From Stegostoma tigrinum (Eukaryota): a stretch of 64,000 nucleotides of DNA. The stretch is taken from positions 5,084,001 through 5,148,000 of the forward strand of contig NC_081396.1 in NCBI RefSeq assembly GCF_030684315.1, read 5' to 3'. The notes beneath the pieces were generated by a model. It searched no databases. It was not told where the DNA came from and worked only from the letters and a program-made list of their open reading frames with translations. Positions within the stretch are counted from its first letter, which is position 1. The number at the start of each line of letters is the position of its first letter. Shown one piece after another: positions 1-64,000 of this stretch. The translations under genes and the position numbers were made by a program.

Positions 1-620
1 AAGGTTTCATATACAAATTAAGTCCTTTCAAAATGCTCTTCTTCTCCCTTGTACCATCTGAACTTCCAGCACGAAGTGCAGGAGCTCATGGAGTTTCCTT
101 GTCTCAATGTTAGTGACAATCTAATCAGCTGCCTCTGTTGCATCATTCTCTCCCACTAGAAAACTCCCCTTTCTTGAGTCCCAAACCTACACCTTTTATT
201 CAGTTTCTCTCCCATCTTCCCATAATTTTCAGTTATTTGCTCAACCTGTACAGGGGACTGACCTCTTGCTCCCTCAAGTCCATTCCAAGTAAGTGGTCAC
301 ATAATCTTCATACATTTACTGATGTTTGTGGATTTTTTTTCTCATAAAATCCGTGCTCTCTCGCTGTCTCACAACTGTGCCATTACCACCTCTTGTGGAA
401 AAACATACCAATGCCTCAAATGTACAATACCACCCCGTTTCCAATGCTCACTTCTTCGTCTGTGTCCTTGAAAGTTTTTTTTTGTCACTTCCTGAACCCC
501 TTCTTGTCGTTCGTAGAATTCCACATTCCAATTCCTCTGTTCAGATTTCTGTCTGTGCCACTGTTGCACAGTTCATCTTCTATAAAATTCTTGTCATCTT
601 CAAGTTAAAAGTGTAAACCA
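1..620 (-). mobile_element. Possible heavily decayed LINE ORF1 relic (window-truncated)
   Basis: Minus-strand fragments CDHLLGMDLREQEVSPLYRLSK and KKSILKGLNLYMKP resemble the '..RLGK' and 'LKG..IYI.PDLT' motifs of LINE ORF1 RNA-binding domains. Many stops and frameshifts. Confidence 0.3.
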
Positions 621-2455
621 GTCTCAGGGAGTGTATAAACTAAGGATAGTTGTAATACTGACATCTTCCCAAATATATGGGAAAATTGCCCAGAAGTTGT
701 TTTTTCTTTCCTGTCCTGCAACGAAATGGGCCAAATCCAATCTAACCAGTTGCTGCCCCAACATTCAGGTGCCAATTATCAACAAACCGATGGGACGTGA
801 CACGGAAGTACTGTCAAGTAGTACTTACACAGCAGTCAGCTGTTACTAATTCCCACCTTGGGTTCTGCCAGGAAAGCCGTAGACTATAGAATGATATGGC
901 TGGGCTGGTCAGATGAGCTGAACAGTGGCAAATGGAATCTAAACCTGCAAAGCATTAGGTGATGAGATTTAAGAGGACTGACAAGGCAAGACAGTATACG
1001 ATAAATCATTTCAGCTGCTAGCCTTGAATTAGAAACATCTGCTTCCATGTTTTGCGGCAAACAGCTATAGGCCTCAGACAACGTTAGGCCAAAGTTATTG
1101 CTGTTGTCGTTAATATGAGCAATGTTTCACGAGACTAGTGCCGCCATTTTTAAGGGGACAATGTGCAGCAGGATACAAAATCCTGGAACTCAATTGATCA
1201 CAGCATTGTTTCTGTTCCTACTTTCCAATGATTATCGCAGTCCAAGAGGCACCTCACTGTCACATTCTGCAGGGCAACCAGCGATGGAACATAGAGACTC
1301 ACAAACACCATCCACATCATGTGAATGAATAAAATAAATTGTCTGACTTTGAAATTGTATTTGAGTTCAAGTGCACAGCTACCTCATATTTTTCAAACTG
1401 TAATTTGCAGTTAATGGTAACTTGAATTAATATAATTTTTAACAGAATAATTTTTGACTGCTGCTTTTATTGACACTAACAGAAACAACAGAAACATTAG
1501 TGGGTCAGGCAATATTTTTGGAAAGATCAAAAGTTGAGAAATAGGTCATGTGCTCCAAAGCTTCCTCTAGCCATTAGCTGGAAGAAGACTGGATCGTGAA
1601 AAGTGCAGAAAAGAAATTAAAGAACAGTGGCACTGGGCACAGAGAAAGCTGGTATGAGAAAATACTGAATTACTTATATTCCAAAATTTCCTTCATTTTT
1701 ACATCCAGTTGTACATTTTAATTGGAGGGTTCTCCCTGTCACTCTAGTCATCTTACAGTCTGCTGCTTTTGAGCCCAAACCCATCCCACCCGCCCCAAGA
1801 ATTTATGAATTTGATTTTGGACAGAATCACTGATGACTGAAAATGAAATCCTCATCCTACAATATTGTTTTTTAATTCACAGCGATGTGTAGATCTCCTG
1901 TGCTTTCAGTTCATTCTTAATGGCTCAATCTCAGATGCATTTCATTTCAGAAAGGTTTATGTTTAAAAGAATGATGTATATCAACAAAATGCTTTACTAA
2001 TGGATCTACTTCTTGTTTGTGAAGCTTTGAACACCCCTGTACTGTGGAAGTACAATGCAGACACTGCCTAGCAAAAGCATTTTCTGTTCTTCTGTTCTAA
2101 TCTTTTCCATGTGCCCATTTTACTGAAAATTAATCGCACCAGACTCAGCGTTAACTTTGTTTCTCTCTCCACAAATGTGGCCAAACCTACTAGGTTTTTC
2201 CAGCACTCACTGTGTTCTTAATTTCATTAGTGTTAGCCCTAACAATTTTTAACTTCATAGTTTAATCACCTTATCAACGAGAGAGACAGATTTGGGCACC
2301 TTAAAGATCAACAAGGTTGTCTTTGCGTTGAACTTCAGGTGGTAGGAGAGATATGAAATGAATATTTCGTGTCAGTTTTTTTCCTGTGGAGAAAGAAATG
2401 GAGGCTAGAGAACTCAGGGAATTACATACTGATGTTTTGAAAATAATTTATATTT

Positions 2456-4030
2456 GCAGAAGAGGAAGTGATGGAGGTCTTAGAAAACATAACGGTGGAT
2501 AAATCTCCAGGACCCGAACAAGTATATCTTATTAAATTGTGAGAAGCTAGGGAGGAAATTGTGAGGACCCTAACAGGAACACTTGTGTCATCCACAGCCG
2601 TGGGTGAGGTGATGGAGGCGTGGAAGATGGCTAATATTGTTCTTTATTTAAGAAAGGCTGCCAGGAGAAGCCTGGGAACAATAGACCAGTGAATCTGACA
2701 TGGGTGGAGGGTAAGTTGTCAGAGGTGATTCTGAAAGATAGGATGAACTTGCGTTTGGAGAGGCAAGAAATGATTAGGCATTGTTAGCATGGCTTTGTGC
2801 AAGGGAAATCATGTCACACAAACTTATTGAGGTTTTTGAGTAAGTAGCCAAAAAGATTTGAGGGCAGAGCAGTAGACATCGTTTAATTGGACTTTAGTAA
2901 AACCTTGGATAAAGTTCCTCATGGTAGACTAATTAGTGGAGTTAGGTCACATGGGATTCAGGGTGAGCTTGCTAAATGGATACAAAATTGGCTTGACTGT
3001 AGGAGACAGACTGGTGGTGGAGGCTTGTTTTTCAGCCTGGAGGCCTGTGACCAGCAGTCTTCCACAGGGATTGGTACTGAGTCCATTTTGCTCTGTCTTT
3101 GATATAAATGATTTGGGTGAGAATATTGGAGACATGGTGAGAGAGTTTGCAGATGACACCAAAATTGGTGGTATAGTAGACAGTGAAGAAGATTATCTAA
3201 GATTACAAAGAGATCTTGATTAAGTAGGTCAATGTGCAAAAAAAAAGTGGCAGATGGAGTTTAATTTGGATAAATGAGAGGTGTTGCATTTTGGTAAAAC
3301 AAACAGGCAGGACTCATACAATTAACGGTGGAGCAGTGAGTAATGTTGTGGAACAGAGACACCTAGGGCTTCAGGTACATAATTCTTTGAAACCTTCGTC
3401 ACAGACAGAGTGGTGAAGAAGGCATTTAGCGTGCTTGTCTTCGTTGCTCAGACCTTTGAGTTTCAGAGTTGGAATGTCGTGTTGAGATTGTACAGGACAT
3501 TGATGTTGCTGTTCTGGAGTAGTGTGTGCAGTTCTGGTCACCTTGTGAAAGGAAGGATGTTATTAAACTGATGGTTCAGAGAAGATTTACCATGATGTGC
3601 CTGGAATGGATGTGCTGGGACATTTTTCACTGAAGTTTAGGAGGTTGAGGCAGACCTTTATAGAGGTTTATAAAATCATAAGGGGCATAAGTAAGGCAAA
3701 TAGCAAAGATCTTTTCCTTGCATGGAGGAGTTCAAAACTAGGCAGCATATTTTTAAGGTGAGAGGAGAAAGATTTTAAAAAGACATGAGGGGCAATTTCT
3801 TTCTGCAGAGAGTGGTTAGTGTGTAACATGAACTGCCAGAGGAAGTAGTGGATGCAGGTCGAATGACAATGTTAAAAGGATATTTGGATAAGTTCATGAA
3901 TAGGAAAGGCTTGGAGGGATATAGGCCAAATGCAGGCAGGTGGGACTAGTTTAATTCGGGAATAATGGTTGGCATGGACCCATTGGACTGATGGGTCTGT
4001 TTTCATGCTGTATGACTCTGTAACTCTCAA
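2456..4030 (+). mobile_element. 5'-truncated CR1/HER1-type LINE (RT and 3' UTR), degenerate
   Basis: Fragments DFSKTLDKVPHGRL, PQGLVLSP and FADDTKIGG (RT core). Ends in a tatgactctg-like tail. Confidence 0.9.
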
Positions 4031-4149
4031 AATTAGTGAGTAATCAGACAAGGTATTGACTAGAATCTCCCTTCTCTCTCCTGTTCATTTCATCTGCTTG
4101 TTATCCTTTACTTGTGAATTCTTTAGTCCTTCCAATTTAGGAAACCCTT

Positions 4150-5170
4150 TGCTTTTAGGAATCATCCTTTCACTTCTCTGTGTTTAATTTCACTGGTTAG
4201 GTTGCCATCCCATTCAAATTATTGAATGATGATGGATGAACAAGACTTGGAGGGCGTCTGCACAGGAGCAGTGGGGTTTTGGATGATCTGGAGACTACAG
4301 GTAGGTTGAAAGTGGGAGGCTGACTGAGAGCGTGTTAGGATAGTTATGCACAGAGTCAACAAAGGAAAAGTCAGCATTCCCAGTTGGGAGAAACCCAAAC
4401 ACATAAAGGACAATGCAATAAGCTTGAATGCTATCCCATCCAGCAGCTTCAACATTCAGTCCCTTCACAGTGAATCGCAGAATGTACCACCTACGGGATT
4501 TACAACAATACATCAAAAATGTTTCTTTGACAGCACCTTCCATACTCATAACTTCTCCCATTGATTAGGACAAGTGCATGGAATCACTAATGACTACCTC
4601 TCATCCCAAGTCACACACTACCTTGACTTGGAACCATATTTTTTGTTATTACCCACTTGTGGGATGTAGGTAATGCCTGGCCCAAGCGCTGCTTGCTAAG
4701 ACATTTCAGGTGGCAATTGAGAGTCACCCATTTTGTTCTTGGTCGAAAGTCACGTATAAGCAAGACCAGGTGAAGACAGAAGTTTCCTTTGCTGAAGCTG
4801 GGATTTTACGACACTCAGCAATAGTTTAATGGTCATTTGTAGATGTTCATTTCCAAATTTTCTTAAATTGATTTCAAATTTCACTCTCTGCTGTGGTGGG
4901 ATTTGAGTCCAGGTCCCCTGGAGTTACTGGATTAATAATATAGCAATAGTACCGGTCAGCCATCACCTCCCCTTTGCCATTATATATGGCAATTAACTCA
5001 CTGTCAGGGGGATAAAATGCCAAAACACCCCTCCTGAATGCATTGTGGGGGTACCTACATCATGTCCAATGCAACATTCCAAGAAGCAGCATATCATCAT
5101 CTTCTTCAGGACAAGTAAAGATAGTCAATAAATATTAATGTATGCAGCAGACCAGATGCCATGAATGAAG
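4150..5170. mobile_element. Old LINE 3' fragment with nested SINE/LINE-tail pieces
   Basis: catccagcagcttcaacattca...caagaagcagc matches the similar fragment at about 55670-56000. An opposite-orientation insert lies at about 4650-4975. Confidence 0.5.
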
Positions 5171-5314
5171 AGCACTTGGCAGTTTTCTGATATGTGGCAT
5201 GCTTGTAGAAGCTTGGAAAATTCTCTTTGGAGCTTAGAAAGTTATCATTTTGTCCACATATAAATTTATTTCCAGAAGAATTCACCTGCAGAGACGGAGA
5301 AATTACTTGCAACA

Positions 5315-5420
5315 ACAAAAACAGAAGTTGCTAAAAGAGCTTAGCAGGTCTGGCAAGATCTGTGAAGAAAAAAATTAATAAGAGTTAACATTTTGGGTCT
5401 AGTGACCCTTCCTCAGAATT
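5315..5420 (-). mobile_element. Penelope-like terminal-repeat fragment (family 2) with degenerate hammerhead core
   Basis: Reverse complement reads ttCTGAGGAagggtcactagacccAAAAtgttaactct. Related copies lie at about 2145, 5640, 10490, 56310 and 62648. Confidence 0.55.
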
Positions 5421-6189
5421 GATTCTGAGAAACCAGAATGTTCGGCAACCACAATTCAGCTTTCAGATAATTCACATATAACATAGGGTGAAGATGTGGA
5501 GATTATTTTACTCAACGAGTTCTCGGGATCTGGAACAGACTGAATGAGAAGTGTAAGCGGATTCAACTGTCATTCTTAATACTGATTTGGAATGTAACTT
5601 AATAAGGAATGGTTTGGAGGTTACATTGTACAAAGAACTGAAGTGCTGGACATCTGAAACAATCAAATTACTCGAGCAACTTTGCAGGTCTTGTCACATC
5701 TGTGATTTGACAAGAAAGACAATGTTTCGAATACAGTGACCGTTCGTCCAATCTGAAAGCAGCTCTGAAACAATTTCACTGCTTTCAATATTAGAGTCTC
5801 ATAGTGGAACTTGCAACCTAAAAGATATCAGAAGCATCAGAAACAGAGGATCCAATTTGACACATTAGCCGATATTCCATGCGTTTTTACTTTTGACCAG
5901 TATGCCATGTGGGATCTTGTCAAATGCCTAAATACTCAATTCCGCAAAGAATTCAATCAAATTTGTTAAGCACAGCCTTCCTTTAACAAAGTAACACTGA
6001 CTTTCTAAAACTAGTATGTACGTTTTTAAGTGACAGTTCATCTGATTTTCCGGGAGTCATCTTTTCAATTTGCCCATCACCGAGGTAAGATTGACTAACC
6101 TAAAGCTGTTTGGCATTTCCTTTGTACCCTTTTAAATAACAAAACCATATAGGGATTCCTTGAGCCCTCCATCACCTCACCTGTGTCTA

Positions 6190-7440
6190 GAGTCATAGAG
6201 CTGTATAGCATAGAAACTGACCCTTTAAGTCCAACTTGTCCATGCTGACTAGATATCCTACATTGATCTAGTCCCTTTTGCCAGCATTTGGCCCATATCG
6301 CTTAAAACCCTTCCTATTCATATGCCCATCCAGATGCCTATTAAATGTTGATATTCTACCAGACTCCACCACTTCCTCTGACTGTTCATTCCATATATGC
6401 TTCACCCTCTGCATAAAAAAGTTGATCCTTAGGTCTCTTTTTAATCTTTACCCTCTCACCTTAAACTTATGCCCTTTAGTTTTGGATTCTGCTACACAAG
6501 GAAAAGACTTTCACTGTTCACCTGATCAATGCCCCTCATAATTTTATAATGGTCACCCTTCAGCCTCCGATATTCTGGGGAAAATAGCTGCAGCCTATTC
6601 TGCCTACAGCTCAAACCCTCCAAAACTGGCAAAATCTTTGTAAATCTTTTCTGAACACTTTCAAGTTTCACGGCATTCTTCCCATAGCAGGAAGGCCAGA
6701 ACTGAAGGCAGTATTCCAAAAGTGCCGAACCAATGTCCTGTACATGACAAAGAAACAAAGAAACCTACAGCACAGGAACAGGCCCTTCGGCCCTCCAAGC
6801 CTGCACCGATCAAGATCCTCCGTCTAAACTGTCATCTATTTTCTAATGGTCTGTGTCCATTTGCTCCCTGCCCATCCATGTACCTGTCCAAATATATCTT
6901 AAAAGACGCTAACGTGTCTGCGTCTACCACCTCTGCTGGCAACGCGTTCCAAGCGCCCACCACCCTCTGTGTAAAGAACTTTCCACGCATATCTCCCTTA
7001 AACTTTCCTACTCTCACTTTGACCTTCCAACTCCTATACTCAATGCACTTACCAGTAAAGGCAAGCATACCAAACCTTCTTCATTAACCTGTCTACTTGT
7101 GACTCTATCATCAAAGAACTGTGGACCTGCACTTCAAGGTACTTTGCCATCACTCCCCCGGAAATTAACATCATGTATATGAGTCCTGCCCTATTTTCCT
7201 TGTCAAAATGCAGAACTGCACATTTATCTAAATTAACCTCCATCTACCACTCCTCAGCTCACCTATCCATCTGATCAAGGTGCAGTTGGACTGTGAGGTA
7301 ACTTTCTTCACTGTCCATTACACAGCAAATTTGGTGTCATGTGCAAACCATGTTCATATCCAAAACATTTATATAAATGTAAAAAAAACAGTACGCCCAG
7401 CACCGGTCCTTATGACACAGCACTGATAACAGGCTTCCAG
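6190..7440 (-). mobile_element. CR1-type LINE 3' portion, interrupted by a younger CR1 3' end
   Basis: Minus-strand LEYCLQFWPS..KLESVQKRFTKILP and EVNLDKCAVLHF. Confidence 0.85.
6748..7022 (-). mobile_element. Young CR1 3'-end insertion, same family as 34671-38216
   Basis: Nearly identical reverse complement of about 37940-38216, including GDMRGKFFTQRVVGAWN...GANGHRPLENR and the (TTTCTTTG)2 tail. Confidence 0.9.
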
Positions 7441-7869
7441 TGTTTTGAAGATTGGAAAATAATCCTCATAAAATCTGCTATTTCCTCCTTGACCTCCCTA
7501 AAGATCCTAGGGAACAATTCATCTGGCCATTGTGACTTATTCACTTTCAATAATTCCAGCTCCTTTAATACTTCCTCTCTCATTATGATTATTTTGTCTA
7601 ATATTTCGCACTGCTCCTCTCAGCTGACTATATCCACATCATCCTTTTCTTTTGCGAACCCTGCAGTGACAGTGTCTAAACCAAACAGTGCCAACAGACT
7701 GTGTGTTGCTCTGCAAAAAGGGGAGGGAGGGAATATCACCCACTTGCCATTATGAACAAATTGTTAAGTAGTTGTAAACACGTAACATCTCTGAATTTGA
7801 CTTAAAACACGGATGAAGCTGCTGGAGCATACTCCTGATTCTTGGACAGTGATAAACTTTGTACTTCAT

Positions 7870-8620
7870 TGTGAACTTCATCAAAACAAGAGATTGCTGT
7901 TTGTTTGCATCAAGAATAATGTTTCTTCATGAAGAAGACAAAACTTGCACGTAGACTCCAGGTGTGGCTTCACAAAACCCTGCACAGCAACTGTAAGGTC
8001 TCTTGTCCTGAAACCCTCTTGCAATGAAGGACAAAGTTCCATTTGCCTTCCTAACTGCTCACTGCACCTACATGCTTTTTGCTTTGAATATCTGGTGTCC
8101 ACACGTACCCAGATTCCTTTGTACATCAACGGTTCCAAATCTACCATTATATAAATAATACATTGCCATTGTGAATTTTCTACCAAAATGGATAACTTCA
8201 CAATGATACAGCATCTGTCATGTATTTGTCACTCACTCACATTGACTGAATCACTCTGAAGACTTTTTATTTATTTATTAGATTAGATTAGATTAGATTC
8301 CCTACAGTGTGGAAACAGGCCCTTCAGCCCAACAAGTCCACACCGCCCCTTGAAGCATCCCACCCAGAACCATCCTGCTATAACCCAGTTTGTGTACTAC
8401 TCACTGACAATCCCCATAGTTTTGTGTCAACAAACTTGGAAATATTACATTGGATTCCCTCATCCAAATCAGTGATGTATGCTTTGAATAGGTGGGGTCC
8501 AAAGACATCCTTGCAGCGCCATACTTGTCAAAGCCTCATACTCTTGAAAAATATTCATTTATTTCTCCCGTGTGTTTCCTGTCTGCTAATGCTTCAGTAT
8601 ATTTTTTAAACATGATTTCA
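7870..8620 (-). mobile_element. Degenerate CR1 fragment with an inserted HE1-type SINE 3' end (8270-8388)
   Basis: VKPHLE motif. The SINE tail is (GATTA)n followed by ccctacagtgtggaaacaggcccttcagcccaacaagtccacaccgcc. Confidence 0.7.
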
Positions 8621-9039
8621 CCCATCTTAAATTGACAGACTGCAGAGAATATCCTTTGACTTACACAGGTCCCTTCACACTGGGCAGTCAAAAATCACAG
8701 CCATGCTCCATGGCAGCACTTTCTCCAGGATACGTGAAACAAGTAATCAATGCTGATCCAGGCAGCATTGTTCACACCCCAAGAATAAATCCATATAATA
8801 TAAAAAACTAAAGCTCCCTGTTCAGCCATGCATTTTTAAAACTCCCATCCTTGTTTTCAAATTCCTCTATCGTCTTTTCTCTCTATTTCTACGTGCTTCA
8901 TATCTCTCCCCACAGGCAGAACAGAGAAATCTCAATTCTTCCCAGTCAAAGACTGAACATACTCACTTTCTGTTTCATTAAATAACTCTTTCAGTACTTG
9001 GTCCAGTTCTTCTTTCTAAAGAAAATTCACAAATCCTGT

Positions 9040-9722
9040 ACTGTATTGCATACAGTTCTGGTCACCACAGAAGGATGTGGAAGCTTTGGAAAGGGAACAG
9101 AAAACGTTTACCAGGATGTTGCCAGGCATGGGGGCATCTAGCGTTGAAGAAAGGTTAGGTAGACTGGGTTTGTTCCCACTGGGGCACAGAAGGTTGAGGG
9201 GAAATCTGATAAAAAGTTTATAAGATTATGAATTGCATTGATAGAGTCGAAATATATATGAGTTTTTTAAAAGGTGGTACAATCAATAATGAACGGACAC
9301 AAGATCAAGGTGTGAATGGAGAAGTTTAAAAGACATGCAAAATTGCAAGTAGTGTTCAGGGATGTGCAGCTTATGTGAGTTATTGGGGGATGGCTCTGGG
9401 TGGAATACGCTGAGGGTCAGCGTGGATTTGTTGGGCCAAAGGGCCTGTTTGTACGTTGCAGGGATTTTATGATTCATGATTCAAACATGTGTGAGGCAGG
9501 TTTTTGAAACAAAGGGCAAAGGGTGGTGAGTGCCAGCAGCGCACTGCCAGAGGAGGCGGTGTAAGCAGATGCAATAGCAGCATTCAGGAAGTGCCGGGAT
9601 GAAAACATGAATAGGAAGGGAATAGAGGGATATGGATCCTGACCGTTTTGGTATGGAAGGGCAAAAGATGTCGTTGCAGGCCTTATGGGTCTAAGGACCT
9701 GTTCCTGTGTTGTATTGTTCTT
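9040..9722 (+). mobile_element. CR1 3' fragment with a nested HE1 SINE 3' half (about 9345-9485)
   Basis: cagttctggtcacc...aaggatgtggaagctttggaaaggg is the typical CR1 ORF2 C-terminus. The SINE core is gtagtgttcagggatgtgcag...ttgttgggccaaagggcc. Confidence 0.8.
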
Positions 9723-9779
9723 TGTTATATAACCTGGAAGAAAATAAAAGGAAGAGGTTTTCGAAACTGTTCTCCATTC

Positions 9780-10070
9780 CCCAATACCTCACTTGGTTGG
9801 CAGCGCAAGCGCGGTGTGGCTGACGGCAGTGGACGGGGCTCAAGAAGTCTCTTTTCGGAGCAGCAGCCTCTGGAGAAAGGCAGCTCCCTGAGCGGCTTCT
9901 CACTCTGGCTCCAGCCGGCCGCCAGTTGCTCTGGAAATCTTGACTCCATGAGGGGGAGGGGGGAAAACGGGCTCCATTCCCCGCACACTTGGCTTGCAGC
10001 CTGGAACCCCTGGACGCCAACGACGAGCTCAGTGATCCCTACCTGCTGCTTCAGGCAAGGCCCATTCCAG
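9780..10070. promoter_or_regulatory. Small CpG-enriched island, candidate promoter or first exon
   Basis: Locally GC/CpG rich. NRF1-like GCGCAAGCGC at 9803-9812 (identical motif at 19072-19081). Minus-strand donor GAG|GTATTG near 9787. Confidence 0.35.
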
Positions 10071-10489
10071 TTTGGTTCAAAGTGAGACTCCCTCCTCTGT
10101 GCAACATCTGGAGCAAAACGATGTTTCCCCCTTTCCATTTTTTTTCTCATGCTGGGAATACTGTTCACTTTCAGCAAGTGAAGGGAGAGGAACTGATTCC
10201 AGGGTCGGAGGACTCTCCGGAAATGATATGTCTCTTAAATTTATTACCATTGTTTGTTGTCTCAGCTTCGCACATTTATTTGCCTGCCTAACAGGGTGGC
10301 ATCTTTCCTTCTGACAGGATTTCTATGAGGGCTGGTCAGGAGTTAAGCGGCAGTAAATTAGAAATAATGCACTACATATAAAACAGATATGATGCCCTTA
10401 TAGATACATAACACATTTAGGGTGGGAGCCAGCATAAAGATTTTCAGGACTGTGTGTCCTGGACATCAAGTCCTGAGCAGTTAAACTAA

Positions 10490-10612
10490 AAGAACTGCGG
10501 ATGCTGGAAATCAGAACAAAAAGAAATTTTGAGAAAAGCTCAGCAGGTCTGGCTGCATCTGTGGAGAGAAATCAGAGTTAACATTTCGGATCCAGTGACC
10601 TTTCTTCAGAAC
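10490..10612 (-). mobile_element. Penelope-like terminal fragment (family 2) with hammerhead-like core
   Basis: Reverse complement reads ttCTGAAGAaaggtcactggatccGAAAtgttaactctg...gatgcagccagacctgctgagc. Confidence 0.6.
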
Positions 10613-10719
10613 TGGGTACTGAGCAGAGATCTGTTGACTAACATGAATTTTTGCCTTCTAGGGAATGAGTGTGAGGGGGAAGGCAGGTTTTGTGGGAATG
10701 TGACTGCCAGCATTTGGAA

Positions 10720-11210
10720 TTAATCAAGGTTTAAGCAAGGGGATTGAACAAGAACAGTCAGCATGCATTTTTTCAAGGGGAGTTCATATCTGACCAACTT
10801 AATTTAGTTTCTCGGAGGTGTCCAGTTGTGCAAATGAGGGCAATACTTTTAATATAGCCTTGTTGGATATCGGCAAGGCATTTAGTCAGGTCCTGTATAG
10901 GAGACCGATAACAAAGGTAAGGACCCACGGATTTCATTGAAATTTGGCAAATTGTATCCACACTTCTCTGCATGGCAGGAAGCAGCAGGTGATAGTTGAG
11001 GACATTTTTTCCGATTGGAAGTCTGTTCCAGTGGGGTCCCATAGTGGTCAGTGTTGAACCCTTGTTGTTTATGATTTATATAAATTATTTAGATTTGAAT
11101 GTAGAATGGTTGATCGGTTACTTTGCAGATGATACAAAGTAAGTAGTGAGGAGGATAGCCTTGGCTTTCCACATACTAACAGGTGGGTCAGATGGGCTGA
11201 TCAGTGAGAA
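10720..11210 (+). mobile_element. Degenerate CR1 RT fragment
   Basis: cagcatgcattt...ttggatatcggcaaggcattt...tttgcagatgatacaaag (FADDTK). Confidence 0.7.
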
Positions 11211-11711
11211 GCAACATATTTGTCATTGCTTTCGGCTGTTAATGAAAAGATTAGTGGTTAATTGACAGGCCAGGAAAGGAAGCCGATTTCTTTTTCCCAT
11301 CAGCGTACTCTGTGAGACAGTTCTAGATTGTCAATGGGGATTTTGTCTGCAAAACAATTTTGCCTAAAAGTTGCTCACTCCACAGTTAACCTTGTGACTC
11401 CCAAACAGGCAGCTTCCAATGCTTCTGAATTAATTCTGTCCCTCTGAATTTCGTTCAATAGTATCCCCACCATCAAGGTGAAACTGACTGGCTTCGTATC
11501 CTGATTTATCCCTTGCTCCCTTCCCAATTAAAAGCTCCAGTTTGACTATTCTCCAGTCCTCTCGCACCTTTCTTGTGGTCAGAGGGGAATTGAAAAAATT
11601 TGCAAGCATTCCTGTTCACTGGTACCAACAATGTAGAATATACTTCACCTGCCTTTGGAGGTTTAGTTGCATTTAAGCCAGTCAGTGGACTCAAAACTTT
11701 CTTGCTGTCTA

Positions 11712-11822
11712 CCAAAATGTTAACTTTCCTGCTCCTATGATGCTGCATGGCCTGCTGTGTTCATCCAGCTCTACACCTTGTTACCTCAGATTCTCCAGCA
11801 TCTGCAGTTCCGACTATCTCTG
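11712..11822 (+). mobile_element. Penelope-like terminal-repeat fragment (family 1)
   Basis: gatgctgcatggcctgctgtgttcatccagctctacaccttgtta...ctccagcatctgcagttcc is shared with the copies at 24.4, 32.1, 51.1 and 62.1 kb. Confidence 0.75.
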
Positions 11823-14512
11823 GTCTCTATGCTAATTTATTTAAGGACCACAGCAGTTATCCGTGTGTGGAACCAGAGGATGTTGGCTAAATTTGAAACG
11901 AACACTGTGACAACATTCATTAGTGAAAGAGCAATCAGGGAGAAGTATGTCATTGAATTTAATCAGGCTTACTCTTTCCCCTGTTATCCTTTAACCGTCA
12001 ATGGACCTGTAAAATAACTGAGCATTTTCCTTTATTTTACCTGGCTGCATCAATTCATGTTCTCCAATTCATAGCTCTCCATATCTCCCTATTTAAATTC
12101 TCTCTCGCACACTTGCCTGATAGAATCTGCTCCTTCCCTGGTCACTCCAGCCAAATCATATCTGGTCTTATTAAAATCAACCAATTTAGAACTTTGATTT
12201 AAGGCTAATCCATGTCCTTTTCCAGAACAATCCTTAATCTTTTTAAATTTAGTCTGCAAAATCCTCCCCCACTGATACTTCAACCACTTGTCCATTTTTG
12301 TCACCTAAAATTAACTCCAGGAGCTCCCTTTTCCTTGTTGGGACTTCTACATACTGGCTTCAAAAGCTGTCCTGGATTTATTTTAAAAGTTCCTCTAAAC
12401 CTTTCACACTGTGCAGATGACAGTAAATGTTGGGGAATTGAAACTGCCCACTATCATGACCCTTACTACTGTTATGCTTCCCTGAAATCTGCCTCCTATG
12501 GGCTCTACTTGTTCTACCCATACAGGTTTATCTAAGGAATTTTCTAAAACATTATTTCTCCTTATCGCTGTAATAAATTCTCTGATAGACCTTATATCTT
12601 TCAAAAAGAATCAGAGATGCAGAGCGCACTCAAAATATGACCTTTTATTTGCTTAGTTACAGCTCAGTAACAGTGTATAGCAAAAAAAAGGCGCAAAGTC
12701 ATGAAGGTACAAAAAAATGTCCACAGACTTGAGAATATCTGTCTTTTAGAGCGCTCACCACCACCCCACCCTCCATTATTATAGTTCAACAGAACTGAGT
12801 TGGCACTTTCATTTTCACTGAGATGAACAGGTTTGTGGCTCAATTATAGTCACTATAACGTTTTTGAAACTTTTCACAACAATTACTGTCCGAATAATAG
12901 TAACCAGAACTGCCAATTAATTAGAAACTTCTCATTACAGGGAAAACAAAAGAATATTGACTTTGATCAGTTCCACAAAGTTATGAGCTTCAGCGCATTC
13001 CAATATCTTAAGTGTGTGCGTGTGTGTGAGAGACAGAAAGGAGAAATCTTTTGTGCAGGGCTTGCTTAACTAATTGTTGACCATTTGTGGTCTGGTTTAA
13101 TTCCGTTTATGAACTAAATTGGTTCTATAATATAGGTTAACCACCTAATTAGCGTGAGATAGTCAAATGTGTCGAATGTTATTATCTTATGTGTTAGCTG
13201 CAAATATTAAACATCTTATCTGCAGCTTACAAGAGTTGCAAATGTTGTTCTTAAAAATGTTCTATGTCTTCTATTGTCTAACGTTGTTATCTTGTGTGAG
13301 CTCCAAATGTTAATTGTTTTATCTGTGGTTTACAGTGTGAAATCAAATAACAAATGCTGTTAGTTGCAACCTTGAGAAAATGTTGCTGTCAGCAATAGCT
13401 GTGGCCAGCCACAACAATCTTATTTTGTGCTCAGTTACGGGCAACAGTAACATTCCCCAAACACAGCTACGACACCTCCTCTTCCTTTGCATTCTTCGCT
13501 GTATGGCATGAAGACCATGCATCTTGGAGTTTTGGGCTTCCAAACCTACCTCTCTCTGAACCATGTCTCAGTGACAGCTGTCATAATACACCATTTTTAA
13601 TTTGTACCCTCAACTCATCTGCCTTGCTCGTCACACGTGCAGCATTCAACTCAATGCCATTCAACCGTGTCAAACTCCCTTGTACCCCAACTGGCCTGTA
13701 ACGTCAATGCCTGACTCACTTGTTGATTCCTCTCTTCTTAGCCTTTCGGATATGCTTTCTGGATCCCATCCCCTTGCCAAGTTATGTTGCATGTTCACCA
13801 ACAACACTTGGAACTAAATTTCCAGCATTCCAGACTTTCTCTCACTCTGGATGTGCCTTCCCCCAACTGCTCATGTGATGGGTACTGATTATCTTATCTC
13901 TAAGGCACTCAGGATTAGACAAAAAGAGTTGATATAACCTGGGTTTTAATAAATAGCTGATTTGTATTATTTTTATTCCAAACAGGTAACTGAACCTGTA
14001 GTGTTCAGAAACATGGTCAGAAATAGAGCCAGAAAGCATGGTTTGGATTTGGATAGCAATACCATCAAAATCCAGTGCTGATGGATATGAGGGAACTTGT
14101 TTAACCAGTTCTGATGAACCTCAAATACACTTTGCAAACAATATGCAGATGGATACTCATTACAGAGCATAAATATGTTGAAATAATCACAGTGCTTATT
14201 TTCAAAACCTATTCTAGAGACACAACTGTATCATTGTTTTATCCTCAAGATCAGCCCCTTTAATAATATCAATACAAGTGGTCCAATGACCAAGGTTTAT
14301 TCCTTGGTGTGTGAATAAAAGCAAAACCTTTCACCTGTGGTTCTTTTGTGAATTTGCTTGTGCACAAGCAAATTCACAAAGTCTTTTACATGAACACAGC
14401 AGGTGAATGGGATCCACCTGGTGTCATTTCATTGGTGTGGTAACATTTTAAAATCCCTTCCCACATGTAGAACAAGTGAACCGTCTCTCCATAGAGTGAA
14501 CAGGCTGGTGTA

Positions 14513-15418
14513 TCAGCCAGTGAGTTGACCGAGTGAATGCTTTTCCCCGGTGTGAACTCGCTGATGTCTCAGCAAGATGGTTGACTGACCGAACGTTTTC
14601 CCACAATCAGAGCAGATGAATGGCTTCTCTCCAGTATGTACTCGTTGGTGTGTTAGAAGTCTCGATGAGCAATTGAATGCTTTTCCACATTCAGAACAGG
14701 TGAATGGTCTCTCCCCACTGTGAATTCGCTGGTGTATCAGCAGATTACATGAGCGATTGAAGCCTTTTCCACATTCAGAACATGTGAACGGTTTCTCCCC
14801 AGTGTGAATTCGCTGGTGTATCAGCAGTTTAGAAGAGTAATGGAATCCTTTTCCACATTCAGAACAGGTGAATGGTCTCTCCCCAGTATGAATTCGCTGG
14901 TGTTTCAGCAGGCTGGATGATGAAGTGAATCCCTTCCCACAGTCAAAGCATGTGAACGGCTTCTCCCCAGTATGAATACGCTGGTGTATCCGCAGGTCGG
15001 ATGACTGAGCGTATGCTTTCTCACACACTGAGCAGGTGAATGGTCTCTCCCCAGTGTGGACCCGCTGGTGTATCCGCAGGTGGGATGACTGCGTAAATCC
15101 CATTCCACAATCAGAGCAGGTAAATGGCTTCTCCCCAGTGTGACTGCGTTGGTGAGTTTCCAGTTCAGATGGGTAAAGAAATCCCTTCCCACAATCTTCA
15201 CATTTCCACAGTCTCTCACCAGTGTGACTGCGTCGGTGAGTTTCTAGCTGGGATGGGTAAAGAAATCCCTTCCCGCAATCCCCACATTTCCACCGTCTCT
15301 CCCCAGCGCGACTGCGTTGGCGTTTGGACATTACAGGTGAATATTCACAGACTCTTCCACACACAGATGATACGTGTTTCTCCCTGGGGTGAAAGGTGCT
15401 TTTCCCTTCAACGTTCAA
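14513..15418 (-). CDS. C2H2 (Kruppel-type) zinc-finger protein terminal exon, 9 intact fingers, no KRAB visible
   Basis: Open frame with nine CxxC...HxxxH fingers joined by TGE(K/R)(P/L) linkers. The ORF-track start is TTG; the first ATG is at 15331. After finger 9 a deletion shifts the frame, and decayed fingers continue to about 14320. Confidence 0.85.
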
Positions 15419-15774
15419 GATTCTGAAATAATTAGGTTATGATAAACAGAGTGACTGTCGGATCTGGATCTGGTTTCATTTGAAGTCTCTAATTGCAAAA
15501 CTCCATTTCAAACGTAAAACAAATTAGGAGAATGAGAAGAAAATACAAGTTGTGAAACAGAGATCAGTTAACCCGGTCGGTTGTGGATATGACAAAGGGA
15601 AAATGCTGGATTATCATTAAAACCGAACTGTCCTTCAGGGAAGGGAACCAGTCAGTGTTTGCTCAAAACTGCAGAAAGAGTTAGAGGTGGGAGAGGCAGC
15701 ATGAAGAAGTATTTGAGAGATCTACAACTCAGCCCTGTTCCCGTTTTCTCCCCATACCTTCAATACCTCCAGAA

Positions 15775-16490
15775 GGATAAGAACAAGTGCATAGTTCCTT
15801 GAAAGGGGAGTTGCAGGCAGCCACGACAGTGAATAGGAATTTTCAATGCTTGTCTTTATTGTTAGGGCATTGAGTGCAGGATTTGGGAGATCATGATGTG
15901 GCTTTTTTTTAAAAAGACATTTGCTCGGTGAATTTTAGAAGACTGCATTCTGTTCTGGTCCCCCTGCTGTCAGACAGATGTTGCTAAAGTTGAAAACATT
16001 CAGAAAAGATCAACAAACTTGTTGCTGGGATTGTAGAGTTGAGCTATAGGGAGAGGCTGAATAGGCTGGGTTTTCTTTTCTTCTGGAGTGTAAGAGGCAC
16101 AGGAATGATCTTATAGAGGTTTATACAATCATGACGGACATGGATAGACTGAGTAGGAATGGTTTTTTTCCCCCGAGAGTAAGACAGTGTTCAAAACTAG
16201 TGAGCATGGGTTTAAGGTGGGAGGGGCAAGATTTTAAAAGGGACCCGAGGGGCAATCTGTTTACACAGAGGGTGTTACACGTATGTAACAAGGTACCAGA
16301 GGAAGTAGTGGAGACAGGTACAGTGACGACATTTAAACTGCATCTACATGGATGCATGGACAGGAAGTGATTATAGGGATATGAGTCAAATGCTGGAAAA
16401 ATGGGACCAGATCAGGTTAGGACATCTGGTTAGCATGGATGAGTTGGACCAAAGAGTCTGTTTCAACGCCGTATCACTCTGTGACGCTAA
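15775..16490 (+). mobile_element. CR1 3' fragment
   Basis: RDPRGNLFTQRVLHVCNKVPEEVVETG is the CR1 ORF2 C-terminus. Confidence 0.8.
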
Positions 16491-17024
16491 GTGCTTAAAT
16501 CAAATGGTGGAAATCTGAACTAAAATCAGGAAATGCTGGAGACATTCAGTAGGCTTCGCAGCATCTGAAATGGTGGCAGATGCAGGAACCATTGCAACCA
16601 GAAAGAAACGTTTAGATGATCCTACAAGCAACTATGATATAGTTTACATTCTGAGTGCTGGAAAATGAGTTTAGAGTAAATAGGTGCTAGATGATCAGCA
16701 TGGATATGATGGGGAGATCGTGTTCAACAATTTTATATCTGAGACTCTGATTCAATTTTCTTCCGTACTTCTCTGCCAGTCTCTCTTTCAGTAAGGAGGC
16801 CAGAGTGGCAGGCAGTGAAAAGTGCAACTGATATGTTGGCCTTCATAGTGAGAGGATTTGAGTACAGGAGCAGGGATATCTTTCTGTAAAGGTATTGGTG
16901 AGACCACACCTGGAGAATTGTGTGCACCTTTTTCAAGGAAGGATGCCCTGGCTGTATAGAGAATGTGAAGGTTTACCAGACTTATTCCTGGGGCATCAGG
17001 ACTGACATATGAAGAAAGACTCAA

Positions 17025-18060
17025 TCCTCATTTAATCCTCCTTTCTTTAGTCTCTCTGAGCCGCTGACTAACTAATAATCTACCTGCGAATTCCCAATTT
17101 GAATCTGACCCCTCCACGCTCACACTTTGGTTCCCAACCCCCTAGTTTAAAACTTCAAAAGAAACTATCAAAAACCTTCATGAGAATTGGCTCAGCTCTG
17201 CCTAGGGGCAACTGGTCAGCCTTGTCCAGGTCCCAATGTCCACAGAAATGGTCCCAATGCCCCAAGAATCTAAACTCTTTGCTGGTGCACCATTTCTCTA
17301 GCTACATGTTCATCTGATCTATACTCTTATTCCTGGTCTCGCTAGCACATGGCACTGGGAGTGAGTTTTTCATTATTGCATTTGAGGTCCTTGATTTTAA
17401 TACAGGAAATATGAGATATCGTCAGCTTTCAGATCTTCATCTTTTGTTTAGCTGTGTCGTGGGTACCTATGAATTCCACAACAACTGGCTATTCACCTCT
17501 AGCTCCAGGATGTCTTGTGGCTGCTCTACGATATCCCTGATCCTGGCACCAGGGAGGCCACATAGCCATTCCTGAGGCAGTAGACATGCACCCAGGATGG
17601 TATCTGTATCTCTGACTGTTGAATCCACTACAGGCTTTCCATTCTTTTTCCTCAGTTCTGTGCAGCAGACCCAACCATGGTCCCTTGAACTTGGCTGTTG
17701 CCGATTTCCCCTGAGGCCACCCCCGAAGTATCAAAATCAGTATATCTGTTTGAGGGGAGGATGACCACTAGTGACTCCTGCACTTCCTTACTGAGCATTA
17801 GTCTTTATCTGATGGCAATCCATTCCCTTTCTGCCTGTGTAATTCTCACCTTTGGTGTAACCAACTCACTAAATGGGCAGCCCATGACATTCTCAGTGTT
17901 GCGGATGCTCTGCAGTGATTCCACCCACCGCTCCAGCTCCCAAAAGTGGTTAGCCAGTAGCTGCACATAGACACACGTCCTGTTCATGTGGCCATCAGCA
18001 ACTGTGGAAGCTTTCCATAACTCCCACATTGCCAGAGGAACACACCACAGGTCTGAGATC
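17025..18060 (-). mobile_element. CR1 ORF1 region (N-terminal part plus SGNH esterase), degenerate
   Basis: MWELWKAS...ELERWVESLQSIR..ELVTPKVR, followed by remnants of CLPGARIRD and PVVV.FIGT.D motifs. Confidence 0.7.
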
Positions 18061-18639
18061 TCCTGTCATGACTTCTTTGTAAATTAATTTAGTTAATCAC
18101 TTTAAGAGAATTTAATTGAGCTACAGATTTTCTTGCGTTGCAAACATTTGTTATTATTGAAAGCCCATTACAAAAGCTCAATCTTCAAAATTGGAAGAAA
18201 ATACTTTGCAGGTACTACTGATGGTTCTTTCAACTGGCACTGTATCACTTTCTGAACTGCCCAAACTAAGACTGAGCACCACTGTCAATTTTCAGCTTCA
18301 CCTTCTCCTTGACTACCTGCCTGTTTTCACCCAACTCCAAAGCACTCTCATTCAAAGTGCAACCCTGTCATATCAACAGTCCTCACATCTACACTGACTG
18401 CAACCTACTTTACTATTCCAGTGCACCTCACTGGGGGTTCAGGGAGCAGCATCTCAACTTTCCTTTCAGCACGTTCAGAATCAACAAAGATTTGTCAGGA
18501 CCTGGTAAATTTCACCTGAAGGGATGTTGGAATTCGACTCTGTAGTGAATTTGAAAAGGAAGTTTGCAGTTATTTGAGAATAGGAAATGTATAGCTTAAA
18601 ATCCTTAAGTGGGCAATTGAGATGAAATATGACAGTTCT

Positions 18640-18933
18640 TTCAAAGAGTCAAGGTATTATTGGGATAAATCTGTGCCCCTTCTCAGGTCAATATCAATCT
18701 ACTTCCTCAGCTGCAGGGCCCAGAACTGAACACATACATGATCAAACAACAGATTTGAATATCTTAGCTGCTTTTCAAGTTAAAAGCATGTTGGAGACAT
18801 TTTCCCACAGACAGAACAGACAAACCTTTTTCCTTCCAGAGTGAAATGCCAAGACATTCAGGTCCTGATGTCTCTGCTGATTGTCTGAACTTGTTTTGAG
18901 ATCCCAGTCTGCACATTATTCTCAGTTAATATC
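18640..18933 (-). pseudogene. Decayed zinc-finger-gene terminal-exon relic
   Basis: Acceptor gttttacAG|gatatt (same motif as at 28444), followed by LEGKRFVCSVCGKMSPTCF*LEKQ, a degenerate first finger. Confidence 0.6.
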
Positions 18934-19029
18934 CTGTAAAACGAATTCAAAAAGAAGAATCGCTCTCAGTCTAGGGTAGAAATCTAGAAAATAAAATAAT
19001 TTCTCTTGGCTTCAGTCTGTTCGGTAAAT

Positions 19030-19520
19030 GCTCCCCTTCAAGTCGCCCCGCCCCCACACAGGAAGAAGCCGGCGCAAGCGCATTACTGCATATGGCCTCA
19101 AATAAAGATGGCAGCGGGAACACGGAGCCTATCACCGCCTGAGGCCCGCAGCCGTTTTCCCGTTTGCCACAAACGCGGGACTGGAAATTTCTAATTCAGC
19201 TCTAGTCGCCTACATACGGTGCTGATACAACCTCCCAATCGAGACTGACGCCATTTTCCTCCCGACGTCCACAGACTCTCCCGCCCTCGCTCAGGCAGAA
19301 GTACAGCGACGATGCGCCGGCAGCGTAAATGGTCACGTGTCATCCTGATCACCCCGCCCCACATTCATTTCCATTGGTTGGAGGTTCAGCCGCCCACGGT
19401 GTTGTCCGCCAGCCACGCCCCCATCTCCCTATTGGTCCAGGCTGTGCCGTCAGTCAGCTGGGGCCCAATACGAAGTGAGTGGTGGGACCCTCCCACTCTC
19501 GCCCCTGGGATGGGCTGCAG
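19030..19520 (-). promoter_or_regulatory. CpG-island promoter, probably of the minus-strand zinc-finger gene (possibly bidirectional)
   Basis: High CpG density. ATTGG (minus-strand CCAAT) near 19373 and 19431, CCAAT near 19465, GC boxes near 19047 and 19350, E-box GTCACGTG at 19332, NRF1-like motif at 19072, YY1-like AAGATGGC at 19105 (+) and CGCCATTTT at 19249 (-). Confidence 0.65.
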
Positions 19521-19542
19521 TGAAGCGCAGGAGCTGGAGGAG

Positions 19543-19758
19543 AGATATGATGGGAAGTGCAGATGTTGGAGAATCCGAGATGACAGTGTGGAGCTGGATG
19601 AACGCAGCAGGCCAAGCAGCATCAGCGGAGCAGGAAAGCTGATATTTCTGGTTTGGACCCTTCTTCCTGCACCTCTGATGTTGTTTGGCCTGCTGTGTTC
19701 ATCCAGCTCTACACCTTGTCTCAGATTCTCCAGCATCGGCATTTCCTACGACCTCTGA
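19543..19758. mobile_element. Inverted pair of Penelope family-1 termini (older palindromic copy)
   Basis: gcagatgttggagaatccgagatgac..gagctggatgaacgcagcaggccaagcagcatc is followed by its reverse complement. Confidence 0.7.
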
Positions 19759-20504
19759 ATAAGTGCTACATCTAAGTCGTGTCTTGAATACATTAACTGC
19801 TTTGGCATCAACTGCTTCCTGCGGCCATGAATTCCAAAATGCTTACCACTGTTTGGGTGAAGAAATGTCTCCTCATCTCCATCCTAAATTGTCTACCCCG
19901 AATCCTCATACCGTGACCCCTCGTCCTGGATGCACCCACCATCGGGAACATCCTCCCTGCCCTTAACCTGTCCAGTCCCGTGACAACTTTATAAGTCTCC
20001 ATGAGATTGGCCCCTCATTCATCTGAACAATATCACAGAACGCACAGGCTGGTGACTATTCGTACTCGAGAAATGCGGCGAATTTATCCCAATTCTGCAC
20101 CACTCCCCCATCCATAGCTAATATCTTTCCTTAAAAAGTTAAATTCCAAATTTACTTTACGAATAACTGTTGAATATGCATCAAGCTGCTGTTCAGATTA
20201 TTCCAGATCCTCAGAAGTTGCTGAATAAAATAATTCACGCTGCATTATTTGCCAATTGTCTGAAAACAGTGTTCTGTGGTGACCAAAGATTGTGACAGTG
20301 TTAATAATTTCTGTCTCTCTGCGAATGAAATATCTCGAAAACAAATCGACTCCACGACTAGATCACGGCTTATTGTTCTCAGATCCAAGAGAATGATCTG
20401 ATCTTCTGTTGCCTCTCTTAAAAACCAAAAACTTTTCTTAATTTTAACTTGTTTTTGGAGTATGGTTTTTGCTGCCCAGACCAGTACTTATGCATGTAAA
20501 AATG

Positions 20505-23315
20505 ATACACCAATTATCGTGGGGGATTTTAATCTACATATTGATTGGTCAAGCCAGGTTGGTCATGGCAGCCTTGAGCAGGGGTTCATAGAATGCATCT
20601 GTAATAATTTCCTTGAATAATATGTAATGGAAGCTACGAGGGAGCAAGCTATGCCAGATCTAGTCCTGTGTAATGAGACAGGAATAATGAATGATCTCAC
20701 AGTTAGGGATCCTCTCGGAAGGAGTGATCATAGTATGGTCGAATTTAAAATACAGATGGAGCGTGAGAAGGTTAAATCCAGCGCTAATATCCTATGCTGA
20801 AACAAAGGAGATGATGATGAGGTGAGGGAGGAGTTAGCTAAGGTAAAATGGGAGCAAAAACTTTATGGTGGGTCAATTGAGGAACAGTGGAGGATTTTCA
20901 GAATGATTTTTCGCTGTGCTCAGCAGAAGTATATTCCAGTGATAAGGAAGAATGTAGGAAAAGAAATAGTCAGCCATGGATGTCTAAGGAAATAAAGGAA
21001 AGTGTCAGATTTAAACAAAAATACATACAATAAAGCTAAGATAAGTGGGAAATGAGCAGACTGGGAAATCTTTGAAGGCCAACAGAGAGACACAAAAAAT
21101 GTTATAAAGAAAAGTAAGATAGATTATGAGAGTAAACTAGCTCAGAATATAAAAACAGGCAGCAAAGGTTTCTATAAATATGTAAGTCGTGAAAAAGTGG
21201 CGATGGTAAACATTGGTCCTTCAGAGGATGAGAAGGCCAATTTAATAACAGGGAATGAGGAAGTAGCCGAGGCATTAAACAGTTATTTTGTGTCAGTCTT
21301 CACAGTGGAAGACACAAATAAAATGCCGCAAACTGACGGCAAGAAGGTTATAGCAGGTGAGGACCTAGGAACTATCATTAACACTAAGGAGGCAGTGCTG
21401 GGCAAGCTAATTGGGTGAAAGGTAGACAAGTCTGCTGGTCCTGATGAAACGCTTCCCAGGGTACTAAAAAAGGTGATGGGGAAAATAGCAAATACACTAG
21501 TAATTATGTACCAAAATTGACTGGACTTTGGGGTGGTTCCCACAGATTGGAAAACAGCCAATATGACACCACTGTTTTAGGGTGGCACGGCAGCTCAGTG
21601 GTTAGCACTGCAGCCTCACAGTGCCAGGGACCTGGGTTCAATTCCAGCCTCGGGTAACTGTTAGTGTGGAGTTTGCACATTCTCCCCGTGTCTGCGTGGG
21701 TTTCCTCCGGGTGCTCTGGTGTCCTCCCACAGTCCAAAGATGCACAGGCAAGGTGGATCAGCCATGCTAAATTCCCTGCAGTGTTCAGAGGTGTGTGGGT
21801 TATGGGGGGATGGGTCTAGGTGGGATGCTTCAAAGGGCGGTGTGGACTTGTTGGGCTGAAAGGCCAGTTTTAACACTGTAAGGAATCTAATCTAAAATAA
21901 GCAGTAGACAAAAAGCAGGTAACTGCAGGCCAGTTAGCTTAACTTCGGTCATGGGGAAAATGCTTGAATCTATCATTGAAGAAGAAATAGCAAGACATCT
22001 GGATATAAATTCTCCCATTAGGAACACCCAACATAGGTTCATGAGGGTAGATCATGTTTACCCAATTTGGTGGAATTCTTTGAGGACATTACTTGCGTGG
22101 TGGACAGTGGGGAACCTGTGGGTGTAGTGTATCTGGATTTCCAGAAAGCATTTGACAAGGTGTCACACCAAAGGCTGCTACATAAGATAAAGTTGCACTG
22201 TATTACAGGTAATGTATTAGCATGGATAGAGGATTGGCTGACTAGTTGAAAGCGAAGAGTGGGGTTAATGGCTGTTTTTCTGGTTGGTGGTCAGTGGCTA
22301 GTGTTGTGCCTTGGTGAACAGTGTTGGGTCCGCAATCATTTACAATTTACATAGATGATTTAGAGTTGGGGACTAAGTGTGGTGTGTCAAAATTTGCAGA
22401 TGACACTAAAATGAGTGGTAGACCAAAGTGTGCAGAAGACACTGAACGTCTGCAGAGGGATATAGATAGTCTAAGTGAGTGGGCAGAGGTCTGGCAGATG
22501 GAATACAATGTTGATAAGTGTGAGGTCACCCATTTTGGCAGAAATAAGAGCAAAATAGACTGTGTTTTAAATAACAAAAAAATGCAGCATGCTGCTGTGC
22601 AGAGGGACTTAGGCATTTTTGCGCATGAATTGCTAAAAGTAGGATGGCAGATGCAGCAGGCAAGTAAAAAGGCAATAGGAATTTTGCATGTTATTGCTAA
22701 AGGGATGGAGTTTAAAAACAGGGAGGCTGTGCTGCAACTGCATTGGGTCCTGGTGAGGCCACACCTGGAGTACTGTATGCAGTTTTGGTCCCCTTACTTC
22801 AGAAGGGATATACGAGCACAGGAGAGGGTGCAGAGGAGATTCAGTCAGCTGATTCCAGAGTTGAGAGGGTTGGATTATGAGGAGAGACTGAATAGTCTGG
22901 GATTTTACTCGTTGGAATTCAGAAGAATGAGTGGAGGTCTGATAGAAACATAAAAGATTATGAAGGGAGTAGATAAGGTGGAGGCAGGGAGGTTGTTTCC
23001 ACTAGCAGGTGAAACTATAGGACTAGGGGGCATAGCCTCAAAATAAAGGGAAGCGGGTGTAGGACTGAGGTCAGAAGGAACTTATTCACCCAAAGGGCTG
23101 TGAATCTGTGGAATTCCCTGCCCAGTGAAGCGGTTGAAGCGACTTTGCTGAATGTGTTTAAGACAAGGCTAGATAAATGTTTGAACAGTGAAGGAACTAA
23201 GGAATATGGTGTGCAAGCAGATATGTGGAGCTGAGTCTCCAAAAGATCAGCCATGGCAGGGCAGGCTCGAGGGACCAGATGGCCTACTTCCTGCTTCTAG
23301 TTCTTGTGTTCTTAA
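20505..23315 (+). mobile_element. CR1-type LINE ORF2 (APE, RT and 3' UTR), degenerate
   Basis: GDFN, LDFQKAFDKVSHQRLL, FADDTKMSG and VRPHLEYCMQFWSP, with several stops. Confidence 0.92.
21580..21893 (+). mobile_element. Full-length HE1-type (tRNA-derived, V-domain) SINE inserted in CR1
   Basis: A-box/B-box head ggtggcacggcagctcagtggttagc...gggttcaattcc, V-SINE core gtgtggagtttgcacattctccccgtgtctgcgtgggtttcctccgggtgctc, and (ATCTA)n tail. Confidence 0.9.
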
Positions 23316-23489
23316 ATTCTTATATTATCCCATATGTCTCAAGCCTTTTTTTTCACCCTATGATCTGTATGTCCTTGCTTACTATGATCTCTCTGTACTG
23401 CTCATAAACAAAGTTTTTCACTGTACTTCGGGACATGTATAATTAATAAATCAATCAAACAATATTGTCCAACTTTATTTGACACTGAG

Positions 23490-23940
23490 AGATGAATAGA
23501 GAGAGAGAGAGAGAGATAGAGGAAGAGCAAGGGAAAGAGGAGAAAGACAGTGGGAGAGAGAATGAGCAAAAGAGAGAGAGAGTGATTCCCTGTGACTGAT
23601 TTGTTGGAGATGATGGAATGATTCTGTTTCTGGAAGAGAGGATACATCCACCTCTGAGGGTTGGACAGAGAAGGACACAACATTATCAACAGACAGAGAG
23701 AGGGAGAGAGTGAGTATCTGTGAGAGAGTGAGTGCCTGTGAGAGAGCACACATTCCTGTGAGAGACAGTGAGTACCTGTNNNNNNNNNNNNNNNNNNNNN
23801 NNNNNNNNNNNNNNNNNNNNNNNNNNNNNNNNNNNNNNNNNNNNNNNNNNNNNNNNNNNNNNNNNNNNNNNNNNNNNNNNNNNNNNNNNNNNNNNNNNNN
23901 NNNNNNNNNNNNNNNNNNNNNNNNCAAGAGAGACAGACAG
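23490..23940. repeat. (AG)n-rich low-complexity tract surrounding assembly gap 23780-23924
   Basis: Runs of GA/AG and 145 N. Confidence 0.9.
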
Positions 23941-24238
23941 AGTGTCTTCAAATATGGGAGGCTTTTAGGCAATTTCATTTCATTACAACTACCTTTGAAC
24001 ATTCAATGGCCAGTTTGTATATCCAGCTATCATTTGATATTCAGTTTGTCTGGAACTATCAGCAAGAATTAGATTAAATATAATCCCTCAGCACTGACCA
24101 TCTGACAACATCTGCTACCTCAACACTGGCCCATCAACAGTAAACAGTCCATTAACTCTGATCCTTTCAGAGTGAACACATCCCCAGCATTGAGCCTTCC
24201 ACAGCGCCCATTCCCTCAGCCCTAGCTCTCTCACACTG

Positions 24239-24575
24239 CCCAGTCTCTTGATAACAAAGTGTGAAGCTGGATGAACACAGCAGGCCAAGCAGCATCTCAG
24301 GAGCACAAAAGCTGACGTTTCGGGCCGAGACTTCATCAGAGAGGGTGATGGGGAGAGGGTTCTGGAATAAATAAGGAGAGAGGGGGAGGCGGATCTATTT
24401 ATTCCAGAAACCTCTCCCCATCCCCCTCTCTGATGAAGGGTCTAGGCCCGAAACGTCAGCTTTTGTGCTCCTGGGATGCTGCTTGACTTGCTGTGTTCAT
24501 CCAGCTGCACACTTTGTTATCTTGGATTCTCCAGCATTTGCAGTTCCCATTATCTCTGAACCCGGTCTCTTGATA
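24239..24575. mobile_element. Palindromic Penelope-derived insertion with hammerhead cores and a 15-bp TSD
   Basis: TSD cccagtctcttgata (24239-24253) / cccggtctcttgata (24561-24575). Inverted arms about 24250-24372 and 24395-24520. Confidence 0.85.
24425..24462 (+). ncRNA. Minimal type-I hammerhead ribozyme core
   Basis: CTGATGA-a-GGGTCTAGGCCC (stem II)-GAAAC-GTC. Conserved CUGANGA/GAAA core with a GUC triplet and a palindromic minimal stem III. Stem I is short. Confidence 0.6.
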
Positions 24576-25534
24576 TTCTGGTTAAGGCCTGGTTCCCAGT
24601 TCACTGTTGTAGTCACTTGCAGTGTTAGATCTCATAGTTTTCAACGAGAGTCTAAGTCTGGTGGAAGGTTTAGTCAACCTTGACTGTGACACATATATAA
24701 GTTACAACATGGCAAAAAGATGCCAAAACAGTTTCTAAGCTGCTTATTTTAAACAGCTCCAGCTCAAAGCACATACACCCACTCCCACCCCCGTTGTTTG
24801 CTATTCGTGAGAAGAGCTGACTTGTTCCTTTATAACTGAACTGTTTTGTCCTTAACCCGAAGGAAGTATTGCCACACTTAGCAATTTAAATGTATATATT
24901 GTATTCAAATACATTCCTTCCCAAGAATTTGCCAGCTGCACCATGTTAGCTGCCAGTTCACCTGTCACTGAAAGGCATTTTAAATTCCTTGTTAAACTCA
25001 TTGTAGGAAAAACAAAATAATATTGATTTTTGCTAATTGTTATTATATCAGTTCCAACAAACCTAGTGTTAGAATTCTTTTACTAACAAGTTGTGAACAG
25101 ACTGATTAAACAATTCAAGAGAGATTGCTGTGAAATTTACTTATCTATGTCTTCTGTGTTAGGCACTGCAACTGAGCTTGTGTCAACAGAGCTACTATTG
25201 TTCAACTTGTGGAGACTACATTAAGCAAATATCTTCCCAAGCTCTCTTAACTACTGTCAGCTATATCCTTCTGCATTAGCCACGGACAGCCATCGGCCAT
25301 TTTGTACGGCTCAGTCATAGGCAGTTCTAACAGGCAGATATCTTTTCTCCTTCATTACGACTGGGTGAAAATCCTAGAATTCTTCAAATAATAACTTTTT
25401 TTTATTTATTCATAGGATGTGAGCATCACTGGCTGGGCCAACCTTTATTGTCCATTTTTCTTTGCACTTTGAGAAGGTGGTAATGAGCTGCCCTCTTGAA
25501 CCACTGCCATCTTGGGTGCAGGAACATTCACAGT

Positions 25535-25866
25535 GAATCATGGAATCCCTACAGTACAAATAGAGGCCATTCAGCCCATTTAGTCCGCATCAACCTTCTG
25601 AAGAGCATCCCACCACAGCCCCATAACCGCACATTCACCTTTCACCACAGTTGAGCTACCTAACCTGAACATCCCTGGCAATTTCAGGTGGCCAGTCCAC
25701 CGAGACTTCATATCTTTGGACTGTGGGAAGAAGCTGGAGCATCCGTTGGAAACCCACGCAGACACAGGGGAAAGAAAATGTAAACTCTACACAGACAGTC
25801 ACTCATGGCTGGAATCAAATCCGAGTCCCTGACGTTGTCTGACAGCAATGCTATTGTGTCACCATG
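25535..25866 (-). mobile_element. HE1-type SINE, degenerate
   Basis: Reverse complement of the SINE at 21580 (ttggactgtgggaagaagctggagcatcc..aaacccacgcagacacagggg). Confidence 0.8.
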
Positions 25867-26484
25867 AAATTATGGAGGAACTCCAGGATTTTGGCTTTTA
25901 ATGAAAAACTGCAGGCGTTAAGTACCAGATGGTGTGAGTTCGGGGTCAGACTGAGGTCATAGAGGGATTAAGGAACGCTCAGGGTTATGAATGCTATGAT
26001 TGAGGTGTGGTCAGGGGAGGGGACAGCTGTGGTAAGAGCTGAGTGAAGATGACAGAGAGGGGCTGGTTGATGCTAGGACCAGGAGTGAGGCTGGAGCATG
26101 GAGGCCGGGAAGGGTGTGGGACTTGTGGGCAAGACTGTTTGAGGGAATCGGGAGGTTGATGACTGGAAAACTGAGGCTGGGAATCGGGAGAAAGTTCCAA
26201 AACACAAAATGGATGAACAGATTGGGAGATGGAAAGAAAAGTATCAATCACATGTTCAAAATACCCATGGCAATCAGCTTAGTTCCCACTTAAACAAATC
26301 ACCAAATTGCAGCAATCTGGTTCTAAATTCCTTTGGTAACAATCTTGAAATTTGAGCAATGAAATAAGATTTTTTTGAAGAGAAACATTTTGGAATTGTA
26401 TATTGCAGGTCGCCATGTTTCATTAAGTGATCAATCTGACCCTGGTAATAACCAAATGCTGCATTTCCATACTATCCTGAGATA

Positions 26485-26520
26485 AGGTTAGGGTGAGGGT
26501 TATGGTTAGGGTTAGGGTTA
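26485..26520 (+). repeat. Short degenerate interstitial (TTAGGG)n
   Basis: aggttagggtgagggttatggttagggttagggtta. Confidence 0.7.
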
Positions 26521-26954
26521 TTGGAGTGAGGTGGAGGGGAATCCCCTTAAGAGTAACATTGAGTTTAGATTTGTGGTTTTCTCAGAGCTAACACTCCACC
26601 AGCTCAGGAGGCAACAAGTAATGCCATCTCAACGTGCCTTTCAGAGTGGGGCAACGGATTGGGATTCACCATTTTCCCCATTGATATATCTCCTATCCCA
26701 TCAACATTTCCCCCATCTACAGAATCCCCGAACCCATCTCAGTTTCCCCCAATTAAGACATCCCCTGTCCATCATCTTTTTGCCTATTTACAGGCGTCCC
26801 TTGTCCCATCGCCTTTCCCCCCAGTTACAGGCCTGTCATGTTACATTGCTTTTTTTCCCCCATGTGCAGACATCCCGTGTTCTGTCACCATCTTCTTCAC
26901 TTACATTTGTCTCCTGTCCCATTACCATTTCCCCCATTGTCAGACCCTTACTGT

Positions 26955-27520
26955 AATAGCCAGGATTTACTGCTGGAAATTTATAAGACATTGATGATGT
27001 CACTTCCAGAGTTTGTGTGCAATACTGCTCATTACATTTACAGAAATGATGTTATTGCTCGAGAGAGTACAGAGGAGTTTGACAGATTTGCTGACAGAGC
27101 TTGAAAATTGCAACAATGAGAAAAGGTTGGATTTTTTGCAGTTGTTTACTGTAAAATACAGGAGACTGATGGGTAAAATTAATTGATGTGTACAAAATAT
27201 AAAAAAAGGGACTCAATTTACTGGGGGCACAGGTTTAAGACAATTGTTGGAGGCTTTAGAGGCGACGTGAGGAAAATCTTTTACACCCAGGGGGTGGTGG
27301 GTGTCTGGAACTGGCTGCCAGGTTTAGTTGTTGAGCTGGAAACCTGCAACTCACTGAGTTGGAATCTACAGCCGTTCCTGAAACACTGTAACCAACAACA
27401 GGCTAAACAACGGGCACTGGTAAATGGGATTAGAGAGGGCACCTAGTTCAGTTAGCCAGCAGACAGAAAATGGGACTGAATGGGCTGATTCTGTGCAGTA
27501 ACCTTCCAATGGCTTTATCG
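26955..27520 (+). mobile_element. Old CR1 3' fragment
   Basis: GHRFKTIVGGFRGDVRKIFYTQGVVGVWNWLP. Confidence 0.75.
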
Positions 27521-27829
27521 TGAGAAACTGGATAAAAATGTAATCCCAGAGCTCAGGCCAGGAAATATCTGAGAAACAGTTTGGCCCAGTGCTCAGATGG
27601 AAGGAGGAGTACAGTTGATCGGATTGTCTCATGCTTAGAAGATCCATCAGCTTCTCTCATTTATTGGGAAAACACTTCAAATAAGACCCTAGTTTAACAA
27701 AACGTTGATTTTTTTTTGACATTTTACAGTTTATTAACACCATTACCTTGGCTGGAGTTCATTGACATCGGCAGAACTATTCTCCAGTCACTAAAGTTCA
27801 GCTCTCAGTGAAATTAATGGCAAAACCGA

Positions 27830-28443
27830 ATTGATGCAGTTTGTGGTGAACTCGCTGGTGATTCAGCAAGAATGATAAAGCCTTCAATGCTTTTTCAGAC
27901 TAGGAGCAGAGAAACAGTCTTTATCCAGTGGCATCTCGCTGATGTGGCCCCAGGGTGGATCAGTGAGCAAACTCCTTCTCACAAACAGAGCAGACGGATG
28001 GCTTCTTCCCAGTGTGAACACGCTGGTGGGTCATCGGTGCAGATGACACCAATGAATTCCTTTCCATACTCGGGACAGCTGACCGGTTACTCCCCTGTAC
28101 GGATTTGCTGACGTCTCAGCAGATGTGCTGAATGAATGAATCCTTTCCCACACTCAAGGCAGGAGAATGGTCTCTCTTTACAGTGAACACGCTGGTGTTG
28201 CAACAGGTTGGATGAGAGAATGAATCCTTCCTATTTGCCTGAATTAATGAGTTTCCAGCTCAGAGGAGAGTCAGAATGCCTCCTCACGGTCTTGGCATTT
28301 CTATGGTTTATGTCCATTGTGAACAACACTTTTGCTTTTCACATTAAAAATCCACTGATATGGGTGTTACGATGAATTGAATCAGAACCTGATGTGATGT
28401 ATTGTTTTAGCCTTCTGACTGCAAACCATCTCTTTCAGATACA
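27830..28443 (-). pseudogene. C2H2 zinc-finger pseudogene exon
   Basis: Acceptor ttttacAG at 28444. Fingers such as [28 protein letters not shown] and HQRVHTGKKPSVCSVCEKEF carry stops and frameshifts. Confidence 0.85.
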
Positions 28444-29219
28444 CTGTAAAATTGATCTAAAACAGGAGAAAAGGAATTGAGAGAGGCCAACAAAAAAAAA
28501 ACACAAAGGCAAATTTTAAGCCACAGCGGAATGAATCTGCCCATTTGTGCAGCCAGCAGAAGGAGATCGTGACATAAAAGCTTTCGGATTGTGATAAACA
28601 AACCAAGGTCCTGATGTCCTTCAGGAAAGGGAAGCTACCACGCATCCAACCATGAACAGAGTCTGGCCTTTCTCAGAGAAGGGATGGCAGTGGGGAGAGA
28701 GACTGAGAGAGAAAGTCAGAGAAAAGCCATTTTGAAGCTAAACTATTGTTCAAGCTGATCAAACGTCATCTTGTAGACATTCAAATCCAAGAATAATATG
28801 TGTACAAAATTGATTGATAGCATCTTCAGCAATACTTGTCCTTAAAACTGTTACTTTATACAAAGGATGTCAATTCAGTAAACTGAACTCCCCTATAATC
28901 TCTCTCCTGTCACCAACTTTATGTTGGACATTGCATGACCTGACTTGATTCCAAAGTCTTTGGGCCTAACTCCAGCAGCTTTTCTTCCATCTCCACTTGA
29001 GCTGAAACTGATGGAAGTAAGATTTTCAAAAGGGAACTGCATGAGCTCCTAAATTGCTGGACTACATGAAGAGGGCAAGGAATAGGGAAAATCCGATTCA
29101 CACATGCAGAAAACCAGCATGGGCATGATAGGCTAAATGAGCTCCTGCAGCACAGAAGGAAGCCAACAGTTCTCTGACTTAATGATAAAAAGACCAACAG
29201 TGCAACTATATCTCGACAG

Positions 29220-29960
29220 CTAAAAAAGTGAAGAATGTGTTCAGAATATTTGACTTTATTGCTCAGTCCTTTGAGTTTAGGAGTTGGAAAGTCATGTTGA
29301 TGTTGTAAAGGATGTTGGTGAGGTCTCTTCTGGAATGCGGCGTCCAGTCCTGGTCAAGGTAATAAAGTGTGAAGCTGGATGAACACAGCAGGCCAAGCAG
29401 CATCTCAGGAGCACAAAAGCTGACGTTTTGGGCCTAGACCCTTCATCAGACCACTTAAAGGAAGAATATTATTAAACTGGAGCGTGTTCAGAAGAGGTTT
29501 ACCAAGATGTTGCCGGGTATGACAGCTTTGAGTTATAAAGAAAGGCTGGATAGGCTGGGGCTGTTTTCACTGGAGCACAGGAGGTCGAGACATGGCTTTA
29601 TAGAAGTTTATAAAACAACGAGGAAAACAGATAGATTTAAGGGGTTGTCTTTTCCCTTGAAGGGGGAACTACAAGATTACGGTGTGTATGTTTAAAATGA
29701 GAGGAGAGGGATTTAAAAATGGTGTGAGGTGGTTTTTTTCTACACAGAGTGTAATTCGAGCGTGGAATGAAATTCCTGAGGATGTGGTGGGTGATGGTAT
29801 AGTTACAACACTTAAAAGACATTTGAATAATTACACAAATAGGAAAGGTTTGGGAGGATATGGGCCACAAACAGGCAGATGGAACTAGTTTAGTTCGGGA
29901 TTATGTTCAACATGGACTGCATGGACTGAAGAGTCCTTTTCTATGCCATATGATTCTAGA
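29220..29960 (+). mobile_element. CR1 3' fragment with nested Penelope family-1 piece (29360-29450, minus strand)
   Basis: MLPGMTALSYKERLDRLGLFSLE. The insert reverse complement is ctgatgaagggtctaggcccaaaacgtcagc. Confidence 0.85.
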
Positions 29961-31591
29961 GACCAACCCCTGCCACAATCACCCACCTGGATACAAAGCG
30001 CCTGGAATGTCTGGAGTTTCCAAACTCTGTCCTGTGTGCCCATGTGATACAATAATAACAAAACACTGTAGATGTTGGAAATCTACCATGCAAAAATTCT
30101 GAAAATAGCCAGCAAATCAGGCAGTGGAGAAAGAAACAGATCTAATATTTCATGGAGTGTAGAATATATTGTAGAGAATATTAAACATGCAGAATTTGAT
30201 AGTCAATAACCTCAGAAGTGGATGAAAACGGGCTACAGCCCAGGAGAGAAAAAAATAAAAGGTCTTAAAAGGAGTGTGGAAAGGTCCAGCTGGTAAATCT
30301 GCAACATATTGTCAGTTTATAGTCAGCCATGGAAATCTGGCCAAGAAAACTTGGGTAAAATAGTTCCACTGTTAGAGACAGAACAGTTATACAATGTCAG
30401 AGAGGTGATCAGGGAGGGCAGAGGGGAAACTGAGCAATGGACAGACATGGATTCAGATTCACAGAAAAGTTTTCACATCAGCCCCAGAGCCATTGATAGG
30501 AGAGCTGTCTTAGATAGCAGAGCACAGTACTCAAAGGTCCACATTGTACACGAATAGTTAAAAAAAATCAACTCTAAAAAAATTGTAATATTCCATATAA
30601 AAATCTGTTGCTGGAACCCACAGCTGCGAACAGATCAGAGACACTGGAGTCAGGAACAAGTTGAGGATATACCAGGGAGTGGATGATATCATCGCATAAT
30701 GGTTGGAGCAGTACATGGTAATAAGGAAGAGGTGTTCCTGCTCATGTCTGACCTGGTGCGATGATATTTCAAGGGGTCCAGAGGAAATTTTGAAAACTCT
30801 CAGGGAAATTCCCTCTTAGTGTCGACCACTGTGCTGTGTCTATCCTTCCATTGGGATTCCTTTTTAGCGGCTTGCTGAGCCATCTCCTGGGGCAGTTAAC
30901 AGTCAGTCACATGTAAGTTGTGGGTCTGCAGATATCCTTTCAGTAAGGATGGCAGAATTAAATCCCTACAGAACATTAGTCTTTATGATAATGTTGTTTT
31001 TGAAGTCCAGATTTTTACTGCATTAAAATGCCACTCTTTATTAGTGCAAATATTCTTCCTGGTTATAAGGGTGAATGCACACTGACAGCCTAAAAAATAT
31101 TCATCCAGATTGTTGTTGGTCTCAGTATTGCATTCAATTGAATTTCCTTTTTCTAGAATAAAACACAAAACATACAAGATGGTGTATCATGTCGTACATT
31201 AACTGTGAGAGAGATAATCTCAGTTTTAACACTGGGCGAAAGGAGCTACATTGTTAAAAGTAGTTTCGTTCACAAACCTTTGTTGAAAAACAGAAAGCTT
31301 TAGGAAGGTTTGGTGCTATCTCAGGTTAAAGAAAAAGAGAGGCTGCATCAGTGAACTGTCTTTCAACCTTTCAATTTTCCACAGGTGATATTTGGTTTTT
31401 TTTATCCATTCATACAATATATCAAGAATAAATGTTAGGTATTGTTACTTTGGAACTGCTCTTTTAAGTAAGACTGTTTGACAAATTTCTGAGAGAAAGA
31501 GGGGAGGTAAAATGATTTACGAGGTGTGGTGTTATGCCACAAGATTGAATTATGTAATCATCTCAGGAAGCAGTAATCAAGTCATTAATTG

Positions 31592-32485
31592 CCACCCAGG
31601 TTGACAGGGCTGTTAAGAAGGCATACAGTGTTTTAGCTTTTATTAATAGAGGGATCGAGTTCCGGATCCAAGAGGTTATGGTGAAGCTGTACAAAACTCT
31701 GGTGCGGCCGCACTTGGAGTATTGTGTACAGTTCTGGTCACCGCATTATAAGAAGGATGTGGAAGCTTTGGAAAGGGTGCAAAGGAAATTTACTAGGATG
31801 TTGCCTGGTAGGGAGGGAAGGTCTTACGAGGAAAGGCTGAGGGACTTGAGGCTGTTTTCGTTAGAGAGAAGGAGGTTAAGATGTGACTTAATTGAGACAT
31901 ATAAAATAATCAGAAGGTTAGATAGGGTGGATAGGGAGAGCCTTTTTCCGAGGATGGTTTCGGTGAGCACGAGGGGGCATAGCTTTAAATTGAGGGGTGA
32001 AAGATATAGGACAGATGTCAGAGGTAACAAAGTGTAGAGCTGGATGAACACAGCAGGCCAAGCAGCATCTCAGGAGCACAAAAGCTGACGTTTCGGGGCT
32101 AGACCCTTCATCAGAGAGCTCTCTGACGAAGGGTCTAGGCCCGCAACGTCAGCTTTTGTGCTCCTGAGATGCTGCTTGGCCTGCTGTGTTCATCCAACTC
32201 CACACTTTGTTATCTTGGATTCTCCAGCATCTGCAGTTCCCATTATCTCAGATGTCAGAGGTAGTTTCTTTACTCAGAGAGTAGTAAGGGAATGGAACGC
32301 TTTGCCTACAACGGTAGTAGATTTGCCAACCTTAAGTACATTTCAGTCGTCATTGGACAAGCATATGGACATACATGGAATAGTGTCGGTTTGATGGGCT
32401 TCATAATGGTATGACAGGTCGGCACAATATCGAGGGCCGAAGGGCCTGTACTGTGCTGTAATGTTCTACGTTCTATGTTCTATGA
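31592..32485 (+). mobile_element. Young CR1 3' fragment
   Basis: LYKTLVRPHLEYCVQFWSPHYKKD...DVRG|SFFTQRVVREWNALP with a (TATGTTC)n-like tail. Interrupted at 32027-32248. Confidence 0.92.
32012..32263. mobile_element. Palindromic Penelope-derived insertion with hammerhead cores and a perfect 15-bp TSD
   Basis: TSD cagatgtcagaggta at 32012-32026 and 32249-32263. 94-bp arms (32025-32118 / 32119-32212) with no loop, plus a 36-nt tail on the right arm. Confidence 0.9.
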
Positions 32486-33361
32486 ATTCTGCACTTGTTC
32501 TGAGTTCACGAAGAGTGTCTTCAGACTGGTATTCTTAAATTAACTAAGAACAAATATGAAGGTGTGAAAATAGAACTAATTAAAGGCAGCTGCTAAATCA
32601 TTGAAAGGAATAATTAATAACGTTGCATTAACAGATATATAAGGTAAGAAGATATTTCAGAGTGTGCCATACAGGTAATTTCTGTAAAGTGAAAAAACAA
32701 GACCCAAGGGAAAGAGTCACAAACCATAGTTAAAAATAGAAAAATAGCATCAAACTGAACACAAATCAATATCATTGCACACGGTTAGGTGAGAAGTCAG
32801 ATGGTTGGACAATGTAGATAAAAGTTGAAGAATAAAAGTTTAAGAAGGAAGAACGTATCAGAGTAAAAGTAGAAGTTAGCTAGCAAGGTAAAACAGACAA
32901 GTTAGAGATAATATTGATATACTTTAAAACATAGTTAAGAAGAAGGACATCTTATCTGTGGAAATTGAGTCAATGAAAGCAGGAACCATAATGAGATGGA
33001 TAGTTAATTGCACAGGTTCTTATACTACAATCCTCTCATTAGATGATTTAAGAAACACATCAGAAATAGCTGATAAATAAGGAAAACAAATTGATGTTAA
33101 GTTAGCAATGAACCTACAATCACCAGTTTTCCTGAAGTATACTTAAGCAAATAACTGCAGGCCCTTTTTGATATTCCAGGGTTATTGTGGATTACACGTT
33201 AGGGCAGTGCAGACGTGATTTGTAAAGCATTTCATGCGTTAGTTTTTATCTGCCAAAATTCCTGAGATTCGGGGATTGTTCCAGTAGATTGGAAAGTTAT
33301 GAAATGGAATCCTTGATTAAAAAGAGATAATACAGAAAGCTGTGAACTACTTTCCAATTAA

Positions 33362-33843
33362 CTCCCACTCCTTGGATGTCATGTCCATCCTAGGCCTCCT
33401 CCAGTGCCACTATGATGCCACCCGAAGGCTGGAGGAACAGCTTCATATTTCGCTTGGGAATCCTGCAGCCCAATAGTCTCAATGCGGACTTCACAAGCTT
33501 CAAAATCTCCCCACCCCCGACTTCATCGCAACGCCATCCCAGCTCGTCCGTGCCTCCTTGACCTGTCCGTCTTTCCTCCGACCTATCTGCCCACCCTCCC
33601 AATTGACCAAACCCCATCCCAAATCCCTACCTACACTCACCTTTGCTGCCTCCAACCCCGCCTCCTTGACCTGCCCATTTTTCTCTCACATATCTCCTCC
33701 TCTGCCCACCTTCCACCATCGCCTCCCCACCTCTCTATTTATTTCAGAATCCCCTTTCATGCTTTTCCGATGCTGCGAGGCCTACTGTGTGCATCCAGCT
33801 CTACACCTTGTTATCTGTGACTCCAGCAGTTCCTACTCTCTCT
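33362..33843 (+). mobile_element. Penelope-like element 3' end (GIY-YIG C-terminus plus 3' repeat)
   Basis: MSILGLLQCHYDATRRLEEQ..FRLGILQPNSLNADF, typical of the Penelope ORF end. Followed by a pyrimidine-rich UTR and the family-1 terminus gatgctgc..catccagctctacaccttgttatc. Confidence 0.8.
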
Positions 33844-34670
33844 GCCAATCAGCTTAACATCTTGTATAAGTGATATGTCAGAAAACAGGTAGAGTGTGGG
33901 TAAGCGGCGTTGAAATGCCCATCAGCCATGATTAAACGGTGGAGTGGACTCGATGGGCCGAATTTCGTTACTTCCTCTCCTCTGTCTTATGGTCTTAAAG
34001 TATTATTACAAACTATGAAGGTAATCAGGTGGATTAAATGTTTTTGGAATGGGACAATTATGCTGACAATTCACGGTGGATTTTCGACAAACTGCATGCC
34101 ACAGTTAGTGCTTTCCTACTTGCCTCAAATTATCGTTCATCATCCCATCTGAAAGGTGGTGTGGAGCCACCACTGTGTCAAATTTCAATGACACAGAGCC
34201 TCCCAGGAGTCAATAGCCGACGGTTCAATTAAGGTTTTGCTCATTATTAACACAAGATGCCATTTTGTCCTGTGTTGATTTGTGCGTGTGACAGTATTTC
34301 TGTGTGTGCATGCAACTATACGTTTATGTTTGTATCCGGGTCTGCAGCTCTGTGAAGCACATCATGTTTTCTACAAGCCAATTTCTTTGCCAGAGGCTAT
34401 CAGCATGCTCCAGTCAATAAAACGAGTTCACATGCATTTCAGATTGTGTGGCTTCATGCAAAGTCAATTTTCTGCTTGCCAAAGAGATCGACTCCAAAGA
34501 GGCAGTTTCTATAACCAATTGGTCATGCACGCCTACACCATGTCAATATGCGTTATTAGCTTCAACTGTAACATCCGAGGTGATGTCTCATGATCCTGAT
34601 AGTTCATGCCAAACCAATGGAATTCTTATGATTTGTCATAATGGGCTCTCTCCAATGTATACTTGATGTA

Positions 34671-37600
34671 CAGAAGGGCGGGAAAAAGAGTGGAAGGGCG
34701 ATAGTCATTGGGGATTCAATTGTAAGGGGAGTAGACAGGCGGTTCTGCGGTTGAAAACAGGACTCCCGAATGGTATGTTGCCTCCCAGGTGCACAGGTCA
34801 GGGATGTCTCCGATCGGCTGCAGAACATTCTGAAGGGGGAGGGCGAACAGCCAGTTGTCATGGTGCATATAGGCACCAATGATATAGGCAGAAAATGGGA
34901 TGAGGTCCTACAAGCAGAATTTAGGGAGTTAGGAGCCAAGTTAAAAAGTAGGACCACAAAGGTAGTAATCACAGGATTGCTAACAGGGCCACGTGCTAGT
35001 CAGTGCAGAAATGAAAGAATAGCCAGGATGAATGCGTGGCTTGCGAGATGGTGTAGGAGGGAGGGGTTCAGATTTTTGGGACATTGGAACCAGGTCTGGG
35101 GAAGGTGGGACTAATAGAAGTTGGACAGTCTACACCTGAACCGGACTGGAACCAATTTCTTTGGGGGTGCTTTTGCTAATGCTGTGGGGGAGGGTTTAAA
35201 CTAATGTGGCAGGGGGATGGGAACCAAATATTGGATAGAAAAGAGGTAGAAAAATAAAGCCTGTAGGGAACTAGATAATGGAGTCAGTCTGACTAAAGGG
35301 AATAGTAGTCGGGAAGCAGATGATGAACACAAAGGGACAGGTGGTCTGAGGCTTTAATGCGAGAAGTGTAGTAGATAAGGCAGATGAGCTTAGGGCTTGG
35401 ATCGGTACCTGGAAGTATGATGTTGTTGCTATTACTGAGACTTGGTTGAGGGAAGGGCATGACTGGCAACTAGTTGTCCCAGGATATCGATGCTTCAGGC
35501 GGGATAGAGAGGGAGGTAAAAGTGGCGGAGGAGTTGCAGTAATGGTCAAAGACGATATCACAGCTGGACTGAAGGAGGGCCCAGTGGAGGACTCAGGCAG
35601 TGAGGCAATATGGGTAGAACTCAGAAATAGGAAGGATAGAGTAACAATGTTGGGGCTGTACTACAGGCCTCCCAACAGTGAGCGTGAGATAGAGGTACAA
35701 ATATGTAAACAGAAAATGGAAAGGTGTAGGAGAAACAGGGTGGTGGTGATGGGAGATTTTAATTCTCCCAACATTGACTGGGATTCACTCAGTGTTAGGG
35801 GTCAATATGTAGCAGAATTTGTAAGGTGCGTCCAGGAAGGTTTTCTAGAGCAGTATGTATGTAGTCCAACTCGGGAAAGAGCCATCCTGGACCTGGTGCT
35901 GGGGAATGAACCCGGCCAGGTGGTTGATATTACAGTAGGGGGCTACTTTGGAAATGGCGACCACAATTCTGTAAGTTTTACAACACTCATGGACAAGGAT
36001 AGGAGTGGTCCTAAAGGAAGAGGATTAAACTGGGGGAAGGCCAACTATACCAAGATTCGGCAGGGTCTGAGGAACGTAGATTGGGAGAAACCGTTTGAAA
36101 GTAAATCCACATTTGATATGTGGGAGGCTTTTAAGGAGAGGTAGATTAGCGTGCAGGAGAGACATGTTCCTGTGAAAATGAGGAATAGAAAAGGCAAGAT
36201 TAGGGAGCCATGGATGACAGGTGAAATTGTGAGACTAGCCAAGAGAGAAAAGGAAGCATACATGAGGTTTAGGCGACTGAAGGCAGACGAAGATTTGCAA
36301 GAATATCGGGAATATAGAGCGAATCTGAAATGAGGGATTAAGAAGGCTAAGAGAGGACATGAGATATTGCCAGCAAACATGGTTAAGGAAAATCCCAAAG
36401 CCTTTTATTCATATATAAAGAGCAAGAGGGTAACTAGAGAAAGGATTGGCCCACTTAAGGACAAAGAGGAAAGTTATGCGCTGATTCAGAGAACATGGGT
36501 GACATTTTTAACGAGTACTTTGCATTGGTATTCACCAAGGAGAGGGGCATGATGGATGTTGAGGTTAGGGATAGATGTTTGCTTAGTCTAGGTCAAGTTG
36601 ACATAAAGAAGGAGGAAGTGTTGGGTATCCTAAAAGACGTTAACGTGGACAAGTCCCCAGGTCCGGATGGGATCTATCCCAGGTTGCTGAGGAGAGCAAG
36701 AGAGGAAATAGCCGGGGCCCTAACAGATATGTTTGCAGCATCCTCAGACACGGGTGAGGTCCCAGAGGACTGGAGACTTGCTAATGTTGTCGCCTTGTTT
36801 AAAAAGGGCAGCACTGATAATCCAGGTAATTATCGACTGGTGAGCCTGGTGTCAGTGGTAGTGAAGCTACTGGAGAAGATACTGAGGGATAGGATCTATT
36901 CCCATTTGGAAGAAAATGGGCTTATCAGTGATAGGCAAAACGGTTTTGTGCAGGGAAGGTCATGTCTTACCGACTTAATAGAATTCTTTGAGGACATGAC
37001 AAAGTTGATTGATGAGGGAAAGGCTGTAGATGTCATATACATGGACTTCAGTAAGGCGTTTGATAAGGTTCCCCATGGCAGGCTGATCGAGAAAGTGACG
37101 TCACATGGGGTCCTGGGTGTGCTAGCTAGATGGATAAAAAAAAAACTGCCTGGGCAACAGGAGACAGAGGGTAGTAGTAGAAGGGAGTTCCTCAAATTGG
37201 AGACCTGTGGTGTTCCACAGGGATCTGTGCTGGGACCACTGTTGTTTGTAATATACGTAAATGATCTGGAAGAAGGTGTAGATGGTCTGATCAGCAAGTT
37301 TGCTGATGACACTGATATTGGTGAAGTAGCTGATATTGAAGGGGACTGTCAGAGATTACAGCAGAATATAGATAGACTGGAGAGTTGGGCAGAAAAATGG
37401 CAGATGGAGCTCAATCCGGGCAAATACGAGGTGATGCATTTTGGAAGATCAAATTGAAGGGCCAACTATACAGTGAATGGAAAAGTCCTAGAGAGAATCG
37501 ATGAACAGAGAGATCTGGGTGTTCAGGTCCATTGTTCCCTGAAGGTGACAACGCAGGTCAATAGGGTGGTTAAGAAGGCATATGGCATGCTTTCCTTCAT

Positions 37601-38216
37601 TGGGCCGGGTATTGAGTACAAGAGTTGGCAGGTCATGTTACCGTTGTATAGGACTTTGGTTCGGCCACATTTGGAGGACTGTGTGCAGTTCTGGTCGCCA
37701 CATTACCAAAAGGATGTGGATGATTTGGAGAGGGTGCAGAGGAGGTTCACCAGGATGTTGCCTGGTATGGAGGGTGCTAGCTATGAAGGGAGGTTGAGTA
37801 GATTAGGATTATTTTCATGAGAAAGGTGAAGATTGAGGGGGCACCTGATTGAGGTCTACAAAATCATGAGGGCTATAGACAGGATTGATAGCAAAAAGCT
37901 TTTTCCCAGAGTGGGGGACTCAATTACCAGGGGTCATGAGTTCAAAGTGAGAGGAGGAAAGTTTAAGGGAGATATGCGTGGAAAGTTCTTTACACAGAGG
38001 GTGGTGGGTGCCTGGAACACATTGCTAGTGGAGGTGGCAGACACAGACACGTTAGCGTCTTTTAAGATATATTTGGACAGGTACATGGATGGGCAGGGAG
38101 CAAATGGACACAGACCGTTAGAAAATAGGTGACAGGTTAGACAGAGGATCTTAATCGGCGCAGGCTTGGAGGGCCGAAGGGCCTGTTCCTGTTCTGTAGG
38201 TTTCTTTGTTTCTTTG
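34671..38216 (+). mobile_element. Near full-length CR1-type LINE (ORF1 SGNH esterase; ORF2 APE plus RT), inactivated
   Basis: ORF1: VIGDSIVRG..CLPGAQVRDVS..HIGTNDIG. ORF2: ITETW, YRPP, GDFN, DHN, KSPGPDG, DFSKAFDKVPH, PQGSVLGP, FADD. A few stops and frameshifts; (TTTCTTTG)2 tail. Confidence 0.95.
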
Positions 38217-38904
38217 TAAATTCACAAGTCATAAGCTTATGTCTTGTATACATACTGAGGCACATTAGTTTGAAGATGTTAGAACTCTGTGTTTGAGAGG
38301 AATGCCTCATTCGAAATTTGTCTTCTCACCTCCAAAGTGCAGCATTCCAACTGACATACCCTCATCCACATCTCGATTAAACCCAAAAATCCCCACATGT
38401 CTCCATGCAGCATCAAGAAATGAAACAAGATGACTTTTTGCTCCTCCCTTCACACCACCTAGCACCAAAAAAACTCCTTGAAAATACTTATGGGCCTCTC
38501 AGACTTGCTCTGTTTGCTCAGCCTGAAGTGAAGATACTGGCTGTTCTTGTGATTTGGAGCAAACACCACAACAGCTCTGTTACTGGAATTATGCAGTAAC
38601 ATGCAATGGTTAACAGTCACACTGATAGAGCACAAAAATTCATTGTACCTCCAGATGACAAATGCAATGTTCTCAAAACTGAAATAAGTATCATTTTTAA
38701 GTGAATCATTAAAGATTTGAAGAACATTAATAGATTGTAAAATAACAACTAATTTGGATTGGAAAGGTTATGTTTTGTTCTGAAAAAAGTCGGTTGTCTG
38801 CAAGCTAGCCATTTCAGGAGAACGCCGATGATTGTTACGCAATCATAATTGAAGAACATAGATCAAAAATAGCATGATGGAGACATGCCAGTGTTAAACT
38901 GGGG

Positions 38905-39170
38905 TGGAGGAAGTCAGAAGTCACAGAACCCCAGGTTATATTTCAACAAGTTTATGTGAAACACAAGCTTCTGAAGGGCTGCTCCTTCATCCCGTGAACT
39001 GCAGGGAAGTACACAAGCCTAGAATATGCATGCAGAGAAATAATGGTAAAATCATTCAGGCAATGAAGAGTGCCAAAACGTATATACAGATGTATGAGTG
39101 AAGTGTCAACAGGCTGAATAACAAGTCTTTGCAAGTGTCAACAGTGTGAGAAAAGTGTCAACAGTTGAAT
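38905..39170 (-). mobile_element. Probable third Penelope-like terminal family with degenerate hammerhead and internal aagtgtcaacag repeats
   Basis: Reverse complement gggatgaaggagcagcccttcagaagcttgtg resembles CUGAUGA-stem-GAAA. Three aagtgtcaacag units lie at about 39101-39165. Confidence 0.4.
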
Positions 39171-39560
39171 AGCAGATGAATGGCTTCTCCTCAGTTTGAT
39201 TATGCTGGTGTGTAATGTGAAGTTACATGATTGCCAGACCCTCCTTCACCAGTCAATGCAGCCGAATGGCTTCTCTTCAGTGTAAGCCTGCTAAAGTGAC
39301 AGGAGGCTGGTGGGCTTAGCAAATTCCTTCTCCCCACATGGAGAAAGTAAATAGCTTCTCCCTCATGTGACTGCGCCGATGATTTTCCAGAAGGGAAGAA
39401 CAATTGAATTCTAGTTTCTTTCGAAATGTTTCCCTTTCTCCTGCCCCAAAGTAGTAAATTATGGCACTCCACACTATCCCTTCTCTATAGGTTGATATCC
39501 ATATCCAGTTCAGTTCTCCACCTTGTCTACAAACTGCGCAGTGATTCAATAAGCCAGTGA
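39170..39560 (-). pseudogene. Decayed C2H2 zinc-finger exon
   Basis: FNCSSLLENHRRSHMREKLFTFSMWGEG and repeated EKPF linkers on the minus strand. Confidence 0.7.
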
Positions 39561-40164
39561 TATTTCTCTTAGGGTCACTGGGATTTTGAACCTTTCAGCT
39601 CCACCCCTACAAATTGACAGATTCATTCATCTCTAAATTGCAACCCCACCTTTGAGTTTTTCAGGATATTGCTATCACTCCCTTTTTCTGTTTTAAGGGC
39701 ACCTTGTCCAAACTCAGAGCCTGGTCTGTCAGAGTGAAATTTGTAAACCCTCGTTGACACCAAGACAGCCACAACATGAGAATTCTGTTCCAGAAATGAT
39801 GATTGAAGACGTCCTCATCAACAAGGACACCAGTAAGGCAAGCACACTCAACAAAACCTATCTGTCCCTTACCAAGGTGGCCATCCATGCAACCATTCTC
39901 TCAACAATACCCACGTCCCCCTCACCAAAATGGTGGTCAGTTGCTGGCGTAACTGGGAGGAAATATAGCCCTCGAAGGGCTAAACACACGTCCTATGAGG
40001 CTCTTATTCAGGGCCTCCGGACTCACCCAGGAGTTTATACATTACCCTGGTGCCTTCCTCCTGTGGTTTCCTTTCCTGCCCTGCCCGACAAGTTTCAACT
40101 CCAGGGGCTGGAAAAGCATCATGTCATTCTGGACTGGAGATCTCCCTGGGATATTTGGAAACCT

Positions 40165-41790
40165 CTTGCCTAACCTCCATCCTCACACAGTGAGCAGCAC
40201 TGCACTTTCTGAATGAGCATACCAGAGAGAACCTTATCAAGTGCCTTGTTAAAATGCATATACACCACATCCGCTGCTTGACCTTTATCAACGTGTTTTG
40301 TCACATCCTCAAAGAATTTAATAAGGATTGTGTGACATGACCATTCCCTCACAAAGTCATACTGACTATTTCGAATCGAACCGTGCTTTTCCAAATAATC
40401 ACAAATATTATCTGTCAGAATCCCCTCCAATAATTTCCACTACAGAAGTAAAACTCACTGGTCTGTAATTCCCAGGATTATCCATATTTGCTTTCTTGAG
40501 CAAGGGAATAACATTTGCCAATCTCCAATCGTCTGGTACCAGTCCAGTGAACAGTGAGGATGCAAAGATAATTGCCAAAGGTGCAGTAATCTCCTCTCTC
40601 GCTGCACGTACTATCCCTTTGGCACATCTCATCTGACCCTGGGGACTCAATTATCCTAATGTTTTTCAAAATTTCTAAACATTTAAGCAATTTCTAAACA
40701 GCATATTATCCTGTTTCATGCTGTCCTCACAACATTGAATGTCCTTCTCACTGGAGAATACTGAGTCAAAGTATTTGTTAAGGACCTCCCCTACCTCCTC
40801 CAACTCCACACCCAAGTTCCCTCCACTATCTCAGACCGGCCCTACCATCAAACGGGCCATCATCGTGTTCTTCACGTAATTTTTTTAAAAAGTGCCTTGG
40901 CTTTTCCTTCATCCTACCCACGAAATCTTTATCATACCCCCAGCTAGTTCTCCTAAGTCCCTTTGTCAGTTCCTTCCTGGCTACCTTGTAGCTCTCTCGA
41001 GCCCTGCCTGATCCTTGATTCTTCAACCTTAAACAAGCTTTCTTCTTCGTCTTGACTAAATGTTCCACATGTCTTGTCATCCAAGGTTCTTTTGCCCTAC
41101 CATCCCTTCCTTGCCTCAGTGGGACAAACCTATCCAGTACTTGTATCAAGTGTTCCTTGAACAACCTCTACATTTCTGTCATGCATTTCCCTGAGAAAAT
41201 CTGTTCCCAATTTATGCTTCAAAGTTCTTGCCTCATAACATTTTAATTCCTGTTCCACTAATTAAATACTTTCCCATGTCATCTGATCCTATCTATTTCC
41301 GTGGCTATAGTAAAGCTTCAGGGATTGTGGTCACTATTACCGAAATGCTCTCCCACTGAGAGATCTGACACCTAGCCCGGTTCATTGCCAAGCACCAAAT
41401 CCAATATGGACTCCCCTCTAGTTGGCCTATCGACATACTGAGTTAGAAATCCTTCCTTGACACACCTGACAAATACTGGTCCATCCAAGCTATTTTCACT
41501 GAAGATGTTCCAGTCTACACGAGGGAAGTTGAAGTCACCCATGAAAACAATGCTATTATTTCTGCACCTTTCCAAAATCTGCCTCCCAGTCTGTTTGTCA
41601 GTGTCTCTGTTGCTATTGTAGGGTCAATACAAAACTCCCAATAAAGTGACTGCCCCTTTCCTGTTTCTGACCTCTACCCATATCCCCCTTTCTGCAGGTA
41701 TAATTCCATCCCTAATGAGTGAAAACATTCCTCCACGTCTTTTACCACCCTCTCTACTTCTTTTGAAACAGCTAAACACTGGAACATTTG
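40165..41790 (-). mobile_element. CR1 ORF2 fragment (APE to RT), degenerate
   Basis: GDFNFP, LDLVLGNEPG, DNPGNYRPVS and YMHFNKALDKV. Confidence 0.9.
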
Positions 41791-43700
41791 ATTTGAACAT
41801 TTAATTTGATGAAAATGTTCCCTCCCCATGGCCAAATTGAAATGTTATTGGGATAAAATCCCATTGGTTTCTATATTTTCTATAACTGAATGCTCTTTAT
41901 CTGCTTACACAGAGTATGCAGACACTGTGTTAAAACTTCCTGCCCGACTAGGATTAGGTATAAACTTTGTAAATCTTTATCTTCCTGCACAGGGGTATGT
42001 GGAAACTGTCTCAAATAAGATTAGGTGGGATGATTTTGTAAAAGTGTGAGACTTCTGAAATCTTGCAAAGTATATAACTTCTGTTTATTCTAAAGGGGCC
42101 AGGGCAATGACTTTCGTTCAAGCCAGAAACGTCAGCGGCTTGAAATTACATTCTGTCACTTCAGCAACTTGAAATTGCCTCCTGTCGTTAGCAGCCACTT
42201 CGTGAATGATCGATACTGTATCCTGCTCTCTATATGTTTTCGATGTAGTAATTGTTTGTGTATCATTTCACTGTCCGATGTAGTGATTGTTTCATGTATC
42301 ATGCCATTGTGAGATGTACAACTGCTTTATGTATTATGCACTCGATAAGGGATAAAAAGTGGGGACAGTCCACTGCTCAGGGAGAATCACTTACGAGACT
42401 TTGCATTCTGTGCCTGGTTGAGTAGACTGATCCTCCACAGCTTGTACTTGCTTAGGTATAAAGGATTTGTGTTTTTCGAAACAGGTCAGTGTCTTCTTAT
42501 TGCATCAAACCGTGAGAGTCTCCGAAAACGAACCTAACAAAATGCTCAGGATTTTCTTCTTAATAACTCAACGAAATATCTATAGCGGTGTGGTCTTAAT
42601 AGGAATTTGGACAGCATACTGACCACTGTGCTGTCAAACGTCGTTCATGAAGGGGTAAGCATCTTAAGGAAATCATAGAGGCTGGTGTGGAATGCAGAGA
42701 GAATTTATTACTGTGTCTTACTGCACATGTACACATTTCTGCAGCAATTACCTAGTGATATCCCTTTGAAGGTCTTTATAACCTGTAGTTGTGTGGACAA
42801 AATGTTTGAATTGTTCATGTGTGGCATTACCAAGATTAAAAATTTGGTTTTGTAGTTGCAGCTGGAATGGTGGATTGTCAAAGAGTCTGTGGAGATTCTA
42901 TGTTCTTTCATGACAGCAGATTTTCCCGCTTGGAATAATGACAGATGTGATTGGCTGATCACAACATCCGGGCGTACACGTTTCAATAGGAAACTTGCAG
43001 AAATATATTTTAATACTGGAAGTTTTTATCCAACAGATGTTGACCTGAAATTAAAACTGTGAACATTCCAATTCAATTCATTGCTTTTTCTTCAATCTCC
43101 ACTTGATGATCAGGAATATCACTGGAGAATTAGATTCATTGGGTGTCTTTGGGATGTACAATCCAGGCGTATTTTTCTGTTGAATATCTTACATGCCTTC
43201 AACAAGGGCAGGCAAACAATCCTGACATTTCACGCTCCTAAATGTGCTGGAATGTTGTACGGACAGGTAGATTAGAAATGGGTTCTGACGGGTCTGAGTT
43301 GATTTTAATGCAGCTATTTAACTGTGTTTAATTACAGCCCAGGAACTGATAATGTTGGTATTTGATTAATGATATAAATGTGAGAGTGCGTGACACCCAT
43401 TGTGAGGGGTATCGTGCCTTCCATTGCACAGTACTGGCTAATCTCAGAAATAAAACTGGCAGGACCAAATGGCATGATATGGGTACCAGAAATGACAAGG
43501 ATGGCCATACAAAACCTTTCTTACCAAAATTGGAGGGCTGCTTGCCTAATGGTTTTGTTGGTCAAGTTAGATCACACCTGCAGTGCTTCCAGAAGACAGC
43601 TCAACACCAGCTTCTCGACAGCAGCTCAGGATGGGCGATAGTTGTGATCCCAGCCAGCGATGCCTATGTTCCATGACAGAATAAGAAAACTTGCAATGGA
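41790..43700 (-). mobile_element. Ancient L1/Tx1-like ORF2 relic, interrupted by a solo LTR
   Basis: Ordered motifs ILSWNI, MAIL..MPF..ISEISQY..MEGT, IRLD, KTFKG.SLG and IENIETNG match the layout of the L1-clade APE and linker. Confidence 0.45.
42045..42539 (+). mobile_element. Probable solo LTR
   Basis: TGTGAG...CTAACA termini (imperfect inverted repeat). Flanks aaaag/aaatg (4 of 5 match). Three ~35-bp internal repeats (42242-42340), TATA-like GATAAAAAG near 42351. Confidence 0.55.
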
Positions 43701-45601
43701 AAAAAATTGTAACAGGCACTGAATCAAGGAAATTCTGCTGGAAGTGGATTGACGAATAACACTTGCATATATTCGATGAAATGAAAAAATTAAGATAGAC
43801 GAAAGCAGCACCGAGCACATTTCTGTCTTGAATTAGTCCTTCGGGGAGAACCGGGTGTACACGTATTTAGAGATGAAGAGGCATACGTAAAGAAAATGTG
43901 CTAAAGACCCGGGCATATGTTGTGGAAGAGGCAACGATTTCAATTGGACTGACACAGATGGGGAGGGTATTAGGTGAATATACATCAGGGAGTCAACGGC
44001 AGCAACACGAAAACGAAGACAATTAACACTTCGAGGAAAGTATATTAAGAACAATCAAACGGAACGAATGAGAGAGAAAGATCTTGAGAAAAATTAAGGC
44101 ATATTTCACGCAAGAAGCTATGGCGTCAACATTGCTGCAAAGAGTAATTCAAATGACGTAGAGATGTCGACACAGAGGTCAATGAACGAATGCAGAATGA
44201 CTGACCTTATTGCATAAAGATAAAATTTAAGAAGAAGCTTGCAGATAGTACAGATTTAGAAGCAAACTGTATGGAATGAGCAGACAATGAGAAAGAAAGT
44301 GGAAAAAGTAAGGAAATAACAGTCGAAGTAAGAGATCGTGGAAAGCATTGAAAATACATGAACATATCATAGCATGTGGCACGAATAGGTTGAGATTTGG
44401 GAGCTACGCGTCCTCCTGGAAGAACATGGGCTCATCATAACCGTGCAACGCACTGACGGCACACAGCAATGTGAGAGAACTCCATCAGCTGGTGATCTGA
44501 AATCCATGTCCAATTGCTGAAATATCATCGAATCCTCAAATGAATGAAGGGTGTGGACGTATTATTATGTCACATTGGTCTTGTTGTCACAGTTTCTATA
44601 TATTTTAATACAGCGAGGCATTAAAATGAGAAGACAAATCAAACTAGTTGGGCGGAACACCGTTTCGGCAGTATGAAATGTCAAAGCTGCAGTGAGATTA
44701 ACTATTTGCAACCATTAACTTCTGACACTTGCAAACAAATTAAATATGAACCCACATTTAATTAAATCCAATCTACTCTAAAGTTTTGAATGGAGCTTCT
44801 GTACTTAACTTCTCTATAGCTGCTCCCACCAGTAGAGACTTTTACTTAATTCGATGAAACTGCAATGGTGTTGGAAATCTCAAACTTTCAATGCTCTGAA
44901 CTTCCAGATGACATTTGAAAAGGAGACATAGCATTAATGCCTGAATTTAAAAAAAAACTGTTGATCAGACTATTTTTCTGGTTGTAGGTTAATAAAGGCA
45001 TCGACGTGTTCAACAATGAAACAATTCTTTTCAGAATGACACTATCTGTATCTTGCTCAAGGCGTTTCCATTCACTAGCTGTCAGCTGACTGGAACTGGT
45101 CTCATAGTGCTATTGTGAACACGAGGAGTAGAAGTCAAATCAAGCTAACATGCAACAGCAGTTGTCGAATAGAACGAGCTTGTTAACCTTTCCACCTCCA
45201 CATCCATAAATTGGAGATCAAGGCTGCAACTGATCAGTGTCTGAATTGTTTGGGGAGCATTTCCGACATGTAATTGCAGACAAAACAGGTTTCAAATTGA
45301 ACAATGTTTTAATTTAAATTTTGAACACAAGTCTGTTTGATTTTTTTTCGGTTAAACATTTACAAATCTGAGTGTGGAGTTTCCATCACGCAGCATCAGA
45401 TGTTAAGACACAACAAATACGAACTTTAAACTGTGCCTACGAAACTACATGGATTAGCTATTATGTCCCATGGTATGAACAACGGCTGAACTCACAGCCT
45501 GAATTCATATTCTCTGAATGCGCGAACGATGGTGGACAAGAGCAGAATTTTGTAAAATCCGTTTCTCTGCTGAGACCTCAAGAAAATACACCTGTTTAAC
45601 G

Positions 45602-45776
45602 NNNNNNNNNNNNNNNNNNNNNNNNNNNNNNNNNNNNNNNNNNNNNNNNNNNNNNNNNNNNNNNNNNNNNNNNNNNNNNNNNNNNNNNNNNNNNNNNNNN
45701 NNNNNNNNNNNNNNNNNNNNNNNNNNNNNNNNNNNNNNNNNNNNNNNNNNNNNNNNNNNNNNNNNNNNNNNNNNNN
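45602..45776. other. Assembly gap
   Basis: 175 N. Confidence 1.
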
Positions 45777-46256
45777 TGAAAAAAAAGTGGCATCAACTGT
45801 GCAGAGGTAAATTCCAGTGCTTCAGAACAGTAATCACAAAAATAGGCAGAAGTCAGTTTTATTTGTTCACTATTAACACAGAAATATACAAAACATGAGG
45901 GGAAAATAGGCGAAATCTCTTCTAATCTGCTCGGCACCCTGTCCCTGTTTTCTACATGAAGGATAAATCTTGACACAGAACTACGGAGATGACTCGCTTT
46001 ATTATTTAATGAAATGACGAGGTGCATTTTATGTTCCTTTAAGAATTTGGACAGAAATTCCACACAGAAAGGCATGAACTCTGGCCATTCAGAATTTCTT
46101 CAGCATTTTGTTTGGTGTACTGACACACCTTGAGAGTTTTTATCTTATATTTCTCGACTTTTGTGGTTTAAGTCTACTACTTATTGCTTGTAAAATGAAC
46201 ATGGTATATTCTCCAGCACACTGATACAGATTCAGAATGGTGATGAGGTGTTTTTT

Positions 46257-47159
46257 TTAACGTTTGAAGCATCCTGTTAGAGTGGTGAAAGGACACATCA
46301 GCACTCTTTTTAGCTCCTCTCGAAACTTTTTCTGAGTTACTGCATAGATGAAAACATTGTTGCAGGAACTGATTATTTCGAGCATGTTGGTTGTTTCTTG
46401 GAGGATGTACTGTGGATCTTTGAAGTTCAGGCTGCTGATGTAGCCCTCATGTGCAAGCAATCGATAGAGGAAGCGACCTATATAAGTGGCCCACAGGAGG
46501 AGGAAGCTGAGGGAGATTGCGAAGAGCAGGGCTATGGATCTTTTGCGGTTTGCAATCTCTGGATCTTCACAATCCTCAGTGCGTCGAAGCCTTTTGCGTG
46601 CTCTGCTGGCCAATACAATGTGTCTGACTGTCAGGGCATTGAGCAGAAGAATGAACAGGAATGGGAGAAATGGGGCTAAGACTCGGTCGAGCCAGTGCAA
46701 AGCCTGCCAGGCAGGTGAAGTGTGGAATGTGGGCTTGATATCACAGAACCAGGGCATCCCTTCTAGAAAAAAAAAAGGGCTGATAAATGAAATAGAAAGG
46801 GGTGTTCTTGACACAGCTTAGGGCACAGGTCACTCCTAACACCAGTGATGCAAATTTCTTCGTACAGTATATGTTCTTCAATCTCTGGCAACAGATGGCC
46901 ACAAAACGATCAGTTGTGAAGGCTACAGTCAGCCAGACAGAGCAATCTCGGGCTGCATACACCAACACCGTATTTAGACTGCAGCCAGGAGTAGTGGAAA
47001 GAATACTGTTGCTGAAATAAATACGGCCAATCCTGTTCAGAATTCCACCTGTGATGATGACAAGGAAATCACTCACTGCTATGGCCACCAGGTAGTAAGT
47101 GACACACTCCGAGAGCCCGCATTTCCCTTGGGATAGAATTATAATCGCCAGCAAGTTGG
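46257..47159 (-). CDS. GPR139/GPR142-like class A GPCR, exon 2 (one frameshift in a T10 run at 46767-46776)
   Basis: ANLLAIIILSQGKCGLSECVTYYLVAIAVSDFLV, SVWLTVAFTTDRFVAICC, LPFLFILLLNALTVRHI, RKRSIALLFAISLSF and NVFIYAVTQKKFREEL. Acceptor tttcacAG at 47161-47160. Confidence 0.88.
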
Positions 47160-48446
47160 CTGTGAAAGATACCAAGGGAGGAATATATCACCAAGTGAAC
47201 TCGAAACACAAGCTATAGCTTCATGAAATCTTATTGCAGTACCCGTCCAGATGCATCCAGTAGTATCGGCACGGATTAACTATTCCAAAGCCTTTTGCAG
47301 TTGCTCTGGAGCCAATGTTGGAAGCAAACATTTCTCCACAGATGGGAAATCCCCAACCCTTCCAGAGACAAACGAATTTGTATGACCACTGAGACTACAC
47401 GAACAGCTTGCTACCAATTTAAACACTTTGAGCCATTTGCTGCCTGATCTGTTATTCATAACAAGTCTCATACATTCATGACCTCTATACTTGCTCATCT
47501 ACGTTGGCATTCCATCCACCAACTTCAGGGTTATAATAGTCTCATGCATCCTGATTTTGAAGTAATGGTGCAATCTTCCCACGATATCCGTAAAATTGTA
47601 TAGCCAGTTGTGATCACTGCAACCGTAATTCTGGTATGATACCAATCTTTAACTCAGTAGCAGTTATGAATTGATATGTAGAATTTCGGATCTGCATTAT
47701 TCAATTCCTCAACTGATCTTGTCCGCTAGTCTATTTCGAGACATGTTTATAATATTTCTGAGATCAAGGATCTGGGTATCACATTCGATATCTCCTTCCG
47801 TACTTCACAGTCAAATTTATTTGTAAAACATGCTAAGTGGCACCCCCAACAAACAAACATCAATAACTGAAGATACAAACAAACTCTATTACGAAGTCAA
47901 TCTCCTTGCGAGAATGAGCAACAGACGTCTATGGATGAAAAGGTTTGATTAACAAAAGTACAAGTAAAATTTACAACACCTATCAGGACAAAGCCAAAGT
48001 ATAATCTCTCCAAGTTCTTGCACTGCCAGTCTCATTTCAAAAGTCTCCATGATTAATTTCGCTGACCACATCAACATGTTAAGTATTCATGCAATATGCT
48101 ACTGATGTTATTCTTAACTAGAAACATTAAACACGCTGTGTGAGGCTTTTTTTGCGACATGGAGATAATATCTAATTATAGCTGAATTGAGCAAATTTCA
48201 TTCAGGGCGATTCATATTTCAGCAATCTAATATGTGATATTTTTATAATCACGTTGCGTAATGTATTGAATAATTTCGTTTCAGATTCCATACCACAAGT
48301 GCAAATAATGTTCTATAACTTACCACTGTACCGTCTAGTCACATGGTAGAGTGCTGAATGTTGGAAAAAATTCGGATTGATCCTAAAAGTGGAGAAACTA
48401 AATTAATTCATCTTCATAAAATGACGTACTGAGATCAGTTACTGAC

Positions 48447-48516
48447 CTGGTGCACCAATATTGGCGAGAATGGGGTAGCAAATCGCAAAAAAGAGCCCAT
48501 TCGCTGGTCCGTGCAT
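48447..48516 (-). CDS. GPR139-like GPCR exon 1
   Basis: ATG at 48516 gives MHGPANGLFFAICYPILANIGAP+G|GTCAGT. The phase-1 join with exon 2 (G+CC = Ala) continues TM1 in frame. Confidence 0.85.
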
Positions 48517-48585
48517 TTTTTCCAGAAACACAAACAATTTCAGAAACGGCAAACCTTATTTCTGTGACACATTGAAATCGGTCCT

Positions 48586-48593
48586 TATTTATA
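48586..48593 (-). promoter_or_regulatory. TATA box of the GPCR gene
   Basis: TATAAATA on the minus strand, about 70 nt upstream of the ATG. Confidence 0.5.
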
Positions 48594-48859
48594 CCAACAG
48601 GGAGCCTCCAGAAGCATTATAAAAACACAGCATGCATATTAGTTACAGTTCAGCAAACAAACAGACAAATTCACGGTTTATAGCTTGGGTGAATGGGTGA
48701 ATGCCTAATTGTATCTGTCTGTGAGCTGTTAAATGCAAGGTTTACATTTGTCCTTTCCGAAGGAAAAGCATTTCTGTCTCCATTAACTGAAGCTACTACT
48801 TTTTAAGACTGAGATGACATACTATCTCTAACGTAAAACAGTTTCATTTTATTAAGGAA

Positions 48860-49900
48860 TATAGGAAAATAGGAACGGGAATAGGCTATTCAGTTCCTCG
48901 AGCATTGTTCGATGAGATTATGGCAGATCTGTAGCCTAACACCAGGTTACCACCTTTGGCCAATATCCCTTAGCGCTTTGGTTTCACTAAAATAAAATAT
49001 TTAACTTGGATTTTAAATTAAAGATTAATCCTTTGTTCAATTCCATTTGTGAAAGTGAATTCAAAACATCCACCAATTTATGTGCAGAGAAGAGCTTCCA
49101 AACATCTCTTCTCAAATCGTTGGCCCTAATTGCGGTGCTATGCTGCCATTTTTTTAGGATTCCCAAGGAGATGGAATAGTTCATCTACCGAAGCGGTTTA
49201 TCCCTGCTAATACATTTGGAATTCAATCAGATCATCCCTTAAACTTCCAAATTGTATGGAAACAGGCCTAATTTACATTATCTCACTTTACAAATTAAAC
49301 CAGGAAGTTCAAGCTTCGAACCACTAAAACTGCTTTGTACTCCCTCCAAAATCAATATATGTTTCACAAAGATATGGTGCCCGTTCCTGCTCACAATACT
49401 CCAAGTATGGGCTAACCCGAAATTTGTATAACTGCAGAATATCGGTACAACCTTGTACACCAGTCTTCATATATGAAGAACAGTATTTCATTAGTTCTCT
49501 TGATTGTTTTCAAAAAGTTTAATCATCTGTGCAGCTGAGCCGTAAGTGTCATCGAACATGCACTGTTTTAAATTTCATACTATTTAGAACGTGACTGAAA
49601 GATTTAGTTAATGACCCTACAATGTGCTCCCCTGCTTTCTTCAACACATTTGAATGGAATCCATTAAGTCCTGGAGATTTGATCCATTTTAATTCCATTA
49701 ATTTCCTCATTTCCGATGTTTTGCTTACTTTAATTTTATTCAGTACCTGTTTCTGATCCAGTTCTGGCAAACTATCATTCTTTCTACTGTAAACGCTGAG
49801 ACATAATAATTACTGAACATACTGGCATTTCCACACATCCATTGACAATAATCCCACTTGCTGTTTTAGTCGGCTAACATTGCTTGTGACCACTTCTTCC
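48860..49900 (-). mobile_element. Old CR1 fragments
   Basis: KSPGLNGFHSNVLK and ILEGVQSSFS motifs. Confidence 0.65.
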
Positions 49901-51087
49901 TTTTTACGGAAATATGAATTATATGCTTCAGTTCAAGTAATTTCTACTTAATTTTATACCCCACAATCGTCCCTTTTCTTATTTTAATGCCCAAGAAGGT
50001 CATTAAGAAATGAAACGTTTACAGAATAACATGAAACATTGTACAGTCAGTGGAGGACTGCGAATGGAGCTGGGGAGGGAATGAGGGATTGTATCATGGT
50101 TTTGTGGTTGGACTAGCAATCAGGAAGGCCAGGCTAATGTTTTGGGTATGCAGCAGCGGTTGGAGCATCAACTCATTCACATTTAATCTTGTATTAACTC
50201 GACAAAGTAATTATGTTCGTGAAACTGTCATCGATTGTTGTAAAAACCCAAATGGCTCTTTGCAACCTAATAGGACTGGAAATCTGTCACTGTTAACTGT
50301 TCTGGGCTTCATTTAACTACAGATCGTGAGCCTTTTGAAATAATTGAGCAAGTTACTCAGACAAAGAGCTATCACTGGCTGTTTCTGTAATGCCTACATT
50401 CCATAAGAGAATGGAAAGAAAAACATGAATTATTTATCCACACATTACATCAGTAATTCATTCTTCTGAGTCCAGTCTATCTCGCATCATTTTTAAGTGC
50501 AGCCTTTATTTTAACTTGTCTTCCACTTGCTGAACATATTTTTGAAATAGTTCAAATGTAACGATTGATGAAACCCCTTTTCTCTGTCTTATTTGATATT
50601 GTGCAGTTCATTTTCTGTATTTTTGAATGTGAAAGAAACCAGTGTTCTTTTCAACAAACATTGGACTCTGGCTGCATTACATTCTAGCGATTGTTTTTCT
50701 CTCCACCTTTTAAGAAAAAGAAAACGACATGAAACGCACAAAAATACTTACAGTGATGATCCCAGCATTCAGAGGCAATGCATTTGAAACACACTATACA
50801 ACCGGACATTTTTCTTCCCTCAAGTAACAATAAAATTGCTACAGATGCTTACACTGATGAAGGTTTCTTGGCAGGATAATCATAAAGATAATGTTTTGGA
50901 CTGGGGAAGATTCCAAAAACTGTGATTCTTCAGTGTAAGAATTTAAAAGCATCTAATCGAAAAATTAACAGAATCCTAATTCTTTTCAGTTTATGGAACA
51001 CACAGGTGCCAAGGGCAGTTAAATCAAATCCATAGATTCATGAAAGAGACGTCAGGTAAATAGATGAAAGCGAAATGGAAATAAGGA

Positions 51088-51220
51088 CAGAGATACTGGG
51101 AACTGCAGATGCTGGAGAATCCAAGATAACTGAGTGTGGAGCTGGATGAACACAACAGGCCAAGCAGCATTTCAGGAGAACAAAAGCTGCCTTTTGGGCC
51201 TAGACCCTTCATCAGAGAGG
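51088..51220 (-). mobile_element. Penelope family-1 terminal fragment
   Basis: Reverse complement ctctCTGATGAagggtctaggcccaaaaggcagc...ctccagcatctgcagttccc. Flanked by a repeated aggaca. Confidence 0.8.
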
Positions 51221-51381
51221 ACATGCAGGTAGAAACAGAGGGAGGGGAAAGGGCATTTCTTCTTTGAAGTGACAACACGGATGTAGACCAGTTTTTCTGT
51301 TGTTATATTGATGTATGATTTTTTTTTAACTTCATGTCCCACTGAATAAAACTTCTAACGCACCGATTCAACTTAAGTTTT

Positions 51382-51727
51382 ATGAAATGATTTCCTCCTT
51401 CTTTAGCCTTGAGTTCCAGGTCTTGGTGATGGAATTTCTGTTTCTCAGTGGGAGCCCTCCCTCAGACAGACAGAGGGAGAATACGCCACTTTAACTGCAC
51501 CTACGCTGACCAAGGGTATTCCTTATTCTGGTCCCATCAGTACCCATGCTGTCAACCCGAGCTTGCAGTCCGGAGGTACTAGAGCGGTGGTCCTAAATTG
51601 AAGATGGATTACGCAGAACAGTTTTATTTTGATGCAGTTCATCAGTCAGTCAACTTGCACCAAATGACAGTCTCGGGGCTACCGCTGTCTGATACCACGG
51701 TCTATTAATGTGCTAAGAGTCTCAGTA
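51382..51727 (+). pseudogene. TCR alpha/delta-type V pseudogene
   Basis: GLGDGISVSQWEPSLRQTEGEYAT/fs/NCTYADQGYSLFWSHQYP..PEL..RRY*...MTVSGLPLSDTTVY*CAKS. Both Cys and the Trp are present, with stops and a frameshift. Heptamer-like CTCAGTA at 51721. Decayed leader from the ATG at 51382. Confidence 0.8.
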
Positions 51728-52469
51728 TTGGGAGCGAGAAATGGCAATCGTTGCCACAGATTTCTGGATCAAGTTGTTACCTGTTGAGGGCTGTGCATAA
51801 CAGCGGGCCACTCACTGATAATTCAGTATATTCTTGTGAGGGCTTATCCAGAGCATATTCCACATAAATATCATTTTAAATCATTCACATCAGTTGCTGA
51901 TTCTGACACTGTGTGAGGGAGGTTGCTGTTTATTTGAGAATCACTGGAAAGAGGCCACTACAGTGAAGAATACAAAACTCGAAGGGGATTGGAACGAAGT
52001 ATGTCCCAGTCCAGCCGTCCCACAAATATCTCATTCAACGGAACAAATAATTTTGACACGTAATATCAATTTGCAGTGGACACTAAAGTCTGTCGTATGA
52101 AACTCCAAACAATTGTGGCAACCTGATTACAGATTATTTAATGTGAAAGATGATTACACGTATTAATACCAAGCATCTTCAATGTTAACAGGTGCAACCT
52201 CATTCTTATCAAGAATTAGAAGCTAATGAACAAAGACCGCTCCAACAACCAAATGTAATGCAGGATTAGCTGTAGGTTTCTGACATGTTAGTGGCTGACC
52301 AGAAACCAGACCGAGGGCATCAGTCGAATTGAAATCGGCCAGGAAGATTGATGGAGTTGCTTAATCGTATCTAGATACATCATACAGGGCTTGATGTAAG
52401 TCAAGATTCAGTTATCATTTTCTTGCGCATTGCATGGGATTCTGAAGTTGTTGTTTCATGTTCTGTTGT

Positions 52470-53300
52470 GTGCACCTCTTTCACTGGCTGGAGCACAACA
52501 CCGAGGTGATCTCGCTGATGCTGATCTCGTTTAACGCACACCCTGTGCAACATAGCCTCTGCGGCTTTGTCGAAGTCTTTTTGATCTGTACATCCTATGC
52601 TTACTATGACCTGCCAATACCGCTCATAGCGTTTCACTGTATTTCAGTACACGTGACATGAAATAAGTCAGTTAGCCAAGAGCAGTGGCAACATTTAAAG
52701 GAACATTTTGCTTTCCACTGTCCCCGGTAGCAGAAAATCTGTTGGAGAAATCTGGTAACTTATCTGTCTGCTTCTTGTCGAACCTTCTCAATAAATATCT
52801 TGGAGATTCGTCGGCATGCTGAATGCACCAGAAGAGCATTGGAAAATGGATTGTGCTGTGCAATTGACGTTCAAAGAACATAGAATACTACAGCACTGGA
52901 CTGCGGACCTCCAAGTCTGTGCTGCTACATTTTGTCCTTCCAGACTAAAACTGTCTTAAATTATAGGATTAGTATCCCTCTATTCCATTCCTATTCATGT
53001 ATTGTCCAGGTGATTCTTGAATGCAGCTATTTTGTCTCCTTCCAACAACTCCACTGTCAATGCTTTCCAGGCATCCACTAGTCTTTCTCTGTACCTTCTC
53101 CAAAACATTTACATCCTTTTCTTGGTGTGGTGGCCATAACTGTGCGCATTGTCATAGCTAGCAGCTGTAGCAAACTCCGAGTAAGTACAGGGTATTTCTG
53201 AATAGTCGTCCTTTATTGCTTCTGACTGGGTCATTGAGCATCCATAAACAGTGGACATAAAGTGCGTTTATGAGAGAATGAGAAAGAAGTATCCCCCGGC
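52470..53300 (-). pseudogene. Inverted TCR alpha/delta-type V pseudogene split by two retroelement insertions
   Basis: Middle piece 52672-52870: NC..STIHFPMLFWCIQHADESPRYLLRRF...FSNRFSATGDSGKQNVPLNV. 5' piece about 53180-53295: YFFLILS*THFMSTVYGCSMTQSE. A CR1 fragment (52875-53178) and a LINE tail (about 52505-52670) interrupt it. Confidence 0.7.
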
Positions 53301-54904
53301 AGATGAAATTGGTAAATAATTAAGTATTTAGCTTGGATGTTCTATCCAACTCACTTGTGACCAGGAGAATAACAGCAGTCAAGCAGTACTTTATGTGCAT
53401 CATTACCGACTGATCTCCAGGGAGAGATAGTTATGACTGTCTGTGCCTTATCTGCATGCTATGCAATCGCTGGGGGTTTCACCCCCTCCCATATTTATTT
53501 CTCCAAGCAACCACTTTAAGTCAGAAGGGAAATGTTCAGAGAGCGACCTCCTGTGGCCAGCAGAATGGCTTCTGAAAAGCACTTTGACGCAGTGACAAAC
53601 AGCGACAGAGAAGCAGACAGATACATCTGCACACGTACACACACAAACGCAGACCCCGACACACACACATGCTGAGAGAGAAATGCAGTATGGAGGAGTA
53701 TTGGTTCATCTCCCAAGGGAGGACAGAAGTCTAATCCACAGAAGATTTACTACGTTTAACCTGAAGCCATGACACTTCATGAGGTCCAGAGATAATGATG
53801 AGGATTCCACTGCATCACCAGCTCTGCTGGGTCTGTCCACAGTTGAGATGAGACATATCCAGACATGGTGACGTTGTGTCTGTGGCTTTGGCTGTCAGAT
53901 TTGATTCCATAGATATGAGTACGTAAGGCTTTTGCTTGGCTAGACTCTGAGATAACTCTGCAAAATTTGGCACTACTTTTCCTGATCTTGATCAGGGCAA
54001 CTTTGCAGGGTCCACAAGACTATTTCTGCAGTTTATCACTCCAGTGGCTAGGTCGATTTCAGGTGGCCCGGCCAATTTCACTTCTTTGTTGAGACTTCAG
54101 ACAGATTGATAGAACTGAGTGGCATGGTCGACCATTGTTGTGGGCGTGGTGTCACATATGGAGCAGACCAGATGAGAATAGAAGATTTACTTCCCTGAAG
54201 GACATTAGTGAGCCAGATCGGGTTTCCCATCAATCAAAAATGCTGTTGAGGTCATTAAGAGATTCTTAATTCCAGATGTTTTATTGTATTAAATTCAAAC
54301 TCCACCATCTACTTTGGCATCATTCAAATCCAGGATCCCAGAGCATTAGCTCACTCTGTGGATTAATCATCAATCGATAATATGGACAGGCTGTCAGGTC
54401 CCATGTTTATGACATTTCCCCAAAGCTTTCCGTTTCAACTTTACTTCTCATTTCCTTTTGAGAGCTCTGATAGAAATTATTTCCATCATCCTTTCAGGTA
54501 ATGCATTCCAATCCATTTTAACATGCCAGTATGGATGATGCATATTTCAAAGGAAAGCCTATTGAAAGCAGAAAGCAGGGAACAACGCAATTATTGTAAA
54601 CAATGCAGGTCCATCTTTATCTGGGATGAAACTACCTCTAACTGCATTTTTGGTACTGATTTATTTGATATATTTAAATGTAATTTTGTAATTACGTTAA
54701 TATGGTAACTCAAACATGTTCAAATGTTGGGGAGTTATCAAATGCCATTTTGAAACTGGAAACATAAACTTTTGTCTTTGCCTTCAGTCCGGAATAGGTG
54801 ACAAACATAGACTTCAATGTGTTTCAGATCTCTAGCACCACAGTTGCGTTTAATATTATGAAACAGATCACAATCTTCCTGTGAAGAAAATACTAACTGC
54901 TCAA

Positions 54905-55100
54905 CATGATTGAAAAAAAACACCTTCACAGCAGGAAGATATTGTGCTCAATCTGTAAGTAGTTCAGGCTTCAAGTGATCACCCCTCTTGAAGAGGTACA
55001 AAGATGATATCACCGTGGAGAAACCATGGAAATGTGAGTGCTGCCACATGGGATGCAATTACTCCGCCACTGGAAACCCTTCAACGATCGCATTGTGGGA
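54905..55100 (+). pseudogene. C2H2 zinc-finger relic
   Basis: EKPWKCECCHMGCNYS..LET resembles the first finger ([16 protein letters not shown]) of the 14.5-kb gene. Confidence 0.55.
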
Positions 55101-56583
55101 TGCATTTCTTGAGTTTGTACTGAACACGTCTGAAGCAGAACATTGAAGGACCAAATAATCTAATGCCTTTTGTGAAGAGAAAGGGCAATTATTAAGCTTG
55201 CTGTGAAGAAGCTTTGTAGAATAGGACTACAAGACTGGAATTTTTAATCAGGTTTCAAAGTAGCACAGTTTATCCTGGAATCTAAACAATGGAAATTATG
55301 AAGATGGGAGTGGCAGATTGGCTGTGATGGCTTGCCAAAATAGGAAAATAATTTGAAAGTGGACAAGTAGCAGCGAATGGTTGAAGAAGTATTGTATGAT
55401 AATTTATTCCACGGAAACAGAAATATACAGCAGGAAAATTAATTAACTACGGGTGACAGAAGTACTGAAAGATTACATTAGAATAAAAATAGCTTGTAAG
55501 GCTGCAAGGAACAGCGTTAAGTCAAAAGATTGAAAGTAATTTAGAATTCAAAAAAGAATAACCAAGAACAATGTTAAACAGGAAAATAGAAGAGGCATGG
55601 AATCTCAGAGGAATCATAAAGGCGGACTTAAAGATCGCTTACATAATGACAAGCAGAACATGCAAAAATTTGCTTGTTGGACACCCAAATCATCAGCTTC
55701 AACATTCATTGCCTCATCAATGATGTGCATTTACTGAGGTGTGGCCACAAGATACACGACGATGACTCACCAAATGTCTTACAGCAGAACCTGTTCACAC
55801 CAACCACCACTGGGAAAAACAATGGCGGCAGAAGCAAGGAAACACCCCTTATTGCAACTCAGTCCTAGGGCATGCTCTGTCGTGACATTCTTTCACCATC
55901 CGTTGGTCTAGGCCCCAAAACTCTTTTCCTAAGTACAATGTGGGTGCACCAACGGATGTAGATGTCAAGAAGGCAGCTGGCCACCACCTTCTCCCAGGAG
56001 GTTCGGATTGTTTGAAGTTTATCTCCCTATTTCTCTGCGCTGAAATTAATATAATGGCATTCTTTGCTGGTGGCTCGGCGCCGCTGCGCAGGCATAGTGT
56101 GAAAATCATTTGGAATTCAGTCAGAGAAAGGACAATGATGCACAACACCGTTAAAATTGACAGCTTGTTCCTTCTGTACCCAAGAATAAGAGGGTGAGAG
56201 TGTTTCATTGCAGTGATCAGTTTCAACCAATCAACTTATATATAATCGATTCATAATTGTTCACCTGCATCTGGGATCTATTCATTCACAATAATTATTA
56301 ATTCATGAACAAAAACCGAAGTTTCTGGTAAAGCTCAACATGTCTGGCAGCATCTGTGAAGACAAAAAAATAAAATCAGAGTTCATATTTCGGATCTGAT
56401 GGCCCTTCCTGATAACTAATTACTAATCCATGTTACATACAGAAACCTGGTCCGTGTTTTCTGTTAATTCCTGTCCGAAGGCCAGGCAAAACAGGGATTC
56501 TGTGAACATCTTCTAGTAAAAGGAGATTTTGGAAGATGTTTGTGTGGTTTGAGAACTAATCCATCAGAGAATGGTAGTTGAAG

Positions 56584-56588
56584 GCGTG

Positions 56589-56640
<52 letters not shown>
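56584..56640. repeat. Compound (TG)n(AG)n microsatellite
   Basis: Direct reading. Confidence 0.95.
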
Positions 56641-56641
<1 letters not shown>

Positions 56642-57270
56642 TTTCAGAAAAAAATACGGTTGATGGTTATATGATAACGAGTTACCAAGTTTGATCTTCG
56701 TGTTTCCTGTTTGCATTGTGCACACAGTAGAAATGAACGTTCAGACCGCACGACTCTGAGGTAGCTTTCAATGACAAATGAAGTTTTTAGGGTTAATGCT
56801 GAGACAGCTCTCTTGTTACCCCAAGGCGTATCAAAGTATGGAATAACGTTTCAGTACAACGTGTGTTTTAAATTCCCTGAAATCACTGGGTACCGCAGTT
56901 GAAGGAAAACGTGTAGAAAATCCTTGGATAGCAATGTAATTCCGGGAGGGGACATCGACCCGTTTTGATCGAGCGCGATCCAGTCAATTTGTGTTGAGAA
57001 AATGTACCTCGCAATAACCAGAAGTCGCCACTGGAGGGCATTGTGAATCTGGATATAAGTTGAAAGTGAGGCGGGGAGGGAAACCACAGACTGTGGGAGC
57101 AGCTGTCGGTGTGAAGACTTGGTACTGAAACAGAAGCACCAAGACACAGCTTCTTCCATAACTTTGAAAGAAGGCGGCTCTGAATTAGACTTGAAGGGAT
57201 CACTTTTCTAATTATTAGCTCGTGTTTCTCAACAGAATTCTGTGCACCTTACTTTTCAAGTAAGTTGCCA

Positions 57271-57605
57271 ATGTCTCAAATTTACAGAGTTCTTTTGTTG
57301 CTTTCCACTCTAATCTACACAGAAGTGACCGGCGAAGATGAAGTAATGCAACTTCCTCAGTGGACAACTGTTAGCGAAGCAGGAATCGCTTCCATGAACT
57401 GCTCTACAACCACAAGATTTAGGGTGGTGCATTGGTACCGGCAACTCACGAATCTTCCACCCCAGTATCTGGTGATGGCCAAAACAAAAACTGAACAAGG
57501 CGAGAGGATCACCGCTTCAATCAATACAGACTACAAACACAGTACTCTAACGGTGAAAGATGCAGCTCTTAACGACTCTGCCATCTATCTCTGTGCTGCT
57601 GATGG
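57271..57605 (+). CDS. Intact T-cell receptor V gene segment (alpha/delta type), leader in frame with the V domain
   Basis: MSQIYRVLLLLSTLIYTEVTG/EDEVMQLPQWTTVSEAGIASMNC...VVHWYRQ..PPQYLV...HSTLTVKDAALNDSAIYLCAAD. Canonical Cys, Trp and D-x-A-x-Y-x-C; no stops; immediately followed by an RSS. Confidence 0.9.
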
Positions 57606-57644
57606 CACAGTGTTACAAACAGAAGGAGAGGCTAGACTAAAACC
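57606..57644 (+). promoter_or_regulatory. Recombination signal sequence, 23-bp spacer
   Basis: CACAGTG (57606-57612), 23-nt spacer, ACTAAAACC (57636-57644; 8/9 match to ACAAAAACC). Confidence 0.92.
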
Positions 57645-59052
57645 TCGACTGATTGGGAGGGCAACGATGATGAATTTGAAGTAGCAACCTTACTAATTTA
57701 GGCCTCTATAATTCAATATTAACGTGAATGAAGACAAAAAGAAAAGAAAAACAGATGTAAAGAGCATGAGAAGTGAAGAGAATTAGAAATCTCGGCGAAG
57801 ATAAAGTAAGAGTGCGCATATACTAATATCAGTGATAGAAAACCATAAAGAAAAAAACAGAATTAACATTACATACCTGTAAGTGACTGAATGGTGAGAA
57901 ACTATTGAAAGAAAAATGGAAGAAAGTGGAAAATACGAGAGTGATGCAAAGAGGTAAAATATTCATTCAAATTAAATCATTAGTCAACCATGAAGGTAGT
58001 AAAGTGGCCTTTCTTTTAACACAATTCACATTTTATTAATAGTTACAAAATCCAAATTCGTCAAAAACGTTTCCTAAATGCTGATAATTGGATGTCATCT
58101 CATTCACCAAGTTGTTCATTTCCTTGTGGTGCAACATTACTAGATACCCAGCCAGCAGACGCTGTAGTCCCACTCACATCAACTCTTGCAGCCTCGTTGT
58201 GTCATCCTCACCACTTGCCTTCCCATTTATTTTTGTGTCATTCATAAACGTCACAGAGTAATTATTTTCCTTCAGGATTCGTGTTCATGCGTATCTCTGC
58301 TGTCTCACCATCCCCATTCAAACTTTGAGAATAAAAAACTGCACATTAATGTCTTCCTTAAAATTTTCATTTGTGGAATTTGGGTGCTGCAAGAAATGCT
58401 GGCATCCAGTTGTAATACACTTTGAAACTGCAGCAGTGAATCGTCTTTTTCAGCTGCTGCCAAGTGTCTAGTATAGATACTGTAGTTGCATTGCATGGCA
58501 GAAAGCAAAATTTGAGAAACGTCAGTTGCTATGAATCTTACCAGAAAATGCAACAAAACGACATTCCCAGCTACAGTTTAAGTAATTGACATTCTGGTTG
58601 TTTAATCACCTCATGGTTATGTCCAAATCTCTCACACCAACTGACCGCCTGCATGGATTGAAGGGAACTCTCAAAATCAGAGGCCAGCTCTGTTATCTGG
58701 GGAGCTCCAGTTCTGATACTCGAACATGAACTGTGTTTCTTCTCTGATTTTGGCTCTTGGCAAATAAAACTATTAAATGTCAGAATTAGTTTGATGTTTG
58801 TTTAAAACACCATGGTATGGTGAATGAATTCATTGTGCTCCTTTCCGACCCTGCCCAATGAAATGGAGGTCAATGGAACTTGAAAAATGAATTGAAGAGC
58901 GAAGGCGTTCAAACAGCATTGGCTGTCCCCTGATGTCTTTGTCAACAATGAAGCAATTGGCAGAGATACAGAAATTACTTGACCCCTTTCTTGACTAAAA
59001 CAAATTCAGCTTCAACGAGTTCTGCTCACACTCACTGTGATCTTGTGGAACT

Positions 59053-59104
59053 ATGTCTCATGGAGCATTGTGTTTATTCCTCACATCTGCAGCTGTTCTA
59101 ACTG
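59053..59104 (+). other. Leader-like exon with GC (mutated GT?) donor, no intact V downstream
   Basis: MSHGALCLFLTSAAVLT+G|GCGAGC has the hydrophobic length and phase-1 end of an antigen-receptor leader exon. Confidence 0.4.
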
Positions 59105-59582
59105 GCGAGCTGACAGCTGGTGGAACTCTTGGTTTCATATCATCAGTTGCCATTACATTTACACAAGCAGTTCCACCAAAACAGAGTCAGCAATACATTC
59201 TCTCCGATGAGAACAATCACCCGGAACAAAACTTGTCCTAATACCCAGCACTGATTAGGAGAAGTTAGGAAATGTGTTCGAGTGAATGACAATGGAAGAC
59301 TTAGGCTGAGCAATCAGGCAGAGCTGAGTCTATTGAGGTGGATTGGCAGAGGTAACAGTTTTAATCTCATGGGCCATTTGCTATTTTCTTCTCAAACGTC
59401 AGTTGAAATGGAAATTGATCTCGTTAGAAGGTGTGATCTGTTTATTAAAGATCATTGTATTTAATCTGTCAAGGCTTTTCCTGTGACAGCAACTGAGTTG
59501 TACAAATGGATTTTTGTTTATCTTCTGACTTATTTCTCAGATTATTGTTCAAGGTGATAGATGATTATGGGCAAAAAGAGTA

Positions 59583-59948
59583 ATGGAGCATTTTCTGTAA
59601 TTTCCTGATTCTCCTGGGTCTTGCTGGACTTTGTCAAGGAGATCCTGTCTCACAGAGATGAGCATCAATTGCACTGGATTGGGATGAGGGAAGATATCCA
59701 GTTGTTCTACACTCTGTCAAGCAGCGATGCTAAATATTCTGATACCGTCAAAATTCCAGTGACTTCATGGAGTTTCTGATGTGGAGAAGCCAATACATCG
59801 GGAGCATAGAGAGAGTTCCATGAGACAAATTTCCTCAGTGCTTGTTCACAGCACTATCAAGTTGAAAGGGATGACAATGGGATGACAGACTGCCTGGTGT
59901 ACCACTGCGTACTGAGCCACAAAATTGGGCTGAACCTGTGTAAAAACG
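59583..59948 (+). pseudogene. TCR alpha/delta-type V pseudogene with in-frame leader and damaged RSS
   Basis: MEH/fs/FCNFLILLGLAGLCQG-DPVSQR*, IF*YRQNSSDFMEFLMWR, TDCLVYHCVLS. Then CACAAAA (59918) and nonamer-like GTAAAAACG (59940) with a shortened spacer. Confidence 0.75.
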
Positions 59949-61829
59949 GTCGGAGTGTCACTGAATATGACAGCGCGTCAGGCAGACAATGAGATCAGAA
60001 GTGGATCTGAAACGCTTCCCGAATTCACAATGATCTCCGATATTTTTCGTTTGAATACATATCTTTATTCATTTTAAGCATATTGTTGAATTAAACTGAA
60101 GCTGTTAGTTCAGTGAGTGCAAAGAAAATAATTTATTTCGTGACGTTTAAACAAACTCAAAATGCTCCACCTTTTCAGTGATGAAATAACATAGAAAATG
60201 CATCAACCAATTACGTCCAATGAAAGATTTAGGTCTTGTTCAAGAAACAATAATCTGTCACATGATTCAAATAACGAACTGCTCGAGCAACTTGAATAAC
60301 TTCAAGCGTTTTTTGTGTTATTCAAAACCGCCCCAGCAGCTGCATGTTAACAGTTCCAGGATGGCGAATGATAGAGTCACTGGCTCAGGAAAATGTAAAC
60401 TTGATTTAAAATATCAACCAGAAAGTGTATGAAACTCACGTTGGAAGAGCAAGAACGAAATGAATATGACCAGTAGCTGCTGATTAATGAGCCAGGGTCA
60501 CCACTGGAAGTCTCAATGACAAAATTGTCTCTGCTGTTCGGCGATCTAGAATTGAACATTCTTCACCGACGACCTACATTTGTTGATTTCTTGACAGTGG
60601 TTCATATCTGGAAATGTCAGTTGCGCAAACACCAACGGATTCCTTTTATTTCTCTGGTGACATTTCAGAGAAATCATCTCCTGCTGTAACCCAAGCTTGC
60701 CTTAGAGTAGGCAACGATGATCTACTTCCTGAACTGTTGAATGGTTGGGTAGCAAAAACAGCCACAATGCTGTTAACAAAGCAGTTCCAAGATTTTGAGC
60801 CAGCGGCAATGAAGGAATGTATACTGTTCAAAGCCAGGAAGGTGACTGAATAACGGGGAAAGTCAGAGATGGTATTGTAACCCAGAAGCTCTAGATTTTG
60901 GTTAGTTATTGTTTATTCTAGATCAATGCCTCCTGTAGAATTCGGTTAATCTGACTGCCTTGACACTTCTCAGTGACTCCAGCTGGGTTACTCTTGTGGG
61001 TAAAGTAACTAATGAACTGGCACTGATATCCCATTTCCCCGGATCGATCTAAGATCCGTTATCTGACAACAATGAAATCTGTTGTTTCTGGACAAACAAT
61101 TATAGAAAAGCAACTCTCCCTGTTATTGTAACCGAACTATGAGCCACAATTCGAACAGCATTTGTGTCTAAAATTTTGTTCTAGTTCCACCTGATGGTCT
61201 TCACTCTTCTCTCTGCCTGACAGAAGCATATTTAACTGTCCCTAATCTTCAGAGTTTTGGATGTGCAGTGAGAGAGAACAGGGAGTGCGGTACCAATGTT
61301 TTTCCTCCATTTACCGTTCACTTGTTCACTGTCCCTGGGAAGATAACGACGGGAAATGGTTCAAAAATTCCAGCATGACGTGTGGACAGTTGCCATTAGC
61401 AGGAGTTCGACATCAGCTTTGCTGAAAACGGTCTTTACCCGCCCTCCCACTGTATACTGAGCAGGACTTTGTACAGCTGCAGCAAACCTTTCCCTCTTTC
61501 CTATCGCAGCCTCTGTAAAATATTGTATAGCAAGGGGAATGAGATTGTAGATACTCTCTCATATAAATTAGGGTGGTTTGCGTCAATTTGAGCATTTTAT
61601 TTAAAGAAACAAACGCGGTAACATCATGTTCCAAAGTAAGAATTGGAAGGCCAAAATCTTTTTAAGAATTTATTGCCCAATTACCGATATCATTGACCGA
61701 GGTACAGTCTGCGCAGGCCCTGAAGAAGCTCCAGATACTCGTCCATGATTATGTTTCTTACGTCAGCGCCATCAGAGCGGTACTGGGCAATGTCTGAAAA
61801 GAGATAATTCATGGCGAATTTAGCGCTAA

Positions 61830-62470
61830 TATGAAGATCGGTCGTGAATGTGAACGAGGTTGATGTTAGGAAGGAGAATGTGCCAGAAATTTTGAAGAAA
61901 AAGGATAGATAGGCCCACTAGGCCAGGCAGTATATCACCAATGTTACACGGCAAGTGAGGGAGGAGATTGCCGTGCCTTTGCTGATGATCTTGGCGTCCT
62001 TCTGGTCCACTGGAGCAGTACCAGATGATTGCCGATTGGCAAATGTTATTCACTCGTTCAAGAAAAGGAATTTGGGCAATCCTTGGAATTACGGAGCAGG
62101 TAATCTTACTTCTGTGATAATGGGAACTGCAGATGCTGGAGAATCTGAGATAAGGTGTGGAGCTGGATGAACACAGCAGGCCAAGCAGCATCTTCGGAGC
62201 ACAGAAACTGACGTTTCGGGCCTAGACCCTTCATCTACTTCAACAAGTTTTGGTCTTCAGGTCTTTCACCACGCTTTCCCCCATCCCACACATCAGGTCT
62301 TGTTATCATTGAATCAAAGAGTTTTGCAGCATGGAAAAAGTCAATGCCCAACGTAATCACATGCAAGATTAGTTTCACCTGTCCAGTTCTGACCCATATC
62401 TGTCCTAACCTCTTGTTCACGTAATTATCAAAATGTTTTTTTAAATGTTGTAATTGTGAACACGCCAACC
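61830..62470. mobile_element. CR1 fragments with a nested Penelope family-1 terminus (about 62115-62235, minus strand)
   Basis: REEIAVPL..VPDDCRLANV..NY. The insert reverse complement is gatgaagggtctaggcccgaaacgtcag... Confidence 0.75.
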
Positions 62471-62901
62471 ATTTACGTTGTTACGCAATAATAGTTCCCC
62501 TTTCCAGCCATTCATTCTTCTATATTGATCATGACTCCAATTGTCTTTTACTTCCTTTTGGATCCATCTCAACTTATAGTTTATACCTTACACTGGAATC
62601 CCTTCGCTAGCTTCTGCATAAAACCAACTGTTTCCTCACTACCACCAGTTCTGAAGAAGGATCGCCGAAGCCAAACATTTGTTTCTCTTTTATCATCATA
62701 GATGATGCCAAATCTGTTGTGCATTCTCAGCAATTCCTGTTTTTCTTGTAGAAAAATGTGAATTGGCCCCAGCTACTTATGATGCTTTTGTCTCTAGTTT
62801 AAAAGGCACAAAAATTTCGATAGAGCCCTTCTGGTTTTGCTGTTGGTGCTATCAATAATTCCTCATCATTTTAACGTTTGTACAAGAACAACAAATTGCC
62901 C

Positions 62902-62973
62902 TCCCCTGGCCAGGGATGAAACCTAGCTTACAACAGTGCAAGTTCCAAATGCGAACCACTAGGCCACCAGGGA
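62902..62973 (-). pseudogene. tRNA-Glu-derived pseudogene
   Basis: 72 nt, TCCCTGGTGGCCTAGTGGTTCGCATTTGG...CCCTGGCCAGGGGA, colinear with vertebrate tRNA-Glu (TCCCTGGTGGTCTAGTGGTTAGGATTCGG...GGTCAGGGAA). The anticodon and T arms are disrupted. Confidence 0.7.
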
Positions 62974-64000
62974 AGATGACACCCTGGCTTGCATCCCTTT
63001 TTAGTGATGCAGCTTTTGATTTCTTTACAAGAATTATTTTCTCCTCTAGGGCAATCAAGTCATCGAGTGTTACAGCGCCAACAAGGCCCTTCAGCCCATC
63101 GTGTAAATGCCAGTCATCACCATGCATCATTTCTCATCTAAGTTACCAGCACAGGGCCCGTAGCCATGTGCATTCTGATGCAGGAGGGCTCATCTAATTA
63201 GTTCTTCACTGTCTTGAGGATTGCAGTGGAAGACAAAGAAAGCTCTTTCAGCCAATGTTAGGAACAGTGGCTGTTCACTGGACCATAAAATCCACAACAA
63301 CCATCTTGAAAGTCTGAAGTCTTTCTCTGTGTTGTTCCTCACTTTTGCAAATGTGTCACTCGGTGTTAGGCTTTCTTTCAATGTCCATGAGCAGCACTTG
63401 GAAAGGTGCATTTGAGCTTACATATATTGCACAAATGTCACTGTCTTTGCAGTGGTGAAGCAAAAAGAGACAAAATAGAATAGAATAGAATGGTCTTCAT
63501 TGCCAAGTGCACTCGACTGAGTTCAGTGAAAAGCTCATGACATTTGATGCCATCCTAATTACAGGATAGCTAGGTACAGATACTTAGGCAATTATTACAG
63601 AGTTGGGAGAGTAAAACTAAAATCAACCGAGAAATACAAAGTTTTTAAAAATACTCAAATTACTCAAAGTCCAGAATAAGATTAAACACATCGTTAAAAA
63701 TTGCACATGAAACATTTGTTAACTCTGAGTCCATGCCAGCCCGACTTCATAACTGGAGGCTTTGCTGCATCCCCGCACTGGTCTATTTCGAGAAACCCGC
63801 TACCAGGGCACGTCCATCTGTGCCAGCCTGGATTCAGACTTCCTCCCAGGTCAGACTCTGGCCCGAGGCTTCACCAACAGGACTTGCCTGTGGCACTTGT
63901 CATCTATGCAGGCCAGGGTCCTGGCTCGGACTGCCTTCTGCGCTGGGCTGTGTCCCTCGTCTTGCTTCCAGGACTCATCTCTCAGTCTGCCCTGTGCTAG

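Follow-up and report, generated by a model that had tools for sequence, protein, structure and literature searches.

The window analysed here is a stretch of 64,000 nt of the Stegostoma tigrinum genome (G000:C55:5084001-5148000), and the only V segment within it begins at the ATG at 57271 (Table 1). From 57271 to 57605 the sequence translates with no stop into a 21-residue leader-like peptide followed directly by a V domain, and the frame remains open up to the recombination signal sequence (RSS) at 57606. Elsewhere in the window, an exon with a C2H2 zinc-finger array lies at 14513-15436 (- strand), and a LINE-type element with a reverse transcriptase domain, fragmented over several frames, at 35350-38132 (+ strand). 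A rhodopsin-family GPCR sequence at 46257-47187 (- strand) is spread over two reading frames with the break at a T run, which points to a pseudogene or an assembly indel.

Table 1. Features of the V segment and of its upstream region, in window coordinates.
Feature	Position	Strand	Basis
TATA-like motif (putative), inside a promoter-like block common to the subfamily	57052..57059	+	Motif scan; 217-219 nt 5' of the ATG
E-box-like CAGCTG (putative promoter element)	57100..57105	+	Sequence; similar element in most paralogues by alignment
GTAAGT donor-like site	57260..57265	+	Sequence; 11 nt 5' of the ATG
Leader (predicted signal peptide, 21 codons)	57271..57333	+	Continuous with the V exon; translation, homologous leaders, codon-position variation
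AG at phase-1 position, equivalent to the leader-intron acceptor site of other V genes	57321..57322	+	YAG there in 8/8 aligned family copies
TCR V-alpha/delta-type V domain	57334..57605	+	Pfam V-set, solved-structure matches, tree
23-spacer recombination signal sequence	57606..57644	+	Motif scan; heptamer start position

The initial annotation had proposed that this ATG opens a 21-residue signal-like peptide fused to a complete V domain, and the stop-free frame, a Pfam V-set match to the V domain (43.7 bits; cut-off 26) and the landmark codons, named as in IMGT (Cys 57400, Trp 57433 and Cys 57592), bear this out. The leader carries Arg6, the core VLLLLSTLIY and V-T-G at residues 19-21; signal peptides are typically cleaved after small residues, and cleavage is predicted after Gly21. 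Over its best 8 residues the hydrophobicity reaches 2.75; split leaders, which had been preselected at values of at least 2.0, have a median of 2.82. The proposed CACAGTG-23-nonamer signal was also found, with the heptamer at 57606-57612, a 23-nt spacer and the nonamer ACTAAAACC at 57636-57644 (one mismatch). With up to one mismatch allowed, the window contains no other 23-RSS, and 100 shuffles yielded none at all. Counted from the second Cys codon, the heptamer begins at position 15, which is also the most frequent value in the bamboo shark TRAV rows looked at. TCR alpha chains make up most of the best matches in solved-structure searches with the V domain, which, together with its place among TRA/D-type V genes in the tree and its location on the scaffold of C-alpha and C-delta, agrees with the alpha/delta identity suggested at the outset. 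The predicted structure of the segment, built on a 6-row alignment, had a mean pLDDT of 45.5 and was left out of the evidence.

Contigs from three of four public runs cross 56700-58000 unbroken and with zero differences, and the fourth run covers 56782-58000 in two pieces; these runs represent at most two samples of one study, possibly the source of the assembly itself. Since the run contigs span the region and agree with the layout, an assembly slip is an unlikely cause of it, and this candidate was rejected. A processed V(D)J retrocopy was ruled out because the RSS is intact, and an Ig light or IgH V identity was ruled out by the tree.

Upstream of the ATG, the promoter-like block of the segment can be aligned across paralogues and includes the CAGCTG that we take to be an E-box. 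The TATA-like motif was absent at 217-219 nt 5' of the ATG in the four other copies scanned, and a survey of TATA distances was too noisy to place the transcription start. There is no ATG between 57002 and 57271, the nearest upstream one being at 57002, and no plausible leader exon emerged from a scan of about 1.1 kb upstream. When the 366 nt upstream were searched as DNA, the window itself was the only match. The GTAAGT at 57260 is specific to this copy, as it is not kept in four aligned paralogues; splicing from it to the AG at 57321-57322 would excise 63 nt, the ATG included, and leave no other in-frame upstream ATG. The initial annotation had passed over this site, 11 nt before the ATG, as it had the conserved subfamily and the presence of the closest expressed relative on D-beta/J-beta/C-beta.

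On the - strand of scaffold C55 lie C-alpha (844 kb), the J-alpha array (about 850-916 kb) and C-delta together with its J segments (about 947-961 kb); no D-delta was located. C-alpha was classed through the protein record P0002, whose C region carries the C-alpha primer peptide given in Table 7 of PMC5931798. Next come V genes (0.97-2.27 Mb), then C1-domain genes accompanied by IgH-type V genes (2.9-4.85 Mb) and a second cluster of TCR V genes (5.14-5.81 Mb), of which the window segment is the first member; further V genes are found at 9.1-9.64 Mb. The elasmobranch antigen receptor complex described in PMC12227049 likewise has alpha/delta V exons between IgH clusters, and in the catfish TRAD locus the V genes are all opposite to C (PMC8656973). 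The V genes examined on C55, IgH-type included, are on the + strand in 59 of 79 cases. The window V (+ strand) is about 4.2 Mb from the J-alpha/C-alpha block (- strand) on the same scaffold, and these orientations imply that joining would invert about 4.2 Mb. Under the 12/23 rule, RAG in developing T cells would pair the 23-RSS of the window with a 12-RSS J-alpha (or D-delta) of the same scaffold. Such a V-J join by inversion would retain the IgH-type clusters in between. Splicing of the mRNA would be limited to J-to-C, and the leader would then be removed at the predicted site. Of the initial description as a functional, rearrangeable V, the intact frame, the RSS and the locus stand as observed, while function in Stegostoma tigrinum, with the expression and rearrangement of this copy, is what we infer from them.

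The unsplit leader is a trait that the segment shares with a subfamily. Our survey of V genes covered the best candidates in the fetched stretches and not the whole genome, and 100 of 106 V hits were annotated, the six 5'-incomplete ones being dropped. A heuristic scan of these 100 genes gave a split leader in 51, only an in-frame ATG in 10 and neither in 39. In four intact unsplit copies (the window segment, C55:1849474, C55:5576721 and C55:5615558) the ATG precedes the first Cys by exactly 43 codons, with neither a stop nor an indel, and no conserved or plausible leader exon was found within about 1.1 kb upstream of them. Altogether 11 family copies were seen, seven of them damaged in the leader or V and one more with no recognisable RSS. 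Four members of the family (C55 at 1.73, 5.36, 5.58 and 5.80 Mb) are each accompanied, at a distance of 1.7-4 kb, by a member of one other V family, which suggests duplication as a pair.

In a tree of 104 rows (97 columns, midpoint root), the four intact copies, three damaged ones and the protein records P0002-P0006 form a 12-row clade (support 99/91), whose sister is the split-leader gene C55:1285007 (95/88). The tree comparison suggested in the initial annotation places the window V among TRA/D-type V genes, apart from beta, gamma and IgH V (90/95). Support is weaker in a second tree of 44 rows, both for the unsplit clade (89/90) and for the clade with its sister (90/71), and this tree pairs the split-leader sister with the elephant shark V P0035 (97/89). 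The annotated N-terminus of P0035 is unusually long and may include a read-through intron, so that its gene structure would be informative on the origin of the leader.

Two protein records from other animals, P0003 and P0002, are V(D)J-joined with J spliced to C, and both start with a homologous leader (19 and 11 of 21 residues identical to the window, respectively); P0003 is 82% and P0002 62% identical to the window V. P0003 is the sister of the window V in the 104-row tree (98/90). P0002 is joined to J-alpha/C-alpha and P0003 to beta segments; neither is the window copy itself. Within the clade the two records sit on separate branches, each next to unsplit copies from the genome, so the layout is likely older than the species split. 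The nearest named relatives of the window V are Chiloscyllium punctatum proteins (67-69%), and a like leader occurs in four gene models of this species and in P0013 (1,001-bp contig). The C. punctatum relatives are intact and adjoin an orthologue of the V gene next to the window V. The bamboo shark TRAV table lists an intron of 0/0 for many genes, all with a 180-nt span; this is apparently a default value, and the table is therefore uninformative on single-exon leaders. Among the family copies, mismatches in the leader DNA are most frequent at the third codon position (0.24/0.26/0.45), and pS exceeds pN in all six pairs, the pattern of variation of a coding sequence.

From what was observed directly, namely the reading frame, the RSS, the locus layout, the paralogues and the use of the leader in two related records, we conclude that the window segment is very probably an intact germline shark V of the alpha/delta type, with its leader in the V exon, likely translated from the ATG at 57271 with no leader intron and belonging to an old subfamily. 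The unsplit leader had been claimed from this sequence alone, and the paralogues, the two rearranged and spliced records and the coding-type variation now speak for it. The main doubt is that the apparent leader could be the polypyrimidine tail of an ordinary intron, the true leader exon lying upstream and splicing to the AG at 57321-57322. The two expressed records that support the unsplit reading are known as protein alone, the YAG at the old acceptor in all eight copies could still serve, a strong donor motif lies just 5' of the ATG, and the scan for split leaders, being heuristic, left 39 of 100 V genes unclassified. True intron tails can look similar: of 51 split-leader V genes taken as a control, 17 have a tail that is hydrophobic in frame and two also have an in-frame ATG in it, so that the appearance of the sequence is suggestive but not decisive. 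The paralogue C55:5512290 has a 1-nt deletion just 3' of the ATG, which would be tolerable under a spliced model, and yet retains an open V frame and a perfect RSS. We nevertheless consider a hidden leader exon improbable, since no conserved one precedes any of the four intact copies, both spliced records start with the leader peptide, and the peptide is kept across species, with coding-type variation and zero indels in the intact copies.

The layout could also be real and the window copy a silent relic, either stranded 4.2 Mb from J beyond the IgH-type clusters or spoiled by the donor at 57260, and we regard this as slightly less probable still. The number of damaged copies in the family, including the one with no recognisable RSS, the large distance to J-alpha and the restriction of the donor motif to this copy are compatible with such a fate. 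An open frame, the full set of V landmarks, a near-perfect RSS and a rearranged, expressed record with 82% identity argue against it, as do the bamboo shark relatives, which are intact beside the same neighbouring V. The unsplit, intact reading of the segment is thus retained.

As to how the unsplit leader arose, the split state is likely ancestral, because the sister gene and most of the classified genes are split. We give about an even chance to a recruitment in which an ATG arose in the 3' end of the old leader intron and this end became the signal peptide, the old first exon decaying into 5' UTR. The leader DNA of the family resembles the intron tail of the sister gene, which comes first of 51 and, when the scoring was varied, stays within ranks 1-5 of 51 in 16 of 18 settings. 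YAG is present in 8/8 copies, against an AG end in 12 of 51 first exons, and the sister's first exon ends in TTG. In three of eight copies MAFFT pairs the sister's start, ATGGAA, with an identical hexamer that lies well 5' of the new ATG. Compared with the sister's promoter, the 120 nt preceding the new ATG rank 27-48 of 51 in 17 of 18 settings. Other comparisons weigh the other way: over the whole 380 nt the sister ranks 29 of 51, with a score that 32 of 200 local shuffles reached; the promoter-offset peak falls at 150 nt and not at 180 nt (14 offsets tried); a profile of the family's upstream DNA missed the sister and found no split-leader relative; and under several settings exon 1 of the sister comes out at ranks 2-7 as well.

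Plausible, but somewhat less likely, is that the leader intron was lost precisely, for instance through recombination with a reverse-transcribed copy, the mechanism put forward for opossum TRMVj (PMC2275272). The distance from ATG to AG is 52 nt (17 codons plus 1), inside the range of 37-70 nt of first exons in the survey, the usual 11-nt second part follows the AG, and CAG is the commonest exon-1 ending (10/51). Such a loss is at odds with the comparisons to the sister gene, which comes 48th of 50 once its intron is removed and whose leader peptide, compared with the fused leaders, comes 48th of 51. We weakly favour recruitment of the intron tail over precise intron loss.

The record P0003 raises a separate question, as its V maps best to the window (80%; next best at most 55%, among the best 150 of 243 candidates, which were those scored) while its other parts match scaffold C59. 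Every residue of its J agrees with the J at C59:6168495, the best match of its C is C59:6154799 (78%), and the junction Asp-Arg corresponds to frame 3 of the D-beta at C59:6172505. C59 is of TRB type, with a V leader like the published beta-V5 primer peptide, and C5 has a V matching the gamma-V3 peptide; solved-structure searches left the beta-like C exons unclassed, and the D, J and leader evidence classed them. A D-J-C set, the third, with nine V genes lies at C59:6155-6272 kb, and two opposed D-J-C clusters lie at C51:672-767 kb, as in the bamboo shark table. The V genes of these TRB-type loci group apart from the window V in the tree, which argues that the latter is not a TRBV. No close copy of the P0003 V was found on C59 or C51 among the best 150 of the 243 candidates, or in about 190 kb around the C59 locus.

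On balance, P0003 is probably, if by no wide measure, a true interlocus rearrangement of the window V lineage onto D-beta-J-beta, and this is the likeliest reading of the record. In addition to the matches just given, the C. punctatum relatives are on a 264,593-bp contig with the orthologue of the neighbouring V of the window, a contig different from the multi-megabase TRB scaffold in the table of PMC10322711, and functional interlocus chains are known in humans (PMC2191748). P0003 is, however, a single record known as protein alone. It is possible that it is a PCR or cloning chimera, as the V-beta genes of C59 also end in Cys-Ala-Ala and would allow a template switch, or that it derives from a lineage-specific copy, the source species holding a copy of this V inside TRB. 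C55 and C59 could also be unjoined parts of one chromosome, and the search scored only 150 of 243 candidates. In table S1 of PMC12227049, a white shark V in the antigen receptor complex is labelled 'TCRbV'. A wider scenario, in which a shark V-alpha lineage turned an intron polypyrimidine tail into a signal peptide, other local V genes followed independently and the lineage is regularly used in trans on D-beta-J-beta, appears unlikely as a whole.

The split leader is described in PMC12227049 as canonical for all antigen receptor genes. The window segment is like the elasmobranch TRAV/TRDV genes of that study in its V-alpha/delta domain, its 23-RSS and its position among V genes between IgH clusters on the TCR alpha/delta chromosome, but unlike them it has no split leader. 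The initial annotation mentioned single-exon leaders in some avian V-alpha subgroups, and these are in print for chicken TRAV1 and most TRGV1, an exception that PMC10972964 calls unique. As in chicken TRAV1, leader and V domain share one exon across a family with 23-RSS; unlike it, the segment comes from a cartilaginous fish and belongs to a minority subfamily nested beside split-leader shark genes, which suggests an origin separate from that of the chicken genes (the tree was built with no chicken sequences). Opossum TRMVj also lacks the leader intron but is joined to D and J in the germline (PMC2275272), whereas the window segment is unjoined, keeps its RSS and has no J motif 3' of V. Interlocus chains of human V-gamma with (D)J-beta (PMC2191748) and of shark IgH-V with TCR-delta (PMC12227049) place a V on the D/J/C of another locus, as P0003 appears to do; unlike in those chains, its V is alpha/delta-type and the recipient is TCR beta, in one record. 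We found no report of unsplit TCR leaders in sharks, or of V-alpha on D-J-beta in sharks, in the literature searched, in which subscription journals and key shark papers are thinly covered.

A conserved shark subfamily that does without a leader intron would make this intron dispensable at the base of the jawed vertebrates, and more than one loss of the intron is likely. Genes of this kind would be missed by annotation rules that treat a V gene with no leader exon as a pseudogene, such as those given in PMC12529555. If the beta-chain record is true, alpha/delta V genes enter the TCR beta repertoire of sharks.

Other V genes of this genome depart from the usual layout as well. Those at C60:7.85-8.60 Mb (L014, L021, L025 and L027) have V exons already joined in frame to a J-like motif and no RSS, as in non-rearranging VJ-type genes. 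A second clade with a seemingly unsplit leader comprises C55:9365879, 9444633, 9529581 and 9637892 (L015, L024, L073 and L136); an in-frame ATG lies 40 codons before the Cys in three of the four copies, the junction AG is missing in three of four, the leader is less hydrophobic and an upstream leader exon was not found. A single clade of this group and the main family was not rejected by the AU test (p 0.457). At C55:5578464 (L069), whose relatives are split, the upstream leader exon is kept and the acceptor AG is lost, and the open intron tail contains an in-frame ATG and a hydrophobic stretch. Judged by these features, this gene may represent an intermediate step in leader recruitment, or else a pseudogene.
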